From the NCBI RefSeq assembly GCF_006345805.1, contig NC_043006.1, positions 11,346,001 through 11,410,000 of the forward strand: a stretch of 64,000 nt of DNA, read 5' to 3'. This DNA comes from Octopus sinensis (Eukaryota). Of the stretch, positions 1 to 64,000 are shown piece by piece (positions within the stretch are counted from its first letter, which is position 1; each line of letters starts with the position of its first letter). The notes below the pieces were generated by a model, which was not told where the DNA came from, ran no database searches, and worked only from the letters and a program-made list of their open reading frames with translations. The position numbers and the translations under genes were made by a program.

Positions 1-722
1 CTCCTTGCACAGAGCCATCCGGATTCCCGCTTGCGCCGTGAACAGGGATTAATCTTCTCTCTTCACTCTTTTACGCCATTTGGGCTCAACTCTCCCCCCT
101 TTTCATCTACCCCCCCCCGCCGACTCCTACTTCTCTTCAGTCCTTCATCTTTTCACCCCTACTCTCTTTCCCTTCTCTTCCTTTCTTTCCCTCTTTCTCT
201 CTGCTACCTCACTCCCCCTCCTCTTACTCTCCCCCCCATCCCCAGCCGAACCCACACCCCACCTGGGCTTTCCCCACTCTCGCCTCCCCCACCTCCCCAC
301 ATCACACCACACTGCACTACACCATACAACATTACACATCACATCACAATACACCACTCACACACCCACACACGTCCAGACCACCAGCCCTCTTTCACAC
401 GCACATACATACTCTCTTATACACACACGCACCTTTGTGTTGGGGGCACCTTCGTTTTGGAAGTCACTTGACCCTGTTATCTCCCCTACTGTCCCTCTCG
501 CGTCTGACCACTGTCCGAAGTCAGGACGCCATGATAGATCGTTAGCCCCTACACGCATTTTTTCTCTCCTTGTTTCTTTTCTGTGTATCTTTCTGTCGAA
601 GAGCGTAGGCTCGAAACGTAAAAGACTTGTTCTATTTCTATTCCTGAGCGCTATACTAATACATTTGTTTGTTTGTACTCCACCTGCCTTCGTCTTTTGT
701 TTATTTTCGTAAACCTTCCCGT
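1..722 (+). mobile_element. Penelope-like retroelement 3' end: GIY-YIG C-terminus plus pLTR with hammerhead-like motif
   Basis: RLRREQGLIFSLHSFTPFGLN fits the PLE GIY-YIG end motif RxxRE..WI..L....P.GLN. 588-625 reads TCTTT-CTGTCGA-A-GAGC-gtag-GCTC-GAAAC-GTA-AAAGA; ends in (TA)n. Confidence 0.75.
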
Positions 723-995
723 TATATATATATATATATACTGGTGATAGCTCAGCTGGCCAAAACTTCAAAGTCACTGCCGATACTATTCTTGTTAAAG
801 AATAAATTTTTACTCTACCAAATGTATTTAGTAACCCTTCAGTTTAATAATTAAATCAAAGATGTATGTCTATGTATGTTTTTTTCTTTTTGTGTTGAAC
901 TATAACAGCTCTGTTGCAAATGCAAACAACACACTCTCCAATTGAATCTCTTTACCAAATGAAAAGAGAGATAAACCCTAAGATGTGTTACTGAC

Positions 996-1102
996 CTTTG
1001 CTCTTTGATTTTCAGGCTCCAACTTGAGAACAGTCTTTAGATCACAGAGAGATTTGTTATATTCTTTATTTTCTTTATAAGCAGAGGCTCGTCTGAGGAG
1101 TG
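996..1102 (-). CDS. SPAG1: SPAG1 coding exon 10 (TPR); gene continues past the left edge of the window
   Basis: ttgtag|(A)LLRRASAYKENKEYNKSLCDLKTVLKLEPENQRAK|gtcagt, matching human ALLRRATTYKHQNKLREATEDLSKVLDVEPDNDLAK; 107 nt, phase 1/0. Confidence 0.92.
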
Positions 1103-2316
1103 CTACAACAAAAAACATACAATTCACTTCATTACTGAACATCACAGCAGTTCCTAATATTAACCCTTTAGCATTCAGATGCTTCTGTTAAACGTAACAC
1201 TTGTTCATTCACAATCTCGCTTGGCCAGACAGGTCTTCTCAAGCACGGTATATTGCCAATGGTCTCAGTAACAAGTGACCAAGACCTTTGGTAATATACT
1301 GTGCTGGAGAAGACCTGTCAAGCCAAGTGAGATCATATTCATAGCTGTGGAGGCACATGGCCTAGTGGTTAGAGCAGCGGACTCGCGGTCGAGGGATCAC
1401 GGGTTTGAATCTCAGACCGGGCGATGTGTGTGTTTATGAGCGAAACACCGAAGCTCCACGCAGCTCCGGCAGAAGGCAATGGCGAACTTCTGCTGATTCT
1501 TTCGCCACAACTTTCTCTCACTCTTTCCACCTGCATCTTGCAGCTCACCTGCGACGGACCGGCATCCCATCCAGGTGGGGAAACTATATGCCAAGGAAAC
1601 CGGGAAACTGGCCCTTATGAGCCAGGCATGGCTCAAAAAGGAACAAACAAATAGTCATAGCTGATGCTGGTGTTATGTAACTGACACTGATGCCAGTGGC
1701 ATGCAAAAAGCACTCACTACACTCTTGGAGTGGTTGGCATTAGGAAGGGCATCCGGCCATAGAAACACTGCCAAATCAGGCTGGAACCTGGTGCAGCCCT
1801 CCAGCTTACCAGCTTTCAGTTAAACTATCCAACCCATGAAAGCATGGAAAACGGACGTTAAATGATGACGATGATTGTTTTGAGCGTTTAGGAAGGGCAT
1901 ACAGCTGTAGAAACACTGCCAGATCAGACTGGAGCTGGTGCAGCCTCCTGGCTGCCCAGACCCCAGTCGAACCGTCCAACCCATGCCAGCATGGAAAACA
2001 GACGTTAAACAATGATGATGATGATGATCCTGAAGCCTCAAGACTTTGATTATGCAACTGTATTTTTGTTTTTTGGACTGTAAGGTGAGAGGCTGAATGT
2101 GACCAGCTTGACCATAAAAACAAAAAGAAGAATTTGGCTGGATGTTGCCGGTTTAAATGCTAAAAGGTTAATTGTACACATGTAATTCAAATAAGAGTGA
2201 TAGTAACAGGCATGGCTCAGCTGTTAAGAAGACCAGTTCAGAACCACATGCTTAGGGGTTTGGTTGTTTCTGTCCCATCATATGGATCCCGTCAGCTAGT
2301 ACCCTGTACAATAGCT

Positions 2317-2700
2317 GGGATCTTTTCGCTTTGACCGGCAGAATTTTAAAATAATTTCTTTGTAACTAAAAACTTTGTATACTCATAGAATGTGTTTATA
2401 AAACGTATTTTTCTCTTGGCTTTCTTGAGAAAATTCTGTAGTTTGTAAGCTATTTTTTATTTAATTTCTTGCATTTCGGCAATTTCAACCAATCAATGAT
2501 GTCTATTGAGGTGAATACAATCTCTCTGGATCTTTGTCAACAACAATTAAACAACATTAGCTTACAAACTACAGAATTTTCTCAAGAAAACCAAGAGAAA
2601 AAGTTGTTTTATAAACACATTCTACCAGTATACGAAGTTTAAAAGTATTTAGTTACAGAGAAATTATTTTTAAAATCTGCCGGTCAAAGCGAAAAGATCC
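2317..2700. mobile_element. Merlin-like palindromic MITE
   Basis: Long TIRs GGATCTTTTCGCTTTGACCGGCAGA...TCTGCCGGTCAAAGCGAAAAGATCC; 8-bp TSD CAATAGCT (2309-2316 / 2701-2708). Confidence 0.75.
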
Positions 2701-2812
2701 CAATAGCTATGGGTCAATACCTGGTGAGTGAAACTGGATGACAGAAACTGAAGCCCCTCATATAAGGATTAAGATAACGTTTAATGTTACATTGTGGATT
2801 AAGGTAGCTTAC

Positions 2813-2890
2813 CTTTAACATTGTTGCTATCATTTATTAGGACAAGATCACAATCAGCAATAGCTTCGCTCCAGAGGGACAGTTTCAAAT
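2813..2890 (-). CDS. SPAG1: SPAG1 coding exon 9 (TPR)
   Basis: ttcaacag|(Y)LKLSLWSEAIADCDLVLINDSNNVK|gtaagc, matching human IKLQNWNSAFQDCEKVLELEPGNVK; 78 nt, phase 1/1. Confidence 0.92.
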
Positions 2891-3859
2891 CTGTTGAAAA
2901 ATTAAAAGAACTGGAAGTTAGACACAAAAGGACAAGATATATGCTAAGTTTTAGAATAGAAAAATGCTTCATATTTCCTTTCGTGGCCGTCGTCAGCCTT
3001 GCCTGGCACCTGTGTCAATGGCATGTAAAAAGCACCCACTACACTCACGGAGTGGTTGGCGTTAGGAAGGACATCCAGCTATAGAAACACTGCCAGATCA
3101 GACTGGGCCTGGTGCAGCCTCCTGGCTTCCCAGACTCCAGTCGAACCTTCCAACACATGCTAGCATGGAAAGCGGACGCTAAACGATGATGATGATATTT
3201 CCTTTCTTCCTTGTTATGCTCTATGTTCAAATCCTACAAGAACTTGAGAAGTATTTGCCACTAAACTCCCGGGTCAACTCAAAAGATTACACTTCTTTCC
3301 CTAGAACACTCGTCAGTGTGCCTGTTGTCAAAAGAATATTTGTCAAAGACCTCACAGGTGCTGGTATCATGTAAAAAGCACCCGGTCCAATCTGTGAAGA
3401 GGTTGACATTAGGAAGTGCATCTAGCTGTAAAAACCAAGCCAAAACAGACAGGGGAGCTTGGTGCAATCCCCTGGCTTACCAGCCCCTGTCAAGCTGTCC
3501 CACCCATGCCAGCACAGAAAATGGATGTCAATTGACAATGATGATGATGCGCTTGTCTTCAAGAGACTATTTGTCAATGTGGCTGTAGTCAAAATGGTAT
3601 CTGTCAATGTGCCAGTAGTCAAAAGAATGTGTCAACATGCCTGTCATCTGCCTAAACATTATTTGTCAATGTGCCTGTCATTAAAAGCATATTTGTCAAT
3701 GTGCATATCGTCAAAAGAATATTTTTCCATGTGCCTCCTGTTAGAGAATAATTGTAAACATGCCTAAAAAAACACCCAGTACACTCTGTAAAGTGGTTGG
3801 CATCCAGCCATATAAATTATGTCAAAACACATACTGAAGCCTGGTGTGGGCCTTATAAA

Positions 3860-5891
3860 CTGTGGCAAGAGTATACAAAAAGGACCTCAAGACAATCTCT
3901 CACTTGGAAATAGAGTTGACCTACAAATGCTTGGAGTGGTAGATGATACACAGTCACACTCTGTATATTTTGATAATTTGTTCACAAACTATGATCCGCT
4001 AGTGCACCTCAGGGAAACGGGATCTGAAGCAACTGCTACAATAAGAGATAACTGTCTTGGCATTAGGAAGGGCATCCAGCTGTAGAAACTCTTGCCAGAT
4101 CAAGATTAAAGCCTGGTGCAGCCATCTGGTTTGTCAGCTCCCAGTCATTCGTCCAACCCATGCTAGCATGGAAAGCGGACGTTAAACGATGATGATGATG
4201 ATGACGTCTCAAGAGATGTCTTCTAAAGGAAATGGCATTGATGAAAAAGAAGCCAAAAGTTTCATATGATTATAGATTTGACATCAATAATGAAATCCTT
4301 ATAGATAGGTGTCTTGACAATAAATGTGTGCCAACTGGGACTAATTATAACTCAGTCAAACCAATTTGCAAAGTACAACGCTGGAGGAAAGACATAAAGG
4401 GCAAAAGCAATGTGACTCAACCTCACGTTTTGAGCACATACAACAATTGCATGGCTGGAGTTGACAAACACGATTGGTTAGTGTCAAAATATGCAACCCC
4501 ATTTAGAGGCAGAAAGTGGTACTGGCCATTGCTGACTAGAGTTATTGATATGACTGTTGTAAATGCATGAACTATTTACAAACCGATCCACGATGGAAAA
4601 GGTGAAAAAAATTTACTCAATTTCAAGAGAGTGAGTTCATGGCTGTTTCCTGCCCCAGCTTCACATAGAAGCCCCGGTCCATCCAAAGTGTCTTGGATCG
4701 CAGGATGGCCTGCTGTGCTTTCCTTGGATCGTAGGGTGACCTGCCGTGCTTGAGGAGACCTCTTGAGTCAAGTACATCAACATCTAAAAATCAAATGGAA
4801 ATTGTAGTTGTGATACCTGTGCCAGAGGCACGTAAAAAGCATCATCTGAATGTGGCCGATGCCAGCGCCGCCTTGACTGGCTTCCGTGCCAGTGGCACGT
4901 AAAATGCACCAACCGATTGTGGCTGTTGCCAGCCTCCCCTTGCACCTGTGCCGGTGGCACGTAAAAAGCATCCACTACACTCACGGAGTGGTTGGCATTA
5001 GGAAGGGCATCCAGCTGTAGAAAAACTGCCAGATCTGACTGGAGGTTGGTGCAGCCTCCTGGCTTCTCAGACCCCAGTCGAACCATCCAACTCATGCTAG
5101 CATGGAAAATGGAAGTTAAACGATGATGATGATGATTTATGTGTTTCATATCTAAAGCGATCTGAACAAAAAACAAAGTTCATTACACTATCCACAAGCC
5201 TGACATCAAATTTGATTCAAAAAGCCATATAATAACCAAATGAAATAAGCAACATTGTTGTCAGGATAAGTCTTGCAGTAGTAAACCACTAAATTATTGT
5301 CAGAAGTGCAACATAACCCTGTGTGGAGATTCTTTGCCCTTTCCACAATGCATAGTTTTATGAATGTATATCTTTCAATGTATTATTTTTTGTACTTTTG
5401 TTATTATTTTTTGCATTTTTTGTATTTCAATATATTATTTTTTCGTATTTTTTGTATTTCAATGTAATATTTTTTTTGTAGTTTTTGTAATTCTATGTAT
5501 TATTTTTTGTATTTTTTGTAATTCTATGTATTAGTTTTTTGTATTTTTTGTATTTCAATGTACTATTTTTTTAATTTTTTTGTAATTCAATGTATTATTT
5601 TTTGATATTTTTTGTATTTCAAAGTATTCTTTCAAAAACATTAACCATTTTTTATACAAAATTTAATACCAATAGGATAACAGTTAACTAACATATAAAG
5701 GATTTTGAATTTATGAATGTGTCACATTGTCCCAGCGTTCTATTTATAGGACACTGTGTATTTCCATTTCTACTTGAAGTAAAGGAGTTTAATAATTGAT
5801 TTTTTTTTTTTCATTTTAACCTATTTTCAATCACCTGCGAAAATTTAGAAGTAATATTCAGAAATTTAAGAACTCTGGGACTTAACAGGTT
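3860..5891 (+). mobile_element. Degenerate piggyBac (PGBD2/3-like transposase) with nested retroelement insertions
   Basis: SVYFDNLFT...ATATIRDN and YNNCMAGVDKHDWLVSKY..RGRKWYWPL...VVNA motifs; terminal ctgggacttaacaggtt at ~5875-5891; interrupted at ~4057-4204 and ~4640-5135. Confidence 0.85.
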
Positions 5892-6544
5892 CAGAAAGAC
5901 TATGATTTGAATGAGATTTAGTAGTTATTTCTAGCCAATTGGATGACTGCATAGAGGCTGTCTTATTAATTCAAGACAACAAAGTAATGTTAAGTGATCG
6001 GCCTTCCAGCTCAGCTGATAAGATAATTATCTTAATTAGAGATAGTGAAGAGGTCATTAATTATAGATCTCCAAAACAGAAACTATTTGGTAGTTATTAG
6101 TTTCATTTCTCTACAATCTGAAGAGTGAATAATGCTTTTCATTCCATAGTGGGTTAGTAAAATAAGTTTCAAATTTAGGCACAAAGCCAGCAATTTTGGT
6201 GGGGGTAAGTTGATTACATCAGCCCCAGTGCTCAACTGGTACTTATTTTATTGACTTCGAAAGGATGAAAGTCGACCCTTGGCAACATTTGAACTCAGAA
6301 TGTAAGGACAGACAAAAAGCCACTGAACATTTTGCCAGCTCACCACCTTGAAGGAGGTTACTAAAATTATCATTTTAGTAAAACCTTCATTAGCTGGGGT
6401 TTAGAAAATAAATTAACTTTTAATTAAAAGTGTAAGTATCGCTGACTATAAAGCATGAAGTTTTATATGAAAGAAAAAGTACAATTCAAATGTTATGCCT
6501 CAAGGAGTCAGTGACAAAAGACCGAGACCTTGGGCAATATACTC

Positions 6545-7026
6545 TCTTGCCTTGTCTTGTCTTGAGACAGCATTCACCTGGGGTGGGGTGAGCTGGCTTC
6601 ATTCATCCTCAATGCTGCATCTCTCACAAACGCTGACCAGACCTGGTAATTTGAGGCTAACGACCCCGTGATCTCCAACCACTCCTTATTCCAGTGGCAA
6701 AAGCTGTAGATATGGGGGCCTAGGTTGGGTTCCAGATCAGCCTTGACTGTCATCAGCCAGGATTTTCGTTGTCCACCACATCGCTTTCGCCAACTCTGAA
6801 GGGGAGCTGGGGCAATTCCTTTGTAGATGAATTCTCCTGGTTGACGATGGAGGGCATGACCCAGCCAATGCAGACGTCTCGTTAGGATGACTTGTCGGAG
6901 GGAGGTGATTCTGCACTGGTGTTGCACCGAATTGTTGGAGACAAAGTGATGCCATCGGACACGAAGGATGCGGCATAGACAGAGGTGATCGAAGGATTCT
7001 AGTCGCTTAAGACTACGTGCCTTCAC
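6545..7026 (-). mobile_element. RTE-clade LINE 3' end
   Basis: LESFDHLCLCRILRVRW...RRLHWLGHALHR...GGQRKSW motif followed by a (CAAGA)n-like tail. Confidence 0.85.
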
Positions 7027-7640
7027 TAGTCAGTTAAAGTAAGACAGTGTCACGCTAAGACTATGCACCTTCACTAGTCAGTTAAGGTGAGACAGTGTCA
7101 TGTGACAACTTGCTGGGGCTGCCTGCTGGAGCCTAGCGACAGGTATTTAAAGGGAAAAGTTTGACAAGTCAGTCAGTCACTTGCTGACGATACATCAAAG
7201 AGGCCAGGGAATAGAAGAAAGAAGACATGCACCCAACACGGTTGTAATTCCTTCCTTCCACCCTCATCGGCCATGACTCGCTGCCGTAAAGGAATATACT
7301 GTAGCAATATACTGAGCTTAAGAAGACTTGTCAAGCCAAGTGAGATCGTCATCATGGCTGATTCCGGTATTTAAGTAACTGGTACCCGTGCCGGTGGCAC
7401 ATGAAAAGCATCCACTGCATTCTTGGAGTGGTCAGCATTAGGAAGGGCATCCAGCTGTAGAAACCATGCTGAATCGGACTGGAATCTGGTGCAGCCCCCC
7501 AGCTTACCAGTTTTCAATCAAACCGTCCAACCCATGCTATCATGGTAAAATGGATATTAAGTGGTGATGATGAAGCCCAGGCCAGTCTCAAGTGATTTGG
7601 TATCAAAAGGGTTAAGAAACACAAAAATGATTAAACTTAC

Positions 7641-7740
7641 ATGCAAGGGCACGGTTGTTGTACACAACATCCAAAGGCTGAATTGAGAGGCTTCGGTTAT
7701 AATAAATCACAGCTTCATTGTAGTCACCACTACGAAATGC
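7641..7740 (-). CDS. SPAG1: SPAG1 coding exon 8 (TPR)
   Basis: ttccag|AFRSGDYNEAVIYYNRSLSIQPLDVVYNNRALA|gtaagt, matching human AFNSGDYEEAVMYYTRSISALPTVVAYNNRAQA; 100 nt, phase 0/1. Confidence 0.93.
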
Positions 7741-9109
7741 CTGGAAAGGTGGAAGAAGATGTTGAAGATCAGATGAATGTATCATATAAAAGAAACACAG
7801 TGTGTAAGGAAGCTTGTAAGTAGCAGCAAACAAGAAAGGATCATGTGAAATACAAAGGAAGATCAACAGCAGCAGAGTGAAGGATGAAAGGGGCCTACAA
7901 AAAGAATAGGAAACAAAAACTACACTACACCTGATTTCCTCCGCTCCATATACACGCAAGCATGTATCTGACTCTTACACTGTTCACTTCCCAGACATTT
8001 TGTACATTACTGCATATGCTTTATGCACACTTTTGACAAGTTGTGGTGCACCTGAGCACTGTATACAATAATTTCATCATTATTATTATTATTTATTATC
8101 ATCCTTATGACTGTTTTAACATTCACTTCTCCTTTCACTGAGACAGATTTACTATGGCCAGACACCTTTCCTCTTTCCAAGTAAGGTATTTTCCCCCAAT
8201 GATCAGGTATATTTTCACAGAAAACTGAAAATGAAAAAATGTCATTGATGCTATTGACTTTATAGTAAGACACCTGTTTCTGCCTCTCTATTACATACAT
8301 ACATATATATATAAGTATATATTTCATCTTTTACTGGTTTCAGCCCTTGGATTGTGTTGGGGCACCGCCTTGAAGGGTTTAGTTGAACGAGTCAACACCA
8401 GTGCTCATTCTTTAAGCCTGGTACTTATTCCACCAGTCTCTTTTGCTAAGCTACTAAGTTATGGGGACGGGTTGTCAATAGTAGTGGTGGACAAACATAT
8501 GCACACACACACACACACACACACATGCATGCACAGTCACCCATACACATACTCTTTTCTTTTTACTCTTTTACTTGATTCAGTCATTTGACTGCGGCCA
8601 TGCTGGAGCACCGCCTTTAGTTGAGCAAATCGACCCCAGGACTTATTCTTTGTAAGCCTAGTACTTATTCTATCAGTCTTTTTTGCCGAACCGCTAAGTT
8701 ATGGGGACGTAAACATACCAGCATCAGTTGTCAAACGATGTTGCGGGGACAAACACAGATACATACACACACACACATATATATATATATAGACATATAT
8801 ATACGACGGGCTTCTTTTTCAATTTCCATTTACCAAATCCACTCACAAGGCTTTGGTCGGCCCGAGGCTATAGTAGAAGACACTTGCCCAAGGTACCACG
8901 CAGTGGGACTGAAACCGCAACCATGTTGTTGGTAAGCAAACTACTTACCACATACATAAATATATATTTGCATGTATGCATACAAGAGGTTCCTTTCAAC
9001 TTCTGTCAACCTAATCCACTCACAAAGCCACAGTAGAAGATATGACCAGAACAATGTGGTTCGGAAACAAACTTCATACCACACAGCCCATTGCACATGT
9101 CTGTGTGTA

Positions 9110-9144
<35 letters not shown>

Positions 9145-9452
9145 GGAGGTGCAATGGCCCAGTGGTTAGGGCAGCGGACTCGCAGTCGTAGGAACGCGGT
9201 TTCGATTCCCAGACCGGGTGTTGTGTGTGTTTATTGAGCGAAAACACCTAAAGCTCCATGAGGCTCCGGCTTGGGGTGGTGGCGATCCCTGCTGTACTCT
9301 TTCGCCACAACATTCTCTCACTCTTTCTTCTGTTGGCCTGCTCACTTAGCCAGCGGGGTGGCGTCATTTGAAGGCTAAAACAATGCAAAGCGCATGGTGA
9401 CTAGTGATGTGTAGCAACATCTGATAGCCTGGTCGCTCACGATGATCATGGT
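9145..9452 (+). mobile_element. tRNA-derived SINE (family A; possibly octopus OR-type)
   Basis: A-box TGGCCCAGTGG and B-box-like GGTTTCGATTCC. Other copies at 1349-1651, 27956-28255, 54204-54520, 60390-60682(-), 27207-27545, 31743-31995. Confidence 0.75.
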
Positions 9453-10258
9453 GATATATATATATATATCATCATCATTTAGCATCCGTTCTCCATGCTA
9501 GCATGGGTTGGACGGTTCAACTGGGGTCTGTGAAGCTGGAAGGCTTCATCAGGCCCAGTCAGATCTGGTAGTGTTTCTACGGCTGGATGCCCTTCCTAAC
9601 GCCAACCACTTCGTGAGTGTGGTGGGTGCTTTTTACGTGCCACCCGCACAGATGCCAGACAGAGCTGGCAAACGCCATGAACGGATGGTGCTTTTACGTG
9701 TCACCGGCACGGGGCCAGGCCAGGCTGGCAACGGACATGAACGGATGGTGCTTTTACATGTCATGTCATATATATATGTATATATATGCAATAGGCTTTC
9801 AGGTTTTGTTTATCAGATTCATTCACAAGGTTTTGGTTGGCCAGGGCCCATAGAAGACACTTGCCCAAAGTGCCATGCATCTGGACTGGGTGCCACTGGA
9901 TGACAGCCTTTAGTAATGATGTTATTCCACGCTTTCAGATCTCTGGCACTGGCCTTACCATCCTTGAGGTCGGAGGCATTGCAACTTCAAGATTCCTTGA
10001 TTTGTTTCACCCATGTCTTCTCCTGTGCATGGGTCACTACCACCACCACAAAAGCTGGTGTGGTAGTTTTCCAGGGCTCACACTGCAGATGCAGTCAAAT
10101 CACTGTAGCCGGCACTGCCGGACTTGATTTTGAACGGTCAGCTGCTGCCACAAAAGTAGCCTGGTATAGAAACAATAACAAACGTCATCCCACCCAAGCA
10201 AGATATGATAAGATAGAGGTAACACAACAACAACAACAAACATGGGTACTACACATAC

Positions 10259-10317
10259 CTCATTGCCTTTGTCCTTCTCCCTCAAAGCATGAGTAGTTTT
10301 TGTCTCTTCAAGACAAT
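10259..10317 (-). CDS. SPAG1: SPAG1 coding exon 7
   Basis: ttctccag|(D)CLEETKTTHALREKDKGNE|gtatgt, matching human ATREKEKGNE (start of TPR1); 59 nt, phase 1/0. Confidence 0.9.
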
Positions 10318-12699
10318 CTGGAGAAAAATACAACAGAAAATAAAGACAATGAAGGAAATAGATGAAGGTGAGGGAGGAACATAATAAATAAGAAAAATCA
10401 CATCAGTTCATGTCCATTTTCCTTGCTGGAATGAGTTGGTTAGTTTAAAAGTGTCCCAGGAGCCAGAGAGCAGTGTCAGGCTCCAATGTCTGCTTCTGTA
10501 GGATACCATTCTCAATACCTATTTCTTTACTACCCACAAGGAGCTAAACACAGAGAGGACAAACAAGGACAGACAAATAGATATTAAGTCGATTACATCG
10601 ATCCCACTGCGTAACTGGTACTTAATTTATCGACCTCGAAAAGATGAAAGGCAAAGTCCACCTCGGTGGAATTTGAACTCAGAACGTAAGGGCAGACAAA
10701 ATACCGCTATGTATTTTGGCTGGCGTGCTAACGTTTCTGCTAGCTCATGACCTGGGTGCTTTTCTTTTTGTGACACTGGGACAGATGCCTTTCCTATATC
10801 CAACTCTCCTATTTCCAAGTAAGGTATTTCCCCCCAATGATCAGACATATTTCCACAGAAAATTGAAAATGAAAAAATGACATTGATGCTTTTTTCACAA
10901 CTATTGTCTTTATAGCAAGACACAAGTCACCAAAAAACTCACAAGACAAACTAAAGACCTCTCAACAAAGTGGAGGTGCAGTGGAGGTGGGGGTGGCTTT
11001 ATACTAGGCATTGATAGATTCCGCCAAGGTCGACTTTGCCTTTCATCCTTTCGGGGTCGATAAATTAAGTACCAGTTGCGCACTGGGGTCGATATAATCG
11101 ACTTAATCTGTCTGTCTGTCCTTGTTTGTCCCTTCTATGTTTAGCCCCTTGTGGGTACTAAAGAAATATATACTAGGCATTGATAGGTTAAAGTATGATA
11201 AAGAAACAGGTACGGTTGTCATGTTATAAAGAAAATATATGGCCACCCCAGCATTACATAAGGGTAGGTGGAGGAAGCAGCTGAAAAGAAGACCAAGATG
11301 GTGGCAATGGAATTGGGAACAAAAACAGACAGAATGATAGAGGAGGTTTGAAATAACAACAGTGAGTTTATGAGAGGATGGTTTGTAACAGAGAAGGACC
11401 ACAAGGAAATGAGACGATAGAAAGAAGTCACAATAAAAACAAACAACAATGGTGTAATATAAAGACAAAGTGAGATCGTATAAATATCACTGACGTTACT
11501 TTTTCCCGCCCATGTTTTAGACAGGAAAAGCACATTATGAAGAAGGTACAGAAAAGAAAAGGCTACGACGCACTCAAAATATTGAATTTCACAGAGAAAG
11601 AAAACGAAGAAAAACACAGAGAGAAAAAAAATAATTTCATTTGTTTTACTTATCAGTAAATAAAAACCAAGGAACTAATGTAATTAGTTATGAAGGAAGT
11701 ACTGATATTTTCTATTGGTTGAAAAACACTTTAATCAATTGAACTGATAATGACTGACAGAATAATGACAGATAACCACAATTTATTCTAATCAATTTAG
11801 TCACTGATTGATTGATCTTTGACATAACCAGTCCACTTATGCATGCCGTTCCTTCTTGAGATACAAAACTCTGCTTGCGAAGACCTGTTGAGGGAAGTGA
11901 AATCGAAATCGATCAAAAGTCAATGGAAATTGTAGTTGTGATACCAGTGCCGGTGGCACGTAAAAGAACCATCCAAACGTGGTCGTTGCCAGTCCTGCCT
12001 CGACTGGCCTCCGTGCCAGTGGCAAGTAAAAAGCACCAACCGATAGTGGCCGTTGCCAGCCTCGCCTGGCACGTAAAAAGCACCCACTACACTCATGGAG
12101 TGGTTGGCGTTAGGAAGGGCATCCAGCTGTAGAAACATTGCCAGATCAGACTGGGCCTGGTGCAGCCTCCTGGCTTCCCAGACCCCAGTCGAACTGTCCA
12201 ACCCATGTTAGCATGGAAAGCGGACGTTAAATGATGATGATGATGATGAATCTCATACAGTCAAGGTTTACAGAATAGATTGTGTTATTCACTCTTTTAT
12301 TCGCAGAATACAAAATGTGAGTTGCAAGACCTCCTTTCAGGTGATTTTCTTGAGTCACCATTTCACCCTTGGATGCCAGTCCATCACACGGTAAAGGGTA
12401 AAGACACCTCCGGCCATGAATGACCATGGGATTGCACCTACAAAGTTCCCCTTCAAGACACAAGTCCAGGAAAGGTTGTTTATGGAAGACCAGCAGTCGT
12501 CCAAGCACACCAGCCTCCTCTCTCCACGCCACTGATGTTATCCAAGGGAAAGGCAAAGACCGATACATCTTGGCACCAGTGACGTCACAAATCATTTCTA
12601 CAGCTGAGTGAACTGGAGTAACGTGAAAATTAAAGTGAATTGCTCAAGAACACAACACACAGCCTGGTCGTCATCGTCGTTTAACGTCCGTTTTCCATG

Positions 12700-13135
12700 C
12701 AGAAAATACCCTCTTCCCAGAATTGAGGTGGTTTCATGGCAAAGAATTCATCAAGGTATCTTTTTTAAGTCATCCAAGGAATTGTAATTTTTACCATTAA
12801 GACTATTCTGCAGAGACCTGAATAAGTGGAAATCCGAAGGAGCAATATCTGGTGAATATGGAAGGTGGAGTAACCCATTCCAGCCAAGCTGCAGCAATTT
12901 TTGTCTGGTACCCAGAGCATCAAGTGCTGAAAATGAACTTTCTTTTCTTCCATTTTAAAGGGTTACAGAATTAACACAGGTTATAAGAACATAAACCTTC
13001 TTCCACAAAAAGATAGCTTAAACTGTGCTCTAAATGGAGGTGTAGCCAAATCCTATTTTATGGACTCAACCATGTTCTAAAATAAGTCGAAAGGTAAGCT
13101 ACTGTAAATCAGCACGAACTTTCCGGACAACCCAA
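12700..13135 (-). mobile_element. Internally deleted mariner transposon
   Basis: TIR TTGGGTTGTCCGGAAAGTTCGTG next to TA; start MEEKKVHFQHLML fused to C-terminal HLPYSPDIAPSDFHLFRSLQNSLNGK (mariner YSPDLAPxD motif). Confidence 0.85.
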
Positions 13136-14685
13136 TAGATGTTATGATGATGATAACAACGACAGTGGTGGTGGTGGTGATGGTGCTGATAATAATGACG
13201 ATGATGGTGATATACTGCTACAATTGTTACATGACCCAATGATGGGTTGGTTCAACCTGTTAGAAATAGCAACCGAATCTCCTTCAAAATACACCCTATC
13301 ATTCTAAAGACAGCGTGTCGGTGGCACGTAAAAGCACCCACTGCACTCTCGGAGTGGTTGGCGTTAGGAAGGGCATCCAGCCGTAGAAACTCTGCCAGAT
13401 CAAGATTGGAGCCTGGTGCAGCCATCTGGTTCGCCAGACCTCAGTCAAATCGTCCAACCCATGCTAGCATGGAAAGCGGACATTAAACGATGATGATGAT
13501 GATGATGATGTTGATGAAAGCGCATGCTGGAGAAAGTAAATCTAGATGCACAATGCTTGAATAAAAGACTGGATAGTAAATGCCAAAATGCCTTTGATTA
13601 CCATTCCGCTAAATCAAGGCTGACCTTTGACCAAACAACACAAACAACAAAACCAGTGTATATATTTCTCCAACGCATGAGTCAGTCAAACACAAAGCAC
13701 GCATCCCAAAGATAAACTCCATTACTGTTTCATAAAATGTTACACATCGCATATTTAAATGTCAGAATATTACATTTCTAAACAGGGAAGAAAATTATGA
13801 AAGCAATGAAATTAACGAAGCTTGATTGTGGTAAATACTGCAGAGCAAGAAAACACAGAGCATGCATAATTGCTTCGATTTATATTGATCAAATTAATTT
13901 CTTCCTTTTCCTCGGTAGCCTCGTTAACCTTTTAGCATTCAAGTTATTCTGTCAGATGCAATGATTGTTAATTTACATTCATCATCATCATCATCATCAT
14001 TGTTTAACGTCTGCCTTCCATGCTGACATGGGTTGGACGGTTTAACAGGAGGCGACCAGGCAGAAAACTACACCAAACTATTGGTATCTGTTTTGGTATG
14101 GCTTGTTTACAGCTGGATGCCCTTCCTAATGCCAACCACTCCGAGAGTGTAGTGGGTGCTTTTGCTAGTTTGGTGGTACTGGCAATGGTCACGCCCAAAT
14201 GGTGCTTTTTACGTGCCACCTGCACAGGAGTCAGTCCAGCGGCACTGGTGACGACCTCGCTCGAATGTTTCACGTGCCACCAGCACAAGTGCTAGTAAGG
14301 TGACGCGGTAATGATCATGCTCGAATGGTGTGCTTAAACGTGCCATCGGCATGAAGGCCAGCTTGTTGATCTGGCAACGATCTCACTCGTATGATACTCT
14401 TAGCGCTCCACTAGCAACGGATGCCAGTCACCGAGCTTGATTTCGACTTCGAAAATTCTTCAAAGCAGTGCTCCAGCATGGCAGCAGTCTAGTGACTGAA
14501 ACAAGTAAAAGATATAAGGCAGAAGCATATCAACAGTACACTGCGAATATATCTCCTTTCTTCCACCTATAATACTTGAACTTTCATGCTTTTGACAATA
14601 ACGGCTTCATCTAAATTCCGATTTGCATCTTTACATCTCCATTTTGCCAAGAAAAACTAGGACAGAAAAAAAAGATTCTACAAAC

Positions 14686-14801
14686 CATTGCCTATGTCCA
14701 CATTTTCAGATAGTTTAGAAATTTCACTGTTAACTTTCTTAGTAGCTGGCTTTTCTTGAACATCCTCATCTATCCTTTTTAGTTCTCCTTCAACATCGAA
14801 C
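14686..14801 (-). CDS. SPAG1: SPAG1 coding exon 6
   Basis: tatttag|FDVEGELKRIDEDVQEKPATKKVNSEISKLSENVDIGN|gtttgt, matching human FDVEKECLKIDED; 116 nt, phase 2/1. Confidence 0.9.
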
Positions 14802-14929
14802 CTAAATAGAAATACAAGTGATAAAATATAACGAGAGCAACACTGTTGTTTAGCAGACAGGCAGAAAGTGTTTGAAAGCTTTTCGTTTTCCAAACTTTAC
14901 ATAGGAAGAAATATCTGGGTTGGGTGGTG

Positions 14930-15770
14930 TAGTTGGAAGACATGGCCGTGTTGTGTGGTAGTACAGCAAACCACTGCTGTGTTGTGTAGCAGAAAGACAG
15001 AGTTGTTTTGTGTGGTAGGAAGAATTGGTGGTGTTGTGAGGTAGGAAGACATGGTGGTGTTGTGAGGTAGGAAGACATGGTGGTGTTGTGAGGTAGGAAG
15101 ACATGGTGGTGTTGTGAGGTAGGAAGACATGGTGGTGTTGTGAGGTAGGAAGACATGGTGGTGTTGTGAAGTAGGGAAGACATGCCTGTGTTGTATGGTA
15201 CGGTAGAAAACCATCGCAGTCTTGTGTGGCAGGAAGACAGGGTTGCGTCATAAGGTAGGTAGACATGGCGGTGTTGTGAGGTAGAAAGATATGGCTGTAT
15301 AGTGTAGTAAGGAAAAAAGGTTGCATTGTGTTTCAATTAGAACACATGGCTGAGTTGAACAGCAAACAAATATGGCTGTGTTGTGTAGCAGAAAGTCATG
15401 GCTAGATTGTGTGATATGTAGCAAGATGCAGTTATGTTGTGTTGTGTAACAGGAACACATGGCCATGTTGGAGGATATGGCTGTACTTTGAGCTGCGGTA
15501 GGAAAACATAGCTGTGCTCTCAAATGTATTAGTTAGACATGGCTGTGTTGTGAAGTGTAGTAAGAGGAAGTGGTTGTGCTGTGAGGTATAGTAGGAAAAC
15601 ATGGCTGTGTTGTGAGGTGTGGTAAGAAGACATGGCTGTGTTGAGACATGATAGGAAAATATAGCTGTGATGTGAGACGTGATAGAAATACATAGTTCTG
15701 TTGTGAGATGTAGTAGGTAAACTTGACTGTGTTGTGAGGTGTAGTAGGATAACATGGAGTAGGAAAACAA
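14930..15770. repeat. 26-bp minisatellite (GTGTTGTGAGGTAGGAAGACATGGTG) with degenerate flanks
   Basis: Five near-perfect units at 15031-15170, decaying outward. Confidence 0.85.
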
Positions 15771-16139
15771 CACCCGAAGAAAATCGAAGGGAAACCACCT
15801 TCATGGTCACCACCAACATCATCATTTTAAAAAACACTTTTTAATACTTGTATGGGTCAGATGGAATTTGTTGAGGTAGATTTTCTATGTCTTGATGCCT
15901 TTCCTGTCACTAACCCTCACTTGTTTTTAAGAAATATAATACTTTCCCCATGGTCAAAATATGTTTTTTCAGAAGTTTGTAAATGGACACCGCTTGCATG
16001 AGAGAGACACTTGTTCACAACTATTTTGCAATGCCAAAGCAAGGGGACAGAAACAAACACACACACACATATTGACATACGTAAGTCACAATATATGGAT
16101 TCAAGTAACTTGGTATTACTCATAAAAAAAAGATCCTTA

Positions 16140-17870
16140 ATGTATCATTCTACTATTAAGACTTTGGTTTTTGCTAGATTGACTCTAAGGCCCTTCGATT
16201 CTAGACCTTGCTACCACACCTGGAACTTCTCCTCTAGTTTTGATAGTGACTCAGCTATTAGAGCAAGGTCATCAGCATAGAGAAGCTCCCAGGGGCATCC
16301 TGGCTTGAATTCCTCTGTTATTGCTTGGAGGATTATGATGAATAAGAGGGGGCTGAGGACTGATCCTTGGTGGATCCCTGCCCAGAATTCTTCACTATAC
16401 TCATTGCCAACCCTCATCTTACTGACAGTATCCCTATACATGGCTTGTACAGCTCTCACTAACCCCTCATCTATCCCTAGTTTCTGCATTGACCACCGGA
16501 TAAGGGATCGGGGGACGCTGTCAATAGCTTTCTCCATGTCAGCGAAAGCCAGGTAAAGAGGTTTATCTTTGGCTAGATATTTCGGATCTTTGCGGTTTGA
16601 ACGGCAGTTTTTAACATAATTTCTAGGTAACTAAAAAATTTGAAACTTCGTATGCTGGTAGAATGTGTTTATAAAACATATTTTTCTCTTAACTTTATTG
16701 AGAAAATTTGATAGTTTGTAAGATATTTGTTGTTTTTTTCCTTCAATTTCTGCAATTTCAACCAATCACTGATGTCTACTGAGGTAAAAAAAAAAACATT
16801 CTGTGCCGTATAAATATGTCTCTCGTTTAAGAAACAGATTGGGTTTATTTACATTTCCTCCCACCCCTAACATTAACCCTAAAATAGATTGAAATGCAAT
16901 AGATCGATACTAGGGTCATAATTATGGGTGACAATTTCATATGACACCGCAAGAAAAAACTGCCATTCAAACCGAAAAGATCCAATATTTCTTCTGCAAC
17001 CCAAACTGCATCTCATCTAAACTGACTGTCTCCCTAATTAGTTGGACTATGACCCTCTCTGCGACTTTCATTACCTGATCCAACAACTTGATACCTCTGT
17101 AATTATTCGTATCTAATGCATCACCTTTACCTTTATAGCAGTTAACTATAGTGCTGCTACACCAGTCATTGGGTATGACTTCTTCGTGTATCACCTGATT
17201 GACTATACGGGTGACTAGACTATAGCCGACACCACCAGATATTTTAAGCATCTCTACAGTAATTCCTGATGGGCCAGAGGCTTTTCCCTGCCTTCATAGT
17301 CTTAATTGCTTTATCTACCAAGGTACTGTCAATTCGGATAGCTGGTCCCTCTGTTGAGTCGACATTCGGCAGACTCTTTCTTCCATTCCTTCTCTTCATT
17401 TAGCAACCTTTCGTAGTGGCATCTCCAAGTCTCTCTTTTTGCAGTCTCATTAAATGCAAATGAGCCATCATCCATGCATACACATTTCTCTCCTACAACA
17501 TCACGATTCTCTCTCACACACTGTCTTGCAACACAAAACACTTCGAGTCTTTGGTCCTTGTAATGCAGAACATTGACAATTTTTTTTCTTATCTGCTTCC
17601 CTTCCAGCTAAGTAAACCTGTCTCCTAGCTTCCCTTCTGGCAATCTGATGCAATTCCCAGCTACCACCGTTCTTCCAGTCCTTCCATGCCTGTTTCTTTT
17701 CCCTAATGGCCCTGTCGACTACATTGTTCCACCACGACATTACCTTGGGCCGAGAGGGGACTTTGCACCATCCACAAACCTGGTCGGTAGCCCTCAACAG
17801 GTTGTTCCGTAGAAACCTCCTGTGATGCTATATTCCCCTTCTATTTCGTCAAAAGCTTTGAGTAATATGC
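16140..17870 (-). mobile_element. RTE-clade LINE reverse transcriptase remnant
   Basis: YKGKGDALDTNNYRGIKLL, (D)MEKAIDSVPR, GIHQGSVLSPLLF and LLYADDL motifs; frameshifted and split by a MITE. Confidence 0.9.
16584..16983. mobile_element. Merlin-like MITE inserted in an RTE LINE
   Basis: TIRs GGATCTTTGCGGTTTGAACGGCAG / CTGCCATTCAAACCGAAAAGATCC; TSD GATATTTC / AATATTTC; related to 2317-2700. Confidence 0.75.
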
Positions 17871-17997
17871 CTCCTAGCTTCCCTGATGCAATTCCCTGCT
17901 ACCACTGTTCTTCTTTTCCTTTCTGCACCAGTAAGATTCTAATGACTTGTGGTGAACTTTCTCAATAAATGAAACAGTGAGAACATGATACACTTAC

Positions 17998-18056
17998 TTG
18001 TCCCATTCTTTGATATCACGAGGTTTTGGAGAAGCCTTTTTTGATGAACCTTTTTT
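17998..18056 (-). CDS. SPAG1: SPAG1 coding exon 5
   Basis: tttgcag|KKGSSKKASPKPRDIKEWD(K)|gtaagt, matching human PRDYAEWDK; 59 nt, phase 0/2. Confidence 0.9.
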
Positions 18057-19773
18057 CTGCAAATATAAAACAAAATATTTCAAATGTTAATGATTCAAGA
18101 ACAAGCAGCAGAAACTGTTATTTGGAGCATCTTGCTGGATTCCATTTTCATTAATGTTGAGATAGTATGCTCAGCTCTACTTAAAAGGATCCATTATACT
18201 GTCATAGTGACCAGGTGATTAGAAACAACCTGATTGGCCAGCCCCTTAGATGCACACACACACACACACACACACAATTATCTGGATTGAAGGTATTTGG
18301 AGTAGTGGTTAGGGTGTTGCACTGACAACTGCAAGATTGTGGGTTCAATTTCCAGATGTGCTGCACATTGTATCATCATCATCATTTAACGTCTGCTTTC
18401 CATGCTAGCATGGGTTGGACGGTTTGACTGAGGACAGGCGAACCAGATGGCTGCACCAGGCTCCAGTCTTGATCTGGCAGAGTTTCTACGGCTGGATGCC
18501 CTTCCTAAAGCCAACCACTCTGAGAGTGTAGTGGATGCTTTTTATGTGCCACCAGCACGAGAGCCAGTTTGGTGGTACTGGCAATGGCCACGCCCAAATG
18601 GTGCTTTTTACGTGCCACCTGCACAGGAGCCAGTCCAGCGGCACTGGCGACGACTTCGCTCGAATGTTTCACAAGCCACCAGCACAAGTGCTAGTAAGGT
18701 GACGCGGTAAGCAAAACACTTCGTCTCACTGTAGCTTCATTCCATTCAGCTATAAATGGCATACAAGGGTGAGTGAGATGGTGACTCAAAAAAATCACCC
18801 AAACTGAAACCTCACAAGCCACACTTCACATTCAGCGATCAAAAGGATGAATAGTACAACTCATTGAGTAAATCCCAACTTGTAGGGATTAGTTGTTCAA
18901 CGACGTCCATGGTCATCATCATCATCAAATACCTAAATATTAAAAAATTTTAATGTGAGAGAAATTTAAGAACATAAACTCTGCTCACAAAGACCTGTTG
19001 AGGCAAGTGAAATTGAAATCAAATTTGATGACTGGCATCCATGCTAGCGGAGCGCTAAGAGCAACATCCGAGTGTGATCGTTGCCAGAGCAACTAACTGG
19101 CTTCCGTGTCAGTGGCACATAAAAGGGCACTATTCGAGCATGATCGTTACCAGCGTCGCCTTACTGGCTCTTCTACAGGTGGCACGTGAAAAACAACATT
19201 TGAGCGAGATCGTTGCCAGTGCCGCTGGACTGGCTCCTGTGCAGGTAGCACGTAAAAAACACCATTTGAGCGTGACTGTTACCAGTACCGCCGAACTGGC
19301 CCTTGTGCCGGTGGCATGTAAAAGCACCCACTACACTCGCGGAGTGGTTGGCGTTAGGAAGGGCATCCAACTGTAGAAACTCTGCCAGATCAAGATTGAA
19401 GCCTGGTTCGCCAGTCCTAAGTCAAATTGTCCAAATATGCATGCAATATATGCACATACATGGAAAATATAAATGCATTTGTATCCACATATAACATAAG
19501 CACAATATATATTGTACACATATACATATAACATCCACAATATATATTTTATGCACCAATATACTTTATGCATAAAATATATATTAATTAATCATTAAAA
19601 CATTTTACGCACAGCATGAATCTGAAGGGTTATATGAGCAACAACGCAATCCTAGACAAAAACCAACACTCAAATTATAGACTCAACTGGGATGATACCC
19701 CAGTGGAGTATGAGATTATGGAATTACAATGAAAGTACAAAGGTTTCTTTGTTGAGGATGGTTGGATGGTTAC

Positions 19774-19899
19774 CTTTTCTTTTTCGGGCTTCCCTTTCTT
19801 TCCTTCTGCATTTCTGATGGGGGGTATATCATCTACAGCCTTTTTAGAATTTTTTTTCTTCAAAGATCCGTCCAGCTTACACATGTTGCTGGACCAATT
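19774..19899 (-). CDS. SPAG1: SPAG1 coding exon 4
   Basis: tctttctttag|NWSSNMCKLDGSLKKKNSKKAVDDIPPIRNAEGKKGKPEKEK|gtaacc. The W and LPPVR-like motif match human SPAG1; 126 nt, phase 0/0. Confidence 0.85.
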
Positions 19900-20755
19900 C
19901 TAAAGAAAGACGTAATAGTAGTGACACTATAGACGTATGTTTCCATTTGTTACAAACGAACATCAAAAGAAAAGATTTTTTACCAAAAAAAATAAAAAAA
20001 CATTCCTTTAAAGTTATTGCCTAATGTGTGAAAGTTCTTATGAAATCAATAAATCAATTTCATGATTCAAGACATAAAATGAATTCATTTCATTTATATC
20101 AGACGAAGGCGTGGCTGTGTGGTAAGTAGCTTGCTTACGAACCACATGGTTCTGGGTTCAGTCCCACTGTGTGGCACCTTGGGCATGTGTGTTCTACTAT
20201 AGCCTCGGGCCGACCAAAGCCTTGTGAGTGGATTTGGTAGGCGGAAACTGAAAGAAGCCTGTCGTATATATATGTATATATATGTGTGTGTGGGTGTGTG
20301 TGTATATGTGTGTGTGTGTTTGTGTGTCTGTGTTTGTCCCCCCAACATCGCTTGACAACCGATGCTGGTGTATTTACATCCCCGTAACTTAGTGGTTCGG
20401 CAAAAGGGACCGATAGAATAAGTACTAGGGTCGATTTGCTCAACTAAAGGCGGTGCTCCAGCATGGCCACAGTCAAAATGACTGAAACTATTACAATAGT
20501 AAAGAGAAGGGTAGTTTAGCTCACCCCTAAATCCTTCATTACCAAACGTCTACCTTAAACTTGGCTATCTCCTTTCTACATTTTTTCTAATATACCTGAA
20601 CTTTATTTACAGCTTTCCCCACTCACTTCTTTTCATTTTTAAGTAGAACCAAAACATACACTGCTCAGAATCTCAGAACTCAACTCACTTTCACAATACA
20701 CACAAACTTATCATGCTGTACAAAATTTAACAACATCATCAAAAATTATTCTCAC

Positions 20756-20840
20756 CTCCAGCTCAGCTTGTAAGGCTATGTTTTCTTCTTGACTTAGATC
20801 AGTAATTTTTTTCAAGGGTTCTTCTCTCCTTAGAGCACGA
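20756..20840 (-). CDS. SPAG1: SPAG1 coding exon 3
   Basis: tacag|T CGT GCT... = RALRREEPLKKITDLSQEENIALQAELE (human RALRKDKP...). Donor GAG|gtgaga; 85 nt, phase 2/0. Confidence 0.9.
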
Positions 20841-21588
20841 CTGTATTTGGAATTAGAAAAATGAAAAAGAAATTAAAGAAAACAAGAAGAGAAAAAGACA
20901 GACATATAGCAAAGATCAATAATAATAGCAGACCATTCGAACGTGAAGCACACCATTCAAGCGTGATCGTTACCACGTCACCTTACTAGCACTTGTGCTG
21001 GTGGCACATGAAACATTCGAGCGAGGTCGTCGCCAGTGCTGCTGGACTGGCTCCTGTGCAGGTGACATAAAAAGTACTATTTGGGCATGGCTGTTGCCAG
21101 TACCACCAAACTGGCCCTCGTGCCGGTGGCACGTAAAAGCACCCACTACACTCTCGGAGTGGTTGGCGTTAAGAAGGGCATTCAGCTGTAGAAACTCTGC
21201 CAAATCAGACTGGAGTCTGGTTCGCCATGCTGCGGCCATGCTGGAGCACCGCCTTTAGTCAAGGAAATCGACCCCAGGACTTATTCTTTGTAAGCCCAGT
21301 ACTTATTCTATCGGTCTCTTTTGCCAAACACACCAGCATCGGTTCTCAAGCGATGTTCGGAGGGGACAAACACAGACACACAAACACACACCTGGCACCT
21401 GTGTCGGTGGCACATAAAAAGCACCCACTACACTCACGGAGTGGTTGGCGTTAGGAAGGGCATCCAGCTGTAGAATCACTGCCAGATCTGACTGGCCTGG
21501 TGCAGCCTTCGGACTTCCCAGACCCCAGTTGAACCGTCCAACCAATGCTAGCATGGAAAGCGGACGTTAAATGATGATGATGATGATG

Positions 21589-21621
<33 letters not shown>

Positions 21622-22252
21622 TATATACGACAGGCTTCTTTCAGTTTCCGTCAGCCAAATACACTCACAAAGCTTTGGTCGGCCTGAGGCTATAGTAGAA
21701 GACACATGCCCAAGGTGCCACGCAGTGGGACTGAACCTGGAACCATGTGGTTGGTAAGCAAGCTACTTACCACACAGCCATTCATGCGCCTATGTCTGTT
21801 TGTCATTTTTGTCTATTTTCTCATGCTATAGTTACCTTTTGGCAGTCCATGCAAGTAAAATAGTAAACTGGAGATCCAAGGTAGCATTTTAAGGGTCCAT
21901 GAAAAATTTTTTACTTCAGATGTACTTATTAAACGATATAACCCAGTTTCTTTCTCTAATGTTTTGCATAGTGCAAACTCCACAAATTAATATTTGAGAA
22001 GCAAAATGGGGATTTTGAAAGGAGTATCTATGAAACTAGTTTTTTAAATACAGATTAGCCATGGGGATCCACTAGAATAAAATAGTAATCAAAGGGGTCC
22101 ATATATAAAAAATATGGTTGAGAACAGACATTACAGCAAACAAACCAAACTTTATGCACAGGAGGGGGGGGAGGTGGAGGGAGGAGGAGGTGGAAGATGA
22201 GGACAGAAAGGTGAAAACAGATCAGTCACAATAAAATAATAATCTTAAATAC

Positions 22253-22327
22253 CTGTTTGGATGCATTTCTCGGAGTTTTTCTTCACAACATTTTTCAAGC
22301 TCAGCATAATGTCCTTCTTCTCCGGAC
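22253..22327 (-). CDS. SPAG1: SPAG1 coding exon 2
   Basis: tag|G TCC GGA... = (R)SGEEGHYAELEKCCEEKLREMHPN(S), matching human SGEEGYYPELTEFCEKHLQALAPES. 75 nt, phase 2/2, donor AG|gtattt. Confidence 0.92.
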
Positions 22328-22333
22328 CTATAA

Positions 22334-22364
<31 letters not shown>

Positions 22365-25300
22365 AAAAATAATAATAATAATAAAAATAATAATAATAAT
22401 GATAATAATAATGATGGTTTCAAATTTTTCCACAAGGGCAGCCACTTTTGTGGGGAGGGGATAAGTCAATTACATTGACTCCAGTGTTTCAGTGGTACCT
22501 AATTCATTGACCCCAAAAAGATGAAAGGCAAAGTCGACCTCGGCACAAACTGAATTCAGAATATAAAGACGAATGAAATGCCATGAAGCAGTTTGCCCCC
22601 TATGCAAATGGCTCTGTCAGCTTGCCATCATAATAATAATCCCTTTTTTTCGAAAGGTACACAGCCTGAAATTTTGTGGGGAAAAAGGGCTAGTCAATTA
22701 CATCAACCCCAGTGTTCAATTGGTACTTATTTTATCAACCCTGAGAGGATGGAAAGCAAAGTCGGCCTCGGCAGAATTTGAACTCAGAATGTTAAGGACA
22801 GACAAAATGCTGCTGAGCATTGTGCCCAGTGTGCTAACAATTCTGCCAGCTCACTGTCCCACAATAAAAATTATAATAACAATAATAACAAGAGCACTCA
22901 GAGAGCACAAACCTCCGCCAAGGCAACGATAATGTCCTCTCAACGATTAGCCAGAGAGGATTTTCAAAATGAGAATATCTGAAATAAACTTGGCTGCCCT
23001 CACAAATGAGAATAATAAAAATTAACCCGACCTCTCTCAAAAATTAAATAAAAAAACAAGAAAAATAATTCAGAATCCTTATCCGCTACTGGATCAATCC
23101 CAAAATCTTATTAGTTTGTACCAGTCACAACGCCAAACATCCCGACAGTTTCATCCAAATCCATCCAGCGGTTCTTGAGATATCTTGTCTACAGGCAAAC
23201 AAGCAAACAAAAACAAACAAACACAACTGAAAACAATACCTCTGCCTTCGCTAAGGCAGAGGTAATAGTAACTGTTTCTAGTATAGACACAAGGCCTAAA
23301 ATTTGGGAGGGTGGCATACTCAATTACATCAACAACTACTTGACTGGTACTTTATTTTATTGATGATTGGCATCCGTGCTAGCAGGGTGCAAAGAGCACC
23401 ATATGAGTGTGATCATTGACAGAGCGGCTAACCAGCCCCGTGCCAGTGGCACTTAAAATGCACCATTCGAGTGTGATCATTACCAGCGTCGCATTACTGG
23501 CACTCAAGCCCCGTGCTAGTAAGGTATTAAGAGCACCATCCGAACATGATCGTTGCCAGAGCGGCTATCTGGCCTCCATGCCGGTGGCACGCAAAAGACA
23601 CCATTCAAGCGTGATCGTTACCAGCATCGCCTTACTAGCACCTGTGCCGGTGGCATGCATAAAAGATTCGAGCAAGGTTGTTGCCAATGCCGCCTGACTG
23701 GCTCCCGTGCTGGTGGAACATAAAGAGCACCCACTACACTCTCGGAGTGGTTGGCGTTAGGAAGGGCATTTAGCTGTAGAAACTCTGCCAGATCAAAATT
23801 GAAGCCTGGTGCAGCCATCTGGTTCGCCAGCCCTCAGTCAAAATCGTCCAACCCATGCTAGCATGGAAAGCAGACGTTAAACGATGATGAGGATGATCCT
23901 AAACAAGGGCAAACCTAAAAAGAGAACAATAATAAAAGCACAAGGTACTTCCTGAGATATTGAGTCAAGTACTCGATTGATACTTTATTTTATTGACTTC
24001 GGAAAGGATAAACGGCTAAGTTGACCTCGGCAGGATTTGAACTCATAACATAAAGGTATACAACCAAACACCACAAGGTACTTTCTTCAAAAAACCTACT
24101 GATGTAGTATTAATGGCATTAGACAGGAAAACAATTGGCAGAGTCACTAGAACAAGAGATAGAAGGTGCTGCAGTATCTATTCCAACACTGTACTCCGAG
24201 TTCAAACACAGTTGAGGTCAACTCTGTTAGTCATCCTTTTCATCATCATCATTCAATGTCCGCTTTCCTTGCTAGCATGGGTTGGACAATTTGACTGAAG
24301 TCTGGCGAACCAGACTCCAATCTGATCTGGCTGACTTTCTACAGCTGGATGCCCTTCCTAACGCCAACCACTCCGAGAGTGTAGTGGGTGCTTTTAGAAG
24401 GGCCAGTTTGGTGGTACTGGCAACGGCCATCCTTTTATAATTAGGAAATAAACTACCAGTCACATGGGGGTGCCACCTGTTCTCCCTCCACTTGTCACAT
24501 TCTTTGAGGTTCCACTAGGTCAAGGCTTGGAGGACTAAGGGGGTTTCTTTAACTGCTCACAACTATAAGGGAACCTCTCCCAAGGAAGAGACTGATACCA
24601 CGTCATTCTTCATTGTGAGCAAGAGACATAAAACCAGTGGCAGGTTTACCAGGTCATCCTTCGAAATTTCTTCTGGGTAGAAATGAAATCAGTTTTGTTT
24701 GAATTTGGCAGGAGTCAGTACTATTATCATCACCATCACCATTTAATATCCACTTTACATGCTGGCATGGGTCAGACGGTTTGACTAGAATGCTGCACCA
24801 GGTTCTGGTTTGATTTGGCATGGTTTCTACAGCTGGATGCTCTTCCTAACACCAACATTATCTTATACTAATTTAATCAACTCCTGTGTGATTAGAAATT
24901 AGAACATCATCATCATCATCATCATCATCACCATCTGTTAACATTCATCTTCCATACTAGCATGGGTTGGATGGTTTGACCGCATCCAATGGGTCTGAGG
25001 ACTGCATTGTGCCCCAGGTTCTTCTTTGCCATGGTTTCTATGGCTGGGTGCCCTTCCTAACACCAACCACCTTACAGAGTGCACTGGGTGCCTTTTTTTA
25101 TCATGGCACCAACACTAGTGAAAGCAGTAAAACATAAAACAGGATAATATTGTGGTTCAGCCCAGAGTCTGCTGTGAGCCAGCAGACATATAATCAAAAG
25201 GTGTTCCAGCCATGACCATCCATTTTATATTTCAGACATCATGAAAAAAAGCACTACATTATCCAAAGTGTTCTTTCTATTCTTAAAGCCAACAGGGTGT

Positions 25301-25527
25301 GATTTGGGGGAAATTTTTTTTGTCCATTTCTAGCAGGTTGACCGACCTAACAGAGATTCCCTCTATGACTTGTTAATGGTCATCATCATTTTACCATCCA
25401 CTTTCTTATGCTTGTATAAATCGGACAGAATTTGTTAAGACACATTTTCTACAGCTGGATGCCCTTCCTGTCACCAATCCTCCCCTGTGTCCATACAAGG
25501 TAATATTTCCCTACAATCATCACAATA

Positions 25528-26240
25528 TAAGAGTGGTTGTATACTGTCAACATAACGTGACAGTCCCGTATGGAATCACACCACCGTTGTTTAGCCCTAG
25601 GAAGCATCGAACGCTTCCTGTCGGCTTTGACACATTTCCTGTGTCCTTATATTTGTGAAGGGGAGGCAAGCAACCCCACCAGCCAAGATTCACACCTTAG
25701 GACATGCATGTTTCTGGGTCTTAACTCGTCATCAGCCAAGGATAGTGAGATCTGCTGACTGAGGTGCCAGTCTAGCCTTCACAAATATATATGTGCCGGT
25801 GGCACGTAAAATGCACCAATGCGACCGTGGCCGATGCCAGCCTCGCCTGGCACCTGTGCAGGTGGCACGTAAAAAGCACCCACTACACTCACGGAGTGGT
25901 TGGCGTTAGGAAGGGCATCCAGCTGTACAAACACTGCCAGATAAGACTGGAGCCTGGTGCAGCCTTCTGGCTTCCCAGATCCCCAGTCGAACCGTCCAAC
26001 CCATGCTAGCATGGAAAGCGGACGTTAAACAATGATGATGATGATGATGAAATCTATTCACTGGTCACCGTAATTAGAAATATTGGATTTCTAAATGTCT
26101 CAAAGAGACATGAGAGGTGGTGGAGCAATAGAGTGGCTGTATACTGTCAACATAAGGTGACAGTCCCGTAAAGGGAATTACACCATCACTGTTTAGCCCT
26201 AGGAAGCATCGACGCTTCCTATCGGCTTAGCACGAGGGTA
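25528..26240 (-). mobile_element. Non-LTR retrozyme-like element (~340-nt unit, ~1.3 copies) interrupted by a LINE 3' UTR insertion (~25792-26050)
   Basis: Direct repeat 25531-25627 / 26131-26228, many hairpins, hammerhead, no ORF. Confidence 0.6.
25695..25741 (-). ncRNA. Type I hammerhead ribozyme in a retrozyme-like element
   Basis: Minus strand reads CCTTGG-CTGATGA-cgagttaagaccca-GAAAC-ATGCAT-GTC-CTAAGG: stem I, intact core, palindromic stem III and GUC triplet; stem II has two mismatches. Confidence 0.8.
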
Positions 26241-28624
26241 CACACAAACACACACTTCATTCAGCTTCCATCTTCCAAATCCACTCTCCAGGCTTTGGTC
26301 AGCCCAGGGCTATTGTAGAAGACTCTTCCCCAAGGTGCAATGCGATGGGACTGAACCCAAGACCACATAATTGGGAAGTAAGCTTCTTAACCACAAAGCC
26401 ACACATACACCTATAGTTATTTTTTGTTTTTTACCACTTAGTCAGATTTTCTTGGAGCATACAAGAATGGTGAGAAGAAGAGAGGTACTTACTGATGAGA
26501 GGAAGTGAAATAGTTATTCTCACCTGGTCCAAGTGCTTGCAACAGAATGGCTTTTGCTAACAGCCCCTAAGGACCAGATGGTAGTAGTGTTTAACTGGGA
26601 GACGGAGCAAGTGTACCCCCCACAAAAACACAGAAAGTAATACACAGCATCTAGTGTGACACTATAACAAATTTTGTCAGTCTACTGCCTTGGCTTGGGT
26701 ACTTTAATTTATCAAACCCCACAAAAATGTAAGGATTACCGCAGTGAGATTTGAACTCAAAATGCAGGGATCAGAACTATTACAGTGAAACATTTTGTCC
26801 TTTGTCCTAATTATAACTAATTATAGTTAAGACTGGCTGAGAAATGACAGCATGCAGGAACACGGTGCAATGCAGGTGACAATACAAACAAATTCTTCAG
26901 CTAGTATACCTATTTCTTTACTACCCTCAAGGGGCTAAACACAGAGAGGACAAACAAGAACAGACAAACGGATTAAGTCGATTACATCGACCCTAGTGCG
27001 TAACTGGTACTTATTTAATCAACCCCGAAAGGATGAAAGGCAAAGTCGACCTTCGCAGAATTTGAACTCAGAACGTAGCGGTAGACAAAATACCGCTAAG
27101 CATTTCGCCCGGCGTGCTTACAATTCTGCCAGCTCGCCGCCTTTATACCACAGCAGTCAATTCAACCAGCTACCATATTTTACAAATTCTAAACTTTAAG
27201 ATAGTGAAGGTGCATAGCTCAGTGGTTAGAGTGTCAGGCTCACACTCGTGAGGTACTGAGTTCGATTCCTGGACCAGGTTGTGTGTTGTGTTCTTGAGCA
27301 AGACACTTTATTTCACGTTGCTCCAGTTCACTCAGCTGCAGAAATGACTTGCGACGTCAGTAGTGCCAAGATGTATCAGCCTTTGCATTTTCCTTAAATA
27401 ACATTGGTGGTATGAAGTAAGGAGGCTGGTATGCATGGGCGACTGCTGGTCTTCCATAAACAACCTTGCCCAGGCTTGTACCTTGGAGGGTAACTTTCAA
27501 GGTACAATTCCATGGTCATTTATGACTGAAGAGGGCCCATACCCTTTTAAACTGTAAATTATTTTATTTTTTATTTTACAATTTTCCTATGTTAGTATAG
27601 ACAGGATGATTTTCATAAATCTATGCTTGGTAATCAATCCAACAACAACAATGCAAGGCTTAACAAAGCTGTCTTGCTGATAACAAGGTAACCTCTGCAG
27701 TGCTGGTGCCATCAAAAATGCACCCAGTATGTTTTGTAAAGTGGTTAGTGTTAGGAAGGACATGCAGCCATAAAAAAAGTCATGTCAAAAATGAAATATT
27801 GGAGGAAGACATCCCTCAGACCTGTTGAATGGGGTCAAACTGTCCAACACATGTAAAGAGGATATTAAAAAATGATGATCAATCACGATGGACATTCCTG
27901 TATTGTTTCTTTCAGCTAAATGTATATCTCGTTAACTACTTGATCATTGAGTTGTGGAGGCGCAATGGCCCAGTGGTTAGGGCAGCAGACTCGCGGTCGT
28001 AGGATCGCGGTTTCGATTCCCAGACCAGGCATTGTGAGTGTTTATTGAGCGAAAACACATAAAAGCTCCACGAGGCTCCGGCAGGGGATGGTGGTGATCC
28101 CTGTTGTACTCTTTCACCACAACTTTCTCTCACTCTTTCTGTTGTACCTGTATTTCAAAGGGCCGGCCTTGTCACACTCTGTGTCACGCTAAATCTCCTC
28201 GAGAACTACGTTAAGGGTACACGTGTCTGTGGAGTGCTCAGCCACCAGCACGTTAATAAATAAGCTGCGATGTCACTGGTGCCAAGCTGTATCGGCCTTT
28301 GTCTTTCCCTTGGATAACATCAGTGGTGTGGAGAGGGGAGGCTGGTATGTGTGGGCGACTGCTGGTCTTCAATAAACAACCTTGGCCAGACTTGTACCTC
28401 GAAGGGTAACTTTCTAGGTGCAATTCCATTGTCATTCGTGACCGAAGGAGGTCACACACAAAAATCATTGAGTTAAAGAACAAAAAGCCATGTTATCACT
28501 AAGCAGGCAAGGATTAGCAGAGATATATTCATAACCTATAGACACAAAATATTAATGTAGGAAATTTTGGACTCATCATCATCATCATGAACTCAACACA
28601 TTAACCCTGACATGAGTTGTTAAA

Positions 28625-28976
28625 TCTTTATATATAAAAGTCAAGTTTTGCGGTGCAGTTTAACCAAAACCGGGTATCTTATAGTCATGATTCATATCGA
28701 GCTCTTCTGGGTATTAGCGCGCGTCTACGATGAGTCTACGATTTTAAAAAAAATTTACCATCATTTTTTTCCATTTTAATGCATTTTTCGCTATTATATA
28801 AGGGAAGTAACTCTCTAAAAATGTCTACGATGAGTCAACGATTTTTAAAAAGATTCACTATCATTTTTTTTCCATTTTTAATGCATTTTTTTCCTAATTT
28901 TTGGCTATAACTCTCTAAAAATGCTTATATAGTTATTTCCCTTACAAACCCGAGCAATGCCAGGCGATACTGCTAG
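28625..28976 (+). mobile_element. Non-autonomous Helitron
   Basis: A|TCTTTATATATAAAA start; internal ~98-bp duplication; degenerate 3' hairpin cccgagcaatgccagg and CTAG|T end. Confidence 0.7.
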
Positions 28977-30199
28977 TATGACTATAAATTAACAAACTAA
29001 TTAGATGACACATTTACTTTTTTAATAATTACATCTGTGCTGTTTTCATAAGAGAAAGCTTGCCAAATACCAAAAGCTGACAGAACAGTGCAGAAACCAG
29101 GGCCAACCATCATGTTGTGAGCAACTGAAGTGAGCTGCTGAGGTTTTGTGGTGCTTTTATTCTACAAAGCTCCGACTTGGCTTGGAGTTATTGGTGCAGC
29201 TAAGAGAAGGGTCATAAATTCCATGACTGAATCTGTAGAGAAGGCCACTATGTGGAATTGGATAAAGAGGGCAGATCAGTGATTTGCCACTACTGGGATG
29301 CAATCTAGGACTTGATTAACCCCGGTTGGGTGAACTAGGCAAGTTGGGGACCAAGAAAACCACTAAGGTCCAAAGAAATATCACCGATGATGCACCCCAG
29401 AAAATCCATGAGACATATCATCATCATCATCGTCGCTTAACGTCCGCTTTCCATGCTAGCATGGGTTGGACGGTTCGACTGGAGTCTGGGAAGCCAGGAG
29501 GCTGCACCAGGCCCAGCTGGATGCCCTTCCTAACGCCAACCACTCCGTGAATGTAGTGGATGCTTTTTATGTGCAGTGGCACAGGTGCCAGGCGAGGCTG
29601 GCAATGGCCATGATTGGTTGGTGCTTTTTACGTGCCACCAGCACAGAGGCCAGTCGAGGAGGCGCTGGCAAAAAAAAATAATCAGTTTCATATCCAATCA
29701 CCACCAAATGTCATATTCCTGCAAAGAACAGCAAACTGGCAGAGTTATTAGTGAATCACAATACCCTACCATGGTTCGTTACAGCTCTCTGCACTACAAG
29801 TTCAAATCCCACCAAGTTTGACCTCTTTCATTTCTTCAGAGTCAATAAATAAAGTATGAATTCCACCAATCTATTGTCTTGCATTCATACTTTATTTTAT
29901 CACCCTCAAAAGCATGAAACATAAAACTGACCTCACTAACATTTGAACTCAGAACACAGAGAACCAAAACACTACAGGGCAATTTGTCCTTTGCTCTAAC
30001 GATTGCAAAATCACAACTCATACACTGGATTCATTGAAGAGATTTATCATTTATTTACATGCATAAATTCAACATTTATTTATATGCATAAAATTATCAT
30101 TTAATTACATAAATTAACATTTATTTACATACATTTAACATTGTTTACATGCACAAACTTAACATTTATTAACGTGTATCAACTTAATCCTTTTACTGT

Positions 30200-31110
30200 G
30201 GAATTCAGGTATATCCACTTAAAATTTCGTTAGCCTTAACTCCAGAGAGCGGTTTTATATTCCCCATCTATCTTTCGTTGAGGAATGTCATATTTGAAAT
30301 AAAATTTTGCTGAGATATGTCAAGTTTATACCAATTCTGTTTTTTTTTTTTTTTGGTATATATTTAAAATAATTACAGGAATAACCATGAAATTTAATTT
30401 TGCAGTTAAAGGGTTGAATATAGTCCAGAAGATAAGAACAAATACTACAAGTCATTTTTATCAATTGCACTTTCCCACTAATCCATCTCTCAGAATTGAT
30501 TATGTTGAAGACATCAACAGAAGAAATTATTATGTGATGCCCTGTACCTAAGTTCAATATCAAAGGTAACCAAGGTCTTTCTAGCTGCAAGAATGACTTT
30601 GATTTCCAGAATAGTAAGATAACTCTGCTAAAAATCAATACTACCATACTTAGTCTTTCCCTGGAACCTAGAATATCTATAATCTCATTTATTAACCCAT
30701 GCATTATAGGTACAAACAATATCGATAATAACAAATATACTAGGAGTATGCCCTCTAATAGTACAATATCCAATCTATGTACAGGAAATTCCTTCATGCC
30801 AAATAGGTCTGGTTGCAGTTGCAAGTCTACAAATGAATGTCCTTTGCAAACTCACTGCAGAAGGTTTAATGTGGTTTACAAATGCATAGTTCATAACACA
30901 CTTCACAATTCTAACTACTATATTGGATCTACAATTAATCTCTAGCATCAGTATTCAGTACATCTAAATTCATTTAAGTATGAAAAGCATAGCAAATCTA
31001 CTTCTCTAGCTGACATTGTGCATTACCTTAAGAAAATGAAGATATCTTACATCCTGGTCTATCATAGATTCTGGCCTCCTATACCAGGATCAATATACTA
31101 CTTGTTGGCT
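30200..31110 (+). mobile_element. Degenerate Penelope-like element, GIY-YIG endonuclease region
   Basis: CSCKSTNECPLQTHCRRFNVVYKCIV...YYIGST...HLNSFKYEKHSKSTSLADIVHYLK fits the PLE CxC..CPL...C/VVY..YIG/H..SF...ST.LS pattern; contains stops and frameshifts. Confidence 0.75.
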
Positions 31111-32427
31111 ATACCTAAAAGAATCATCATCATCATCCTTTAACATCCACCTTCCATGTTGGCATGGGTTGGATGGTTTGACAGGAGCTGACCAGGAAGA
31201 AGACTGCACCAGACTTCTGTGTCTGTTTTAGTTTTGTCCTTTACAGTTGGATGCTATTCCTAACACCAACCACTCTGCAGAGTGGAGTGAGTGCTTTTTA
31301 AATGCTGGTGCCATGTAAAAAGCTTTCAGTCCACTCTGTTGGGTGGTTGGTGTTATGAATGGCATCCAGCTGTAAAAACCTTGCCAAAACTGACCTCATA
31401 CCAGTGGCACGTAAAAAGCACCATTCAAGCACGGTCGATGCCAGTGCCACCTGACAGACCCCATGTCAATGGCACGTAAAAAGCACCATTCGAGCACCAT
31501 TTGGTGGCAGGTAAAAAGTACCCACTACAATCTCTGAGTGGTTGGCATTAGGAAGGGCATCCAGTTCTAGAAACCTTGCCAGATCAAATTGGAACCTGGT
31601 GCAGCCTCTAGGCTTGCCAGTCCTCAATCGAACCATTCAAACCATGCCAGCTTGGAAAGCGGATGTTAAAAGACGATGATGATGATTGATGTCTAAGCAA
31701 TGTGTGCTCAAAATCATGTGGAGACAGATTAGATGCATATAGTGGAGGTGTGTGGCTTAGTGGTTAGGGTGTTGCATTCGTGATCATAAGATTGTGGTTT
31801 CGGTTCCTGGATTGGGTGATGCATTGTGTTCTTGAACAAAACACTTCATTTCGTATTGCTCCAGTCCACACAGCTGGGAAAAATGAGTAACGCTGCAATG
31901 GACTGACATCGTGTCCAGGTGGGGAAATTTATACGCCATGGAAACCAGGAAACTGACCCTTATGAGTTGACACGACTCGAGAAGGTAACCTTTACTTTTT
32001 TTTTTACATACAACCATGTGTACATCCATATCATCATCTGTAAGGCACCATTCGAATGTGATTGTTACCAGCGTCGCCTTACTGGTACTTGTGCCCCGTG
32101 CTAGTAGGGTGCTAAGAGCACCATCCGAGCGTGATCGTTGCAAGAGCATGTGTAAAAAGATTCAAGCGAGGTCGTTGCCAGTACCACCTGACTGGCCTCC
32201 GTGCTGGTGGCACATAAAAGCACCCACTACACTCTCGGAGGGTTGGCGTTAGGAAGGGCATCCAGCTTTAGAAATTCTACCAGATCAGACTGAAGCCTGG
32301 CACAGCCATCTGGCTCGCCAGTCCTCAGTCAAATTGTTCAACCCATGCTAGCATGGAAAACAGACGTTAAATGATGATGATGATGATGATGAAAATTGAC
32401 AATGACGATTATGATGATGATACATAC

Positions 32428-32561
32428 CGTAGAAGTTTGTAGATTTTTTCTAACTCTTTTACATCCTTGCATTTCTTGATATAACCAAAGTCTATATGAT
32501 CCAGAGGGATTTGGTATTTGCTGATGTTCTCCTTAAAATACAGAGGTGTATTCTCACCCAT
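32428..32561 (-). CDS. SPAG1: SPAG1 coding exon 1 (exon 32573-32428, ATG at 32561)
   Basis: Translates MGENTPLYFKENISKYQIPLDHIDFGYIKKCKDVKELEKIYKLLR, resembling the human SPAG1 N-terminus (KIPIEHLDFKYIEKCSDVKHLEKILCVLR). Acceptor tctcttaag| at 32574, donor CG|gtatgt at 32427, phase 2. Confidence 0.92.
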
Positions 32562-32689
32562 CTTGATTCCAACCTTAAGAGAAAGACAACAAACAATGAA
32601 TAATAACAAAGAACAAAAATTTTCATGGTAGTATTATTTCTTCTTTCCTTCTCAACATCATCGTTACTATTATTGTTATTATTATTATT

Positions 32690-33164
32690 GAGTGAGAGAG
32701 CAGTGCATGCCATCAAAGTGACACTGGGATAAAATATATGAAGCCCAGCATACCCATCATGACTACCCGTCTGATAAGGGCACACTAGACACATGCGTCA
32801 CAACCATATGTGCGCGACATGGTGATCTCATATCAAGATAAACAGCACAAGACCTTGCAGGTGGGGCCCAGTTAGAATTTTCTTCAGGTCGAGTAGCCCA
32901 TCCTGCTCAAAAGGTCCCTGAATTAGGATTGTTTAAGGATGTTGAACGAACCACCAATGTTTCCAGAGGTGAATTATCCAAACCTCTAAGAATCCCTCTC
33001 AACATATGGCTATGATGCTCTCCCACTACTTCTGCTTGTGATCAGAGATGCACGTATCGTCAGCCACTAAGGGACATGCTCAACTGGTTACGGTCAAACA
33101 ACTGACAAGCAAATCTGTGGTATTGAGCAGAATATTTGCTGTAGCCCATCTTTTATACCAAGAC
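32690..33164 (-). mobile_element. Non-LTR 3' UTR-like repeat with (AAT)n tail (R4/Dong-like?)
   Basis: Ends ...ctgctctctcactc(aat)n on the minus strand. Further copies at 33438-33570, 34130-34330, 34695-34935, 35335-35590 and 36465-36520(+). Clade assignment is inferred only from the (TAA)n association. Confidence 0.45.
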
Positions 33165-34934
33165 ATTATTATTATCATCCTCATTATTATTATTATTATT
33201 ATTATTAAGATGGCAAGCTGGCAGAATCGTTAGCAAGCCAGGGAAATGCTCAGTGGTATTTTCTCCGCCCTTACATTCCAAGTTCAAATTCCACCAAGTC
33301 AACTTTACCTTTCATCCTTTTGGGGTCGATGAGATAAGTACCAGTTATACATTAGGGTCGATGTAATCAACTATCCCCTCCCCCAAAGTTTCACACCTTG
33401 TGCCTATAGTAGAAAGGATTATTATTATTATTATTATTGAGTGAGAGAGCAGTTCATGCCATCAAAGTGACACTGGGGTACAAATATATGAAGCTCAATA
33501 TACCCCTCATGACTACCTGTCTGATAAGGGTACTCCAGGTACATGCATCACAACCATATGTGCATGATGAGCAAATGCTTAGTGGCATTTCATTCGTCTT
33601 TAAATTCTGAGATCAAATTCTGCCATGGTCAACTTTCATCCTTTCAGAGTCAATAAATTAAGTACCAGTGAAACACTGGGGTCTCCTCCTTCAAAATTTC
33701 AGGCCTTGTGTTTTTAGTAGAAAGAACTATTATCATTATTATTATGAAAATATATTATTTTTATTATCATTATTATTATTGGCACGCAAAAGGGCACCAT
33801 TCGAGCATGATCGTTACCAACGTCGCCTTACTGGCACTTGTGCTGGTGGCATGTGTAAAAAGATTTGAGCGAGGTCGTTGCCAGTACTGCCTGACTGGCC
33901 CTCCGTGCCGGTGGTACGTAAAAAGCACCCACTACACCCTCGGAGTGGTTGGCGTTAGGAAGGGCAGCCAGCTGTAGAAACTCTGCCAAATCAAGATTGG
34001 AGCCTGGTGCAACCATCTGGTTTGCCAGTCCTCAGTCAAAATCGTCCAACCCATGCTAGTATGGAAAGCGGACGTTAAACGATGATGATGATTATTATTA
34101 TTATTATGATTATTTTTATTATTATGATACTCCCAAACTACTCCTGCTCATGATCAGAGATGCTCATATCAGCCACTAAGTGACATGCTCAAGTGGCTAA
34201 GGTCGAGCAAAGGACAAGTAAATTTGTGGTATTGGGCAGAATATTTGCTGTAGCCCATCTTTTACACCAAGACAAAACATGTAAATGATAACACTTTCTA
34301 TCAGTTAAGATCAGAACCTATGAGAGCTGCCCATCATTATTATTATCATCATTATGCAGTGAGCTGGCAAAGTCATTAGCATGTCAGACAAAATGTTTAG
34401 CAGCATTTCTTCTGGATCTGTATGTTCTGAGTTCAAATCTCATCGGGGCTGCCTTTGCTTTTCCGTTTTTCATCCTTTCGCAGTCAAAAGTACCAACTGA
34501 GCATTGGGGTTCATGTATTCGAATTACCAGCATTTCATCTATCTTTACGTTCTGAGTTCAAATTCCACTGGGGCTGACTTGCTTTTCCTCCTTTCAGGGT
34601 CAGTAAGTACGAACAAGTATCAACTTGGCTCCTCCTCTAAAATTGCTGGCCTTGCGATAAAGTTTGAAACCATTACTATTGTTGTTGTTATTTAGTGAGA
34701 GAGCAGCACACACCATCAAAGTGACACTGGGGTAAAAATATACGAAGCCCAATATACCCATCATGACTACCCATCTGATAAGGGTACACTAGGCACAGAC
34801 ATCACAACTACATGTGCACAACATGGTGAGCTCATATCAAGATAAACAGCACACAACCTTGTAGGTGGGGCCCTGTTAGAATTTTCTTCAGATTGAGTAG
34901 TCCATTCCGCTCAAAAGATTCTTGAATAAGGGTT

Positions 34935-35323
34935 ACTCTTTTACATGTTTCAGTCATTTGACTGCAGCCATGCTGGAGTACCGCCTTTAGTCGAGCAACT
35001 CGACCCTGGGACTTATTCTTTGTAAGCCCAGTACTTATTGTATCGGTCTCTTTTACCGAACCACTAAGTGACGGGGACGTAAACACACCAGCATCGGTTG
35101 TCAAGCAATGCTAGGGGGACAAACACAGACATACACATACATATATATATATACATATATACGACAGGCTTCTTTCAGTTTCCGTCTACCAAATCCACTC
35201 ACAAGGCATTGGTCGGCCCGGGGCTATAGCAGAAGACACTTGCCCAAGATGCCACGCAGTGGGACTGAACCCGGAACCATGTGGTTGGTTAGCAAGCTAC
35301 TTACCACACAGCCACTCCTGCGT
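34935..35323 (-). mobile_element. tRNA-derived SINE (family B)
   Basis: Head ggagtggctgtgtggtaagtagcttgct..ggttccgggttcagtcccac, internal (TA)/(TG) microsatellite, tail gactgaaac. Other copies at 8560-8952, 20108-20490(+), 21590-21790, 41410-41788, 59215-59621. Confidence 0.75.
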
Positions 35324-36032
35324 CTATGTTTAAGGGTTGTTTAAGGATGATGAACAAAACACACCTGTGTTTCCAGAGGTGAATTATTCAAACCCCAAAA
35401 AATCCATCTCAACACATGCCTATGATGTTCCCCCACTACTTCTGCTCGTGATCAGAGATGCACATATCATCAGCCACTCAGGGACATGCTCAACTGGTTA
35501 AGATCAGGCAACTGACAAACAAATCTGTGGTATTGAGCAGAATATTTCCTGTAGCCCGTCTTTTATACCAAGACAAAACAATGTACAATTATCATTATTA
35601 ATATTATTATTATTAATATTATTAAGTGAGATGAGAGAATCTTTAGGACACCAGGCAAAATACTTAGCAACATTCTGTCTATCTTTATATACTGAGTTCA
35701 AATTCCACCAAGGTCAACTTTGCCTTTCATCCTTTCAGGATCGATAAATTAAGTACCAGTGAAACACTGGGGTTGATGCACTCAACTAATTTCGAACCCT
35801 AAAATTTCAGGCCTTGTGCCTATAGAAGAAAGGATTGCTGCTACTGATGCTGCCACCACATTGTAAAGTCACAGAAATTTGAAGTTCTGTAAGATGAAAA
35901 AGTGTTTGAATCTTTACAACCTTCTAACATTCTATAAATGGTGCTTATAGTCTGATCAAACAAGTATTAAACTTTGTTATATTTTTGGTTTTAACTATTT
36001 TTATATGCTACAATACACAATACTCTGACTGT

Positions 36033-36122
<90 letters not shown>

Positions 36123-36126
36123 TATA

Positions 36127-36350
36127 TAAATGCAATATGTGATAATTGTTCGGTAGCCATGATGAGGTTCTGAGTTTCGGATGCTGAGGTGGAGGCCCGC
36201 GCTGCTGTCTCTTCAGTTATTTGGCCATCAGCAAAGATTTCTCCGATGGCCGGATAACTGAAGAGATAGCGGCGTGGTTTCCACTTCGGCGTCTGAAGCT
36301 CGGAGTTTTGTTGTGGCTGCCGAGTGAGTGGTTGTCACATATTACATTTA
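36127..36350 (+). ncRNA. Long G.U-rich hairpin (candidate structured RNA)
   Basis: Arms 36127-36229 / 36245-36350, ~100 bp. Manual pairing gives ~26 G.U wobbles, 1 A.C mismatch and 2 bulges. Confidence 0.55.
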
Positions 36351-36814
36351 CAGATAAATTCCTCTATTTACATAATATTGAGATTTGCCTGGTGTCCGAA
36401 AGATTCTCTCATCATCATCGTTTAACGTCCACTTTCCAAGCTAGCATGGGTTCTCAATAATAATTGTCTTGGTATAAAAGATGGGCTACAGCAAATATTC
36501 TGCTCATTACCGCAAATATGTTTTCATTTGCATTGTTACCACTGTATTTCTGAGATTGTCTGGCCTGCACAGATAGTACTTCTGTGTAGAAACACCCGCT
36601 GTTTTGAAGGGGGGGTGCATCAATAATATTTTTAATTTAACTATTTTCGGCAAAAGCGAATATTTTGCAATTTTCTTCAATTATTTAAAGATGGCTCATA
36701 AAGAAGCCATAATAATGTTTGACAAAGGAACGCGTTCCTTGTCCAGAAAAATGAGATGTACGCTGTATTTCATACAATCCATTATACATGACCGCGTGTG
36801 TACCGTTGGCGATT

Positions 36815-36990
36815 TTTTTTTTCTCCATCTTCCCTTCCTTGGATCTTTCCTTTTCCTATGTTTCTGACGAAGAGCTCCGTTCAAAACGTAAAACCCTCCT
36901 TCTTTCCTTCCTTCCTGAGCGTCCAATAATACTGTATTTGTTCCACGTCCTCGCGTTGTTGTTTTCTCTTTGTGTTTTCATGTTTGGATC

Positions 36991-36993
<3 letters not shown>
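36815..36993 (+). mobile_element. Penelope pLTR fragment related to 560-722, with degenerate hammerhead (36860-36894)
   Basis: GTTT-CTGACGA-A-GAGC-tcc-GTTC-AAAAC-GTA-AAAC; shares ttcctgagcg...tttgtt..tccac with 640-685; ends in (TA)n. Confidence 0.65.
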
Positions 36994-37040
<47 letters not shown>

Positions 37041-38529
37041 CTGTCTGGCCCCGTGCCGGTGACACGTAAAAGCACCGTCCGTTCGTGGCCGTTTGCCAGC
37101 TCTGTCTGGCAACCGTGTCGGTGACACGTAAAAGCACCATCCGTTCGCGTCCGTTGCCAGCCTCGGCTGGCCCCCGTGCCGGTGACACGTAAAGGCACCG
37201 TCCGTTCGTGGCCGTTTGCCAGCTTCGTCTGGCCCCGTAAAAGCACCATCCGTTCGTGTCCTTTGCCAGCATCGCCTGGCCCCGTGCCGGTGACACGTAA
37301 AAGCACCATCCGTTCGTGGCCGTTCGCCAGCTCTGTCTGGCACCTGTGCAGGTGGCATGTAAAAAACACCCACTACACTCGCGGAGTGGTTGGCGTTAGG
37401 AAGGGCATCCAGCCGTAGAAACACTGCCAGATCTGACTGGGCCTGACGAAGCCTTCCAGCTTCACAGACCCCAGTTGACCCGTCCAACCCATGCTAGCAT
37501 GGAAAACGGACGCTAAATGATGATGATGATGATGATGATGTGTGTATGTGTGTGTGCACATGCATATGTGTATGCATATATACATAAATGCTGATGCCCA
37601 TAACTTTTGATATCAACAAAATGATATGGTGTTTATATTCCTTATTGATATTATGACCAGTCACTTTGCACTTTCGAACGGCAGTGGAATTCAAAACAAC
37701 AAAAATCCCCAACTAGTTAAAGAAGTAAAAGGTGGCAACAGGAAGGGCATCCAACCATAAAATGCTTATCGTCATCTTTGTCTTTTAACATTCACTTTTC
37801 CATATTTGTAAAGGTTAGACAGAATTTGTTAAAACAAATTTTTCTATGGCTGGATGTCTTTTCCTGTAACCAACCCTCCTGCTAGCTAATATTTTCCTTT
37901 AACTAGACAGGTTTTTCACAGATGACTGAACATAAACAAACCTACTTTTATGACAGCGAAGCACTTTTACGATCGTCATGTCACGTCTAGACAAGATTAC
38001 ACTCACACTTATATAAATGTGTGTGTGTGTGTGTGTGTGTCATCATCATCATCATCATCATTTAACGTCCGCCTTCCATGCTAGCATGGGTTGGACGGTT
38101 CAACTGGGGTCTGGGGAGCCCGAAGGCTGCACCAGGCCAGTCAGATCTGGCAGTGTTTCTACAGCTGGATGCCCTTCCTAATGCCAACCACTCCGAGAGT
38201 GTAGTGGGTGATTTTATGTGCCACCGACACAGGTGCCAGACGAGGCTGGCGAACGGCCACGCTCGGATGGTGTTTTTATGTGCCACCGACACAGGTGCCA
38301 GACGAAGCTGGCGAACGGCCACGCTCGGATGGTGTTTTTATGTGCCACCGACACAGGTGCCAGACAAGGCTGGCAGACGACCACGCTCGGATGGTGTTTT
38401 TATGTGCCACCGACACAAAAAAAACACCATCCAAGCGTGGTCGTCTGTGTGTATATGTATATATACATGCTCGGTATAAAAAACACAAAGTAGTGCTCAA
38501 ATGATTTTGAATTTAAACTCCAAATTCTT

Positions 38530-38583
<54 letters not shown>

Positions 38584-38586
<3 letters not shown>

Positions 38587-39075
38587 ATTATTTGAGGGAA
38601 TATTAATCCTAACTAACAGGGAAAAAATTCAATTTAGAAATACTAAATCAAATTTCACACAATATAATATATATTTATAAAAATTAGAAAAAAAACACCT
38701 TTTATCAATTCAAAATGAACAATTAAATTACACCATCTAGAAAATTACATATAACAGAAATATTAAAATTAAAATAACAATAAAATACCAATGATTAAGT
38801 AAATTGCAAAAAAATAATAAAAACGTATATAATTGGTAGAATAACGACACGTGTTATTAATTTTTTTATTATAATCATTGCTTAAATATAGCCACAAAAC
38901 ATGTCTTTATTCTACCAATTATATACGTTTTTATTATCTTTTTGCAATTTACTTAATCATTGGTATTTCATTGTTATTTTATTTTTAATATTTCTGTTAT
39001 ATGTAATTTTCTAGGGGGTGTAATTTAATTGTTCATTTTGAATTGATAAATGGTGATTTTTTTCTAATTTTTATA
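38584..39075. mobile_element. Inverted Penelope-type pLTR pair (arms ~38676-38844 / 38907-39075) between (TA)n tracts
   Basis: ~169-bp near-perfect AT-rich inverted repeat; similar to the terminus at 63780-63840. Confidence 0.6.
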
Positions 39076-39081
39076 TATATA

Positions 39082-39114
<33 letters not shown>

Positions 39115-39128
<14 letters not shown>

Positions 39129-41166
39129 TGAAATGCGTTTTTACCGCTTGGTTCGCTTTCAATGCCACTACATCCCGTCCGATTCGCTCCAAAATTTACA
39201 GGGACACGTAGAATGAGGTGACGATGCGCGTGGGCTACCTTACAAATCCCTATCTTAAAAGGTGTGGTTGCTAGGGGCCATCTTCCTACCTCACCCTATT
39301 TCCTCCAGTACTCTGTCACTCCTCTTCATTTGACAATGCAACTACCGTTATTTAATGTAAAGTCTTCCTCAAATCACTCTGTCGCGATTTACTCTCTTCC
39401 AAGAACATTTTCACTCACTCTTATCTCTTACCTTCCTATACATTTTACTCATGTATCTATCAGCGTTCATGGACAGTAACAAATATTACATCGCCATCCC
39501 CATCCCCATCGCATTCTATTGTCTACCTGTCAACACACATATATATACATATATCTAATATTATAGTTTTATTTTTGTTTTTTTTACTGTTTCATTTCCC
39601 TATTAGTGGTTTTATCTCTAATTTAATTTCTACAGCGTGCACACACACACACACACACACACCTATATGTGGCCCCAGTACACCCGAATGAAATCGGGTT
39701 CTCTTCATCAAAATGTGAAAAGGGGTCTACAATTATCATCGCCACAACTTATGTATGTCTTCCTCACTCACTCTTTTTCCTAATGATAATTATCATCGCC
39801 ACCACCAACACACAATCGGGACAATCTTTCTCTTATAACAAATCATGTTTACATTGCAACGACGTCTGCCACCTCCGCCGTCTCTATTTATTCTGCAAAT
39901 GACCAGAACTCGGGAAACTTGGTTTAGTGTTCTATGGTCTATGACCAGAACTCGGGAAACTTGCTTGAGTGTTCTATGGTCTATGACCAGAACTCGGGAA
40001 ACTTGCTTGACTGTTCTATGGTCTATGACCAGAAATCGGGAAACTTGGTTGAGTGTTCTATGGTCTATGACCAGAACTTGGGAAACTTGGTTGAGTCCTC
40101 ATCTTATAAAATGTGGCCCCAGTACACCCAAATGAAATCGGGTTATATTAACCAAAAGGTGAAAAGGGGTATAAATGGGGCTGGAAGGGGATTAAAATTT
40201 AAAGGAGCGGGTGTTTAGCAATTCTCTGTTACATCAAGCTAAAAAATTTCCTCCAGCCTTTTAATCGTCAATGTGTTGCCGTCCATGATGAAGAAGTTTT
40301 GAATGCTTGCCATCGTGAGTCTACTGTCGTGAGAAAGAATCAAGTCAAAACTTGGTTTTTAGGGATTTTCTTTTACATCAAGTTCAAAATTTTACGCCAG
40401 CCGTTGAACTGTCAATACGTTGCTATCCGTCGTTAAGAAATGCCAGCCATGGTGACTCTACTATCCTCAAAGTCTATCCCTTCAAACTTTGGTTTCCAAT
40501 ATTTTATTATTTTTATTCAGCTCGCAAGTTCGTCTGTCCCTTTTAAATGTTAGTGTTTTCCTGTCTGTCTTGAAGCAGACCTTTCCTTTGTAACTGCCTG
40601 ATATTTATGATTGATCTTTCTAAATATTTTATTTCTCAACTTACTCAAGATCTTTTGTTGTTTATAAATGGGAGAGAGATAGATGAAGATAGAGAGTAAG
40701 AGATAGCGAGGGAGAGTCCGAGAGAAAGGAAGAGTAAGAGAGTGGGAAAGTGAGAGAGAAAGGAGAAAGAAACAAAGAGGGAGAATCATCATCATCATCA
40801 TCATCGTTTAACGTCCGTTTTCCGTGCTAGCACGGGTTGGACAGTTTGACAGGGGTCTGGGAAGCCAGGAGGCTGCACCAGGCTCCAGTCTGATCTGGCA
40901 GTGTTTCGACAGGTGGATGCCCTTCCTAACGCCAACCACTCTGTGAGCGTAGTGGGTGCTTTTTTCGTGCCGCCTGCACAGGTGCCAGGGGGGCTGGCAG
41001 CGGCCACGTTCGGTTGGTGCTTTTTACGTGCCACCAGCACAGAAGCCAGTCAAGGCGGCGCTGCAATCTGCCACGTTCGGATGGTGCTTTTTACGTGCTG
41101 AAAGGAAGCAACAGAAAGTAACAACCACACTCTTACCCGCGCGTAGAGCGGGTCACCTTCAGCTAG
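39115..41166 (+). mobile_element. Helitron-like element containing a 42-bp tandem repeat and a nested LINE 3' UTR
   Basis: TATAAAA..ccgattcgctccaaaattt 5' signature; 3' ACCCGC-gcgtaga-GCGGGT hairpin followed by CTAG|T at 41166. That both ends belong to one element is inferred. Confidence 0.55.
39899..40097. repeat. 42-bp tandem repeat x~4.7
   Basis: ATGACCAGAACTCGGGAAACTTG(C/G)TTGAGTGTTCTATGGTCT units. Confidence 0.9.
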
Positions 41167-41174
41167 TATATATA

Positions 41175-41345
41175 TATAATCAAAATAAGCAACAAGGATA
41201 TCCAAAGGTAGTGTACACTACACTACCTTTGGATATCCTTGTTGCTTATTTTGATTATAATCACCTTATTTTAAATTATATGGATAATACCATACCAAAT
41301 TCTGGTGCCTTTAACTTAAGTACCATATTCATCTGAATCTAACTT
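41175..41345 (+). mobile_element. Penelope pLTR fragment with perfect 41-bp fold-back
   Basis: Arms 41175-41215 / 41219-41259; downstream sequence homologous to 61817-61945. Confidence 0.6.
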
Positions 41346-42929
41346 TTTGCTGAACTTATATATATGTGTGTGTGTATGTGTGTGCATGTTTCACACACAC
41401 ACGTATATTCTTTTTATTTTGTTTGTTTCAGTCATTTGACTGCAACCATGCTGGAGCACCACCTTTAGTCAAACAAATCAATCCCAGGATTTATTCTTTG
41501 TAAGCCTAGTACTTATTCTATCGGTCTCATTCATTGAACCGCTAAGTTATGGGGGACATGAACACACCAGCACCAGTTGTGAAGTGATGGTGGGGGGACA
41601 AACACAGACACACAAACATACATATTATGACAGGCTTCTTTCAGTTTCCATCTACCAAATCCACTCACAAGGCTTTGGTCGACCCAAGGCTATAGTAGAA
41701 GACACTTGCCCAAGGTGCCATGCAGTGGGATTGAACCTAGAACCATGTGGTTGGTAAGCAAGCAACTTATCACACAGCTACTCCTATGCATATATATAAA
41801 CATACATATACATAGACAGATAGATAGATAGATACAAACACACACACACAAATATATTTAAATAGAGCATAAAATACAGAATACTAAGAAAAGAATACAT
41901 AATTTAACTCAACAGCTGTTTCAGGAAGCTCAGAGTTATATAATATTTATAGTATTTATAATTTGCAGATGGAATATGCAAAAAGTCTGGGCCATGCAAC
42001 CAGTAAACAATTGCACTTAGTAGTCTGTATCTTTCATGCTCTAATGTGTGTGTGCGTGTGTTTATGTTTATCCGCATCATTACCAATAATATATATATAC
42101 ATATATATGCAGGTATTTAAGTCCATGTCCACTCTATGCCAGCATGGAACGAAAGATGTTAAAAGAACAATACTGGGCTAGTTGCGCATACTAGATTTTT
42201 AATCAGCTCAGCAGCTAGTCACAACATGTGGTTGGCTGCGTGTAGCAGCCACTGAAAAAGCCTGTAATAGGCTGAAATGCATCTGGTGCTAGCAGGATGA
42301 ATTTCCTTCTTTCTCCTCATTCTATAAAGGAAGTGCCAATCTCTGAAAGTGGATGGAACACATGGAAGTGGGAGACCCAGGAAGACATGTGATGAAGTAC
42401 TGAAGAACAAACAACCACAGAAGAATTAACCTTTCAGGCAAGATGATAAAGGACCAAGGTACCTGGCACCTGGCCATACTCAAAAAGACCCGTACTCTGC
42501 ATCAAAAGTTTTAAGACCAATCCTTCTAGGGGTGTAAAACAGTCATGGTGGTGCCGCATAAAGGAACGCAGCCATAGAAACCATGCCATGTCATACTGGA
42601 GTCTGGTGCAGGAGCCCCAGCCCCACTGCCTGCTTGCCAGCTCTGGTCACACCATTCAACCTATGCCAGCATGGACAGTAGACATTAAATAATGACATGT
42701 ACATACATGTGTTTGTGTCACCTTGTCTTGACATCAAGTGATAATTGTAGGTGACAGTCAGCATCATACAAGCAGTAGTGTTCATTTCTTGTCCTCCATG
42801 AAAAACATGCCTGACCAGAGGGAAATATTACCTTACTTATATATATTCAGGTAAGGGTGGGTAACAAGAGGGGGCTTCTGGCCATAGAAAAATCCGAATT
42901 CCAACATGGAACAAGGGACAGTAAAACAA

Positions 42930-43632
42930 TATCGCTAAAATTGTCAAGAAGGCTGAGGGTGTCTTGGCATCACTCACCAAATCCTTTGTGAGCCGCTCTC
43001 CGGCTATCTATCTGCAGCTTTATATAGCTATGGTAAGACCTCACCTGGAATTTGCATCACCGGTCTGGAACCCCTATCTTGCCCAGGACATCAATCGTCT
43101 GGAAGCTGTTCAGCGACGTGCAACCAAAAGAATACCCTCCATCAGGCATTTGCCATATCCTGAACGCCTTAGTCCCCTGGGCATGGACACATTGAAACTC
43201 CGATATCTGGCAGCTGACTTGGCAGACACCCATAAAATTATCAACCATCGCACAAACAATAACTCTGAGCACCTCTTCAAACTCCACCCATCTAACACCC
43301 GTGGACATATTTACAAAGTCAGAAAACAGCACAGCTCCCATGACTTCAGGAAACATTTTTTCACGCTGAGAGTTGCTGAAGCATGGAACAAACTGCCGGC
43401 ATCGGTTGTTAGTTGTCGGAGCACTGCATCCTTCAAAACTTCCATGCTTCCTGAGATTCGCCAACACTACACTTGATTTTCTCCCCTCCATACACACACA
43501 AGCATGTATCTGACTCATACATTGTTCGCTTTCCAGACACTTCTACATTACTGCATATGCTTTATATGCACTTTTGACAAGTTGTGGTGCACCTGAGCAC
43601 TGTATACAATAATTTCATTATATTATATTATG
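42930..43632 (+). mobile_element. CR1-type LINE 3' end (5'-truncated)
   Basis: LYIAMVRPHLEFASPVWNPY...LEAVQRRATKRI...TRGH..K...RKHFFTLRVAEAWNKLP; 3' UTR ending in (ATT)n. A second 3' UTR copy lies at ~7925-8095. Confidence 0.9.
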
Positions 43633-44336
43633 AGTCTGCAAGTCACTTCATGGCTTTGTGGAACAAGCACAAAACTTGTTTGATACATTAGAGGTCAATC
43701 AAAAATGTCCCACATAAAGAAAACATTTAACTTACACTTTCACTGCAGTAAAATGGGTTGTTGTTTTTTTTTTGTTTTGTTTTCTTTTTTGCTTCTTTTT
43801 GTTTTTCTTCTGACCTTCAAAAATGTCTAACTTCACAAGATTCCTTTTTTTTTTCTAACCAAATCTGAGTTTAAACAAGCACAATACCAATTTCAATTTT
43901 AGTAGCAATAACTCTGAATTTAAATGACATACAAGAGAAGCAATTACAGTGAATGACTTTATGTATTCTAAATATTTTCTCACAGCAGCTTTTAGGTGAC
44001 TGAATTTTACTTCCTCAATGGAAAAATTCTGGATCATAAAATACAAACATAATTTTATATAAAAATCCTTTATTGAACTACCATAATTTTATATAAAAAA
44101 CCCTTTATTAAACTACCATAATTTTATATAAAAAACCCTTTATTAAACTATGTTCCTTTCCCTAAATTAGTATATATCAATATATTAAAAAAAAAAAAAA
44201 AGATTATTTTATTAAATTTCAAGTCGTAGTAAATTTGAAAATAAATTCACACAGACAAGTCTGTTCTAGTTAGGAAAACAAAGATCGCAAAAAGGTGGGT
44301 TTTTCCCTTCTTAATTTGAAATATTAATTGTTATAG

Positions 44337-44349
44337 GTTACCTAGTAAC
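44337..44349. promoter_or_regulatory. RFX X-box (GTTACCTAGTAAC), candidate SPAG1 regulatory element
   Basis: Matches GTNRCC-N-RGYAAC. Lies in non-repetitive DNA ~75 bp from a minus-strand donor (GAG|gtaac at 44424) that could end a 5' UTR exon of SPAG1. Confidence 0.45.
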
Positions 44350-45479
44350 TGAATATTTTATGAGGACACCCAACTTGCTTATTAGAAGAACATGTCCGTA
44401 CGAGAAACAGACAGGTGTTGTTACCTCCTCTTTTACAACCACCAGTTGAAATCTCTCAAACATAATAATGTTTCTTCACTGTTGCAGTGAAATCTTTAAT
44501 AAAAACCCTCCAAGACCCTAACTACTCTTAGAATAATGAAATTTAGAGAACTAAATAAGGATGATGATGGTGTATGTCGGAAAGTGACACACAATTACAA
44601 AGACGCAGTCTCCGATAATTTGACATTGTTTAATAATAACGATTTCCTAATTTTTAGGGGTGTTTTGTTTTTTTTTGCAGAAAAGGGACAGATCTACCGA
44701 AATGAATCCCAATATATGCCTGCTACTCATAGTATCGATCTCTAGAACAATAAAAATCCAAGTACATCCTTGATAAGATAGGCACAAGGTCCATTATTCT
44801 TTACAGAAACACTCTAGTCGATTAAATGGCATCTATATATGTCTATATCGTATATTTAGACATACTTATTTGCTCGAACCGTAGACAGATGAAAGGTAAG
44901 ACTTGAAAGACAGAACGTAGAAGATGGAAATTAAATTGCTGCAAGACAATGCAATCAGGTGCTTTACATCGCTTCCAACAGGACGGGGGCCATTTTTTTA
45001 AATAACCATACACAAGAGCTTAAATTTCAAGCATAATACACAAAATCATAACCCTTCAAACACACAAAAACGCAATATATACTAAATGTACGTCTTGTAA
45101 AATTGCTAGGTAATGTTAAATGGCCATTGCTGTTATACTAAAATCATATATTAACCACGTGTTTACATTATAGCCCTTATGTTGAGTCATAGTTGTAGTA
45201 GCAGCCTCATTTACAGGCGTTTAATGTTCTCCGTTCTCCTATGATTTTACCTTCTCTTCGAATCAGCTGGTTATTTGGCTAATTCCATAAACATTACTAC
45301 AACATAAAAAACAGCCATGGATTTCTTTCGTCCACCTTTTTTCTCTCTACTTGACATAAATATTCCTTCGACTGCTATTAAATCACATCTAAACGGTCGA
45401 CTAAATTTTAGTATGAAAGCCAGTACGGAGAATAAATATTAAAAATGAAAAACGCTTTTTCAACTTCGTATCTATATAT

Positions 45480-45511
<32 letters not shown>

Positions 45512-45522
45512 CATAAATAATA

Positions 45523-45831
45523 GGTACTACTTGAGAACAGTGGTCCCGGTGCGCGCACTCGCGTAGTCGCGCATCCGGGCTAGCTAGTCGTAAGTAGTCG
45601 ATCCTACAACAACTACCTAGCAAAGTAAATAAAACACAAAATATATAATTTTTTTTTACACAAAGTAAATAATTTTTGTTTAAGAAAGTAAATAAAACAC
45701 AAAAACACGAAGTAAATAATTTTTTTAAACAAAACAAATAACACAAAAACACAGAGTAAGGATCGACTAGTCAGGACTAGCTAGCGCGGATGCGCGACTA
45801 CGCGAGTGCGCGCACCGGGACCACTGTTCTC
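45523..45831. mobile_element. Second copy of the CpG-rich Merlin-like MITE, right terminus clipped
   Basis: ~72-bp TIRs GAGAACAGTGGTCCCGGTGCGCGCACTCGCGTAGTCGCGCATCCG...; starts GGTACTAC. Confidence 0.8.
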
Positions 45832-45936
45832 TTCGACTACTATTAAATCGCATCTAAATAAATGGTCGAATAAATTCCAGTATCAAAGCCAGAACGAAAA
45901 ATAAATATCAAAAATGAAAACGCTTTTTAACTTCGT

Positions 45937-46410
<474 letters not shown>

Positions 46411-47024
46411 TAAATAATAATGAAGTGATCGATGTATATTTCGTTATAGGTCTTCCTACTTAAAAGCTTTTAAATGGAAATTGAGATATTGCCATTCGTG
46501 ATCTTTTAACATCGACAAAAAAAGACAATTGTATAAACTTTACATTTAAACAATTGATTTCGAAGTCTGCCGTAAGATATCCAACAGATTTCACTTTATA
46601 TTAATTACATATTTAACCATTTTCATTTAATTATCTATTATTTTGGCAAATATTAATTGCAAAAAACCCATTGATTGGTGTTTTACAAGTGTTGATCATG
46701 TTTATATATTCATAAAAGACTGTAATTTTTTATTATTATTTTTTTTTTGGTAATTACGAGAAACCCCAGTCCTCGTCAGGCTTTCGATCAGTACCGGTTT
46801 CGATCACGTATCGATATTATAGGCACGCGAATGAGAGAGAGAGAGAGGTGTGTGTGTGTGTGTGTGTGCGGGGACTGATGTCAACACGATAATGTTCCTG
46901 CGAAAACGGAGACAAGCTCGAGATATTTATATGGTAATACAAAAACATCATCACATGAAGGCTTAAAATAACTGAAAACTGTTATTGAAAAGCTGTATAA
47001 TACACACACACACATATATATGTG

Positions 47025-47055
<31 letters not shown>

Positions 47056-47939
47056 GTGTATATGTGTCTGTATGCGAATGAAAATATGTACATACAGATA
47101 GATACATAGAGATAGACAGATAGATGTATATAGATATATAGATGTATATATAAAGATAGATAGATAGATAGATAGACAGATAGATGTATATAGATATATA
47201 GATAGATGTAGACAGATGTATATAGATAGATAGATAGATGTATATAGATAGATAGATAGATAGATAGATAGATGTATATAGATAGATAGATGTAGATAGA
47301 CGGATAGATGTACATAGATATAGATAGACAGATAGATAGATGTACATAGATGGATGGATACATATGCATATTAAAGATTTGTGTATTTACGTATGTAATG
47401 CGTATATATATATATAGACAAATAAATGAGTGTGCGTTCAAGTAGCAAACGAATCTTGTCTACAAAGCATTAGTTCAGGGACATTAGCATCCATACATAC
47501 ATATATATATATATATAAGTAAATATGAAAACGATAGTATTTTTTAAAATACCATCGCTAGCAGCTGATATATACATAAATATATATATATATATGTGTG
47601 TGTGTGTATGTATATATATACAGTTAATTTTTTTTTAACGCTGCTAATCTTAAGAACAGTTGATTAGATTACGGGGTTAATCCTATTTGCATATATGCAT
47701 AGACATGACTTCTTCCAAATCTCACACACCCCGCTCGGATTATACTTACTTAATAAATGAAGAATCGTTTCTGCAGGTGAAAATATTACAAAGGTGTAAA
47801 AAAAAAAATAAAAACAGTTCAGGAATGACAAGAAGACAACAGCTTCGTTATTATAGAACAGAGAAGAGAAGAGAACATTGGAAGGTTAGTAATGGGGCGA
47901 CAACTGTTGTTGGACAAATAAGTTTCGATAGTTGTGGAT

Positions 47940-50900
47940 AGAGAGGTAGGAGAGAGACGGCTAGATATAGTATGTATTTAGAGAGAGGAGGAGGAGGATG
48001 AAAGAACGATATAGTATAGAGAGAGGTTGAGGGGAAAGAGAGAAAGAGTAACGGGAGAGGAAGATCTGATAGAGAGAGACGGCTAGATATAGTATGTATT
48101 TAGAGAGAGGAGGAGGAGGATGAAAGAACGATATAGTATAGAGAGAGGTTGAGGGGAAAGAGAGAAAGAGTAACGGGAGAGGAAGATCTGATAGAGAGAG
48201 AGGGAATAGAGAGACGGCTAGATATAGTATGTATATATAGAGAGAGAGGAGGAGGATGAGAGAAAGATACAGTATAGAGGGAGGTTGAGGGGAAAGAGAG
48301 AAAGAGTAACGGGAGAAGAAGATTTGATAGAGAGAGAGACGGCTAGATATAGTATGTATATATAGAGAGGAGGAGAATGAAAGACAGATATAGTATAGAG
48401 AGAGGTTAAGGGGAAAGAGAGAAAGAGTAACGGGAGAGGAAGATTTGATAGGGAAAGAGGGAAGAGAGAGACGGCTAGATATAGTATATATATATAGAGA
48501 GAGAGAGAGAGGAGGAGGATGAGAGAGAAGGAGGAGGAAAGACAGATATAATATAAAGGGAGGTTGAGGGGAAAGAAGGATGTAGTATAGAGAGAGGTTG
48601 AGGGAAAAGAAAGATGTGGTAGAGAGAGAAAGAGTAAGGGGGAGAGGAAGATATGATAGAGAGACGGTATAGTGAGATGGAAGGATGAAAAATATAGTAT
48701 ATATATAAAGAGAGGAGGAGGATGAAAGACAGATATAGTATAGAGGGAGGTTGAGGGGAAAGACAGATGTGGTAGAGAGAGAAAGAGCAACGGGAGAGGA
48801 AGATTTGATAGAGAGAGACGGCTAGATATAGTATATATATAGAGAGAGAGGAAGATATGATAGAGAGACGGGAAAGGAAGATTTGGTATAGAGAGAGGGA
48901 AGGATGAAAGATATGGTATATATATAGAGAGAGAGGGGAGGAGGATGAAAGACAGATATAGTAGAGAGAGGGATTGAGGGGGGAAGAAAGATGTGGTAGA
49001 GAGAGAAAGAGTAAGAGGAGAGGAAGATATGATAGAGAGACAGGAAAGGAAGATTTGGTATAGAGAGAGGGAAGAATGCAAGATATAGTATATATATATA
49101 GAGAGAGAGACGGAGGATGAAAGGCAGATATAGTATAGAGAGAGGTTGAGGGGAAAGACAGATGTAGTAGAGAGAGAAAGAGGAGAGGAAGATATGGTAT
49201 AGAGAGATGGAAGATATAGTTTACAGAGAGGGAAGGAAGAAAGATATGATAGAGAAGAGCAAGGGGGAGAGGAAGATATGGTAGAGAGTGAAGGGAAAGG
49301 AAGATATGGTATAGAGAGTGAAGGGGAAGGGAAAATACTGAGGAGAGAGGGGAGACAGATTATGCATAGAGAGGGTGAGCAAGAAGTGATATATGAGAGA
49401 GAAAAAGATATGGTATAAAGAGAGAGTGAGGGGGAAAGGAAGATATGATATACTGAGGGAGGAAGAGTAAGATTTGATGTGTGTATGTGTGTGTAGATAG
49501 AAAGAAAGATGCGGAATAAAATGAGTACTAATAGAGGGAGAGGGGGGATATGCGAATTGGTGCACAGAGAGAGAGAGAGGGAGGATATGAGAATTGCAGG
49601 AAAGAAAAGAGAGATAGAAGATAGAGAGGGAGAGAAAGAGATAATGGGTGGTGGAATGAGAGAGAGAAAGAGACAATGGGTGATGGAATGAGAGAGAGAG
49701 AGATAATGGGTGATGGAATAAGAGAGAGAGAGAGCGAGAGATGATGAGAATATGGTGGAGGGAGAGAGAGAGAGAGAAAGATAGGTGATGAATGCTTGAT
49801 AGGAGAGAGAGAGAGTGAGGGTGGGTTGTGACTATATGATGGGAAAGATGAAGAGAAAGAAAGACAGGTGTTGATTATAAATGATAAGGAGAGAAAAAGA
49901 GGAAAAGAAAGTGATTATATGATAGGTAGAGAGAGAGAGAGAGAATAGGAAGAGAGAGTGATACTTGTATGATAGAGAGAGAGAGAGAAAGAGAGGAAGA
50001 GAGAATGATACTTGTATGACAGGGAGAGAGAGAGAGGGAAGAGATGAGTGAAGTTTGTATGATAGAGATAGAGAGGAAGATAAAGGATTATATGAAGAGA
50101 AGACAGATTAAGAGAGAGAGAGCAGTGGGAGGAAAATGAAAGTGAGGATTATATAAGGGAGAGAGGAACAACAAGTGTTGGATGACAGAGAGAGAAAGAG
50201 TGTGTGATGGAGAGTGAGAGAGGGGGGATGATTATATGAGGAAAAGAAAGAGAAAAGGCAAGAATAAAGAAATGAGAAAGAGATAGGGTGTAGGTGATAA
50301 AATAGAGAGAGGAAGATGTAATCAGTGAGAGTAAGAGTAGGAGTATGAGAGAGAGGGTGAGAGAGTGAGAGAGTTAGAGGGAGAGAGTGAGAGAGAGACA
50401 TAGAGTGTGAGAGAGAGATAGAGAGTGAGAGAGAGATAGAGAGTGAGAGAGAGACAGAGAGTGAGACACAGAGTGAGAGAGAGAGAGTGAGAGGGAGAGA
50501 GTGAGAGAGAGAGACAGAGAGAGAAATTGAGTAAGGCTGATGGGCAGGAGAGAGATAATGAGAGATGTGACAAGGGAGGTTTTATATGGGAGAGAAAAGA
50601 GAATGAGAGTAAGGAGAGAAGAAGAGTAACAGATGCGTTCAGCAGTAGATGGAGAGAGAATAAGATATGAGAAAGGGGAGAGAGAAAGTGAAAGATGAGA
50701 GGGCAATAAGAGAGACTAAAATCTGAGAGAGAGAGGAAGAAGAGAGCAAGAAGAAGTAAAGAACTAAGGTGAGAGAGAGGAAAGACTTAAGATATTACAT
50801 GAAGAAAAGGATGGAGTGAGATTGTAAGAGAGAGAGAGAGGGAAAGACAGAGAGAGATGGGGAGACAGAAAGAGAGGAGGGAGACAGGGAGTATACAAGG

Positions 50901-51150
50901 TCATACATAGGAGAAAGAGTGAAAGGTGAGCTTTGGAGGAAGAAAAGAGGTCGATAGAAATAACAAGGTATTGTGTGAAAGAGATGAGCAGGTGAGTCAC
51001 GGCGGAAGATGAGAGTGTGAGGAACTTCACAAAGTATATCTGAGAAAAGGAGAAAATGATAGATGGATTGATATGACAAGGTGGGAGATGGCAGCGGGGT
51101 GGGGAAACGGTGAGAATAGCAGAAAGAGGTAAGAGATAGAGAGGGAAACA
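47940..51150. repeat. ~3.2-kb purine-rich (GA)n-derived complex satellite
   Basis: Strong A/G strand bias; exact ~122-bp tandem duplication at ~47951-48195 and degenerate units downstream. Confidence 0.85.
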
Positions 51151-51174
51151 CTTGATGATATCATGCAAAAAAAA

Positions 51175-51772
51175 GGCGGCGAGCTGGCAGAATCGTTAGC
51201 ACGCCGGGCGAAATGCTTAGCGGTATTTCGTCTGCCGCTACGTTCTGAGTTCAAATTCCGCCGAGGTCGACTTTGCCTTTCATCCTTTTGGCATCGATTA
51301 AATAAGTACCAGTTACTTACTAGGGTCGATGTAATCGACTTAATCCCTTTGTCTGTCCTTGTTTGTCCTCTCTGTGTTTAGCCCCTTGTGGGTAGTAAAG
51401 AAATAGGTATTTTGTCTGCCGCTACGTTCTGAGTTCAAATTCCGCTGAGGTCAACTTTGCCTTTCATCCTTTCGAGGTCGATTAAATAAGTACCAGTTAA
51501 TACTAGGGTCAATGTAATCGACTCAATCCATTTGTCTGTCCTTGTTCGTCCCCTCTGTGTTTAGCCCCTTGTGGGTAGTAAAGAAATAGGTATTTCGTCT
51601 GCCGCTACGTTCTGAGTTCAAATTCCGCCGAGGTCGACTTTGCCTTTCATCCTTTCGGGGGTCGATTAAATAAGTACCAATTACACACTGGGGTTGATAT
51701 AATTGACTTAATCCATTTGTCTGTCCTTGTTTGTCCCCTCTGTGTTTAGCCCTTGTGGGTAGTAAAGAAATA
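51175..51772 (+). mobile_element. tRNA-like SINE (family C) as a head-to-tail trimer
   Basis: Head ggcggcgagctggcagaatcgttag, B-box gagttcaaattcc; body repeated three times (183-184 bp period); 15-bp TSD GATATCATGCAAAAA. Monomers at 10517-10747(-), 26907-27142(-), 61957-62188(-); dimer at 55517-55935(-). Confidence 0.8.
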
Positions 51773-51785
51773 GATATCATGCAAA

Positions 51786-51817
<32 letters not shown>

Positions 51818-51938
51818 AGAAAGAAAGAAATAAAGAAAGGGTGATCTGAAACTGGAAAGTCTTTGCCAAGAGATGTGCAGAGAGGAGAGAAATAGTGAAA
51901 GTGAGGTAATATATGTGTTTGTGTAAAACCACAACTAA

Positions 51939-52460
51939 TCTTCTAATATATAAAATCCGTTCTGTCTGTCTGTGTGTGTGTCTTCTAGGATCTCGGGCAT
52001 CCTCCATCCGATTGCACTCAAATTTGATATGTAAATACCGACGATATCAGGGCATGTATAAGTCTGGAAAAAATTACAAAAATCGATTCCAGGTGAGAAT
52101 GCGATCGATAAAGCCATGGGAACGTGCATTTGTATGCGCAAGTACATCAGCTGTTGCAATCGATACTACGCATACGCGAGAAAAATGCACATGCAGTTTG
52201 TGCAAAAAAAGCCGGCTGGCTTGAAATAATGCCACAAAATGCAATATATTTAAGAGACCAAAAAAACAAATTTGGTTTAAATGTTTGACAACTCAGCACC
52301 ATCCATTGGATGGGGGGAGGGTCGTTTTGCTCGTCTTATATACATCCTCTGTCTCACATTTGATAAGGAAGAAAACGAGGATTGAATCTTGCACAACTTC
52401 AGTGTTCGTTACAATTGTTTCGGTACCACCTCGTTTCTAATTAAATTGCATGTAAATTAT
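51939..52460 (+). mobile_element. Helitron-like 5' fragment
   Basis: A|TCTTCTAATATATAAAA-tctgtctgtc-...ccgattgcactcaaatttg, typical of non-autonomous Helitron 5' ends; no clear 3' end. Confidence 0.5.
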
Positions 52461-53104
52461 CCTGTTTAATATGAACACACATACAGACACACACACACAG
52501 ACATATGTATCATCATCATCATTTAACGTCCACTTTCCATGCTAGCATGGGTTGGATGATTTGGCTGAGGACTGACGAACCAGATGGCTGCACCAGGCTC
52601 CAATCTTGATCTGGCAGAGTATCTACAGCTGGATGCCCTTCCTAACACCAACCACTCCAAGAGTGTAGTGGGTGCTTTTTATGTGCCACCGGCACGGGGC
52701 CAGTCAGGCGATACTGGTAACAACCTCACTCGAATCCTTTTACACATGCCACCAGCACAGGTGCCAGTAAGGCGACGTTGGTAACGATCACGCTCCGATG
52801 GTGCCCTTTTACGTGCCACCGGCATGGAAGCCAGTTGGCTGCTCTGGTAACGATCATGATCGGATGGTGCTATGTATATGTTTGTGTATATAGCATCGTA
52901 CATACATGCACACATACGCATGTACATTTCGGTATGTGTGTGTGTGTGTTATGAAAATGAGCTCAGTTAAATAACTCAGAATATGGCCAGTGACATGAAT
53001 TTGGGCAAGAAAGACTAAAGGACATTAAGGAAAGAAGTAGCACCCCACCCATAAACAAGAGTACAACTGTGAAGGCATATTTCTACCTCAATAAGTGTCA
53101 TTCA

Positions 53105-53482
53105 TCATCATTTTTCGACCATGGTCGAGACAATGGAATTTACTATTTTAAACCAGACTTCACGGTCCATCATAGCATTACGGAGGTCTTGTTGCTGGAT
53201 GCCTGTATCCCTGGAGATTACATCAGGGTAGGAGAGTGTGCGCCCTCTGGTATCGCGAGCTGATGGCTTACAGAGGACAAGAGTAGAAATTACCTTGTTT
53301 TCAGCTCTACAACAATGTCCAGCAAACTGGACTCTTCTACCTTTCACAAGAGATGATACAGGTGGTAACTTCCCATATATTTGTACTTTGGTTGGATGAC
53401 GCTTCCACGAGAGATTTTGAGCTCTCATAAGGAGACGAGTGTAAGTTCCATCCAACCGCCTCTCAAGCTTCTTTGATGACGT
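53105..53482 (-). mobile_element. RTE/RTE-X-like LINE 3' end
   Basis: KKLERRLDGTYTRLLMRAQNLSWK...RRVQFAGHCCR...MMDREVW; near-identical copy on the opposite strand at ~57990-58327. Confidence 0.8.
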
Positions 53483-56400
53483 CAAGACTTATGCATATAA
53501 CGCTCCTCTGCAACAATTGTAAGTTACTGAGGGGAGAGGGGAGCTGTGGTGGGATAATGTCCAGGAAAAGAGGGAACGGATGTAGAGACAAGATCAGGGC
53601 CTGATGGTGGTGGACAGATATGATATGGGCAACGACAGGATGAGGAATGAATAAACCGGAAATACCTGAGATCAGCCATCTCTGAAGAGCAGACGCACCT
53701 GTAATCGTGAGAGAGAGAGAGAGAGATAGGGGAGAGGAAGATGAGGAAAGAGAGAGTGGAGGCAGCACACCTTTGGGCCAGAAAGTTGGAGTGTGTTCAC
53801 AGACGGAACACAGAAGGATGGAAGGAGAAGCTGACCAAAGTAGCATTTGGTGAACAACCTTATTCTAATCAGTCAAGTGGGCTTTCTTTGAATGCATCTT
53901 AGGGTGTGATGGTGTGTGTGTGTGTGTGTGTGTGTGTGCGCACGTGCGCATGCGTGTGAGTGTCTGAAAGAGAGAGAGAGAGAACGTAGCAGCAGCGCTC
54001 TCCTCTATGTGGGAGCTCTACGCCATCTTGGCTGTTATATGATCTCTACTGTTCCTTAATAGTTGAGGCAGATTTAAGTATCTCCTGACATTTTGTGATG
54101 CAGTACATACACAAACAGACAGCCAGATAGACAGACAGAAGCTATTATATTGTCATGCGGTTATTATCACAATTTAAAATTTATCCGCTCAATAGAACCA
54201 AGTGGAGGCGCAATGGCCCAGTGGCTAGGGCAGCGGACTCGCAATCAGAGGATCACGGTTTCCATTCCCAGACCGGGCATTGTGTGTGTTTATTGAGCGA
54301 AAACACCTAAAGCTCCATGAGGCTTCAGCGGGGGGGGGGGGGGGTGACCCCTGTAGTACTCTTTCGCCCCAACTTTCTCTCACTCTTTCTTCCTGTTTCT
54401 TGAGTAACGCTGCGATGGACAGGCATCCTGTCCAGCTGGGGGGAACACATATGCCATAGAAACCGGGAAACCAGGTCCATGCACCTGGCTAGGCTTGAAA
54501 AGGGTGCATAGATAAGAAAATAATAGAACCAAAGCCCTGGATATTGTTATCAATATTCTCAATTAAAGAACCACCACCTTACTTTCATCCCAACTACCTC
54601 CATCATAACAACATCTATACTTCCAAACTCAACTTTCTAGCATGACTACCCAACCACCCTTGTTCCCATCTACATGAATAATTACTACCACAAACACAAC
54701 TGCTACTATTACCACTGCCCCTACTCCTAATGTAGTACCTGTCACTTCAGAAACAGAAACAAGATCAAAGTAGTATACGCACTAGCTAAAGGGATGTGGT
54801 TTGTGTCTGGTTATGATGGTGGGGGACAGTTGTGGTAGTAATAAAAGCATGTAGACAAGGTGACAGAAAGAATATAAGGAAATTACCTTGGAGAGTGAAA
54901 TATCCAACGTTTCGGACAGAGTCTATCATCCGGTTTAAGGTGACAGGGGAGAAATATAAGAAAGACAGAAAAGTCTTATTTCCTATATGCTATATGTTTG
55001 AGGAACTGGCTGCAACTGATGAGGAACGCAAGATAGTGTGAACTTCATTTGTAGAAGGGGAGTAGTAAGAAAGGGAGACAGAAAGAAAAATGAAGAGAGG
55101 AGATGAAACAGGTGAGGCCAGGTGAGCTGGCAGAAGAAATTGAGGTGAAACGGGAGTTAAAGGATATGACAGGGACCACTGAACTAAGAGTTTCTCGAAA
55201 GTAGGGTATGTAAAACTCTGCTATCTTTCTTTTATTTCCCTGCAATCAATTTAACTCTGAAGAAAAACTCTATCTGAAACATTGACTATTTCATCTCCCC
55301 ACAGCAATTTCACGGTAATATTTCAGCTGCTTTTCTGAATAATACAAGATGTACTGACTCAGACCACTCCCGGGCTCATTGGATTCTGCTTTATCTAATT
55401 GACTCATTTGTAGGTGTTGAGTATGGAGGTTCTGGTTTGTTAAATATTGGTGAACACATGTGTTGGGAGAAAAATATATTCAAAACCCGTTCTACAAAAC
55501 ATGCCAATAATGATTCTTATTTCTTTACAGCCCACAAGGGGCTACACACAGAGGGGGCAAACAAGGACAGACAAATGGATTAAGTTGATTATATCGACCC
55601 CAGTGCGTAAATGGTATTTATTTAATCGACCCCGAAAGGATGAAAGGCAAAGTCGACATCGGCGAATTTGAACTCAGAACGTAGCTGCAGACAAAATACC
55701 TATTTTTTTACTACCCACAAGGGGCTAAACACAGAGGGAACAAATAAGGACAGACAAACAGATTAAGTCGATTATATCAACCCCAGTGCTTAAGTGGTAC
55801 TTAATTTATTGATCCCGAAAGAATGAAAGACAAAGTCGACCTCGGCGGAATTTGAACTCAGAATGTAGCGGCAGAGAAAATACCACTAAGCATTTCACCC
55901 GACATGCTAACGCTTCTGCCAGTTGCCAGCTCACCAATAATGATTCTATGTGGTTGCTTGACTTACTAGAAACAGCTGCCAAGTTTATCTCCAGTCATAC
56001 TGCAATTTACCCTCTAAGAATGGGGCGGTCATGACTTAAATGCTTGTTATCAATTGTCTGTCCAAAAGATACCTTCACGAGTCATACCAACTCATAAGCG
56101 TCAGTTTCCTGGTATCCGTGGCGTGTATATCCCCACCTGGATGGGACGCCGGTCTGTTGCAGCGTTACTCATTTTTGCCAGCTGAGTGGACTGGAGCAAC
56201 ATGAAAGGAAGTGTTTTGCTCAAGAATACAACGCATCACCCAGTCCAGGAATAAAAACCACAATCTTACCATCATGAGTCCAACACCCTAAGCCACACGC
56301 CTCCACTTCAAAAGATACCACAGATAATTGTTTCTGATTCAGACACAAGGCCTGCAATTTCAAGGGGTAGAGGTGAGTTGATTACCACAACTCCAGTACT

Positions 56401-57089
56401 AGTTTGGTATTTTGTTTTACCGACCCTTGCTTGATAGGTGAATGAAATGCAAAGAAGATTTTGGTAAGATCTGAGCACAGAATGTAAAGGGTCGAAACAA
56501 ATAGCACAAAGCAATTTTTCCACTTCTCTAACGATTCTGCCAGTCAATTTCCCCTAATAGTTTCTAATTAAGGCACAAGACAAAAATTTATAGGGGGAGA
56601 GGATTAGTCGATACTATTGACTCCAGTTTATCGACCCAATGAGGGAATGAAATATAAAACTGGCCTCTGAACTTAGAAAGTAAAGAGCCGGAAGAAATAC
56701 TATAAGGCATTTTCTCTGACACTCTAATAATTCTGCCAGCTCGCCGCTTTAAGGAGACCACAGATAATGGTTTCAAATTTTGGCACATTCCAGCAATTTC
56801 TGTGGCGTTGGGAGACTTAGTTGATTACATCGACTTCATTATTCAACAGGTACTCATTTAATTGCCTTCAGTGGAATTTGAACTCAGAACAGAAATACAG
56901 GCAAAATGCTTAGTGGCACTTTGCCCATATTTCTGTTCTGATCTAACAATTCTGCCAGCACGTTGCCTTAAAGAGACAATAGATAATTAAGTCAGTAAAT
57001 CCTCAGATCTAATCACAGAAAAATCCCAGCTAATCCTTTATCGTTTTACTGATGGCAACTAGCTCTCAATCCACAACAAACCCAAATAA

Positions 57090-57488
57090 TCTCTCTCTAT
57101 ATAAACAGCAGTTTGTCTGTCAGGTTGTACCCTCACCCTGACCACGGCTTTCAACCGATTCTGATGAAACTTGACACACACATAGCCCAATGTCATAATT
57201 CAAAACTAACGCAGCGAAAATTTTGAAAAGTTCCCCCAGTTCTGAAAAAAATCGATAAATTCGACATGGGGTCGAGAATCTAAGCTTTTTATATGCAACA
57301 CATTTTCTGTCTAGGGGACACAATTCGACAGCTAGGAACATCGTATACACAGAAGTATTCGAGTGAAGAGAAGACATTGCAACCTACACATGCGCCTTCG
57401 TTCCCTAGAGGGAAAGGACTAGATTGGGATTAGTCGTTGCCTACTAGGGGCTCTTACATACCCGGGCAACGACGGGCTATGCTGCTAG
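57090..57488 (+). mobile_element. Non-autonomous Helitron
   Basis: A|TC start; 3' GC hairpin CCCG-ggcaacga-CGGG ~11 nt before CTAG|T. Confidence 0.75.
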
Positions 57489-57989
57489 TGTGTGATATAA
57501 GAGAAACAATATAGGAAACTACTGTGCCTGTGGATTTTTAAAAATTGTTAAGTCCCCCACTGGAAAATATCTTCGATGTCTCTGTCCATGGAATCAGTGT
57601 AGATTCCCGGTATCAAGTAAATGGCATCTGTGTGGGGGAGTATAGTAGGAGAGAACAGTCATACAATCTACATAGTAAGGAACATTGTTAGAGGTGATAA
57701 TAGATTGTTAATGTGTGGCGGAAGGACAACACATACAATCATCGGGTAATACCAAATGTAATAAATTATGCACCACATAAAATCTCATTTGTACACACTG
57801 CAATGGCGTGATCTGACAGGAAGTTTCTGGTCAGATTACACCATCAAGTAAGAGAGAAGGTCGGTAGTAGATCAAAGACAGTAAGTTTAACCAGATTTTA
57901 AGGTTAGGCACAGCCGGCTATTTTGCTGATATTAAGTACAACGATATTAGTAGGGCTTCTGTAGCTCTGGTTCTACTATATGGCTCAGG

Positions 57990-58327
57990 AACCTGGACGT
58001 TATCAAAGAAGCTTGAGAGGCGGTTGGATGGAACTTACACTCGCCTCCTTATGAGAGCTCAAAATATCTTGTGGAAGCGTCATCCAACCAAAGTACAAAT
58101 ATATGGGAACTACCACCTGTATCATCTCTTGTGGAAGGTAGAAGAGTCCAGTTTGCTGGACATTATTGTAGAGCTGAAAACGAGGTAATTTCTGCTCTTC
58201 TCCTCTGGAAGCTATCTGCTCGCGATACCAGAGGGCGCACACTCTCCTACCCTGATGTAATCTCCAGGGATACAGGCATCCAGCAACAGGACCTCCGTAA
58301 TGCTATGATGGACCGTGATGATGATGA
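57990..58327 (+). mobile_element. RTE/RTE-X-like LINE 3' fragment
   Basis: Paralog of 53105-53482 (RRVQFAGHYCR, NAMMDR). Confidence 0.8.
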
Positions 58328-59135
58328 GCTCTGGTTCTACGGAAGCCACATTGCTAGAGTAGCAGTTCTTTCACTCCAGAAATATGTATACTTGAAAAGC
58401 TGTCTCCCTCAACACACACACACGCACATGTAACTATATGTGCGAATGTGTGTGAACAACCTCTTATCTTCGTATAAACACAGTCATACACAGATGAGAC
58501 GAAGAACTAGCGATATCAATACGAGTACGTAGTTTTCAAGTAGTAAAGTAGTATTACGAAAAGTATACATAATCTCCCGTAAGACCAACACGTATTTTAA
58601 TAAACTGTTTAACGATAAGGAAACTAACTTTTTCTTTCCGGTACATTTTATAACAAGGAATCAGTAAACAACTGACACCGGTTCCTGAATGTGTCGGCGG
58701 TAATCTTGGTAAATTTAAGATTCCAATGCATGGCACAAAGAATCTTCTTAGACGGTAAGAAGTGACTTCTGCCTTAATATTTACTCATAGAAACGGTTTG
58801 CTCCATCCACACCCAGTCTACAAATAAACCATCGTTTTATATAATTACTGACATCAATTAAACTTGGAGGATGAAAGGCCAAGTGGATTTGTTCTCTTGC
58901 GATTAAAGCCAGTTTCTTTCGTATTCCCTGTAAATATTTAAGCCTTATTATCAGCCTGATTGAGCAGGTGCGTGGTCAGAGAGGCTTTGGCAAAAAGCAA
59001 AGCATAAAACTATCAGCTCAAACTACAGACTATTTCTAATTAGATTTCTAATAACGAAAATAAAAAACTTTAACACTTACCGTAGATAAATCCACCTCTG
59101 TCATACGGGCCGACTAAAGAGTCAATAGAAATAGC

Positions 59136-59763
59136 GGTACTAATTAAGAAGAGCCGTCCCCGTGCGCGCATCCGCACTAGCTAGTCGTGACTAGTCGATC
59201 CTTACTTTGTATTTTTACTCTTTTACTTGTTTCAGTCATTTGACTGTGGCCATGCTGGAGCACCACCTTTTAGTCGAGCAAATCGACCCCAGGACTTATT
59301 CTTTGTAAGCCCAGTACTTATTCTCTCGGTCTCTTTTGCCGAACCGCTAAGTTACGGGGACGTAAACACACCAGCATCGGTTGTCAAGCGATGTTGGGGG
59401 GAGGGGGACAAACACAGACACACAAACATATACACATACATACATATATATATATACGACGGGCTTTTTTTTCAGTTTCCGTCTACCAAATCCACTCACA
59501 AGGCTTTGGTCTGTCCAAGGCTATAGTAGAAGACACTTGCCCAAGGTGCCACGCAGTGGGACTGAACCCGGAACCATGTGGTTGGTAAGCAAGCTACTTA
59601 CCATACAGCCACTCCTACGCTTTACTTTGTATTTGTGTTTTATTTACTTTGTTTTAAAAAATTATTTACTTTGTTAGGTAGTCGTTGTAGGATCAACTAG
59701 TCACGACTAGCTAGTGCAGATACGCGAGTGCGCGCACCGGGACTACTCTTCTTAAGTAGTACC
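59136..59763. mobile_element. Merlin-like MITE with nested SINE (59215-59621)
   Basis: TIR GGTACTA.TTAAGAAGAG...CTCTTCTTAAGTAGTACC; perfect 8-bp TSD GAAATAGC. The nested SINE has a 13-bp TSD TTACTTTGTATTT. Confidence 0.85.
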
Positions 59764-60271
59764 GAAATAGCAGCCATATCTCCCTCAATGCTCTATAATT
59801 TCTCTTTTCAATTTAAACATAGCTATGTGATTAAGAAGTTCGCTTCCCAATGATGTAGGTTTCGGTTCAGTCTCAACGTGTGGCACCTTGGACATGTGTT
59901 TCCTACTATAGCCCCGGACGGACCGTAACTTTGTCAGTGGCTTTGGTTGACGCCTCTGTTTGTCTCTCCTCGCGTAATGGTTGTAAAAGTGTCTTTTGTT
60001 TCCAGCTCTCCGTGAAAACATGTCTGGCCATGAGGAAATATCTTGTTTAGATACAGGTGAGGATTGGCGACTGGAAGATCGCCAGCTGTAATAAATCTGC
60101 CTCAACAAAATTTGTGTGACCCATGGAAGCAGGAAAAAGTGAAAATTAAATCGATGATGATGAATCTTAATAATACAAACTGGTGGGATGGTTATGGCTG
60201 GAACACCTTTGATCTCAATAAAGACCGAAGACTCGAGATTAAAGAACAACTACCACCTATTAACTCTTGAG

Positions 60272-61365
60272 CTGTGGTTCTCAACCATTTTTTTTTGCCT
60301 ATGGACCCCTTTGATTCCGGTTTGACTCTGCTAGACCCCCATAGACATTTGGTGTTTAAAAGAGTTCCATTCTATTTCTATAATCAAATCACCATGACCA
60401 CCGTGACCGACCAGGCTATCAGATGTTGCTACACATCGCTGGTCACAATGCGCTTTGCATTGTTTTAGCCTTCAAGTGACGCCACCCAGCAGGCTAAGTG
60501 AGCAGGTCAACAGAAGAAAGAGTGTGAGAAAGTTGTGGCGAAAGAGTACAGCAGGGACCGCCACCACCCTCTGCCAGAGCCTCGTGGATGTTTAGGTGTT
60601 TTTGCTCCATAAACACTCACAATGCCCGGTCTGAGAATCAAAACCGAGTCTGCTGCCCTAACCACTGGTCCACTGCGCCTCCTTTTATAATCAAATATTA
60701 TTAGGAATTCTATAAAAAATATTGTTGGGGCGTAGGACGACCTGCTGTGCTTGGGGAGACTGATTGAGTCAAGTACATCAACATCAAAATGAAGATCAAA
60801 TGGAAATTGTAGTTGTGATACCCATGCCGGTGGCACTTAAAAAGCACCATCTGAACGTGGCTTCCGTGCTGGTGGTATGTAAAAAGTACCAACCGATCAT
60901 GGTCGTTACCAGCCTCTTCTGGCCCCTGTGCCGGTGGCACGTAAGAAGCTCCAACTGATCGTGGCCGTTGCCAGCTTCCTCTGGCCCCTGTGCCGGTGGC
61001 ATGTAAAAAGCACCAACCGATCGTGGCTGTTGCCAGCCTCCTCTGGCCCCTGTGCCGGTGGCACGTAAAAAGCATCCACTACACTCATGGAGTGGTTGGT
61101 GTTAGGAAGGACATCCAGCTGTAGAAACACTGCCAGATCAGACTGGAGCCTGGTGCAGCCTCCTGGCTTCCCAGACCCCGGTCGAACTGTCCAACCCATG
61201 CTAGCATGAAAAATGGACGTTAAATGATGATGATGGTGGTGGCGGTGGTAGTGGTGGTGGTGATTTTGCGAGTTGTAGAAGTATAATTTATTGCACATAA
61301 ATTTTAACATCAAAATCTTATATACGAACTCCCAGGGGCATATGGACCCCGGTTGAGAATCCCTG
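60272..61365. mobile_element. hAT-Charlie-like MITE with nested SINE (60390-60682) and LINE 3' UTR (60730-61262)
   Basis: Ends CTGTGGTTCTCAACC / GGTTGAGAATCCCTG; 8-bp TSD CTCTTGAG / CTCCTGAG. A related fragment lies at ~21850-22125. Confidence 0.8.
60730..61262 (+). mobile_element. Representative of the most abundant repeat: 5'-truncated RTE-like LINE 3' UTR with (GAT)n tail
   Basis: Core gtggcacgtaaaaagcacccactacactc..ggagtggttggcgttaggaagggcatccagctgtagaaa..ccaacccatgctagcatggaaagcggacgttaaa(tga)n. More than 25 copies, e.g. + 2981-3195, 4640-5135, 11835-12249, 18975-19435, 23363-23897, 37045-37540; - 9469-9760, 13981-14450, 18372-18710, 38041-38445, 40787-41098, 52510-52871. At 1283-1330 it follows an ORF-end-like DLW.YTVLEKTCQAK*. 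Confidence 0.65.
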
Positions 61366-61735
61366 CTCCTGAGTGTGTCATACCAGTCTATCTATTTCTT
61401 TCTTCAATGTTTCACAGTTTACCATCTGTAAAAGTAATAATCCAGACATTAGTCCAAAACCTTAAGTAACATCTACAGTTGCTCATTGATTTTTCACACA
61501 CTATTTATCCTGTACATAAACTTTCTTCTATTAAATCTGCTAGAAATAGCAGCTAACTTCCATTCATTGTTGCATTCTACCATCTTAAGGTGCAAGCATT
61601 AATCTGTGGTTCAGAAGTCTGCTTCCCATTTACATGGTTTTACACTTTAGCATTTAAACCAGCCAGTTCTGGCCTATCACACCTGACCTACAATGTCTTT
61701 CAAAAAATAAACTATCATCATCATTTATTGTCCGT

Positions 61736-61946
61736 TATCCAGAGGTAATGCAGTACAATCGTTTCGTGCGACTCCATTTAATTGAATTGATCCAGGAGTC
61801 ACATGAAACGATCGTACTGCATTACCTCTGGATATCCTTGTTGTTTATTTTAATTTAAATTGCCTTATTTTGAATTGTATGGATAATTACCATACTAAAT
61901 TCTGGTGCCTTAACTTAAGTACCATATTCATCTGAATCTAAATTTT
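61736..61946 (+). mobile_element. Penelope pLTR fragment with inverted duplication and 3' half of a hammerhead
   Basis: Arms 61736-61775 / 61795-61834; GAAAC-GATC-GTA at 61805-61816; ends in (TA)n. Confidence 0.6.
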
Positions 61947-62471
61947 ATATATATATGTTTCTTTATTACCCACAAGGGGCTAAACATAGAAGGGACAAAC
62001 AAGGACAGAAAAATGGATTAAGTCGATTACAACGACCCCAGTGTGTAACTGGTACTTAATTTATCGACCCCCGAAAGGATGAAAGGCAAAGTCGACCTCG
62101 GCGGAATTTGAACTCAGAACGTAGCGGCAGACGAAATAGGGCTACGCATTTCGCCCGGCGTGCTAACGTTTCTGCCAGCTCGCTGCCTTTTATATATATA
62201 TGAGTGTGTGTGTGTTAACAAATATAAAACCCTGCTGCCAAATACTTATCTTGTAGATGTTTTTCCAGAAATTTAACATCTGCGATTTCATGTTGTTTGA
62301 AACCAAACCTTTGCTTATGATTCCTCTCAATTTTTATCATTTATTGATTGTTTTCTATTTGTAACTTTTTAAAAAAAAGTTGGTAGTTTTTAGTTTTAAA
62401 TATACTTTATCATTTAATTTCATGTTTTTTATAATTTTTTATTATTTTCATTTTTAACCAGTTAAAAGAAA

Positions 62472-63532
62472 ATGGAACAGGATAACACCAAAGAAAATGA
62501 TCTGCCGCTGATGGCGAACATAGACACATATTGTGTCCAGCATTATATTCTGGATTTGATGTGTGACTTTTCTAAAAACATACTTTCTGGATCAACGACA
62601 CTCTTTGTTAATCGTGTTAAATCAGATCCAGTGAAATCTCATTTAGAAAATTACATTTTACCAATAAAAAAGCGGAAACAGGTAACTACAGACCAAATTA
62701 TTACAGAGAAGAAACAGAAGAATTGCAGCAAAGTTTTAAAATGTTCTGAAAGCAATTCAAATAAACTTACAGATTCTTTAAACTCTGATAATGTGTTTTT
62801 TGATGAAGAACATTCTAGTTTTGCTCAGTCTGAGCAATATTTAAAAGACTGCGAGGAAACTGAGTCAAGTTTTGCAACGCATGATATTCCAAGCAATAAT
62901 GAGAAAACGCCATATATTCCAAAATTGGGTACTGTTGGATCTACACAAATTAATTCTTCGTGTTCAGAAGAGGAAATTTTACCAACAGATATTACTTCAA
63001 ATGATAAAAACGTCGAAGAAATAATTCCATCAATTGGCAATCAAAGAAATTTTATGACTGCAAAGGATATAAGTAAAGAATCTACGGAGTCAATGAATTC
63101 TTTTACAATTTGTCATTCAGAACAGAAACAATTTACCAAAGTTTTACCTGGCAATTCAGACATTAACCTTCAGTCAGTGGAAGGTGGCAGTAACCAATAT
63201 AACCATTCCATATTTATACTCGATGCCTGCGATATTATTGTTTCTGAAGTTACTTTATTACCACTTCTTTGGTGCGATAAATGCCAAAATAAATGTTTTA
63301 AAGAATGTGAAACAGGTGCTGATTCCTCTGCCAAAAGAGAAGAATTTTATCGTCAATGTTCTTTAAAAATTGGTAAAGAAATGTCATTTAAAAATGACAA
63401 ATGGTCACTGAGAATTTTTGAGAAGGATCCAACAGAAGAATTCTGCCTAAATTCCAAGTTTGCTATTAAAATTAAATATTCAACACTTGCCAAAGGGAAG
63501 TCATTGAAATGGGTACCAGACCAAGATGGGAA
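62472..63532 (+). CDS. Large first coding exon of an unidentified gene (S/N/E-rich N-terminus, Cys-containing C-terminal part)
   Basis: 353-codon open frame in AT-rich DNA. T-rich acceptor ttttaaccag| at 62461, in-frame TAA just upstream of the ATG, and consensus donor AA|gtaagt at 63533. No family recognised. Confidence 0.75.
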
Positions 63533-63589
63533 GTAAGTTTTAATTCTTTGAGATTTTCTTGAAACATTTATACATACATATATATAACT

Positions 63590-63845
63590 TAAAATAGAAG
63601 ATCTGAAATCCACCTGATGAATGTCCTGAGAAGAGACATGAAACAATTGTAGTGGCGAATATAATTTTATTTAATTTATATTAAAATGGTTTTATGTATT
63701 GGATTAAGTCTTTCTTTGTTTGATTTGCAAAATAGTGGTTTTGTCTCTAATTAATATTATATAATATTTTACTATAAAATTGGATTCAATCCTAAATCTG
63801 ATTTTCCCTGTAAATTTGGATTTATTCCCTAATATTTATTATTAT
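63590..63845 (+). mobile_element. Penelope-like element terminal repeat (pLTR) ending at (TA)n
   Basis: Hammerhead followed by an AT-rich tail. Its end (ttttccctgtaaatttggatttattccc) resembles the reverse complement of 38590-38640. Confidence 0.6.
63610..63655 (+). ncRNA. Minimal type I hammerhead ribozyme (Penelope-type)
   Basis: CCAC-CTGATGA-ATGTC-ctgagaaga-GACAT-GAAAC-AATT-GTA-GTGG; all core nucleotides and all three stems intact. Confidence 0.85.
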
Positions 63846-63852
63846 ATATATA

Positions 63853-63894
<42 letters not shown>

Positions 63895-64000
63895 TTCTAT
63901 ATATATATATAATGCTAATTCACAGCCTTTTCTGTTTTTACTTACTTTATGTCATTTTTGTAAGCAAGTTTTATGGCTATTTACACTTATATTGGACATA

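Follow-up and report, generated by a model that had tools for sequence, protein, structure and literature searches.

The 64,000-nt stretch of Octopus sinensis DNA analysed here (the window; contig NC_043006.1, positions 11,346,001 to 11,410,000) contains what is, by its sequence, a decayed copy of a hammerhead repeat, 354 nt long and non-coding, that represents a new member of the non-LTR retrozymes. We consider it highly probable (roughly 85%) that this 354-nt non-LTR retrozyme is copied into new sites by a Penelope-like reverse transcriptase (RT) and endonuclease, probably from circular or multimeric RNA. LINEs that adjoin the hammerheads of this and related families appear to be carried along with the repeats.

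The window copy

The features of the copy and its surroundings are collected in Table 1. In the coordinate frame adopted here, which is set by a naturally occurring segment of locus L141, 354 nt long and bounded by two cleavage sites, the window copy starts at position 74, makes one full turn and stops at 172, comprising 1.28 units; the earlier note, made from the window alone, had correctly given ~1.3 units but put the monomer at ~340 nt, compared to the 352–355 nt measured. The copy is interrupted at monomer 254/263 by a 259-nt repeat. Because in other family copies the equivalents of 26048 and 25792 are joined across 8–9 nt, the two halves being contiguous there, the interrupting segment is a later insertion. 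The inserted repeat has 49 matches within the window and is found 490–560 nt downstream of an RT, on the same strand, in loci L092, L106 and L107; it is likely, as had been suggested, a LINE 3′ end. The hairpin module of ~100 bp that had been said to recur 600 bp away does so at 600–602 nt, the proposed 14-bp enclosing stem is present, and the motifs of the hairpin chain occur where they had been placed, except that TCCC/GGGA is complete only in the 26176/26167 copy. Both preferred 3′-end sites (see below) are internal to the hairpin head, at ~26130 and ~26073. There is one hammerhead at this locus, and a tandem pair is absent there.

Table 1 Features of the retrozyme copy and its surroundings (window positions unless another contig is named), with the 29-kb array described below.
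Feature	Position	Strand	Remarks
SPAG1-like coding exon upstream of the element	32427..32561	-	approximate bounds
Decayed Penelope-like endonuclease fragment	30538..30945 (up to 31100 in a wider delimitation)	+	outside the element
5′-truncated part of the retrozyme copy, hairpin head	26048..26228	-	monomer positions 74-254 from the cleavage site
Later insertion, abundant repeat with (GAT)n tail	25792..26050	+	antisense to the retrozyme; 8 nt of target lost
Remainder of the retrozyme copy	25530..25792	-	monomer 263-354, then 1-172; end is preferred 3′ site 1
14-bp stem closing the hammerhead-bearing rod	25648..25789	-	25789-25776 pairs with 25661-25648
Type I hammerhead with extended stem I	25686..25753	-	predicted to be cut between 25701 and 25700
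Stem I, 5′ arm	25741-25736	-	
Hammerhead core	25735-25729	-	
Stem II	25728-25715	-	
GAAA	25714-25711	-	
Cleavage triplet	25703-25701	-	
Stem I, 3′ arm	25700-25695	-	
Next SPAG1-like coding exon detected	22252..22329	-	approximate bounds
Further SPAG1-like exons	~20,800, ~7,700, ~1,100	-	
29-kb array of retrozyme+LINE units	G000:C3:72,500,871-72,529,901		loci L384, L216, L385, L219, L386, L387

A dispersed family of head-to-tail units

The genome searched comprises 2.72 Gb in 13,516 contigs. The exact core pattern has 273 genomic matches, compared to 0 for the reversed control, and hence the repeat is multicopy, with at least 273 copies. A search with the 157-nt hammerhead region yields 873 candidates, the best of the 40 scored being 90–97% identical (first-look candidates in the genome, 873 and 1949). 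The self-repeat period is 347–355 nt, and the unit closes on itself at 354 nt without an ORF between the hammerheads. Three family loci hold two exact cores 352–355 nt apart, that is, natural dimers; since these are the only exact dimers found in the window family, templates for circles seem to be rare now. Most sites of this family hold 1–1.8 units, and the GC content of the unit is 0.45–0.46. Non-simple flanking repeats of at least 8 nt are present at 16 of 82 insertions, compared to 3 of 82 in the control.

This is a dispersed multicopy repeat with target duplications of more than 4 bp and a non-coding head-to-tail unit within ~150–450 nt, carrying one hammerhead per unit, so that the proposal of a candidate non-LTR retrozyme without an ORF holds for the family. 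Its numerous copies contain no ORF, repeat head to tail at ~354 nt and carry a covarying canonical type I hammerhead, and their unit lies in the size range of the mussel elements, given as 350–390 bp in the portion of PMC7229834 used here. Of the outcomes that the earlier note had named as refuting the proposal, none that sequence can reveal was observed. As described there, the non-LTR retrozymes of metazoa (coral, mussel, axolotl) are likewise non-coding tandem units, 350–390 nt long in a mollusc, with GC below 50%, a canonical type I hammerhead, a highly paired predicted circle and target duplications of more than 4 bp. In contrast, the octopus family mostly has 1–1.8 units per site rather than long arrays, and its circles and cleavage are predictions. 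The main text of PMC7229834 mentions octopus, squid or cephalopod 0 times, and the fixed paired 3′ ends and LINE passengers of the octopus family are not part of that description.

A young sister retrozyme family (L354–L383; 910 pattern hits) has a 362-nt unit, 95–100% identity and a U3-A8 core, and its arrays reach 5.8 units. Contigs of four sequencing runs that we presume to be RNA match the window family, a match that is silent on strand, ends, level and circularity; backward joints of 350–353 nt in these contigs are not used as evidence because tandem DNA copies predict them too. A looser hammerhead pattern (287 hits; control, 30) was dropped for counts, a large part of the 100 hits listed being an unrelated repeat mixed with real hammerheads. 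In loci L305–L311 and L321–L323, an unrelated repeat occurs as inverted pairs 0.6–6 kb apart, likely the terminal repeats of a DNA transposon.

A predicted canonical type I hammerhead

The motifs of a type I hammerhead with an extended stem I lie at 25741–25695 on the minus strand, exactly as the earlier note had them, and the family shares the conserved core, three helices and open stem I of such predicted ribozymes. We parsed 104 distinct hammerheads, picked by core motif and context with pairing ignored. Stem I pairs are formed in 88–100 of the 104, compared to shuffle means of 60–84, and 0 of 1000 shuffles reach these counts; two stem II pairs are formed in 98 (shuffle, 86), and the third, nearly invariant, in 97 (shuffle, 94.6), a count that 15 shuffles reach. 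By this shuffle test, the covariation that had been asked about is present in stems I and II, its significance being overstated because the shuffle ignores relatedness; stem II, the lack of which in the family would have counted against the proposal, is intact in most copies. Positions 3 and 8 swap together (C-G in 87 hammerheads, U-A in 10), and loop III is palindromic in 85 of the 104. A 6-bp helix I and a short helix III with a palindromic loop characterise the canonical metazoan type, as far as it is described in the part of PMC4209133 drawn on, and the family architecture matches it. The comparison with an Rfam hammerhead model that had been advised gives no match: there are 0 hits at the gathering score, and no hammerhead family is matched up to E 10. 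A family with C replacing U4 in the core (L264, L271, L282, L290, L314; at least 10 distinct copies) has intact stems, so that either the ribozyme tolerates the change or the family went on spreading with a dead ribozyme.

For the 161-nt hammerhead region, the fold has z = -3.6, a stability that 0 of 200 shuffles attain. Circular folds of three natural monomers (z = -7.5, -4.4 and -7.0, with the antisense strands about as stable) are predicted to form a rod ending in the hammerhead, with a head of five or six hairpins. The hammerhead conformation is computed at -0.5 kcal/mol for the window copy, compared to -9.1 kcal/mol in the good copy L002, and is the minimum-energy fold in neither (the minimum for L002 is -18.5 kcal/mol). 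The window copy is unlikely to form a circle or to be efficient at cutting SPAG1 pre-mRNA. Both stem II mismatches that had been noted in it are real, but only the uncompensated G>A at 25726 is a lesion of this copy, the C-A at the stem's base being the usual state of the family (58/104).

Insertion ends point to Penelope-type mobilisation

After 17 duplicate loci were dropped, 76 loci provided 82 insertions with 109 outer 3′ ends; these loci were picked as best matches, and all end counts are biased toward well-preserved copies. The outer 3′ ends cluster at positions 166–178 (site 1, 46 ends) and 226–232 (site 2, 38 ends), so that 84 of the 109 fall at two sites 55 nt apart, with 5 more at LINE junctions and 20 elsewhere; the 5′ ends scatter all round the unit. 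Both ends lie at these sites in 18 of the 27 inverted insertions, and in 17 of the 18 there is one of each (p = 7e-5). The 362-nt sister family has one-of-each ends in 11 of 11 inverted insertions. Flanking repeats of 11–15 nt occur in 13/27 inverted insertions vs 3/55 simple ones, and the flanks are often AT-rich or microsatellite. Since 22 of the 55 simple insertions are longer than one monomer, the template appears to be circular or multimeric.

Two 3′ ends a tail apart, an inverted 5′ piece and 5′ truncation are thus combined in this family, as is expected of Penelope-mobilised sequences. According to the sections of Frangieh et al. (PMC11167929) considered here, a Penelope enzyme makes nicks in the two strands of AT-rich DNA, and the Penelope tail is set in vitro by reverse transcription starts at two adjacent internal sites; inverted 5′ copies with a one-ended tail are described for Penelope-like elements in those of Craig et al. 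(PMC8557442). Within the scope of these passages and of a July 2026 preprint (10.64898/2026.07.22.740005), the octopus family resembles Penelope-like elements, and the non-autonomous sequences derived from them, in its 5′ truncation, its partial tandems, its inverted 5′ pieces and its one-ended tail, as well as in AT-rich targets, a hammerhead in the repeat and an AC-rich 3′-end site beside a hairpin, here site 1 (PMC11167929, PMC8557442, 10.64898/2026.07.22.740005). In contrast to these elements, the octopus unit lacks an ORF, has a tail of 55–62 nt rather than the 30–40 nt of Penelope, carries a canonical, not minimal, hammerhead and has no sequence link to a sampled autonomous element.

Under the mechanism we propose, read-through transcripts of dimers or multimers would self-cleave to monomers able to circularise. 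A Penelope protein would bind the hairpin head, and reverse transcription would start internally at sites 1 and 2, one per nicked strand, and run back through the hammerhead, often beyond one full unit.

The search for an autonomous partner

No autonomous Penelope sharing sequence with the unit is found in the 71 Penelope loci, a partial sample, that were retrieved by two protein searches, and we therefore infer the Penelope partner from the end structure. The earlier note had suggested mobilisation by the local Penelope or RTE reverse transcriptases; the ends favour Penelope over RTE machinery, but the Penelope fragment near 30.5 kb of the window, for which a first look at the genome yields 3,666 candidates, has no sequence in common with the unit. 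This fragment and its relatives were rejected as partners, having nothing in common with the unit by BLAST or profile search, and so were, for lack of detectable shared sequence by either method, the young intact Penelopes (L334–L353), which have 947-aa and 842-aa ORFs and 1.5-kb 3′ regions. The ends of the 947-aa family are ~42 nt apart in two inverted insertions. Large-stem-II hammerhead candidates are also seen in these Penelopes. A retrozyme match at L103 lies over 3 kb away from the ORF; it is a copy of its own and was discarded as a Penelope link. At L101, a 395-aa intronless frame on the minus strand, which we take to be alpha-tubulin-like, lies near a duplicated Penelope remnant.

It is improbable that the unit amounts to no more than the terminal repeat (pLTR) of an autonomous Penelope that our searches missed, with the copies being its truncated 3′ ends, as the earlier note had allowed. 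The end structure is indeed that of Penelope elements (PMC8557442, in its relevant part), Xenopus retrozymes match pLTRs according to the portion of the preprint used here (10.64898/2026.07.22.740005), and the sampling covers part of Penelope diversity. However, a screen for ORFs of at least 170 aa within 1.5 kb detects no Penelope ORF beside the unit at any of the 56 loci (out of 60) that could be oriented, and an ORF with RT and GIY-YIG domains between repeats, as in an autonomous Penelope with its pLTRs, is absent among the family loci examined. Furthermore, the unit closes on itself, its 5′ ends lie all round, the sole shared coding flank found is a LINE, the hammerhead candidates in the Penelope loci examined are different ones of the minimal type, and the sister arrays extend over several units.

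LINEs beside the hammerheads

Several retrozyme copies stop at positions 300–311 and are followed by a LINE 5′ end. At L145, the retrozyme gives way to a 1.67-kb ORF1-only element (718–2387) and then resumes with a 21-nt duplication. HAL1 elements are ORF1-only elements, and the octopus element is HAL1-like, CCHC-type and 1.6–1.7 kb long, lying directly 5′ of hammerheads in several retrozyme families. There are 80 places where an exact core follows its tail within 40 nt (control, 0). Exact 20-nt tails number 92; of these, 34 are among the 80 places (a hand count from coordinates), and 40 of the other 58 lead to a variant or mutated core (19), to a target remnant and then other sequence (6) or to no recognisable target (15); at least 59 of the 92 abut the retrozyme unit, 18 lying outside the examined set.

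Two-ORF LINEs (L217–L232; L147), some with an intact ORF2, occupy the same target position with 17–25-nt duplications. One of them, L222 (930–6310), has the L1/Tx1-type architecture, with an ORF1 containing a CCHC knuckle and a 1,132-aa ORF2 containing APE endonuclease, RT and zinc-binding domains; on account of this architecture, we take the LINEs beside hammerheads to be probably Tx1-type. Named relatives, at 25–27%, comprise a pol-like protein of Ciona and an RT from a trebouxiophyte. Among 20 two-ORF relatives fetched, the hammerhead comes next in 14 (two from one array), a tandem LINE in 2 and neither in 1, the other 3 being ambiguous. The distance from the LINE tail motif to the catalytic core is 19–37 nt in 66 junctions (the script accepted 8–45). 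Duplications of at least 9 nt are found in 13 of 17 ORF1-only and 10 of 10 two-ORF copies (uncontrolled counts with one mismatch allowed), and they leave the ribozyme sequence intact.

The target retrozyme families are homologous, with ~50–90% mutual identity, and some are only ~50–60% identical to that of the window. LINE ends that are 92–96% identical sit in targets that are 53–72% identical (shuffle baseline, 47%; hand-picked pairs, rough tree), and because the LINE ends are far more alike than their targets, independent insertions are favoured over a single ancestral event. A LINE 3′-end tree was discarded owing to long branches from truncated copies, unsettled bootstrap and unreliable gap-free identities, and global alignments were used instead. 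The recurrent site, the target duplications and the independent insertions are those of a target-specific LINE, and we infer that these LINEs target hammerhead DNA and hitchhike.

The opposite relation, namely that the repeat is mobilised by these L1/Tx1-type LINEs or is their 3′ part, is very unlikely, even though ORF1-only 3′ ends so often abut the unit and most two-ORF relatives lead into a hammerhead. Only 2/30 and 1/30 of the first-listed copies of two families have the LINE tail, the other 28/30 and 29/30 being LINE-free; the LINEs have a tail of their own and are flanked on either side by target duplications, within the unit; and the retrozyme ends differ from these, being paired as in Penelope elements.

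Known target-specific Tx1 LINEs, in the part of PMC4494074 that treats them, include Tx1L in Tx1D, Keno in U2 and Tx1-Mar in Mariner-N4. They resemble the octopus LINEs in the APE endonuclease, RT and zinc-binding ORF2, the CCHC ORF1, a fixed site in another repeat, target duplications and tandem copies split by the duplicated target (PMC4494074). The octopus target, in contrast, is set by position relative to the ribozyme core across ~50–90%-identical families, not by one conserved sequence, and here the ribozyme is preserved and a third element apparently moves the composite again. A literature search, for which Repbase and subscription journals were out of scope and retrozyme supplements may hold cephalopod cases, found no report of a LINE with a ribozyme target.

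LINE-retrozyme composites

Composites of LINE and retrozyme are found inside insertions that end at sites 1 and 2 (L141, L170, L173/L174). The largest, a 29-kb array (Table 1) that itself ends at sites 1 and 2, consists of four tandem 5.72-kb retrozyme+LINE units and one inverted unit, 99.0–99.6% identical to L222. A single Penelope-type event in which a 5.7-kb circle was copied several times would account for this arrangement; a long tandem transcript, local duplication or misassembly could do so as well.

Tentatively, and at odds somewhat below even, we suggest that a LINE lineage has evolved to land at hammerhead DNA, leaves the ribozyme intact, makes use of it in processing the LINE transcript and travels on 2-kb and 5.7-kb protein-coding retrozyme circles that are copied round several times by a Penelope RT into new sites, which would amount to a still-active three-tier chain of Penelope, retrozyme and LINE.

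Host gene context

The minus-strand exons of the window are, judged by their motifs, presumably SPAG1-like; a TPR exon is located at 7612–7971, the TPR matches being weak. Given the exons at ~32,500 and ~22,300 on the minus strand, the element resides in a 10-kb intron in the sense orientation to the gene, in agreement with the earlier note. At the far end of the window, a 356-aa open frame (62466–63536, plus strand) without a Pfam match is likely an exon of a neighbouring gene.

That the intronic copy is a host-adopted ribozyme regulating SPAG1 splicing is the least credible explanation, given that its sense orientation and a stem I double change that keeps pairing (25738 and 25698; 1/104 hammerheads, the window copy only), probably a chance event, are outweighed by the uncompensated stem II mismatch, the poor hammerhead fold, the interruption and an identity of ~90% to the family reference, like that of its peers. 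Having one damaged hammerhead and an insertion, the window copy would instead be a passenger in the intron; it is probably an ordinary decayed repeat and likely inactive.

Discussion

For the question of how animal retrozymes integrate, the paired-end statistics are insertion-level evidence for Penelope mobilisation. In the portion considered here, the July 2026 preprint argues for a Penelope origin of retrozymes from co-occurrence and sequence trees only, and covers 31 vertebrates together with three insects and one coral, molluscs not being among its species (10.64898/2026.07.22.740005). The same portion reports that 1 of 9 predicted Xenopus retrozyme dimers was cleaved in vitro, which counts against predictions of this kind. 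What lifts the octopus retrozyme is the combination of the insertion-level Penelope evidence with the hammerhead-adjacent LINEs. The paired ends name two likely priming sites and are therefore testable in the existing in vitro Penelope assay, and the 29-kb array may be a trace left by rolling-circle reverse transcription. The LINEs, in turn, add a target class, ribozyme-encoding DNA, in which their distance from the core is similar between families with up to half of the bases different. Should an endonuclease read ribozyme DNA, this would bear on the evolution of LINE specificity and on programmable integration.

What the first reader, a model, noticed from the sequence alone, without database searches (positions are those of the whole stretch)
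36127..36350. ~100-bp hairpin whose mismatches are almost all G.U wobbles on one strand
Seen: pairing 36127-36229 with 36245-36350 by hand gives ~26 G.U/U.G pairs, one A.C mismatch, a 1-nt bulge and a 4-nt bulge. A neutrally decaying DNA inverted repeat should give G.T and A.C about equally; the fold-backs at 61736-61834 and 38676-39075 show no such bias. The duplex is therefore preserved only in plus-strand RNA (antisense to SPAG1) while the DNA palindrome is eroded. Both arms also retain a hammerhead-like skeleton (ATAA-CTGAAGA...GAA(A/G)C), and the element abuts (TA)n like the Penelope termini. Inference: a selected hairpin RNA (endo-siRNA/hpRNA-like), or a retrocopy of an ADAR-hyperedited dsRNA (coleoids edit heavily), or a structured retroelement end.
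Basis: partly seen in the sequence, partly recalled or inferred. Interest (0 to 1): 0.75.

Follow-up and report, generated by a model that had tools for sequence, protein, structure and literature searches.

The report
RNA-editing scars frozen into DNA
One copy of a common hairpin repeat carries 15 A-to-G changes on one strand, all inside its paired stem, most likely because an ADAR-edited RNA from another chromosome was reverse-transcribed and pasted in here, which would be a rare trace of RNA editing written back into a genome.

Summary
Positions 36127-36350 fold on the + strand into 101 pairs: 75 Watson-Crick, 26 G.U, one C.A mismatch, a 1-nt bulge and a 4-nt bulge. The - strand folds far worse.

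The hairpin is one copy of a high-copy palindromic repeat flanked by (TA)n. None of 51 paralogs examined shows the bias. The window copy is a derived insertion: 35929-36516 interrupts another repeat ('Z') that is contiguous in 39 other copies. Its main piece, 35934-36382, duplicates a locus on contig C4.

The unpaired flanks of the two copies differ at 2 of 130 bases. The stem carries 15 window-specific A>G changes (15 of 57 stem A against 0 of 49 non-stem A). None follows a 5' G (0 of 15). They sit in two facing tracts where about half the A's changed. The C>T changes are at background level.

The edited strand is the sense strand of a claudin-like gene that ends 690 nt upstream of the C4 source. 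Best reading (about 0.7): a fossil of ADAR hyperediting, reverse-transcribed and captured at a chromosome break with no target-site duplication and no poly(A).

Selection for a hairpin RNA, a hammerhead and a Penelope end are not supported.

The parts
35640..35928 (+). Left half of the interrupted 'Z' repeat copy (SINE-like head plus body). This is the target of the insertion.
   Evidence: more than 4000 first-look candidates match 35640-35836, and one copy (L086) matches through 35927; other Z copies run straight on into the sequence that the window holds at 36517-36660.
35929..35933 (.). Left junction: a few bases (CATTC) assignable neither to Z nor clearly to the donor. About 9 nt of the Z target are missing and there is no target-site duplication.
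   Evidence: Alignment of 12 Z copies with both window halves; pairwise alignment with the C4 sister copy.
35934..36031 (+). Copied non-repeat flank of the donor locus. It is unedited.
   Evidence: There are only 2 copies in the 2.72-Gb genome, the window and C4:118707713-118707814 on the minus strand, at 99% identity. They differ at 1 of 98 bases, and 0 of 32 A's changed to G.
36032..36126 (.). (TA)n microsatellite, longer here than in the donor copy. It carries no G or C substitutions.
36127..36229 (+). 5' arm of the hairpin. The edited tract is 36148-36207, where 8 of 16 ancestral A's are now G.
36230..36244 (+). Loop. It has no window-specific change.
36245..36350 (+). 3' arm of the hairpin. 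The edited tract is 36291-36331, where 7 of 12 ancestral A's are now G. It also holds a 4-nt G/T-only insertion at about 36325-36331 and a 1-nt deletion after 36277.
36351..36382 (+). First 32 nt of the family's unpaired outer arm, cut short here. It is unedited.
   Evidence: It differs from the C4 copy at 1 of 32 bases. The family majority shows that this change belongs to the C4 copy.
36383..36516 (.). Right part of the insertion: a mosaic of short repeat pieces. 36384-36413 and 36464-36523 are inverted relatives of 35630-35659 and 35517-35576. 36409-36452 is a 44-nt piece identical to many copies of an abundant SINE.
   Evidence: Whether this part arrived in the same event as the C4 piece is not resolved.
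36517..36660 (+). Right half of the interrupted Z repeat copy.

Best explanation
The hairpin is a derived copy of a locus on contig C4, inserted into another repeat, and its G.U bias comes mainly from 15 A>G changes confined to the paired stem, most likely because the donor transcript's hairpin was hyperedited by ADAR (A to I, read as G) and then reverse-transcribed and captured at a chromosome break.

Shown directly:
- The window copy is an insertion with an intact donor elsewhere.
- The unpaired flanks are about 99% identical to the donor, while the stem carries 15 A>G changes against 1 T>C.
- No edited A follows a G.
- About half of the A's changed in two facing tracts of the duplex.
- The edited strand is the sense strand of the gene next to the donor.

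Inferred:
- The enzyme was ADAR.
- An RNA intermediate was reverse-transcribed.
- The insertion happened by break repair (class-2 templated insertion, or endonuclease-independent retro-insertion) rather than by target-primed retrotransposition.
- Editing may have helped reverse transcriptase pass an otherwise about 100-bp perfect hairpin by weakening it.

The other 11 G.U pairs come from C>T changes. Five or six of them predate the duplication and 5 are ordinary later decay, 2 of them at CpG. The near-absence of A.C mismatches is partly chance. No present function needs to be assumed.
For: (1) Family and outlier. The hairpin belongs to a repeat with at least 1896 first-look candidates. Among 21 paralogs, G.U counts are 0-9 and balanced between strands. 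Measured against the family majority, 39 paralogs have A>G 0-4. A further 12 paralogs, chosen by their outer arm, have A>G 0-2 and T>C 0-5. The window copy has A>G 15.

(2) Polarity. At all 15 sites, 35-39 of 39 paralogs carry A, and so does the sister copy.

(3) Burst confined to the duplex. Against the sister copy L002, the flanks differ at 1 of 98 and 1 of 32 bases. A>G is 15 of 57 stem A's against 0 of 49 non-stem A's (Fisher p 3.6e-5). A>G 15/57 against T>C 1/60 gives p 7.6e-5. There are no transversions in the stem.

(4) ADAR-like context. The 5' neighbour of the edited A is T in 6/15, A in 6/15, C in 3/11 and G in 0/15 (G against non-G, p 0.005). This matches the published 5'-G avoidance (passages read in PMC8586724 and PMC2873906).

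(5) Density. 8/16 and 7/12 A's changed in the two facing tracts, and 0/29 elsewhere in the stem.

(6) Direction of copying. 35929-36516 interrupts a Z repeat. All 40 matches listed (the query itself plus 39 others, out of 350 candidates) span the junction uninterrupted. The 12 copies aligned show about 9 nt of target lost, no target-site duplication and no poly(A). The left flank exists only in the window and on C4 (2 of 2 candidates). These features match class-2 templated insertions, which are reported to derive from reverse-transcribed RNA (passages read in PMC5110952).

(7) Donor strand. Window + corresponds to C4 minus. A terminal coding exon with a Claudin_2 match (E 1.7e-8, 34.9 bits, cut-off 29.1) ends with TAA at C4:118708504-6 on the minus strand, 690 nt upstream of the donor segment.

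(8) The genome encodes A_deamin domains at several loci, and reverse transcriptase ORFs are present in the window.

(9) Not an artefact of this assembly. Contigs of public runs X9 and X2, laid at 95% likeness or more, cover 36138-36280 and 36160-36236 plus 36292-36324. No other letter is listed at 12 of the 15 A>G sites.
Against: - There is no poly(A) and no target-site duplication, and no spliced junction was available to check. The RNA intermediate therefore rests on the editing footprint and on the donor's strand.
- Only the last exon of the neighbouring gene was found. No further exon turned up among 139 minus-strand ORFs over about 15 kb. AATAAA and ATTAAA hexamers lie both before and after the donor segment. 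It is therefore not shown that the 3' UTR reaches the hairpin.
- No listed run is on record as RNA.
- The 3' neighbour of the edited A is G in 0 of 8 cases, whereas ADAR2-type enzymes are usually said to like a 3' G (recalled).
- The (TA)n tract, which could also pair as RNA, shows no A>G.
- Window-specific C>T 5 against G>A 0 (p 0.02) is a mild extra asymmetry that ADAR does not explain.
- Contigs in runs X1, X2 and X9 read the ancestral letter at 36199 (A) and at 36203, 36221 and 36222 (C). At least one A>G and three C>T may therefore be later changes or polymorphic, all four again of the G.U-making kind.
- The right 134 bp of the insertion is a mosaic whose timing is unknown.
Confidence: 0.7

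Rival explanations
1. DNA-level copying with in-situ or hybrid editing. The segment was copied as DNA. The A>G changes were introduced later at this locus, by ADAR acting on the DNA strand of an RNA:DNA hybrid (R-loop) stabilised by the hairpin, or by repair of a break in the palindrome templated by an edited local transcript.
For: The ADAR-like context and the confinement to the duplex fit any ADAR-dependent route. The run contigs with the ancestral letter at 36199, 36203, 36221 and 36222 hint that not all changes arose at once. There are no retrocopy hallmarks.
Against: An R-loop hybrid would not be limited to the intramolecular stem, nor would it spare the adjacent copied flank (0 of 49 non-stem A's changed). 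This route needs two unrelated rare events, a DNA transfer between contigs and then local editing. One RNA-mediated event explains both the copy and the edits. ADAR action on DNA in hybrids is known to me only from in-vitro work (recalled).
Confidence: 0.1
2. Error-prone DNA synthesis. A translesion-type polymerase (T:G mispairing at WA motifs) copied the + strand through the hairpin during templated break repair or replication of the palindrome and (TA)n region.
For: 12 of 15 changed A's follow A or T. Palindromes next to (TA)n are difficult templates (established knowledge). The junctions look like break repair.
Against: About half of the A's changed in two tracts, with no transversion in 202 stem positions. 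The AT-rich copied flank was synthesised in the same event and has 0 of 32 A's changed. Known low-fidelity polymerases also produce other substitutions (recalled).
Confidence: 0.08
3. Selected hairpin RNA (hpRNA, endo-siRNA or similar). Purifying selection on a +-strand transcript let only G.U-preserving transitions survive.
For: There are 26 G.U pairs against 1 A.C. Window-specific C>T 5 against G>A 0. The four possibly later changes are all G.U-making.
Against: Selection cannot raise the substitution rate. The stem gained at least 21 transitions while the 130 nt of copied flank differ from the donor at 2 positions. None of the 51 paralogs shows the bias. The excess is A>G only, with an enzyme-like neighbour rule. 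The fold is weaker than that of most clean paralogs (-153.5 kcal/mol against -149 to -210 in the same orientation). No Rfam family matches.
Confidence: 0.04
4. Assembly or polishing artefact in a palindrome.
For: Palindromes next to microsatellites are error-prone in long-read assemblies. No run held more than 0.33 of the sampled words, and the one whole-genome-sized DNA run laid (X21, another coded organism) has no cover at 36204-36225 or 36281-36324.
Against: Independent short-read-derived contigs from two coded organisms and two studies reproduce the changed letters at 12 of 15 sites. The errors would also have to be A>G only, avoid a 5' G, and stop at the stem boundaries.
Confidence: 0.03

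Closest known systems
ADAR hyperediting (hypermutation) of long dsRNA, as seen in viral genomes and in inverted-repeat hairpins of transcripts
   Same: Clustered A>G on one strand; confined to a long, nearly perfect duplex; about half of the adenosines changed; 5' G avoided (neighbour rule from PMC8586724 and PMC2873906, passages read).
   Different: Here the changes are in genomic DNA, not in RNA reads, so they must have passed through reverse transcription or an equivalent write-back step. No RNA evidence was obtained.
Class-2 templated sequence insertions (patches of reverse-transcribed RNA at double-strand breaks) and endonuclease-independent LINE-mediated insertion
   Same: The donor is intact at a distant locus. 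The insert is short (about 450 bp) and comes from sequence that would be transcribed. There is no target-site duplication and no poly(A), there is a microdeletion at the target, and extra short pieces sit at one junction (PMC5110952, passages read).
   Different: Those were described in human cells and populations. Their RNA origin was inferred from inhibitor and transfection experiments. Here an editing footprint would be the evidence. Reverse-transcriptase dependence cannot be tested from sequence.
APOBEC-edited retroelements fixed in vertebrate genomes (G>A clusters)
   Same: A nucleic-acid deaminase footprint frozen into the germline through a retro-copied sequence; detected by comparing paralogs and polarising the changes against a family consensus (method passage read in PMC4866542).
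   Different: The enzyme and the substrate differ (A>G in dsRNA rather than C>U in cDNA). The carrier is a fragment of a host transcript, not an autonomous retroelement.
Hairpin-RNA (hpRNA) or endo-siRNA loci built from inverted repeats
   Same: A long inverted repeat able to fold as an RNA of about 100 bp.
   Different: There is no sign of selection on pairing and no small-RNA data. The G.U bias has a mutational origin.

Membership tests
ADAR hyperediting footprint | Cluster of A>G on one strand, polarised against the ancestor, with few T>C | tested here: met
   A>G 15 of 57 against T>C 1 of 60 stem positions, window-specific. 35-39 of 39 paralogs carry A at each site.
ADAR hyperediting footprint | Confined to a double-stranded RNA region | tested here: met
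   15 of 57 stem A's changed against 0 of 49 A's in the copied flank, loop and outer arm.
ADAR hyperediting footprint | Depletion of G immediately 5' of edited A | tested here: met
   0 of 15 with a 5' G against 15 of 41 with other neighbours, p 0.005.
ADAR hyperediting footprint | Enrichment of G 3' of edited A (ADAR2-type; recalled) | tested here: not met
   0 of 8 A's with a 3' G were edited. Numbers are small.
ADAR hyperediting footprint | Organism encodes ADAR-type deaminases | tested here: met
   A_deamin (PF02137) matches above the cut-off at several loci of the genome. dsRNA-binding domains were not checked.
ADAR hyperediting footprint | Donor RNA seen edited at these sites | not testable with these tools
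   No listed run is on record as RNA. The second read-laying request did not complete.
Class-2 templated insertion / RNA patch at a break | Insertion relative to an empty site, with the donor retained elsewhere | tested here: met
   Z copies are contiguous across the site. The donor flank is present only on C4.
Class-2 templated insertion / RNA patch at a break | No target-site duplication and no poly(A); microdeletion or filler at the junctions | tested here: met
   About 9 nt of Z are lost, a few filler bases sit at the left junction, and mosaic pieces sit at the right.
Class-2 templated insertion / RNA patch at a break | Donor is transcribed, in the sense that matches the copy | tested here: inconclusive
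   The donor lies 690-1085 nt downstream of a Claudin_2 terminal exon on the same strand as the edited strand. The extent of the transcript is unknown.
hpRNA / endo-siRNA locus | Pairing maintained by selection; small RNAs produced | tested here: not met
   The changes came as a burst relative to the flanks, and the paralogs are unbiased. Small RNAs are not testable here.
Hammerhead ribozyme / retrozyme / Penelope-like terminus | Match to hammerhead covariance models | tested here: not met
   No hammerhead hit at E up to 10 in 35400-36700 on either strand.
MITE (for the repeat family itself) | Terminal inverted repeats, target-site duplication, high copy number, no coding capacity | tested here: inconclusive
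   The family is high-copy, has a palindromic core and is about 300 nt long. Most copies have only one of the two outer arms. Both flanks are (TA)n, so a TA duplication cannot be read. The superfamily was not established.
APOBEC-type C-to-U editing | Clustered C>T or G>A above background | tested here: not met
   Window-specific C>T is 5 (2 at CpG) and G>A is 0. The sister copy has 6 lineage-specific transitions, and paralogs have C>T 0-9.

The most novel reading that the evidence does not exclude
Edited RNA is written back into the germline genome of this animal. Hyperedited hairpin transcripts are reverse-transcribed and used to patch chromosome breaks, so ADAR editing directly seeds heritable A>G substitutions. 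That would be a physical route for 'hard-wiring' edits. The footprint could be used genome-wide as a marker for RNA-derived DNA.
Probability: 0.2. Interest if true: 0.85.

Novelty: new variant of a known kind. Interest (0 to 1): 0.6.

Why it matters
If the reading holds, this locus is a dated, sequence-level record that an ADAR-edited host transcript re-entered the germline as DNA.

It also gives independent, enzyme-specific evidence that a break-repair-type templated insertion, without poly(A) or target-site duplication, came from RNA.

It turns a long-standing question into a concrete scan: does RNA editing ever feed back into the genome, and how often? The scan would compare paralogous copies of hairpin-bearing segments for strand-specific, stem-confined A>G clusters with 5'-G depletion.

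In an animal said to edit heavily, the rate of such events bears on how edited sites become genomic G's.

If the reading is wrong, the locus is still an unusual case of strand-specific hypermutation limited to a palindrome.

My paper searches found APOBEC-type fossils and ADAR editing in RNA and in viruses. They found no report of an ADAR footprint in a templated insertion or in a mollusc genome. The library lacks most subscription journals, so this is not proof that none is in print.

Tried and rejected
- **Hammerhead, retrozyme or Penelope end.** The Rfam scan at E up to 10 gave no ribozyme. Rejected.
- **Naive polarisation against the family majority.** It gave a mixed A>G and C>T result. 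I replaced it with the three-way comparison using the sister copy.
- **CpG decay as the whole explanation.** Only 2 of the 5 window-specific C>T changes, plus the ambiguous 36203, are at CpG, and none of the A>G can be. Rejected.
- **Other hyperedited family members.** None turned up among 39 + 12 paralogs. Both samples are small and were chosen by similarity, and 17 of 29 outer-arm loci had no core match of 150 nt or more and were dropped. The frequency in the family remains unknown.
- **Canonical retrocopy hallmarks.** No target-site duplication and no poly(A).
- **The outer inverted repeat (35517-35659 / 36384-36523) as the ends of a transposon carrying the hairpin.** The arms are only 90-97% alike, their middles are unrelated, and the right one is a mosaic. 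Not pursued.
- **Host-gene orientation in the window.** Only a sub-threshold TPR_2 hit. SPAG1 was not verified.
- **Upstream exons of the claudin-like gene.** None among 139 short minus-strand ORFs over about 15 kb.
- **Poly(A) signals.** Hexamers lie on both sides of the donor, so they are uninformative.
- **Sequencing runs.** No RNA holder is listed. The best share of sampled words is 0.33. In the first laying, the parts without cover were 36281-36291 in all four runs, and 36204-36225 and 36292-36324 in X21.
- **Second read-laying request** (X3, X6, X10, X12 at 90% likeness). It was sent 12 times and never answered, so the 'intermediate allele' seen could not be followed up.
- **Earlier findings of this scan.** None for this genome.

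Full report
**Observation.** The + strand of 36120-36360 folds into one long hairpin of -154.1 kcal/mol (z -18.7; 0 of 200 shuffles fold as well). The - strand reaches only -101 kcal/mol. The pair table has 101 pairs: 75 Watson-Crick and 26 G.U. It also shows one C.A mismatch (36133/36344), a 1-nt bulge (36198), a 4-nt bulge (36325-36328) and a 15-nt loop (36230-36244).

**What the hairpin belongs to.** A search of the window's own 2.72-Gb genome gave 1896 first-look candidates, of which 40 were scored.
- The 21 paralogs fetched with flanks are near-perfect palindromes with 0-9 G.U pairs on either strand, and no strand bias.
- Their alignment shows a core hairpin of about 220 nt plus a roughly 75-nt outer arm on one side only in most copies. 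Most copies are flanked by (TA)n.
- The (TA)n next to the window copy is therefore a family trait.
- The family looks MITE-like, but I could not establish its class.
- Rfam finds no hammerhead or other curated RNA here at E up to 10.

**Polarising the changes.** Against the majority of the 21 paralogs, the window copy shows A>G 15, C>T 11, T>C 3 and G>A 2. It also has 2 transversions in the loop, a 4-nt insertion and a 1-nt deletion. Two controls change that reading.
- **Per-copy spectra.** 39 paralogs have A>G 0-4, C>T 0-9, T>C 0-3 and G>A 0-6. A further 12 paralogs were picked through their outer arm, out of 29 such loci; the other 17 had no core match of 150 nt or more. These 12 have A>G 0-2 and T>C 0-5. 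Only the A>G count of the window copy lies outside the family range.
- **A sister copy.** L002 (contig C4, minus strand) shares with the window copy a 98-nt non-repeat flank. That flank occurs only twice in the genome (2 of 2 candidates). The two flanks differ at 1 of 98 bases. The 32-nt outer-arm piece differs at 1 of 32.

Using L002 plus the family majority as the ancestor:
- Window-specific changes are A>G 15, C>T 5 and T>C 1, plus one ambiguous site (36203), the insertion and the deletion.
- L002-specific changes are G>A 4, C>T 1 and T>C 1.

The window copy's non-A>G changes are therefore at the sister copy's background level. Five further C>T changes predate the duplication.

**Shape of the A>G burst.**
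- 15 of 57 stem A's changed against 1 of 60 stem T's (p 7.6e-5).
- 0 of 49 A's changed in the copied flank, the loop and the outer arm (p 3.6e-5).
- The 5' neighbour of a changed A is T in 6/15, A in 6/15, C in 3/11 and G in 0/15 (p 0.005 for G against the rest).
- The changes sit in two tracts that face each other in the duplex: 36148-36207 (8 of 16 A's) and 36291-36331 (7 of 12 A's). Elsewhere in the stem, 0 of 29 A's changed.
- No stem position has a transversion.
- The 4-nt insertion is made of G and T only. It would be consistent with a small A/T-rich duplication that was then edited, but that is only an inference.

This is the known signature of promiscuous ADAR action on long dsRNA. The 5'-G avoidance is described in PMC8586724 and PMC2873906 (passages read). 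The 'about half of the adenosines' figure I recall and did not check. The genome encodes A_deamin domains at several loci.

**Direction and mode of copying.**
- The sequence left of the copied segment (35640-35928) and the sequence at 36517-36660 are the two halves of one copy of another repeat, Z.
- In L086, and in all 40 matches listed out of 350 candidates, Z runs uninterrupted across this point.
- Aligning 12 Z copies shows that about 9 nt of target are missing. There is no target-site duplication and no poly(A).
- So 35929-36516 is an insertion, and the window copy is the derived one.
- It consists of the C4-derived piece (35934-36382) plus 134 bp of short repeat fragments. Those fragments include a 44-nt piece identical to many copies of an abundant SINE. 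Whether they arrived in the same event is unknown.
- These junction features are those of class-2 templated insertions. The authors of PMC5110952 (passages read) attribute such insertions to reverse-transcribed RNA patches at double-strand breaks.

**The donor.** Window + corresponds to C4 minus. On C4 minus, an ORF with a Claudin_2 match covers the end of the Pfam profile (positions 126-192 of 192; E 1.7e-8; 34.9 bits against a cut-off of 29.1). It stops at C4:118708504-6, which is 690 nt upstream of the donor segment C4:118707419-118707814. The strand that carries the A>G changes is therefore the sense strand of that gene's downstream region, where a 3' UTR would lie. I found no further exons within about 15 kb. 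Poly(A)-signal hexamers lie on both sides of the donor. Transcription through the hairpin is therefore plausible but not shown.

**Independent sequence support.** No run held more than a third of the sampled words, and none is on record as RNA. Laying contigs of four runs at 95% likeness or more gave two results.
- Most cover came from the family-shared parts. Even so, run X9 covers 36138-36280, and run X2 covers 36160-36236 and 36292-36324.
- Other letters are listed only at 36199 (A) and at 36203, 36221 and 36222 (C). X1 also reads C at 36221 and 36222.

So 12 of the 15 A>G letters are reproduced in data from two coded organisms. One site reads the ancestral A, and two sites (36291, 36326) are not covered. 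The four differing sites are all ancestral states. This points to an allele or orthologue with slightly fewer changes. I could not follow this up, because the second laying request did not complete (12 attempts).

**Interpretation.** One RNA-mediated event explains all of the following:
- the transfer between contigs of a fragment that respects no repeat boundary;
- the break-repair-type junctions;
- the strand of the changes;
- their confinement to the part of the transcript that would be double-stranded;
- the neighbour rule.

I therefore read the locus as a fossil of ADAR hyperediting (confidence 0.7).

**Rivals.**
- An ADAR-dependent in-situ route after a DNA-level copy: 0.1.
- Low-fidelity DNA synthesis through the hairpin: 0.08. 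It is disfavoured by the absence of transversions and by the untouched AT-rich flank.
- Selection for a +-strand hairpin RNA: 0.04. Selection cannot create a burst, and the family shows no bias.
- Assembly artefact: 0.03.

**Weak points of the favoured reading.**
- No direct RNA evidence.
- No 3'-G preference (0 of 8).
- An unedited (TA)n tract.
- A mild C>T over G>A excess (5 against 0).
- Possibly later changes at four sites.

**Novelty.**
- Deaminase footprints frozen in genomes are well documented for APOBEC (PMC4866542 and PMC2873906, passages read).
- ADAR hypermutation is well known in RNA and in viruses (PMC8586724, passages read).
- My four searches found no report of an ADAR footprint in a templated insertion or in a mollusc genome. 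The library is incomplete, and I recall, without having seen it here, a review arguing that ADAR-edited retroelements can re-enter genomes.

I rate the finding a new variant of a known kind, with interest 0.6.

Noticed in passing
window 35517-35576 / 36464-36523 and 35630-35659 / 36384-36413: Outer inverted repeat around the whole region: 60 nt at 90% and 30 nt at 97% complementary. The middles are unrelated, so these are two family members in opposite orientation, not a recent fold-back.
   Followed up: partly
L002-L022 (alignment): The hairpin repeat family is asymmetric. Most copies carry the roughly 75-nt outer arm on one side only, and the other side is replaced by (TA)n at the same point. 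Nearly all copies sit between (TA)n tracts.
   Followed up: partly
window 16214-16630 (-), 3816-4567 (+), 39928-40215 (+), 7615-7974 (-): Pfam hits on ORFs: RVT_1 (E 4e-13); piggyBac-like DDE_Tnp_1_7 in two ORFs (E 1.7e-12 and 2.9e-5); an OCRE domain just above the cut-off; and a sub-threshold TPR_2.
   Followed up: no
G000:C2502:263721-264758 (L104): A full-length A_deamin match (profile 1-329) lies in one stretch with 6 in-frame stops. It may be a processed pseudogene of an ADAR-like gene.
   Followed up: no
L088 (G000:C29:5052970-5056161), positions 19-918: A 68-nt unit matching window 35520-35587 at 92-97% recurs about every 139 bp, at least 7 times. Part of the sequence left of the insertion therefore belongs to a tandem-repeat family.
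   Followed up: no
L116:824-1204 (-), L113:1123-1536 (-), L116:2258-2680 (+): Near the C4 donor: Mos1-type HTH_48 and Tc3-type HTH transposase fragments, and a DUF6451 match.
   Followed up: no
window 36409-36452: A 44-nt fragment is 100% identical to many dispersed copies of a very abundant SINE. Contig word depth there is in the millions in run X21.
   Followed up: partly
L014 (G000:C14:65525166-65528386): This is the only paralog with a noticeable strand difference in G.U pairs (9 against 3). It comes from C>T 8 against G>A 2, not from A>G (1). The orientation was chosen by best match to the window query, which biases towards C>T.
   Followed up: partly
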